Of a stretch of DNA of 64,000 nucleotides, positions 1 to 64,000 are shown one piece after another. This DNA is from Octopus vulgaris (lineage: Eukaryota), in the NCBI GenBank assembly GCA_951406725.2, contig OX597833.1:20274001-20338000 (forward strand), read 5' to 3'. The notes under the pieces were generated by a model. That model was not told where the DNA came from and searched no databases. It saw nothing but the letters and a program-made list of their open reading frames with translations. The first letter of the stretch is position 1; every line of letters starts with the position of its first letter. A program made the position numbers and the translations under genes.

Positions 1-1021
1 AGCAAGGGAGCCACCGCCATGTTGATCTTTTTGCACCCAACCTCGAGCAACTCTTTCTCTTTCGCCAGGAGGATTTCGACTTCCTCCTCCGTCCAGCAAC
101 CTCACGATGCCCGGCCCGTAGCCCGTGCGAGTTGAGCGCGCTCTTCCTTCTTGCGCGCTATTTCTTCTCTGTGAAGTTCAATCCTGCACCTGTTGGCATG
201 CACAGGATGCCGGTGCCTAAGATGCTGCGACAGTCCCGAAGGTGTTTGGAAGGACCGGCTACACCAGTCGCACTTGTGAGGCAGTTGCAGAGAGTCCAGT
301 GCCATTGGAACAGCGTTCCCCCTGCACTTCGCTACGTGACACCTAACTGAGTGGAGGTGGCCGCTTTCATGGCCGCAGCGACTACATCTGTAAACAGGCT
401 TACGGTTATGCCTGTTAAGCACATGAAGCCCCCATTCAATGGGGCTAGAGAAGTGACGAGGGCAAAGCGGGCACACTACGGAGATCAATGCACATGGAAT
501 CCCCAAGGCGAATGCCTCAGCCGACGGTTGGCAGGCCAGGTCACCATCAATAGCCTCCCCCGCGGGCGATCCGTCCTTGGAGATGCGAGGGGGAACGGAT
601 AGGGGAAGGCTGGTGAGAGCGTCATGGTCCGCCGCGAGTTGCTCGCCATGGAGAACCAACGTGTGGAGCGCGCATTCGAGGAAAAAGCGGCTTGGTTTAT
701 CCCTAAAAACGGTAAGTGACCAGATGCCACTTTCGGCTGACAAAGTCAGGGGGTCTACTTGATCACATCAAGGAGGGCGAGACCTCGCACCCGCCTTGGG
801 GGGAAGTAGCACTTCGCCACGGCATGGGCGAATCCCACGTCGCAGCTGACCCTGAGGCCCTTCCCGGGACCTCGAGGCCATCAGTTTAGCGGCGCCTGGC
901 TGCCGTATGAGAATATCGTTTGGTTCTAACATCATGGGTTTTCGGCAGTTTTCTCCATGAGTCCGAACCGATATTCCAGACAGACACTAGTACACCCCAA
1001 CCCCCAACGCACGCAGGGGCC
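1..1021 (-). mobile_element. 5' portion of an R2-like (RLE-class) non-LTR retrotransposon, continuing off the left edge; inactivated by an in-frame stop
   Basis: ORF 102..743(-) has three zinc fingers: CPLC..HVLNRH (CCHH), CSRC..HVAKC (CCHC) and CDWC..HLRHRH (CCHH). After TGA at 102-104 the same frame continues GCWTEEEVEILLAKEKELLEVGCKKINMAVAPL, a Myb-like start. Three ZF + Myb is the N-terminal layout of R2 clade-A proteins. The block is GC-rich and sharply distinct from the AT-rich host. RT and RLE domains lie outside the window. Confidence 0.8.
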
Positions 1022-1084
1022 GCCCCACCTTTGGAATTTTTCACTGCCCTCAGAGGGCAATGCCACCCACTTTGGGAATCACTG
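1022..1084 (-). mobile_element. Terminal fragment of a hAT-type MITE abutting the R2-like 5' end
   Basis: Minus strand reads cagtgattcccaaagtgggtggcattgccc..., the same terminus as the MITEs at 20833-21112 and 39988-40254. Confidence 0.7.
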
Positions 1085-1199
1085 GTTTAAAGAATGCATT
1101 TACACTTCTAACAAGAGCCCCAAAAACACTTCTTAATTGTTGGAGCAAAATAGTTGAGGATCTGAAGTGTCCTCTGATTGGCAACCAAGGAACAGGAAC

Positions 1200-1230
<31 letters not shown>

Positions 1231-1270
1231 AGTAAATGGTGGGGTTGTGTTAACCACACGTGGAGAAATG

Positions 1271-1722
1271 ATAGGAGAGGAAAAAATAAGGCAGAATGCT
1301 AAATTGAAAGTAAATTTTAATAAAAATGAGTGTATGAAAAATTAAAAAAGAAAAAAGAAATCTAACTGGCTTTCATTGCAAGGCAAATTTTCAAGATTTG
1401 GAAGGGGAAAAAAAAAATTTACAATGTTCTTTTCAAATAAATAACAATACATATAAACAAAAATTAATAAATACGTATACCAATACATTGTAGTGTCTTT
1501 TTGTTTATATGTATTATTATTTTTTTGAAAAAACATTGTAAATATCTTTTTTCCCCTTCCTCAATTTAAAAAAAATTTTTCCCCTTCCAAATCTTGAAAA
1601 TTTGCCTTGAAATGAAAGCCGGTTAGATTTCTTTTTTCTTTTTTAATTTTTCATACACCCATTTTTATTAAAATTTACTTTCAATTTAGCATTCTGCCTT
1701 ATTATTATTTTTTCCTCTCCTA
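1271..1722. repeat. Long imperfect inverted repeat (~450-bp hairpin) flanked by (TA)n
   Basis: ataggagagg..aaggcagaatgctaaattgaaagtaaatttt.. (from 1271) is reverse-complemented at about 1575-1722. Inner arms (about 1420-1463 vs 1498-1543) also pair, leaving a loop of about 35 nt. Confidence 0.9.
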
Positions 1723-1736
1723 TATAAATATATGAG

Positions 1737-1770
<34 letters not shown>

Positions 1771-1992
1771 CAAGTCTACTTTGAATGTATTTCACATAAA
1801 AAAAGCATAGATACATTAACATGGTGTAGAAAGTTTCTTAACCATTTGTTATTAAGAAAGCATGGCAGTATGATATGAAACGTTTTTCTTTTGATCCGAG
1901 TAGATAACAAGAACAAAACAGAGAGAGAGAGATACAGGGACATAGCAGAAAATAAAATCCTGAGGCATTGGTTTCCAATAGGTTGCCAATTA

Positions 1993-3065
1993 TCACATGA
2001 CAGCATCTGTGTCTTTAAGCAGACTTTCGGTACCAAACTCTGCCAAGGTAGCAGAATGGGTGAACGTTTGTTGAGCATCTGTTGGCAGAGTTGCAGCTTG
2101 TATGGCAGGAGTGTCGGCCACTGCAGGCAATGCCACAGTTACTGGCTGTGCTTCAATAATGGTGATGGGTTGCAATGCCGATGTGTTAGCCGGCATCACA
2201 GAAGCTGCGGATGGGTACGCCGGGATGAGTTGGGCATGGATGGTAGTGCCATGCGAGTCTGTAGATTCTGTGAAGTGCACAACGTAATGGTCAATCACTG
2301 CATCTGTAGCTTTGGCCGACAGCTCGTTACCATTTACATTGACATTTATGTTACCTGAACTGTCTATGGAGGTAGCAGTTGGAATGAGCTGCTGGAGAGA
2401 GGTGTCAGAAGATGGCTGGTGAACAGTAGCTGCCTGAGCTAAGACTTGAGCCCCAGAAAGAGCAGTGGCCGTAACGGTTGTAGGATTAGTCTGTATGTCC
2501 AGTGCACCGGTCTTGTCAGAAATCCCATTCATGGCAGATGACGTGTCTAATACAATGGGTTCTGAATTCGGCAGTGTGTTGTTGTTGTTGTTGTTGCTGT
2601 TATTGTTGTTGGTAGTGTGATTGAATGCAACCTGCTGTACTATGCTGTTTTCAGTAGGCCGAGTGGTCACCCCTGATGTTGCGTTGCTTCGAGGACGTCC
2701 ACGTCTCTTCGGAGCCACTCCTTTCCCACTGTTTTCCTTGTTCAATGACTCAGAGGTCACAGTGATCATGCGTTTGCGAGGTCGACCCAGTTTCCGTCGG
2801 TTACGTGGCCGGAATATTTGTGGATCTGCTCCCAACTTCACCGGATGGCATTTGTGGTCGTGGAAAAGTTTGGGCCTGAAAAACCCACGACCACATTTCT
2901 GGCACTGGAATCTGTAATCTGCTTTGTGTCCCCTTTCGTGTTCCACCAAGTGAGGACGACGACTGAACCCTTTGCCACATTCCTTACATTTAAATGGTTT
3001 CACTCCACTATGAGTAATGATGTGGGCTTTCAGCTTATCTGGTCTGTTAAACTCTTTTGTACAAC
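1993..3065 (-). CDS. ZNF341: ZNF341-like, exon 13 (terminal): last C2H2/C2HC fingers, basic GRPR motifs, low-complexity tail
   Basis: Acceptor ttgcag|GT at 3065, phase 1. Encodes GCTKEFNRPDKLKAHIITHSGVKPFKCKECGKGFSRRPHLVEHERGH.., which matches the ZNF341 C-terminal fingers. Stop TGA ends at 1993. Confidence 0.93.
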
Positions 3066-3147
3066 CTGCAAAAGAAAATATATTGATGTGAGACATATAT
3101 TGAAGTCAATGATCAAATTTATATTGAAATGACAGATCAAATACAGG

Positions 3148-3345
3148 CTGAAGGGAGTGATCAAATATTGACTGAAGGGAGTGATCAAATATTGATTGAA
3201 GGGAGTGATCAAATATTGACTGAAGGGAGTGATCAAATATTGACTGAAGGGAGTGATCAAATATTGACTGAAGGGAGTGATCAAATATTGACTGAAGGGA
3301 GTGATCAAATATTGACTGAAGAGAGTGATCAAATATTGATTGAAG
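3148..3345. repeat. 24-bp minisatellite (ctgaagggagtgatcaaatattga) x ~8, in intron 12
   Basis: Directly visible tandem array; it accounts for the ORFs with SQYLITPF, ILTEGSDQ and SIFDHSLQ repeats. Confidence 0.95.
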
Positions 3346-3546
3346 GAGCTTTGACAGAAAAAAAAAATAAAGACAAAAACAAAACAAATGACTTAATGTT
3401 TAACCAAGTTAAACAAACAATCAATTAGTTAGTTGGATATTTAACCAATTGACTAATGATAAAGAAGTGGAATTGGATCAGTGTGTGTGTTAATAATATT
3501 GGTATAATGACTCTCCTTGACGCAACAAAATGAAAAATCTTCTCAC

Positions 3547-3747
3547 CTGTGAAGCTTTTGAATGGGCATTTATGTTTCTTGACCGATTCATGAATAAGCA
3601 TGTGTCTTTTCAGTTTGTCCTTCCTGTTAAAGGCTGCTGCACAAGACTCGCATTGGAATGGCTTCTCCCCACTGTGAATGAGGGCATGCATCTTCAGATA
3701 ATGTTCTGTCTTGAATCTTTTCTGACAAATGTTACAGGGAAACTGAC
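3547..3747 (-). CDS. ZNF341: ZNF341-like exon 12
   Basis: ttcag|GT..ACAG|gtgaga, 201 nt, phase 1-1. Encodes [67 protein letters not shown]. Confidence 0.95.
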
Positions 3748-4750
3748 CTGAAAAGATTTGTAAGAAAAGGGGTTTCAACAATAACAGAAATAAATAGATA
3801 TCTTTTATTCTTTTACTTTTTTCAGTTATTAGAATGTTGCCATGTTGAGACACTACTTTGAAGGGTTTTAGTCAAGCAAATTGACACCAGGACTTATTTG
3901 GTCATGTACTACAGATGGATCAGGAGATATGTGTGAAGAAGTGCCACTCCCAAACAGCTGAAGGAATCTGGGGAAGAGGTAGATCCAGGAAGACATGGGA
4001 TGAGTGGTCAAGCATGACCTTTGAACGTTGGGCCTCACAGAGGCAATGATGAAAGACTGAAACCTCTGGAGATATACTGTGACTGCGAAAACCCAACAAA
4101 TAAAGTGAGTTCATGGCTTGCAGGATGGCCTGCTATGCTTACCTTGGATCATAGGGCAACCTGCAGTGCTTCAGGAGACCTATTGAGTCAGGTACATCAA
4201 CATCAAAATAAAAATCAATGGAAATTAAAGATGTGATACCTGTGCTGGTGGCACATAAAAAACACCATCCGAACGTGGCTGATGCCAGCGCTGCCTTGAC
4301 TGGCATCCGTGCTGGTGGCACATAAAAAGCACCAACCGATCATGGCCGTTGCCAGCCTCCTCTGGCCCGTGCCGGTGGCACGTAAAAAGCACCCACTACA
4401 CTCACGGAGTGGTTGGCGTTAGGAAGGGCATCCAGCTGTAGAAACACTGCCAGATCAGACTGGAGCCTGGTGCAGCCTCCTGGCTTCCCAGACCCCAGTC
4501 AAACCGTCCAACCCATGCCAGCATGGAAAGCAGATGTTACACAATGATGATGATGATGATACTTATTCTATCAGTCTCTTTTGCTTAACTGCTAAGCTAT
4601 GTGGACATAAACACATCGACACCAGTTGTCAAGCAGTAGTAGGAGGGAGGACAAACACAAAGATATACACACACACTCCATATATATGTGTGTGTGTGTA
4701 TTCAAAATTCAAATAAGTTATTATTAACTTTAAAAAAATCTAAATATATA

Positions 4751-5160
4751 GGTGCAGGAGTGGCTGTGTGGTAAGTAGCTTGCTTACCAACCACATGGTT
4801 CTGGGTTCAGTCCCACTGCATGGTACCTTGGGCAAGTGTCTTCTACTATAACCTCGGGCCGACCAAAGCTTCATGAGTGGATTTGGTAGACGGAAACTGA
4901 AAGAAGCCTGTTGTATATATGTATATATATATATATATGTGTATGTGTGTGTATATGTTTGTGTGTCTGTGTTTGTCCCCCCAACATTGCTTGACAACCA
5001 ATGCTGGTGTGTTTATTTCCCCGTAACTTAGCGGTTCGGCAAAAGTGAGCGATAGAATAAGTACTAGGCTTACAAAGAATAAGTCCTGAGGTCGATTTGC
5101 TCGACTAAAGGCAGTGCTCCAGAATGGCCACAGTCAAATGACTGAAACAAGTAAAAGAAT
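4751..5160 (+). mobile_element. tRNA-derived SINE, family A (ggcgcaggagtggctgtgtggtaag.. head, internal TA/TG microsatellite)
   Basis: Has A/B-box-like head tggctgtgtggt / ggttcagtcc. Similar copies at about 15146-15560(+), 16280-16690(-), 22850-23200(-), 24506-24912(+), 42915-43330(+), 46185-46670(-), 47910-48362(-) and 48590-48975(-). Confidence 0.85.
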
Positions 5161-5449
5161 ATTGGCTTATTTGTCATTATTTAAACTCAGGTCAGCTCTA
5201 ATCAACCAGATCTATGATCAAAAGCATTCCAGGCATGACCATCCCATCTTGTACATTTGTTTTTTCTCAATACAGTGAATCCAGGACCACATTATCTAAT
5301 GTGTCCTTGGAAGATGGCAGAGTGTGATTTGAAGGAGGCTTAGCTGCTACTTCTAGCTGTTTCTCTTTGCTGATTCTGTTCGTCATTGTTATTGTCAGTG
5401 TAAACAGTGCAGAAAAGAAAAAATTGTAATTCATAAACACAAATTTTAC

Positions 5450-5610
5450 CTATACTTCCATGTGTTGGCAGGTGACGGCGAAGGTATCGTTCACAGGGGA
5501 ATATTTTTTTACAATGTGGACAGGGAAATTCATGAGATGATGTGGTTAAATGGTGTTCCAGAGCTTCTGGTGTGGAATACTTGTTTAGACATTTGGTACA
5601 CTGGAAATGC
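5450..5610 (-). CDS. ZNF341: ZNF341-like exon 11
   Basis: ctgcag|G..ATAG|gtaaaa, 161 nt, phase 2-1. Encodes [52 protein letters not shown]. Confidence 0.95.
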
Positions 5611-5649
5611 CTGCAGAAAGAAAAAAAGAAATGTTTATGTACATTAATA

Positions 5650-5935
5650 TACAGTTCTATATTTAAGAGATGAGGAATTATGCACATTGTTTACAATTGA
5701 CGGATATTTGTCCTCATCTTGTTTGTTGTTAACATAACATCTCAGCTGATATACCCTCCAGCCTTCATCAGGAGTCTTGGGGAAATTTCAAACCTGGGTT
5801 CTCATTCCTAAGGTATTTTTCAATGTTGTTGCTATTACTATTATTATTATTATTCAAGTCACTGCCTGGAATTGAACTCGGAATCTTGGGGTTAGTAGCC
5901 CGCGCTCTTAACCACTACGCCAGATGCCCGTGGGC
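5650..5935 (-). mobile_element. tRNA-headed short element with a degenerate hammerhead ribozyme core
   Basis: Minus strand has A box TGGCGTAGTGG (5922-5912) and B box GAGTTCAATTCC (5879-5868), then (AAT)n, then gactc-CTGATGA-aggctg..cagct-GAGA-tg-TT-atgtt (5776-5730). A partial related copy lies at about 61351-61430. Confidence 0.6.
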
Positions 5936-6211
5936 TTGGTAATTATTCACTCATTAATACATTATATTTTATAATAGTTTGATTCTAGTTCCAGGCAATG
6001 ACCTTAACAACAACGACGATGACACCACCACCACCACCTGGACTAGTTCTGTAGCGTGCCTTCAGATGGCAGCATACAGTTACATGTTCAGTGAGAGCCA
6101 GCAGTGATCTTCATGAGGCGGTGTGCTGAATGACATTGCTGTGTTTACTTTGCAAGTTGTAAAATTTCTGTTTTTGCGATCACTTGTATGCTGTAGTCTG
6201 CAATTTTTGTC

Positions 6212-6325
6212 ATGGACAGGAAGTTGGAACAAAGAGCCAATGTGAAATTTTGTGTTAAACTTGGGAAGTCTGCTACAGAAACACTGAACATGCTTCGGCA
6301 AGCTTACAGTGACAAAGCAATGGGC
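6212..6325 (+). mobile_element. Mariner transposase N-terminal fragment
   Basis: Reads MDRKLEQRANVKFCVKLGKSATETLNMLRQAYSDKAMG, a typical mariner N-terminal HTH; truncated. Confidence 0.8.
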
Positions 6326-7092
6326 AGCCTTCATCTTTTTTTTATCATATGGGCTTTTTAAAACCTAATATTTACATGCTCTCATTTATAGCTTTAACTA
6401 CTTTGAGTTCCACCACTAAAAAGAAAATATTTCACATTCTTCAAAGTTTCTAAATTCTAAATGAATTAAATATCACCTGAGAGGTGAGATATGTTTCTTT
6501 TATTTTCTTATAATTTTCCTAGATTTTTTAAGGTAGTAAGCCTTAAGAAATTGACTATCCCCTTTCCCCAAAATTTCAGGCCTTGTGTCTATAGTAAAAA
6601 GAATTATTATTCTAAATTTCTTTAAGGCGGTGAGCTGGCAGAATCATTAGCATGCCAGACAAAATGCTTTGCAGCATTTCTTCCAGTTTAATGTTTTGAG
6701 TTCAAACTCCACCAAGGTCACCTTCGCCATTCATCTTTTGGAGTCAATAAGATAAGTATCAGTTGGGTACTGGGGGTTAATGTAATCAACTAGCATCCTC
6801 CTTCAAAATTTCAGGCCTTGTGCCTATAGTAGAAAAGTTCATTATTTTAAGTTTTTCTCTGATACATACACATTTTTTCAGATCTTTACCTTTTGACCAG
6901 CAGATTTAGAAACTAATTTTTGTAACTAAACACTTTCAAACTTCATATAGTGGTAGAATGTGTCATATAAAACATCTTTTACTCTTAGCATAACTAACTA
7001 TCGGTAGTGTATTTTTTGTTTCTCAATCAGCCATTCAAAGGGAAAAGATCCATTTTTTCTGTTATTTCAAAGTCAAATTGCAAGGGACCTAC

Positions 7093-7292
7093 CTCGGACC
7101 ATTTCGATTAATAGTATCCTCACAAACACTGTGGGAGAATTGATGCACTCCAAGATCATAAAGAGTAGCAAAATGCTTTGAACAGATATGACACCGGTAA
7201 CTCATGTCTTCCTCGTGACTTTTCGTGTGAGTAAGGAAGAGTTCGAGTTCTTTAAATGTTAGTCCACACGTCTTCACAACACACTTGTAGAC
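7093..7292 (-). CDS. ZNF341: ZNF341-like exon 10
   Basis: tttag|GTC..CCGAG|gtagg, 200 nt, phase 0-2. Encodes [54 protein letters not shown]... Confidence 0.95.
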
Positions 7293-8940
7293 CTAAAAAC
7301 AAAGAGTAGAAAACAAGATTACAAGACAAGCTTATTAGTAAGAAACACAACTTCATAAGACATTTCTCTAGTAAATGGCATAAACTATTGGTTTGAAATC
7401 TAACTTCACAACAAACATTAAATACCAGAGATAGTGGTAGAAAGCAGGGAAAGATAATTTCATTTTCTCATTTTGTTTCATCTTCACAAAATGTTTTTTA
7501 AATGCAAATGAATATCATAAATATATTAAACGAGCAAAACGCCCCCCCTCCCGTCCAATGGACAGTGTTGAGTTGTCAAACATTTAAACCAAATTTTCTC
7601 AAAACAACTTGTCTGACCGTCCCATAGGCCTCTCCTTTGAGAAACACTGATTTAACCTAAATTTGAGACGCCAGCAAAAGAAGAAATAAAGATAGACTAT
7701 TATTCTATTCCAAAGAAAAATGATTTTATTCACACAAATATGCTTTATCGATCGCATTCTCACCTGGAATCGATTTTTGTAATTTTTTCAAGACTTATAC
7801 ATGCCCTGATATTGTCGGTATCTACATATCAAATTTGAGCGAAATCAGATGGAGGATTCCTGAGATCATAGAAGACACACACACACAGACAGAACGGATT
7901 TTATATAATAGATAAGTTGGTGCAAGTGTGTGCTTTCCAACCACATGATTTCAGGTTCAGTTCCATTGTATAGCACTTTGGACAAGTGTCTTCTAGTACA
8001 GCCCTGTACCAATTAAAGCTTTGGGAGTGGATTTGATAGCCGGAAACTGAAAGAAGTCCATCTTATTCTTATACACACACACATGTGAATGTGTGTGGAT
8101 GATGTATGTTTGTGTTGATATTTTTCATTCGTTTTCTTCCTTATTTTTACAAAGACGGAAAGGCTTTTGCTAAATTTAGACATTAGTTAAAATTTCAATG
8201 ATGCCGGTACCCTCTTTAGTGATAAGTTTTCATGCAGAGGATGCTCCAAAGTAATTTTCCCCCAGTCATTCTTTTAAGTTATCCAACCTCTCAGTATTCA
8301 CCCTCATCTTTATTTAGTTAACTGTCAAACTCATGCTGGCATGAGTTAGACAGTTTGATTGAAATTAGTAAACTATAAGGCTACACCTGGGTCCAATCTG
8401 ATTTGGTATGGTCTCTCACACCTACCCTACAATGTCATTTTAATGATAAACAACTACATCATTGAAATCTCAATCACAAAATAATGCAGGATTAACTCAA
8501 AACAATATGCAATCTGAATGCTAAAGATTCAATAAAATAGTAATATGTTCTGAGTTGTCGTTCATCGTACAGATAAAAAAGTGAGAACACTCCCTGACTG
8601 AATTCCATATCTAATTAATTTTAATTAATTAAAATTTCAGAGTTGTTTCCCTTGCATTTAATGATTAGCATTAGTCATTTGCATATACTTATTGTCCTCA
8701 TAACTAAGGGCGAAATTTTAATTATCTTTTTTTTTTTATCTTCATCTTTTATTTGTTTCAGTCATTGGACTTTGGCCATGCTGGAGCACTGCCTTCAAAG
8801 ATTTTAGCCAAACAAATCAACCCAGTACTTATTCTATCAGTCTCTTTTGCCAAACCCATAGGACATAAACAAACCAACACTGGTTGTCATGTGGTAGTGG
8901 TGGCATAATAAACATAGGCACAAAGACACACACACACATA

Positions 8941-8975
<35 letters not shown>

Positions 8976-9297
8976 GTACACATGTATATATGACAAGTAA
9001 CCGAGACTGTTGGCAATATACTGTGCTTGACAAGATTTGCCTAGTGGTTTGGCAAAAGAGACCAACAGAATAATAAATACCAGGATAATAAATAAAAAAA
9101 AAATTTTAAATACTAGAATCAATTTGTTCCATTAAAACCCTGCAAGGCTATGCTCCAGCATGGCCACAGTTCAATGGCAGAAGGGTAACAAATGCTAGTA
9201 TCCACTTTACTTTTGAGCTGTCGACAGAAGCAAACTCCTGCTCATTCCTCCCCCACCCCCATAACCCCTTAATTTTCAGTCATTTTTTGTATTTTAC

Positions 9298-9423
9298 CTG
9301 CTGACTCTTGTGTTGGACCATATGAGATTTCAGTTGGAAGTAAGACTTGAACTTCTCAGGGCAATACTGGCACAGGTAGGAGTTGTCGACAACGACATTT
9401 AGTTTTTGTTCTTCCTCTGTCAG
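9298..9423 (-). CDS. ZNF341: ZNF341-like exon 9
   Basis: cttcag|CTG..CAG|gtaaaa, 126 nt, phase 0-0. Encodes [42 protein letters not shown]. Confidence 0.95.
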
Positions 9424-9612
9424 CTGAAGGAAAAAGAGCAGTTGAAAGGTGAAAAGAGAGAGAGAGTGATTGGAAAAGACAGACAGACACACAGACAGAA
9501 AATAAACACAGCACTTGGTTATGATGATTGGTTTTCCAGTTGATCTGATCAACAGAACAGCCTGTTCATGAAATTAATATGTTGAGCATTCCACAGATAC
9601 GCATAACCTTAA

Positions 9613-9833
9613 CCTTTCCGTTACCAACCCGGCTGAAACCGGCTCTGGTTCTGTAGTACAAATGTCCTGTTTTCATAAGTTTTCAATTAAAATCTTCCAC
9701 CAAACCTTAGTCACAATTTATGTTCCTAACACTAGATTAATTATAACTAAGTTATTTTACTAAATTCTTTGTTATATTTAAAGTAATTGAAAGAAACACA
9801 GAGCATCTCAAAATAAATACAGTAACGAAAGGG
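9613..9833. mobile_element. piggyBac-like MITE (TTAA target duplication, cc(c)ttt..aaaggg TIRs)
   Basis: ttaa|cctttccgttac...gtaacgaaaggg|ttaa. Related copies at 31061-31273 and 37562-37781, each flanked by TTAA. Confidence 0.75.
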
Positions 9834-10280
9834 TTAATATACTTCTCAGGGAGATTCAGTGTGATTCAGAATGTGACATGGCTGGCCCTTTGAAATACAG
9901 GTACTACTCATCATTGCCAGCTGAGTGGACTGGAGTAATGTGAAATAAGGTGCCTTGCTCAGGGACACAGTGCACCGGCGAGAATTGAACTCACGACCTT
10001 ACAACTGTGAGCCGACTACCCTATCCACTAAGCCATGTGCCTTCAAAAAAGAAAAAGAAAGTTGTTTATAACATTTTGTTTCTGTTCTTCCTCTATAATC
10101 TGAAAGATGGACAAAAGCAAGAGAAAGAGAGAAGGTAGTGAAAGAAAGAAAGAAAGGAAAAGAGAAAGAAAGTTGTTGATATTAAGCTTTGGTTTTTTTT
10201 TCCTCTTGTCTGAAGGACAACAGGAAGACGAACGAAATGCCACTAAGCATTTTGCCTGTGTTAACAACTCTACTAGCTTA

Positions 10281-10336
<56 letters not shown>

Positions 10337-10429
10337 TGATTTCTTTTATTTGCCACAAGGGCAAAGGATGAGGGGGACAATACAAAGACAGACATAAGGT
10401 GACAGGGTTTACATATAATGAAATGATAT

Positions 10430-51897: not shown

Positions 51898-52314
51898 GAT
51901 CATTTTGTTTGAACGGCAGTTTTTTCTAGCGGTGTCATATGAAATTGTCACCCATAATTATGACCCTAGTATCGATCTATTGCATTTCTATGTTTTAGGG
52001 TTAGGGTTAGGGTTAGGAGTGGGGGAAGGGTATCTTTTTTTTTCTTCACAAATGTAAATAAACCCAATCTGTTTCTTAAACGTGGGACATATTCATACGG
52101 CACAGAATGTTTTTTTTACCTTAATGGACGTCAGTGATTGGTTGAAATTGCAGAAATTGAAGAAAAAACAACAAATATCTTACAAACTATAGAATTTTCT
52201 CAATAAAGCCAAGAGAAAAAGATGTTTTATAAACACATTCTACCAGTATATGAAGTTTAAAATTTTTTAGTTACCTAGAAATTATGTTAAAAACTGCCGT
52301 TCAAACCGAAAATC
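51898..52314. mobile_element. TIR element (MITE) containing (TTAGGG)n
   Basis: TIRs tttgaacggcagtttt / aaaactgccgttcaaa; ttagggttagggttagggttagg at about 51995-52017. A related degenerate copy lies at about 6880-7050. Confidence 0.75.
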
Positions 52315-52399
52315 TAAATTACATTTAACAGATACAAATTTATGCACTTCTAAGACAAGATCTGTTTTATCATGTGTACAGTATAAGATGCAAAATAAA

Positions 52400-52859
52400 G
52401 AGCATAATTTTATTTAACAGATACAAATGATGATGATGATGACGATAAAGCGCAAATTAATACATTTCAAAGCAGAGCATGTTTAATCTGTATTAATCCT
52501 CTTCAAAAAAAATTAAGAACTAAACTATTTTCAATACACCGTATTCAAATTAACCAAGTTCAGTGTCAGAGTTTGTTTTGTATAATACAGGATTCAATAT
52601 ATTGTATGATACAGCACAGTATTCCCGGTTTTCTGGAATTTACGGATTTCTGGAAGCCCGGATAAGCAGTCCGGCACACTGCTTCGTCGAAGTCCATTAT
52701 CTCCTTATCTCCCACTCCACTACAAGCCGGTTAGTGTCACTTCCGGTCCGACACTACTTCCGGCACAATGTATGTTGTTAGTTTGTCCAGCTGAACGTTT
52801 CTTCAGGAATCGCTGGCACCCACCAACAAATCTCGATTATTATATTCCACGGGGATAAT
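52400..52859 (-). other. Candidate terminal exon or regulatory island of an unidentified transcript
   Basis: Strong acceptor tttttttcttttag|ATTATC at 52859, CpG-rich unique sequence, aataaa(-) near 52410, and tandem ETS cores cacttccgg / tacttccgg at about 52738-52763. No recognisable protein. Confidence 0.3.
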
Positions 52860-54907
52860 CTAAAAGAAAAAAATTATAGTAAATAATAATTTAAAGTCAG
52901 TTTATTTTAATTTATGTAAAAAAAGTTTATAAACTATAAAACAAATATTTCTTTACGCGATTTGGATAAAAGTTGACAAGATATATTTTGGAGGTGTGTA
53001 TTTCTACTTTCATTTATAACTTGGCATTTTGGTTATTTTTATTCTGCTTGCTGTTTAGACCCTAAATAAGACATCTGATTCCTATAATCAAAAGCGTTCC
53101 AGCCGTGATCCTCTCGCCTTTTTTTAATGTCTATCTGTTCGTGTGTCCTTCCTTAAAAATAAAAAAAAGACGGTAAAGTGTTATTTGGTTCTAGCATGTC
53201 CAGCAATGATGAAGGACCCTCTCCCTATTAGCTCCCACCCACATTCTGCTACCGGTAATGTCTTCAGAACAGTCATGAGCGCGTAAATCTATGATCAAAA
53301 GCGTCCCAACCGTGGCTATCACGTTTCTTTTTTTTATATACATCTATTATAACTACATCGATCTGTGTATTGTGTTTTAAAATGTTTATTTCTAAGACGT
53401 CAGGGTGCATCTTCAGAGTAATTTGGTTCGTATTTCTAGCAGGTCCAGCAACCACAGTGGGGCGTTTTCGTAGACTTTGTGATTTTGTTTCCCAGCATTT
53501 GTATATAATAAGTATTACAATTTGTATTATTTTTTTCCAAGAGACAAAAAGCATGAAAACGCTATCAAAATATTCTAAACTACAAATATCTATTTGAAAG
53601 ACTAAATTTGCAAAAATATTCTTATTCTACTTTTACGTGTTTGGAGAATCGTATAATATTGGTAGGTAGGATAGTTTGTAAATATGTTGCTTATATGTCA
53701 GTCAGCTCCGATAAGTAGGCCGTTCCAGCCATGACCATCAAGCCTTTTCAGGGATTTCTAAGATTACATTCATTATACAGTGTGTCCTTTGCTTGTTATT
53801 TTATTCGATTCGATTTGGAAGTGATTTGAGAGAGCCTTTGGCTGCTATTTCCTGCATGATGAGCTACCACATACAGAGATTCCTCATTAGGTCTTCGTTG
53901 TAATCTATATAATAGGTATAAATTGTTATACCTGGATAACAGAAATCCGTATCATTAGCTTGATGTATATATATATTTACAGAAATATGTAAATAATATA
54001 TAAAAACTGATATGCGTACACACACCTCCCTATACATATCTATTCATAACCATGCTGTTTTGGTACTCACACACACACACATATATATATATATTGTGTG
54101 TGTGTGTGTATGCATGCATAACTAAACAGACACGTGTTCGATTTAAGAACGACTACAAAACCAAATATAGAGATGCCAGGCCATGTTTCGGTAGCTTACT
54201 TGAGGGAACTGAAACCAGCGTGATCTTTAAAGGTTCATGTTATTAAATGGACATTTTAAATATTTCTAATAAATTATTTCTTTCGATTTAGTTCAGTAAA
54301 ATCATTCAGTTCTTCAAATGTTTCTTTATGCTGTATTGTATTTTAAAAAATATTTCTTGCATAACTACAGTTTAGTGCCCCCGCCTGGAATAACTCCAGT
54401 TTGCTAACTCCTCCTCCTTCCGACTATATTTTTTTCCCCTCTCAATTTTCTTAATGCATATTTTAGAAGAATTGTGCAGAAATACAGGTTTTGCTGGTTT
54501 AGAAATCGATTATGATGAATTAGAAAAACAAAAATTATGTTAGAAAGAAAAGATGTTAGCACCTTTTTAGCTATTCAATAACTCAATCATGATCAATGCA
54601 CAGCATAAAATAAAAATCAATGATATTTTTCTGATTGATTGTTATTTATCATTAAGATGCAATTGGGAAGCACGATAAAAAAAAAATCCGAGTTTGTTGT
54701 TCGGGAAGATTTTGTAAGCAAAACTTATGTGCTAGGGAAAATTAGAAAATGTGTCGAAAGACAAATCTGTCAATTAGTTTATTTTTTAAAAAAATTATCA
54801 ATACAAATTGCATTAATTAAAACAGGTGTCTTCAAAATTCCTCTGCGTCGAAATGACATGAAGTCTCAAACTTTGAGGCAGACTGATTGATGTTGTATTG
54901 GTAGTTG

Positions 54908-54998
54908 GGCGAAGGTAAAGAATACGTACACCCAGTGGTTAGGGTTAGGGTTTTTGTTGCGCCGAAAACCGGTCGTGTACGTATTCTTTACCTCCGCC
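54908..54998 (+). mobile_element. 91-bp hairpin MITE with TTAGGG core and 8-bp TSD (Merlin-like)
   Basis: TIRs ggcgaaggtaaagaatacgtacac / gtgtacgtattctttacctccgcc; ggtagttg duplicated at 54900-54907 and 54999-55006; internal ggttagggttaggg. Confidence 0.8.
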
Positions 54999-55694
54999 GG
55001 TAGTTGCTTAGCCACAGGTCAACCTTGATTGAGTAAACCTATGACCGAAAGCGCCCCAACCGTGACTACCATGTCTTTTATTCAAACATAATGTACATGC
55101 CCGTCTCTTTTCTAAGACGATCAAACGCTAGTTCCTCAAACTTACTTCACTCATGGCGCACTTTGAACTTAAAGTATAAAGTATTTAAAAACAAAAACCG
55201 ATGTACTTTTATCCAAGTACAAGCACCCTTTTACAAGAAGTGGGCCGCATGGGGCATGGCTAATCTTGAGGAGGGTTGCACTGCTAATAAAAAATTTAAA
55301 AGTAACTTTTCGTTGGTGTGCGCTGAAGAAAGTCCCGCGGGTTGCCAGTTGTCCATGATTGCTTTAATTTATAAAGACACAATAAAAAAATAAATGATTT
55401 AGTCTACAGAAAATGATTAAATTCTTTTTATTTTAATAAATTGCACGATCAAGAAACAACTGCCTGTCTTACCTCGGCTTTATAGTTGAAATATCAGTTT
55501 GTACTTTTACCTTTGCCCATATAATACAGTAAATGAATTGATTGCATCACAATCATTAACATTTATGTATTAACTTTGTTGGGTACTTCACTAGCAGTAT
55601 ATTGGATATATGTTATCCCATGGAGGGTCGCATTTACAACCCCTATCTCAATTTGTATATATATATATATATATATATATTACTGGGGAAGGCC

Positions 55695-55767
55695 GGTTTA
55701 TGGGATTACCCTGGGTTTCTCGTCCATACAGGTTTAACTTTATGACGTATCATCAGACCCCAAAACC
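55695..55767 (-). ncRNA. Type-I hammerhead ribozyme in a ~165-bp (TA)n-flanked mini-element (about 55681-55840)
   Basis: Minus strand: ggttttggggt CTGATGA tacgtcata..tatggacga GAAA cccaggg TA atcccataaacc. A degenerate sibling lies on the plus strand at about 51612-51695. Confidence 0.75.
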
Positions 55768-55879
55768 TGTTGGCCTTAAGACCTCTTCAAAATATAGAGT
55801 GTACTTCTCCGAATTTACGTTTTCTACTATCGATGTATTTATATATATATATAATTTTAATTCCTTCGCCGCAATCCGG

Positions 55880-55978
55880 AGCGGAGGTAAAGAATATACA
55901 CGCCACCCGTTTTCGACGTAATAAAAAACCCTAACCTTTAACCCTAAACACCCAGTGTGCGTATTCTTTACTTTCGCC
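55880..55978 (-). mobile_element. Second copy of the TTAGGG-core hairpin MITE, opposite orientation
   Basis: gcggaggtaaagaatatacac..ccctaacctttaaccctaa..gtgtgcgtattctttactttcgcc; flanks gcaatccgg / acaatccgg. Confidence 0.75.
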
Positions 55979-58900
55979 ACAATCCGGTGCACCGCAAGTA
56001 CTACGGAAATACGTGGTTCGAAGGAAATAGGGTTGATATTTCAACGACCGCGTATCAGTTCCCTCGTATAGTCCGCAAACTAAAAACTGAGTATATAGTT
56101 ACGGTCTTTGCGCTTTTACCCTCTTAAACCGATTTATTAAACTCGACTACTTTCAGCCAACGAAAGAGCCTCTACATGGTCGTTCAATATGCCAGTAATA
56201 GCAGCTGAACTTCTTCCCTTAAATCACGCGCCCTACTGTCTTAAAACAGGAACTGATTGGTGGTTGGTCAGTCTGGTATGCACAATTAGTGTAGAGATGT
56301 TATAATTAGAGAAATATTTTCCATCTCCTTCCTGTTGAATTATCAGCACTATTGTTCTTGAATGGGTACTATGTTATTACATTATCCCTTGATTATCGTA
56401 ATTAATGTTGCTAAGCGTTGCTAATATCACGCCCCTCTTTCAGATCAATCAGGGTCATTGTCGTGACAGAGACGAAGTTCCTTTCACTCAAATGTTATAA
56501 GTTTCATTTAATAATTTCATGTTATTTCCACAAACTTTCTGCTGGAAAGTCACAACTTGTAAAACTCATTCTGAGTACGTAAGTATTCTAAGATGAATAT
56601 TAATTTTAATCTATTATATAATTACATTCCAGTCTATTATGCATTATCGAAATATAAATCAACTGCAGAATTTCAGTGGGCATACATACACAATTGTGCC
56701 CTCACACGATTTTGTTTCGTCGTAACTTTAAACAAGGAAAATGGCGATTTCAAAATGTAATTTTTTTTCCAAATATCTCTCAGATCGTGTACATTACGAT
56801 TATATAAAAATTTAATGAGTAAAAAAGATAATGGTCACGTATACTTGCTGGCACATCACATATATATCTACAAAATCTATCGGAAATTTTGAGATGCCTG
56901 TCTGTACGCATACATGTGAGTCCACCAGTTTTTTCCCCCTCATTAAATTCTAATACAATCGTAATCTGAATCATTTGAAAAATATTTGTAGAAAATTTCA
57001 TTAAAAAATGTAAAAAATTTTCTAAAAGTTATGAGGAAACAAATTCGACGCACGGGAATTATCTGAAACTCCATTCCCCTACTCCCGAAAAAAGTGCACA
57101 TTTGTGTTGGCATTCCATGCACTAGCACTTTCATTGACTTGGAAAGATGGAAGGCTGAAAAATTGTCCACAATGTAATTTGAACTTGGAACGTAAAGGAT
57201 TGTTACAATATACTGACGCTAACGATTCTGCTATTCCACTCACTCATTTTTATCAGCACTACTTTGAGCTAACTAAAGAACCTCAATGTTGTTGCTTGAC
57301 CTGTTAAAAAAGGCAGCCATATTCCCTCAAATTGCACCCTACTATCTTAAACAAGGAGCCATTAGATAGCGTAATTTTAAATATACAGAAAAAGAAGAAG
57401 GTTGCAGTGGAAATGTCTTTGATCATAGGGCTGCTCAATCATGATTAAGTTTGGGTTAAACAACAATTCCAAGAAGGATGAAATGTTAAGCTGAGTAAAT
57501 AATACAATGTTTGCTATCAGAATGAAAACCATAGTTCATCACTGTCATTTACATTCATTTCTTTTTTCTTGCTGGTATGGGTTACATGGTAGAGGCTCGT
57601 GGCTTAGTGGTTAGGGTGTCAGCATCATGATTGTGAAATTGTGGTTTTGATTCCTGGACCGGGCAATGTGCTGTGTTCTTGAGCAAAATACTTCATTTCA
57701 TGTTGTTCCAGTCCACTCAGCTGGCAAAAATGAGTAACGCTGCAATGGACTGGCATCCCAACCAGCTGGGGAACACATACACCATTGATACTGGGAAACC
57801 AGGCCCATGAGTCTGGTTAGGCTTTAAAAGGGCGCATTTATTTATTTTTATTATGGGTTACATGAGACTTCTTGAGGCAATATTCTTATTTCTTTATTAC
57901 CCACTAGGGGCGACAATTGAGGCAATATTCTACTAGCATTTGCCCTTCCTTACTCAATCCCAACTTGTTTTCCATGTAGGATACCTTATTTCACTGGTTT
58001 TTGCACATTGCATTGCCAAACTGCAGGATGTACACAAATGCTGCCACTGCCCAAGTGGTTGTATTGTGAAGACACATGGAGACAATTGCATACAGTAATT
58101 GGTTCCTCTTTTTATCACTTCTATTCACCTTGTGCCTTGAGGGAACACTTGGATACCTTATCACCACTATTTATCTACAACAAGGACTTTTCCTTCACAT
58201 ACTTTAACTCCTCATTCCCTAGTGTAAAGCTGACTGCCCTTCCCTCAGGGTTCATAAATCTTGTGAGATGCATGACAATCGCAAGAGTGCTGGTTGCATG
58301 AAACAAGAACCAGTATACTCTGTAAAGAAGTTGGTGTTAGGAAGGGCATCAAGCTGGAGAAACCATGCTGAAGCAAACACTGGTGTATAATGCAGTTCTT
58401 GGACCCATCAGAGCCTGTCAAACTGTCCAATCCATGCAAGCATGCAACAAGGATATTGATGATTTGCTGGTTTTATATATATACTAATGGGACCATTGGA
58501 TATTTCATGGAATTAATGGTAAACCTATTGGGTTATTTCTGAAAACTCTAGCCAAAAATCCTGAAAGCGTAGCCTCTGTTGTGTCAGTATGGAAAGATAG
58601 TTGTCCATCTGCTACTCATTGTAAAGTGAAAGAAATTGGAACACGATGATTATTTAATGCACTTTATATATACACTTTATACAGTTTATGCACAATTTTA
58701 TAGACTTAACACATAACACTCATAAAATAAATATTCACTCTTATTTTTCAGAACATTGTTTCTCTCTCTCTCTTTTTTTTTCTCCCTCTTTCTCACTCTT
58801 TGCCTTATCCTTTTTTCTCTCTCCCTTTTCTTTCTCCTCTCTTTCCCTTCAACTAATCAGGTGAAGCGTTACAATTACATTCTCTTTACCTCACCGACCT

Positions 58901-61827
58901 TCGAACATTAGGCCTCACTGAGGCATTAACCAGTAACTGAAACCTTTGGAAATATGCTGTGCGTGAGAAGACCTGGCAAGACAAGTGAGACCATAACCCG
59001 TGGCATTTACCAGGGGTGTAGCCAGCCCACTTATGCCTACCTTTCCTTCTTTGGACACAAAACTCTGCTTGCGAAGACCTGTTGAGACAAGTGAAATTGA
59101 ATTTGAAATCGAGCCAAATTCGACGACTGTCACCCATGCCAGCCTTCCTTCATTGGACACTAAACTCTGCTTGCGAAAACCTGTTGGGGCAAGTGAAATT
59201 GAAATTGAACCAAATTTGATGACTGGCACCCGTGCTAGTGGAGCACTAACAGCTCCATCCGAGTGGGATCTATGCCAGTTGCACCTAAAAAGCACCTTTT
59301 GAGCGTGATCATTACCAACGTTGCCTTACTGGCACTTGTGCCGGTGGCATGTGAACAAAACATTCGAGCAAGGTCATTGCCAGTGCCGCTGGACTGACTC
59401 CTGTGCAGGTGGCATGTAAAAAAACACCATTTGAGCATGGCCGTTGCCAGTACTGCCAGACTGGCCCTTGTGCTGGTGGCACATAAAAGCACCCACTACA
59501 CTCTCGGAGTGGTTGGCGCTAGGAAGGGCATCCAGCTGTAGAAACTCTGCCAGATCAAATTGGAGCCTGGTGCAACCATCTGGATCTCTAGTCCTCAGTC
59601 AAATCGTCCAACCCATGCTAGCATGGAAAGCAGATTTTAAATGATGATGATGATGATATACACACACACACACACACAACAGGCTTTCACACAGTTTCTG
59701 TCTGTCAAATTCATTTACAAGGTATCGGTCATCCCAAGGCTTTAGCAGAAGACACTTGCTTAAGGTGCTGTGCTGTGGGACTCAACCTGAAACCATGCGT
59801 TTGCAAAGCAAGCTTCTTAGCCACACAGCTATATAAATCCATACAACAAAAATGTCAGTAAAAAAGGTGATTGTTAGTTTTCATTTTAAGGCAGCATTAT
59901 TAGCCACTGTCATTTCCTTGGTGGCTAAAAATACCTCATGCCCTTAGCTTGGTTTATTGTTTTATCTGAGCTACCACTTGTAGTTAAGTTTAGTCAGGTC
60001 AGTTCAACACTTAATGTGCATTTTTCTTTCAACTTCTTAACTGAAAATAATTACACATTTCCCCATTTCTCTTCAAGTATTGCTGTTTCCACCTTCCCAC
60101 CTCCCAGTTTGTGAAAAAATACATAAACAAGAGTATGAAAGAAAGCTGTTTCAAATATTATGGTCCATCAGTCAGTTAGATATAGCAACCTAGTCTCCTT
60201 CTGGTCTCTTGAAATAGTGGAAGAAAACATTTGAATATTCATTTTTGTACTTGAGTTGCAAAATTTTTGATGTGAAGCAGATTGATTGATTGATTAACTG
60301 AATGATTTATTGAACAAATCGATTAGTTAATTGGTTAAATGGTTAACCAATCGATATAAGAAAGTGAAATGGAACCAGTGTGTGTATTTTTGGCATAATG
60401 ACCCACCCAAGTTACACTAAAATATGAATGTAATTCTGATCCCAAACCGTTTTTGCACCACATACTGGTTTCATTTTCCCAAGGACTAGAGGGATTATAC
60501 ACATAATAAAACACAATAAAGTGCATAATATATAATTTAGTTATTACATATATAGTACATATATATTATATATATTTTATTGAATTGGATTGCCTATGTT
60601 CAGTTCATTGCAGGATGAAGGGCTCAGCATGTTCTTTCCAACAACCGCAGTCTGATATTGAGGCTATGAATTTGAGATTGAGATCGTATGGGTTTGATAA
60701 GCCTACTCTGTCAAACTGGCTCAACGTGGTTTGGCAGAGGGGTGCAGTTTTTATACTCTCATCCAAGAGCAGTTAAGTTGGTAACATTAACTCCTGTGCT
60801 CAACTGGTACTTATTTTATTGACCCCTGAAAGGATGGAAGGCAAAGTTTACCTTGACGGAATTTGAACTCAGAATATAAAGATGGATGAAATACCACTAG
60901 GTATTTCAGCTGGCGTGTTAACGATTCTGCCAGCTTGTCAACTATATTACATATATCACATATATAATATATATGTATACTGCAAAAGCATCCTACAGAC
61001 TGTGATAGTCAATAACAAATAAAATATAAAAGTTTATACTTTCTGTGTAGTCCTCTACCAAATCATCCCTTGTACATGTCCATGATCTGATCCAGTGGTT
61101 TGAGACCCTCCTCTCTAAGAGACAGAATGGTCATACCTAAAATGTCTTTGTTCAAAAATCTGCTTGATGAGGTCTGACCGGGAGCTGAACAAAAACAAGA
61201 ACTATTTCGATGCTTGTTTTTAGAGTTCATCATTTTGCCATGTTTTGAAGACATAATCTTTATGTACTGGTTTATTGTAAATAACCAGAACCATGCTTAA
61301 CTCTTTAGCATTTAAACCAATCCTAATATTCTACTTCTTTATGTATAAATCATACCCTCCAGCCTTCTTCAAGTGTCTTGGAGAAATTTTGAACCTGGGT
61401 ATTTTTTGATGTTATTATTATTATTATTCACAAGTACCCTTCTATGTCATTCTAAAACTAAACAATCACATCATTGAAACTTTGAAGCTCCAATATAAGC
61501 CATAATTAATTCAAAACAATGTGAATAAATTAGCATTACGTATGACAGAGTAATCTGAATGCGAAAGAGTTAATTGTATTTAAAAATGATGGGAGAAAAT
61601 ACTAACGAGTTTTCTCTATCTTGGTTTCTTGTTTGATCAACCCATCAGCTGCTTATTCTGAAAAATCATTGGATGACCAGTGTCTTGTGAATAGATTTGG
61701 TAGATGTGAACTTTTTATGCAAGTTTGTTCATATATATGAGTGTGTGTGTGTGTAGTTTGACCTCACATGACTGTGCTTCACAACCAGTTTTTGTATATA
61801 TATCTCTAAGTGATTGCAAAAATAACG

Positions 61828-62112
61828 GGACCTGACTTTATGTCCGATGTCACTTTGTCCAACGTCTCTTCATCCACGTCTTTTGGTCTGACGTCTTTCT
61901 GTCTTATGATTTTTCTGTCTAATGACATTTTGTCCAATTTTAAATAAACTCTTTAGAAAACAAGGTGAACATCAAAATCAAATAATCATTGAGAATTTTA
62001 TTGATAGGATTTGTCGTTGGACAAAAATAATTATCGGATAAAAAGATATCAGACCAAAAGATGTGGACGAAAAGACATTTGACATAGTGACGTTGGATGA
62101 AAAGACATAGCA
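61828..62112. mobile_element. Foldback-like MITE with arrays of short subterminal repeats
   Basis: Left arm repeats of (t/c)ttt(t)gtcc(g/a)acgtc are mirrored by gacgttggatgaaaag / ggacgaaaagac on the right arm. Confidence 0.65.
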
Positions 62113-64000
62113 CCAAGTGATTTGGCAAAAATAGAGACTAACAGAATAAGTAACAAACTTAAAAAAATAAGTACTAGGAATGATTTGATTGACTAAAATT
62201 CTTCAAGGCAGTGCCTTAAAATGGTCACAGTCCAATGATTGAAGCCAGTGAAAGAGTAATACTCAAAGCAAAGCATTCCTTTGAAATCACCTACAAAAGC
62301 TTGGGAGTAGTGTATTCACAGAAGAACAGTTGAAAACCCGGTAGATATTTAAATCCTTCTACATAAGGTCTGATATTATTGGTATCATGAGATAAAAATA
62401 CCAAACTGTGTGAAATTGTTACCTTCCTGTACCTACAAAGTACCATAAAGGTAGCTTTTGTTCAGTAGCTGGGAGTGATTAAACATGTGTTTAACAGTGA
62501 AGACTAGCCGACTAAATACTTCACTTACATTGTACTGCTCTCATATTTCATTTTTACTCCATATGAAAGTTATACAATATGTTAAACAGTTAAGCCAACT
62601 GCAGGTGGCTTAATTTGTACACTGCTCCAGCATTGCACTTGATGATAGGAGGCGGGTGTAGGTGAGATTGTTACTTATGTTTACATAACAGCTGGAGAGT
62701 TGTTTAAATAAGGAAGAGTGAAGTAAATGGTGTAATTTAGCCTGACAATTTCTGTGATCCTACGAATACGCATCTTGTTACGCTAGTCCTTTCCAAATAT
62801 AAAAAGGGAGTAAAAGGGATTTTTTTTTTTATCTTTCTAGGAAGTGCTTAGCTGTGTGATGTTAGAAATGTAGAATATTTAGCAATGAGGAATTTCAAAA
62901 GAATATGTGTCAGTCAAATTAGGATATTAACACCATTTTCTCTTGTGTAACATGGTTAGGATAGAATACAGGTCACCACGGATTATCTTTTGTTGTTTAC
63001 TTGTTTTAGTCGTTGGACTGTGGCCATGCTGGGGCACTGCTTTGAAGGGTTTAGTCGAGCAAACTGATCCCAGTAATTATATTTTTAAAAATTCTGTTAC
63101 TTATTCTAATCAGTCTCTTATTTCTTTATTGACCACAAGGGGCTAAACATAGAGGGGGACAAACAAGGACAGACAAACGGATTAAGTCGATTATATTGAC
63201 CCCAGTGCGTAACTGGTACTTATTTAATCGACCCCGAAAGGATGAAAGGCAAAGTCAACCTTGACGGAATTTGAACTCATAGCGTTAAGACAGACAAAAT
63301 ACCGCTAAGCATTTTGCCCGGCATGCTAACTTTTCTGCCAGCTCGCCGCTTTATTCTAATCAGTCTCTTTTGATGAATGACTGAGTTATGGAAATGTAAA
63401 CAAACCAACACCAATTGTGGAGTGATGGTAGAGTTACAAACACACAATCAGACATACACACATGCATACACACACACACACACACACAACAGGCTTTTAT
63501 GTTGTTTCCATTTATCAAATTCACTCAACAGGCATTGGTTGGCCCAGCACTATAGTAGAAGACACTTGCCCAAATGCCATGCAGTGGGATTGAACCCAAA
63601 ACATATGTTTGGAAGTAAGCTTCTAAACCATGCCTGTGCCTTTTAAGCAGAGGAGTGAGGAAAGCGTGGATGAACTTTTGTAGGGTGTCTGAGGACCTGT
63701 GGAATAAAGAGAGGAAGGTATTAATAGCATCCAACCAGAGGTGGACTTTGAATGTCAAAAGTTTAGAGTTTTATATTCTTAGTTTTGGCCCAGCTTCTGT
63801 GTTTACCCTACCTTCTTCATTCTGCAATCTGTATTGAAGCCCAAGGTATGATATAAAATTCCAACTAGAATCACTTTCATTTACTGAATAGGACTTAAGA
63901 AAATGAATTAATGCCATAATATCCAGGTTATTCTGCCAAATGTAATGCTTATTTATTTTCATTGTTTTGAATTAATCATGCTGTATCTCGTAGCTTCGAG

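Follow-up and report, generated by a model that had tools for sequence, protein, structure and literature searches.

The window analysed here, 64,000 nucleotides of Octopus vulgaris DNA, opens within a dead, 5'-truncated R2 retrotransposon of lineage A that lies outside the ribosomal DNA (rDNA) and that most likely arose by a single off-target insertion from a family normally specific for 28S. Read on the minus strand, one frame at the left edge of the window carries CCHH, CCHC and CCHH zinc fingers, then a TGA, then the start of a Myb domain. The preliminary description had recognised this R2-type order of fingers, TGA and in-frame WTEEEV Myb, and both the frame and a match to R2 proteins in the PDB bear it out. 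The features of the element are as follows.

1..1026, minus strand: 5' part of R2, a lineage-A non-LTR retrotransposon, from the PDB alignment and a by-eye match to R2-1_OVu; it runs left past the window edge, and its start at the junction with a MITE is uncertain by a few bases (1022-1030)
768..770, minus strand: another in-frame TGA, preceding the fingers; R2-1_OVu has Arg here by eye
408..473, minus strand: ZnF3, CCHH, from the frame reading and the PDB alignment
324..386, minus strand: ZnF2, CCHC, from the frame reading and the PDB alignment; in organisms B and C the orthologous copies lack 12 nt here, at 357
207..272, minus strand: ZnF1, CCHH, from the frame reading and the PDB alignment
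102..104, minus strand: premature TGA between ZnF1 and Myb, in frame; Arg in most relatives, with no variant listed in any of the four sequencing runs
3..95, minus strand: first part of the Myb domain, with the WTEEEV start at 95, aligned to the R2 Myb; the window edge cuts off the remainder

We searched the PDB with a query of 166 aa in which X stood in place of the stop. The query aligned continuously, from ZnF3 through ZnF2 and ZnF1 to Myb, with three lineage-A R2 chains (9nl2, E 6.8e-15; 9dou, R2Tg, 1.1e-13; 9nl3, 1.2e-13), and the next-best match was a generic zinc finger (E 1.6e-6). About one third of the window copy's residues are identical to those of the three chains, which have the same finger-Myb order; they are intact proteins with reverse transcriptase (RT) and endonuclease, whereas the window holds neither domain. 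The three N-terminal fingers typical of lineage A, CCHH-CCHC-CCHH, are all present, and the visible first part of a Myb domain follows ZnF1, a feature that separates R2 from Utopia according to PMC13188248. Judged by its N-terminal sequence, the element is a derivative of R2 lineage A, of octopod origin. A Pfam search returned C2H2 matches only, all below threshold. The region 1-1026 also forms a GC-rich island, with a GC fraction of 0.45-0.67 per 100 bp against 0.16-0.41 just past 1100.

On its 5' side the element abuts a MITE, and beyond that lie unique sequence and a zinc-finger gene.

1028..1084, minus strand: MITE left end, 57 bp of a hAT-type MITE of 267-280 bp, terminal inverted repeat first, from comparison with complete copies in the window
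1085..1092, minus strand: 8-bp flank of the MITE end, likely half of a target duplication; positions 4-5 read TA, which both complete copies share in their left flanks
1993..3105, minus strand: open frame containing the final coding exon of a ZNF341-like C2H2 zinc-finger gene; same strand as R2, stop ~970 bp upstream of R2
20833..21112, plus strand: complete MITE reference copy, 280 bp, with terminal inverted repeats and an 8-bp duplication (7/8 match)
39988..40254, minus strand: second complete MITE copy, 267 bp, with terminal inverted repeats and an 8-bp duplication (7/8 match)

Both complete copies have the short terminal inverted repeats and 8-bp duplication of hAT-type MITEs, and they confirm that the 5' flank of R2 is the terminus of such an element, as had been proposed; the R2 locus shows the left end only. 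Insertion within the MITE, as had been proposed, is thus putative, since the other MITE half would fall to the left of the window. We take hAT to be the appropriate label for MITE ends of this kind. An Rfam search of the whole 64 kb at gathering thresholds found no rRNA and only a U6 gene, and four 10-nt motifs of the 28S target, allowed one mismatch, gave no match below position 3000. The visible 5' flank is thus a MITE end plus unique sequence with no 28S target site, and the earlier claim that the copy lies outside rDNA holds on the 5' side by both searches. Sequence on both sides of the R2-MITE junction is G-rich. The bases AAGG just before the junction were considered for their likeness to the 28S nick site; we drew no target consensus from them because similar bases occur in the MITE itself. 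The neighbouring gene had been named ZNF341, and the C2H2 gene is real, but the name is weakly supported (Atlas rank 6 among similar zinc-finger clusters).

To assess the locus beyond one assembly, we turned to sequencing runs. Contigs bridged the junction of R2, MITE and flank in 4/4 runs with 0-3 differences (four studies, three organism labels), a set in which one run may be the window's own source. Because all four runs, under three organism labels, bridge the junction, misassembly is ruled out. In X6, a DNA run, contig depth was 17.5 over both the flank and the element body (561-840), a hint that the window R2 sequence is single-copy there; contig depth is not copy number. The same run contains relatives ~88-90% alike, at contig depths of 20 to 91 compared with 17.5 for the window sequence. 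Their differences fall at third codon positions in 21/26 places (p 9e-7), and a by-eye comparison shows some residues at which they depart from R2-1_OVu as well.

The closest published relative of the window copy resides in 28S. Table S2 of PMC13188248 gives four octopod R2s (R2-1_OVu, R2-1_OSi, R2-1_ORu, and R2-1_ECi), and in all four rows 28S precedes the element and the canonical 28S continuation follows it. By eye, 127/166 residues of the window sequence are identical to R2-1_OVu, with no gaps; the best database protein in the pairwise set, P0152, matched at 85/164. R2-1_OVu and the window copy have the same finger-Myb array, and their leaders are recognisably alike, again by eye, from ~nt 258. 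In the same table R2-1_OVu and R2-1_OSi are flanked by 28S at both ends and have long ORFs, of 1276 and 1155 aa, whereas the window copy lies outside rDNA, is missing ~257 nt of leader, contains two stops, and shows a gap of four residues before the fingers. The preliminary description had suggested a retargeted or non-specific lineage. For the window's family this is unsupported, because R2-1_OVu and the three other octopod R2s have 28S on both sides. It had also named, as grounds for abandoning that suggestion, a one-off ectopic insertion with all other copies in 28S rDNA; the closest relative is indeed 28S-flanked, so the situation comes near to this, but the evidence covers only some of the other copies. 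In the same table, the nucleotide sequence listed for Sepia lycidas R2-1_SLy starts with bases of the downstream 28S target, a sign of captured 28S or of a target duplication at its 5' end.

Contrary to the earlier claim, the 5' end is not intact: compared by eye with R2-1_OVu, which 28S flanks, the element begins only at ~nt 258. A search for two conserved leader motifs found neither near the junction, and elsewhere in the window they match only at chance level (1 found against 0.98 expected; 2 found against 6.0 expected). The missing stretch includes motifs that the mollusc R2s of Table S2 in PMC13188248 have in common at their 5' ends. A complete leader with an HDV-like ribozyme, as a full-length R2 would have, was not present: an Rfam search of 600-1200 at E<=10 returned no ribozyme or other match. 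As PMC3774820 describes, the R2 5' end carries an HDV-like self-cleaving ribozyme. We presume that the stretch lost here would hold it. Truncation at the 5' end is given as the usual outcome of R2 reverse transcription on insertion in PMC13580325, and 5'-truncated R2 junctions typically show microhomologies of 1-5 nt in PMC2718515.

Record 15 of run X19, which matches 989-1026 only and has 211 unmatched letters upstream, was considered as a second non-rDNA 5' junction. This reading was dropped because R2-1_OVu shows that relatives have ~257 nt more leader. A short leader segment at window ~870-906 is common to higher-depth relatives in X6 and X19, and their upstream sequence differs, a sign of further R2 subfamilies.

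The copy is best read as an old, dead element. Its ORF is interrupted at 104-102 and at 770-768, unlike that of an active R2. The preliminary description mentioned one TGA; the stop at 104-102 is present, but the second had gone unmentioned. An origin of the first by CGA>TGA, as had been proposed, is plausible because several relatives have Arg where the TGA stands: R2-1_OVu (by eye), Argonauta P0002, and 3/4 O. vulgaris proteins covering the site; the fourth, P0152, has Lys. The orthologous copies carry extra damage: in organisms B and C the 12-nt deletion falls on residues 134-137, within ZnF2, and in run X6 one nucleotide is inserted at 509. They also show six in-frame substitutions, at codon positions 1/2/3 in the ratio 1/2/3, a small sample with no clear third-position bias.

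Further lineage-A sequences are present in octopods. HMMER gave 507 hits at E<=0.001, and among the best 150 of the 507, O. vulgaris and Argonauta hians proteins ranked at the top. Of the first ten proteins looked up, five come from O. vulgaris gene models that occupy five separate chromosome-scale scaffolds, and a cluster member brings in a sixth. Together P0001/P0153, P0003, P0151, P0009/P0152, and P0004 form a second O. vulgaris lineage-A subfamily (accessions include CAI9719783, CAI9744014, and CAI9736398), represented by N-terminal parts on five scaffolds of 84.0, 119.3, 182.4, 34.6, and 128.6 Mb. Its members are 80-96% identical to each other in the shared N-terminal stretch and about 50% identical to the window copy (47-53%, including Argonauta hians GAB1610529). 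The architecture of the subfamily and of GAB1610529 is that of the window copy. By eye the subfamily is unlike R2-1_OVu, and the one O. vulgaris entry of Table S2 in PMC13188248 does not match it. P0001 has its ZnF1-tail/Myb block repeated four times, and its accession is adjacent to that of P0153.

The RT-proximal part of P0151, a proxy for the window copy, fits lineage A best (R2Tg, E 9e-40; B. mori-type 8gh6, 1.7e-17; L1 ORF2, 6e-3) in a comparison set drawn up without NeSL, Utopia, HERO, or R4 outgroups. We built a quick N-terminal tree of 53 rows from 148 hits, chosen by RT-proximal match or label, most covering >=95 residues, and with R2-1_OVu left out. The window copy grouped weakly with octopod fragments (SH-aLRT 83), and no starred clade contained it. 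A word-index protein search for longer proteins gave no match, and further searches of that kind returned the query only and then one extra O. vulgaris fragment; all are weak negatives.

How might the copy have arisen? We favour an event in which an older subfamily related to R2-1_OVu would have started reverse transcription from a nick that it made at a non-28S site within a hAT MITE, the TPRT mechanism being established for R2. Synthesis of cDNA would have stopped ~257 nt short of the RNA 5' end and the product joined to the target, possibly via a few shared G-rich bases; the G-rich sequence at the junction is perhaps such a microhomology. Lacking the leader, the part in which R2 has its ribozyme, and away from rDNA co-transcription, the copy would yield no processed template. 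It would persist because dispersed sites escape rDNA turnover, and neutral decay would follow. Several observations weigh against this account. The copy differs from R2-1_OVu at 39/166 residues, and therefore its true parent would be a different, unsampled subfamily. With six orthologous substitutions, neutrality can be tested only weakly. The evidence comes from the 5' junction, whereas true TPRT would show at the 3' junction, outside the window. Finally, X6 holds the 88-90% relatives with third-position-biased differences, and lineage-A fragments on six chromosome-scale O. vulgaris scaffolds are many for rare accidents.

The last two points lend themselves to a different, and in our view unlikely, explanation: that octopus harbours relaxed, dispersed lineage-A R2 subfamilies that have lost specificity. 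The several related X6 copies with selection-like divergence and the second subfamily on five scaffolds would both fit, as would the silver-stained NORs on one chromosome pair reported for three other octopods (PMC6160780) and the precedents of specificity loss in PMC5035012 and PMC7650587. However, the window copy resembles the 28S-resident R2-1_OVu (127/166) far more than it does the dispersed subfamily (about 50%), the dispersed copies could sit in scattered rDNA pieces or duplications (P0001 has repeated blocks), and the NOR data come from other species. Moreover, present genome locations mislead on specificity, as loss rates differ inside and outside rDNA in the account of PMC13580325. 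Dispersed lineage-A copies may nonetheless be common in octopus. We entertain only tentatively, and as somewhat doubtful, the broader proposition that octopods have, besides the 28S-specific R2-1_OVu, at least one lineage-A subfamily inserting often outside rDNA. If so, the window copy, its 88-90% relatives, and the five-scaffold subfamily would be the footprint of relaxed R2s, and one genome would hold a natural pair of specific and relaxed three-finger R2s. Much less probable is an origin at the DNA level, in which an R2 was displaced by recombination or repair, or a longer insertion later lost its leader and part of the MITE. Only the left 57 bp of the MITE are visible, and the G-rich bases flanking the junction would suit a later deletion; yet 5' truncation is normal at R2 insertion and calls for no extra event, on the description in PMC13580325, and no 28S sequence accompanies the 5' side. 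We give almost no credence to an assembly artefact or a domesticated zinc-finger-Myb host gene. The window does start inside a repeat and the fingers are well preserved in its own allele, but the independent contigs across the junction largely refute an artefact, and two stops, the ZnF2 deletion, and a frameshift allele speak against domestication.

An off-target insertion, the account that we prefer, has parallels among known R2s. Extra-rDNA copies, often incomplete, are reported in 5/8 Drosophila species examined in PMC2718515, with canonical R2 in the same species, and the window copy is likewise outside 28S and incomplete. The Drosophila copies are 1-2% from rDNA copies, whereas 23% of residues separate the window copy from R2-1_OVu, and three organism labels share it. 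A non-rDNA flank is also found in R2NS-1_SMed and R2NS-1_CSi (PMC5035012) and in non-site-specific R2-like elements of cockroaches (PMC7650587). R2NS families as described in PMC5035012 are multi-copy, with young dispersed copies, some >98% identical to the consensus, and belong to clades D and C; the window copy is one old copy with a 28S-resident closest relative. Where an R2NS-type family would have several near-identical copies in unrelated flanks, the window sequence appears single-copy by contig depth, with relatives at 88-90%; where it would be a family without 28S copies, R2-1_OVu, a sister subfamily and not the exact parent, is in 28S. Hero, Dong, and CRE types are reported for cephalopods in PMC10294476, the available text of which names no true R2 outside rDNA. 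We found no report of an octopus non-rDNA R2 in a literature search whose scope excluded most subscription papers, Repbase, and supplement files 13-16 of PMC13188248.

The locus is an ordinary dead, 5'-truncated off-target copy of a published octopus R2 lineage. It is the fossil of an older octopus R2 subfamily, whose traces turnover of the rDNA would probably have removed, and it shows where a lineage-A R2 has inserted off target in nature. It supplies neither a functional nor a retargeted enzyme. Lineage A is the one that serves for gene insertion into rDNA. What merits pursuit is the second, dispersed O. vulgaris subfamily: if it is non-specific, comparison with R2-1_OVu would point to residues for 28S specificity.

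We noted several other features in and around the locus. R2 may lie in the 3' UTR of the neighbouring zinc-finger gene, being on the same strand with the stop ~970 bp upstream. One AATAAA occurs near 1664. The element and its unique flank (window 1-1198) are found together in runs X1 and X11, two small assemblies whose RNA origin is a guess. Between the zinc-finger gene and R2, a 450-bp imperfect inverted repeat at 1271-1723, ~80% self-complementary, is probably a palindromic MITE, and a tandem array of a ~24-bp unit lies at 3099-3346 between two zinc-finger exons. The U6 snRNA match (48369-48473, minus strand, 88.9 bits) is full-length and sits amid dispersed repeats, either as a gene or as a retrocopy. 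A 233-aa open frame at 41547-42248 on the minus strand presumably resembles the C-terminal part of a Penelope-like retroelement.
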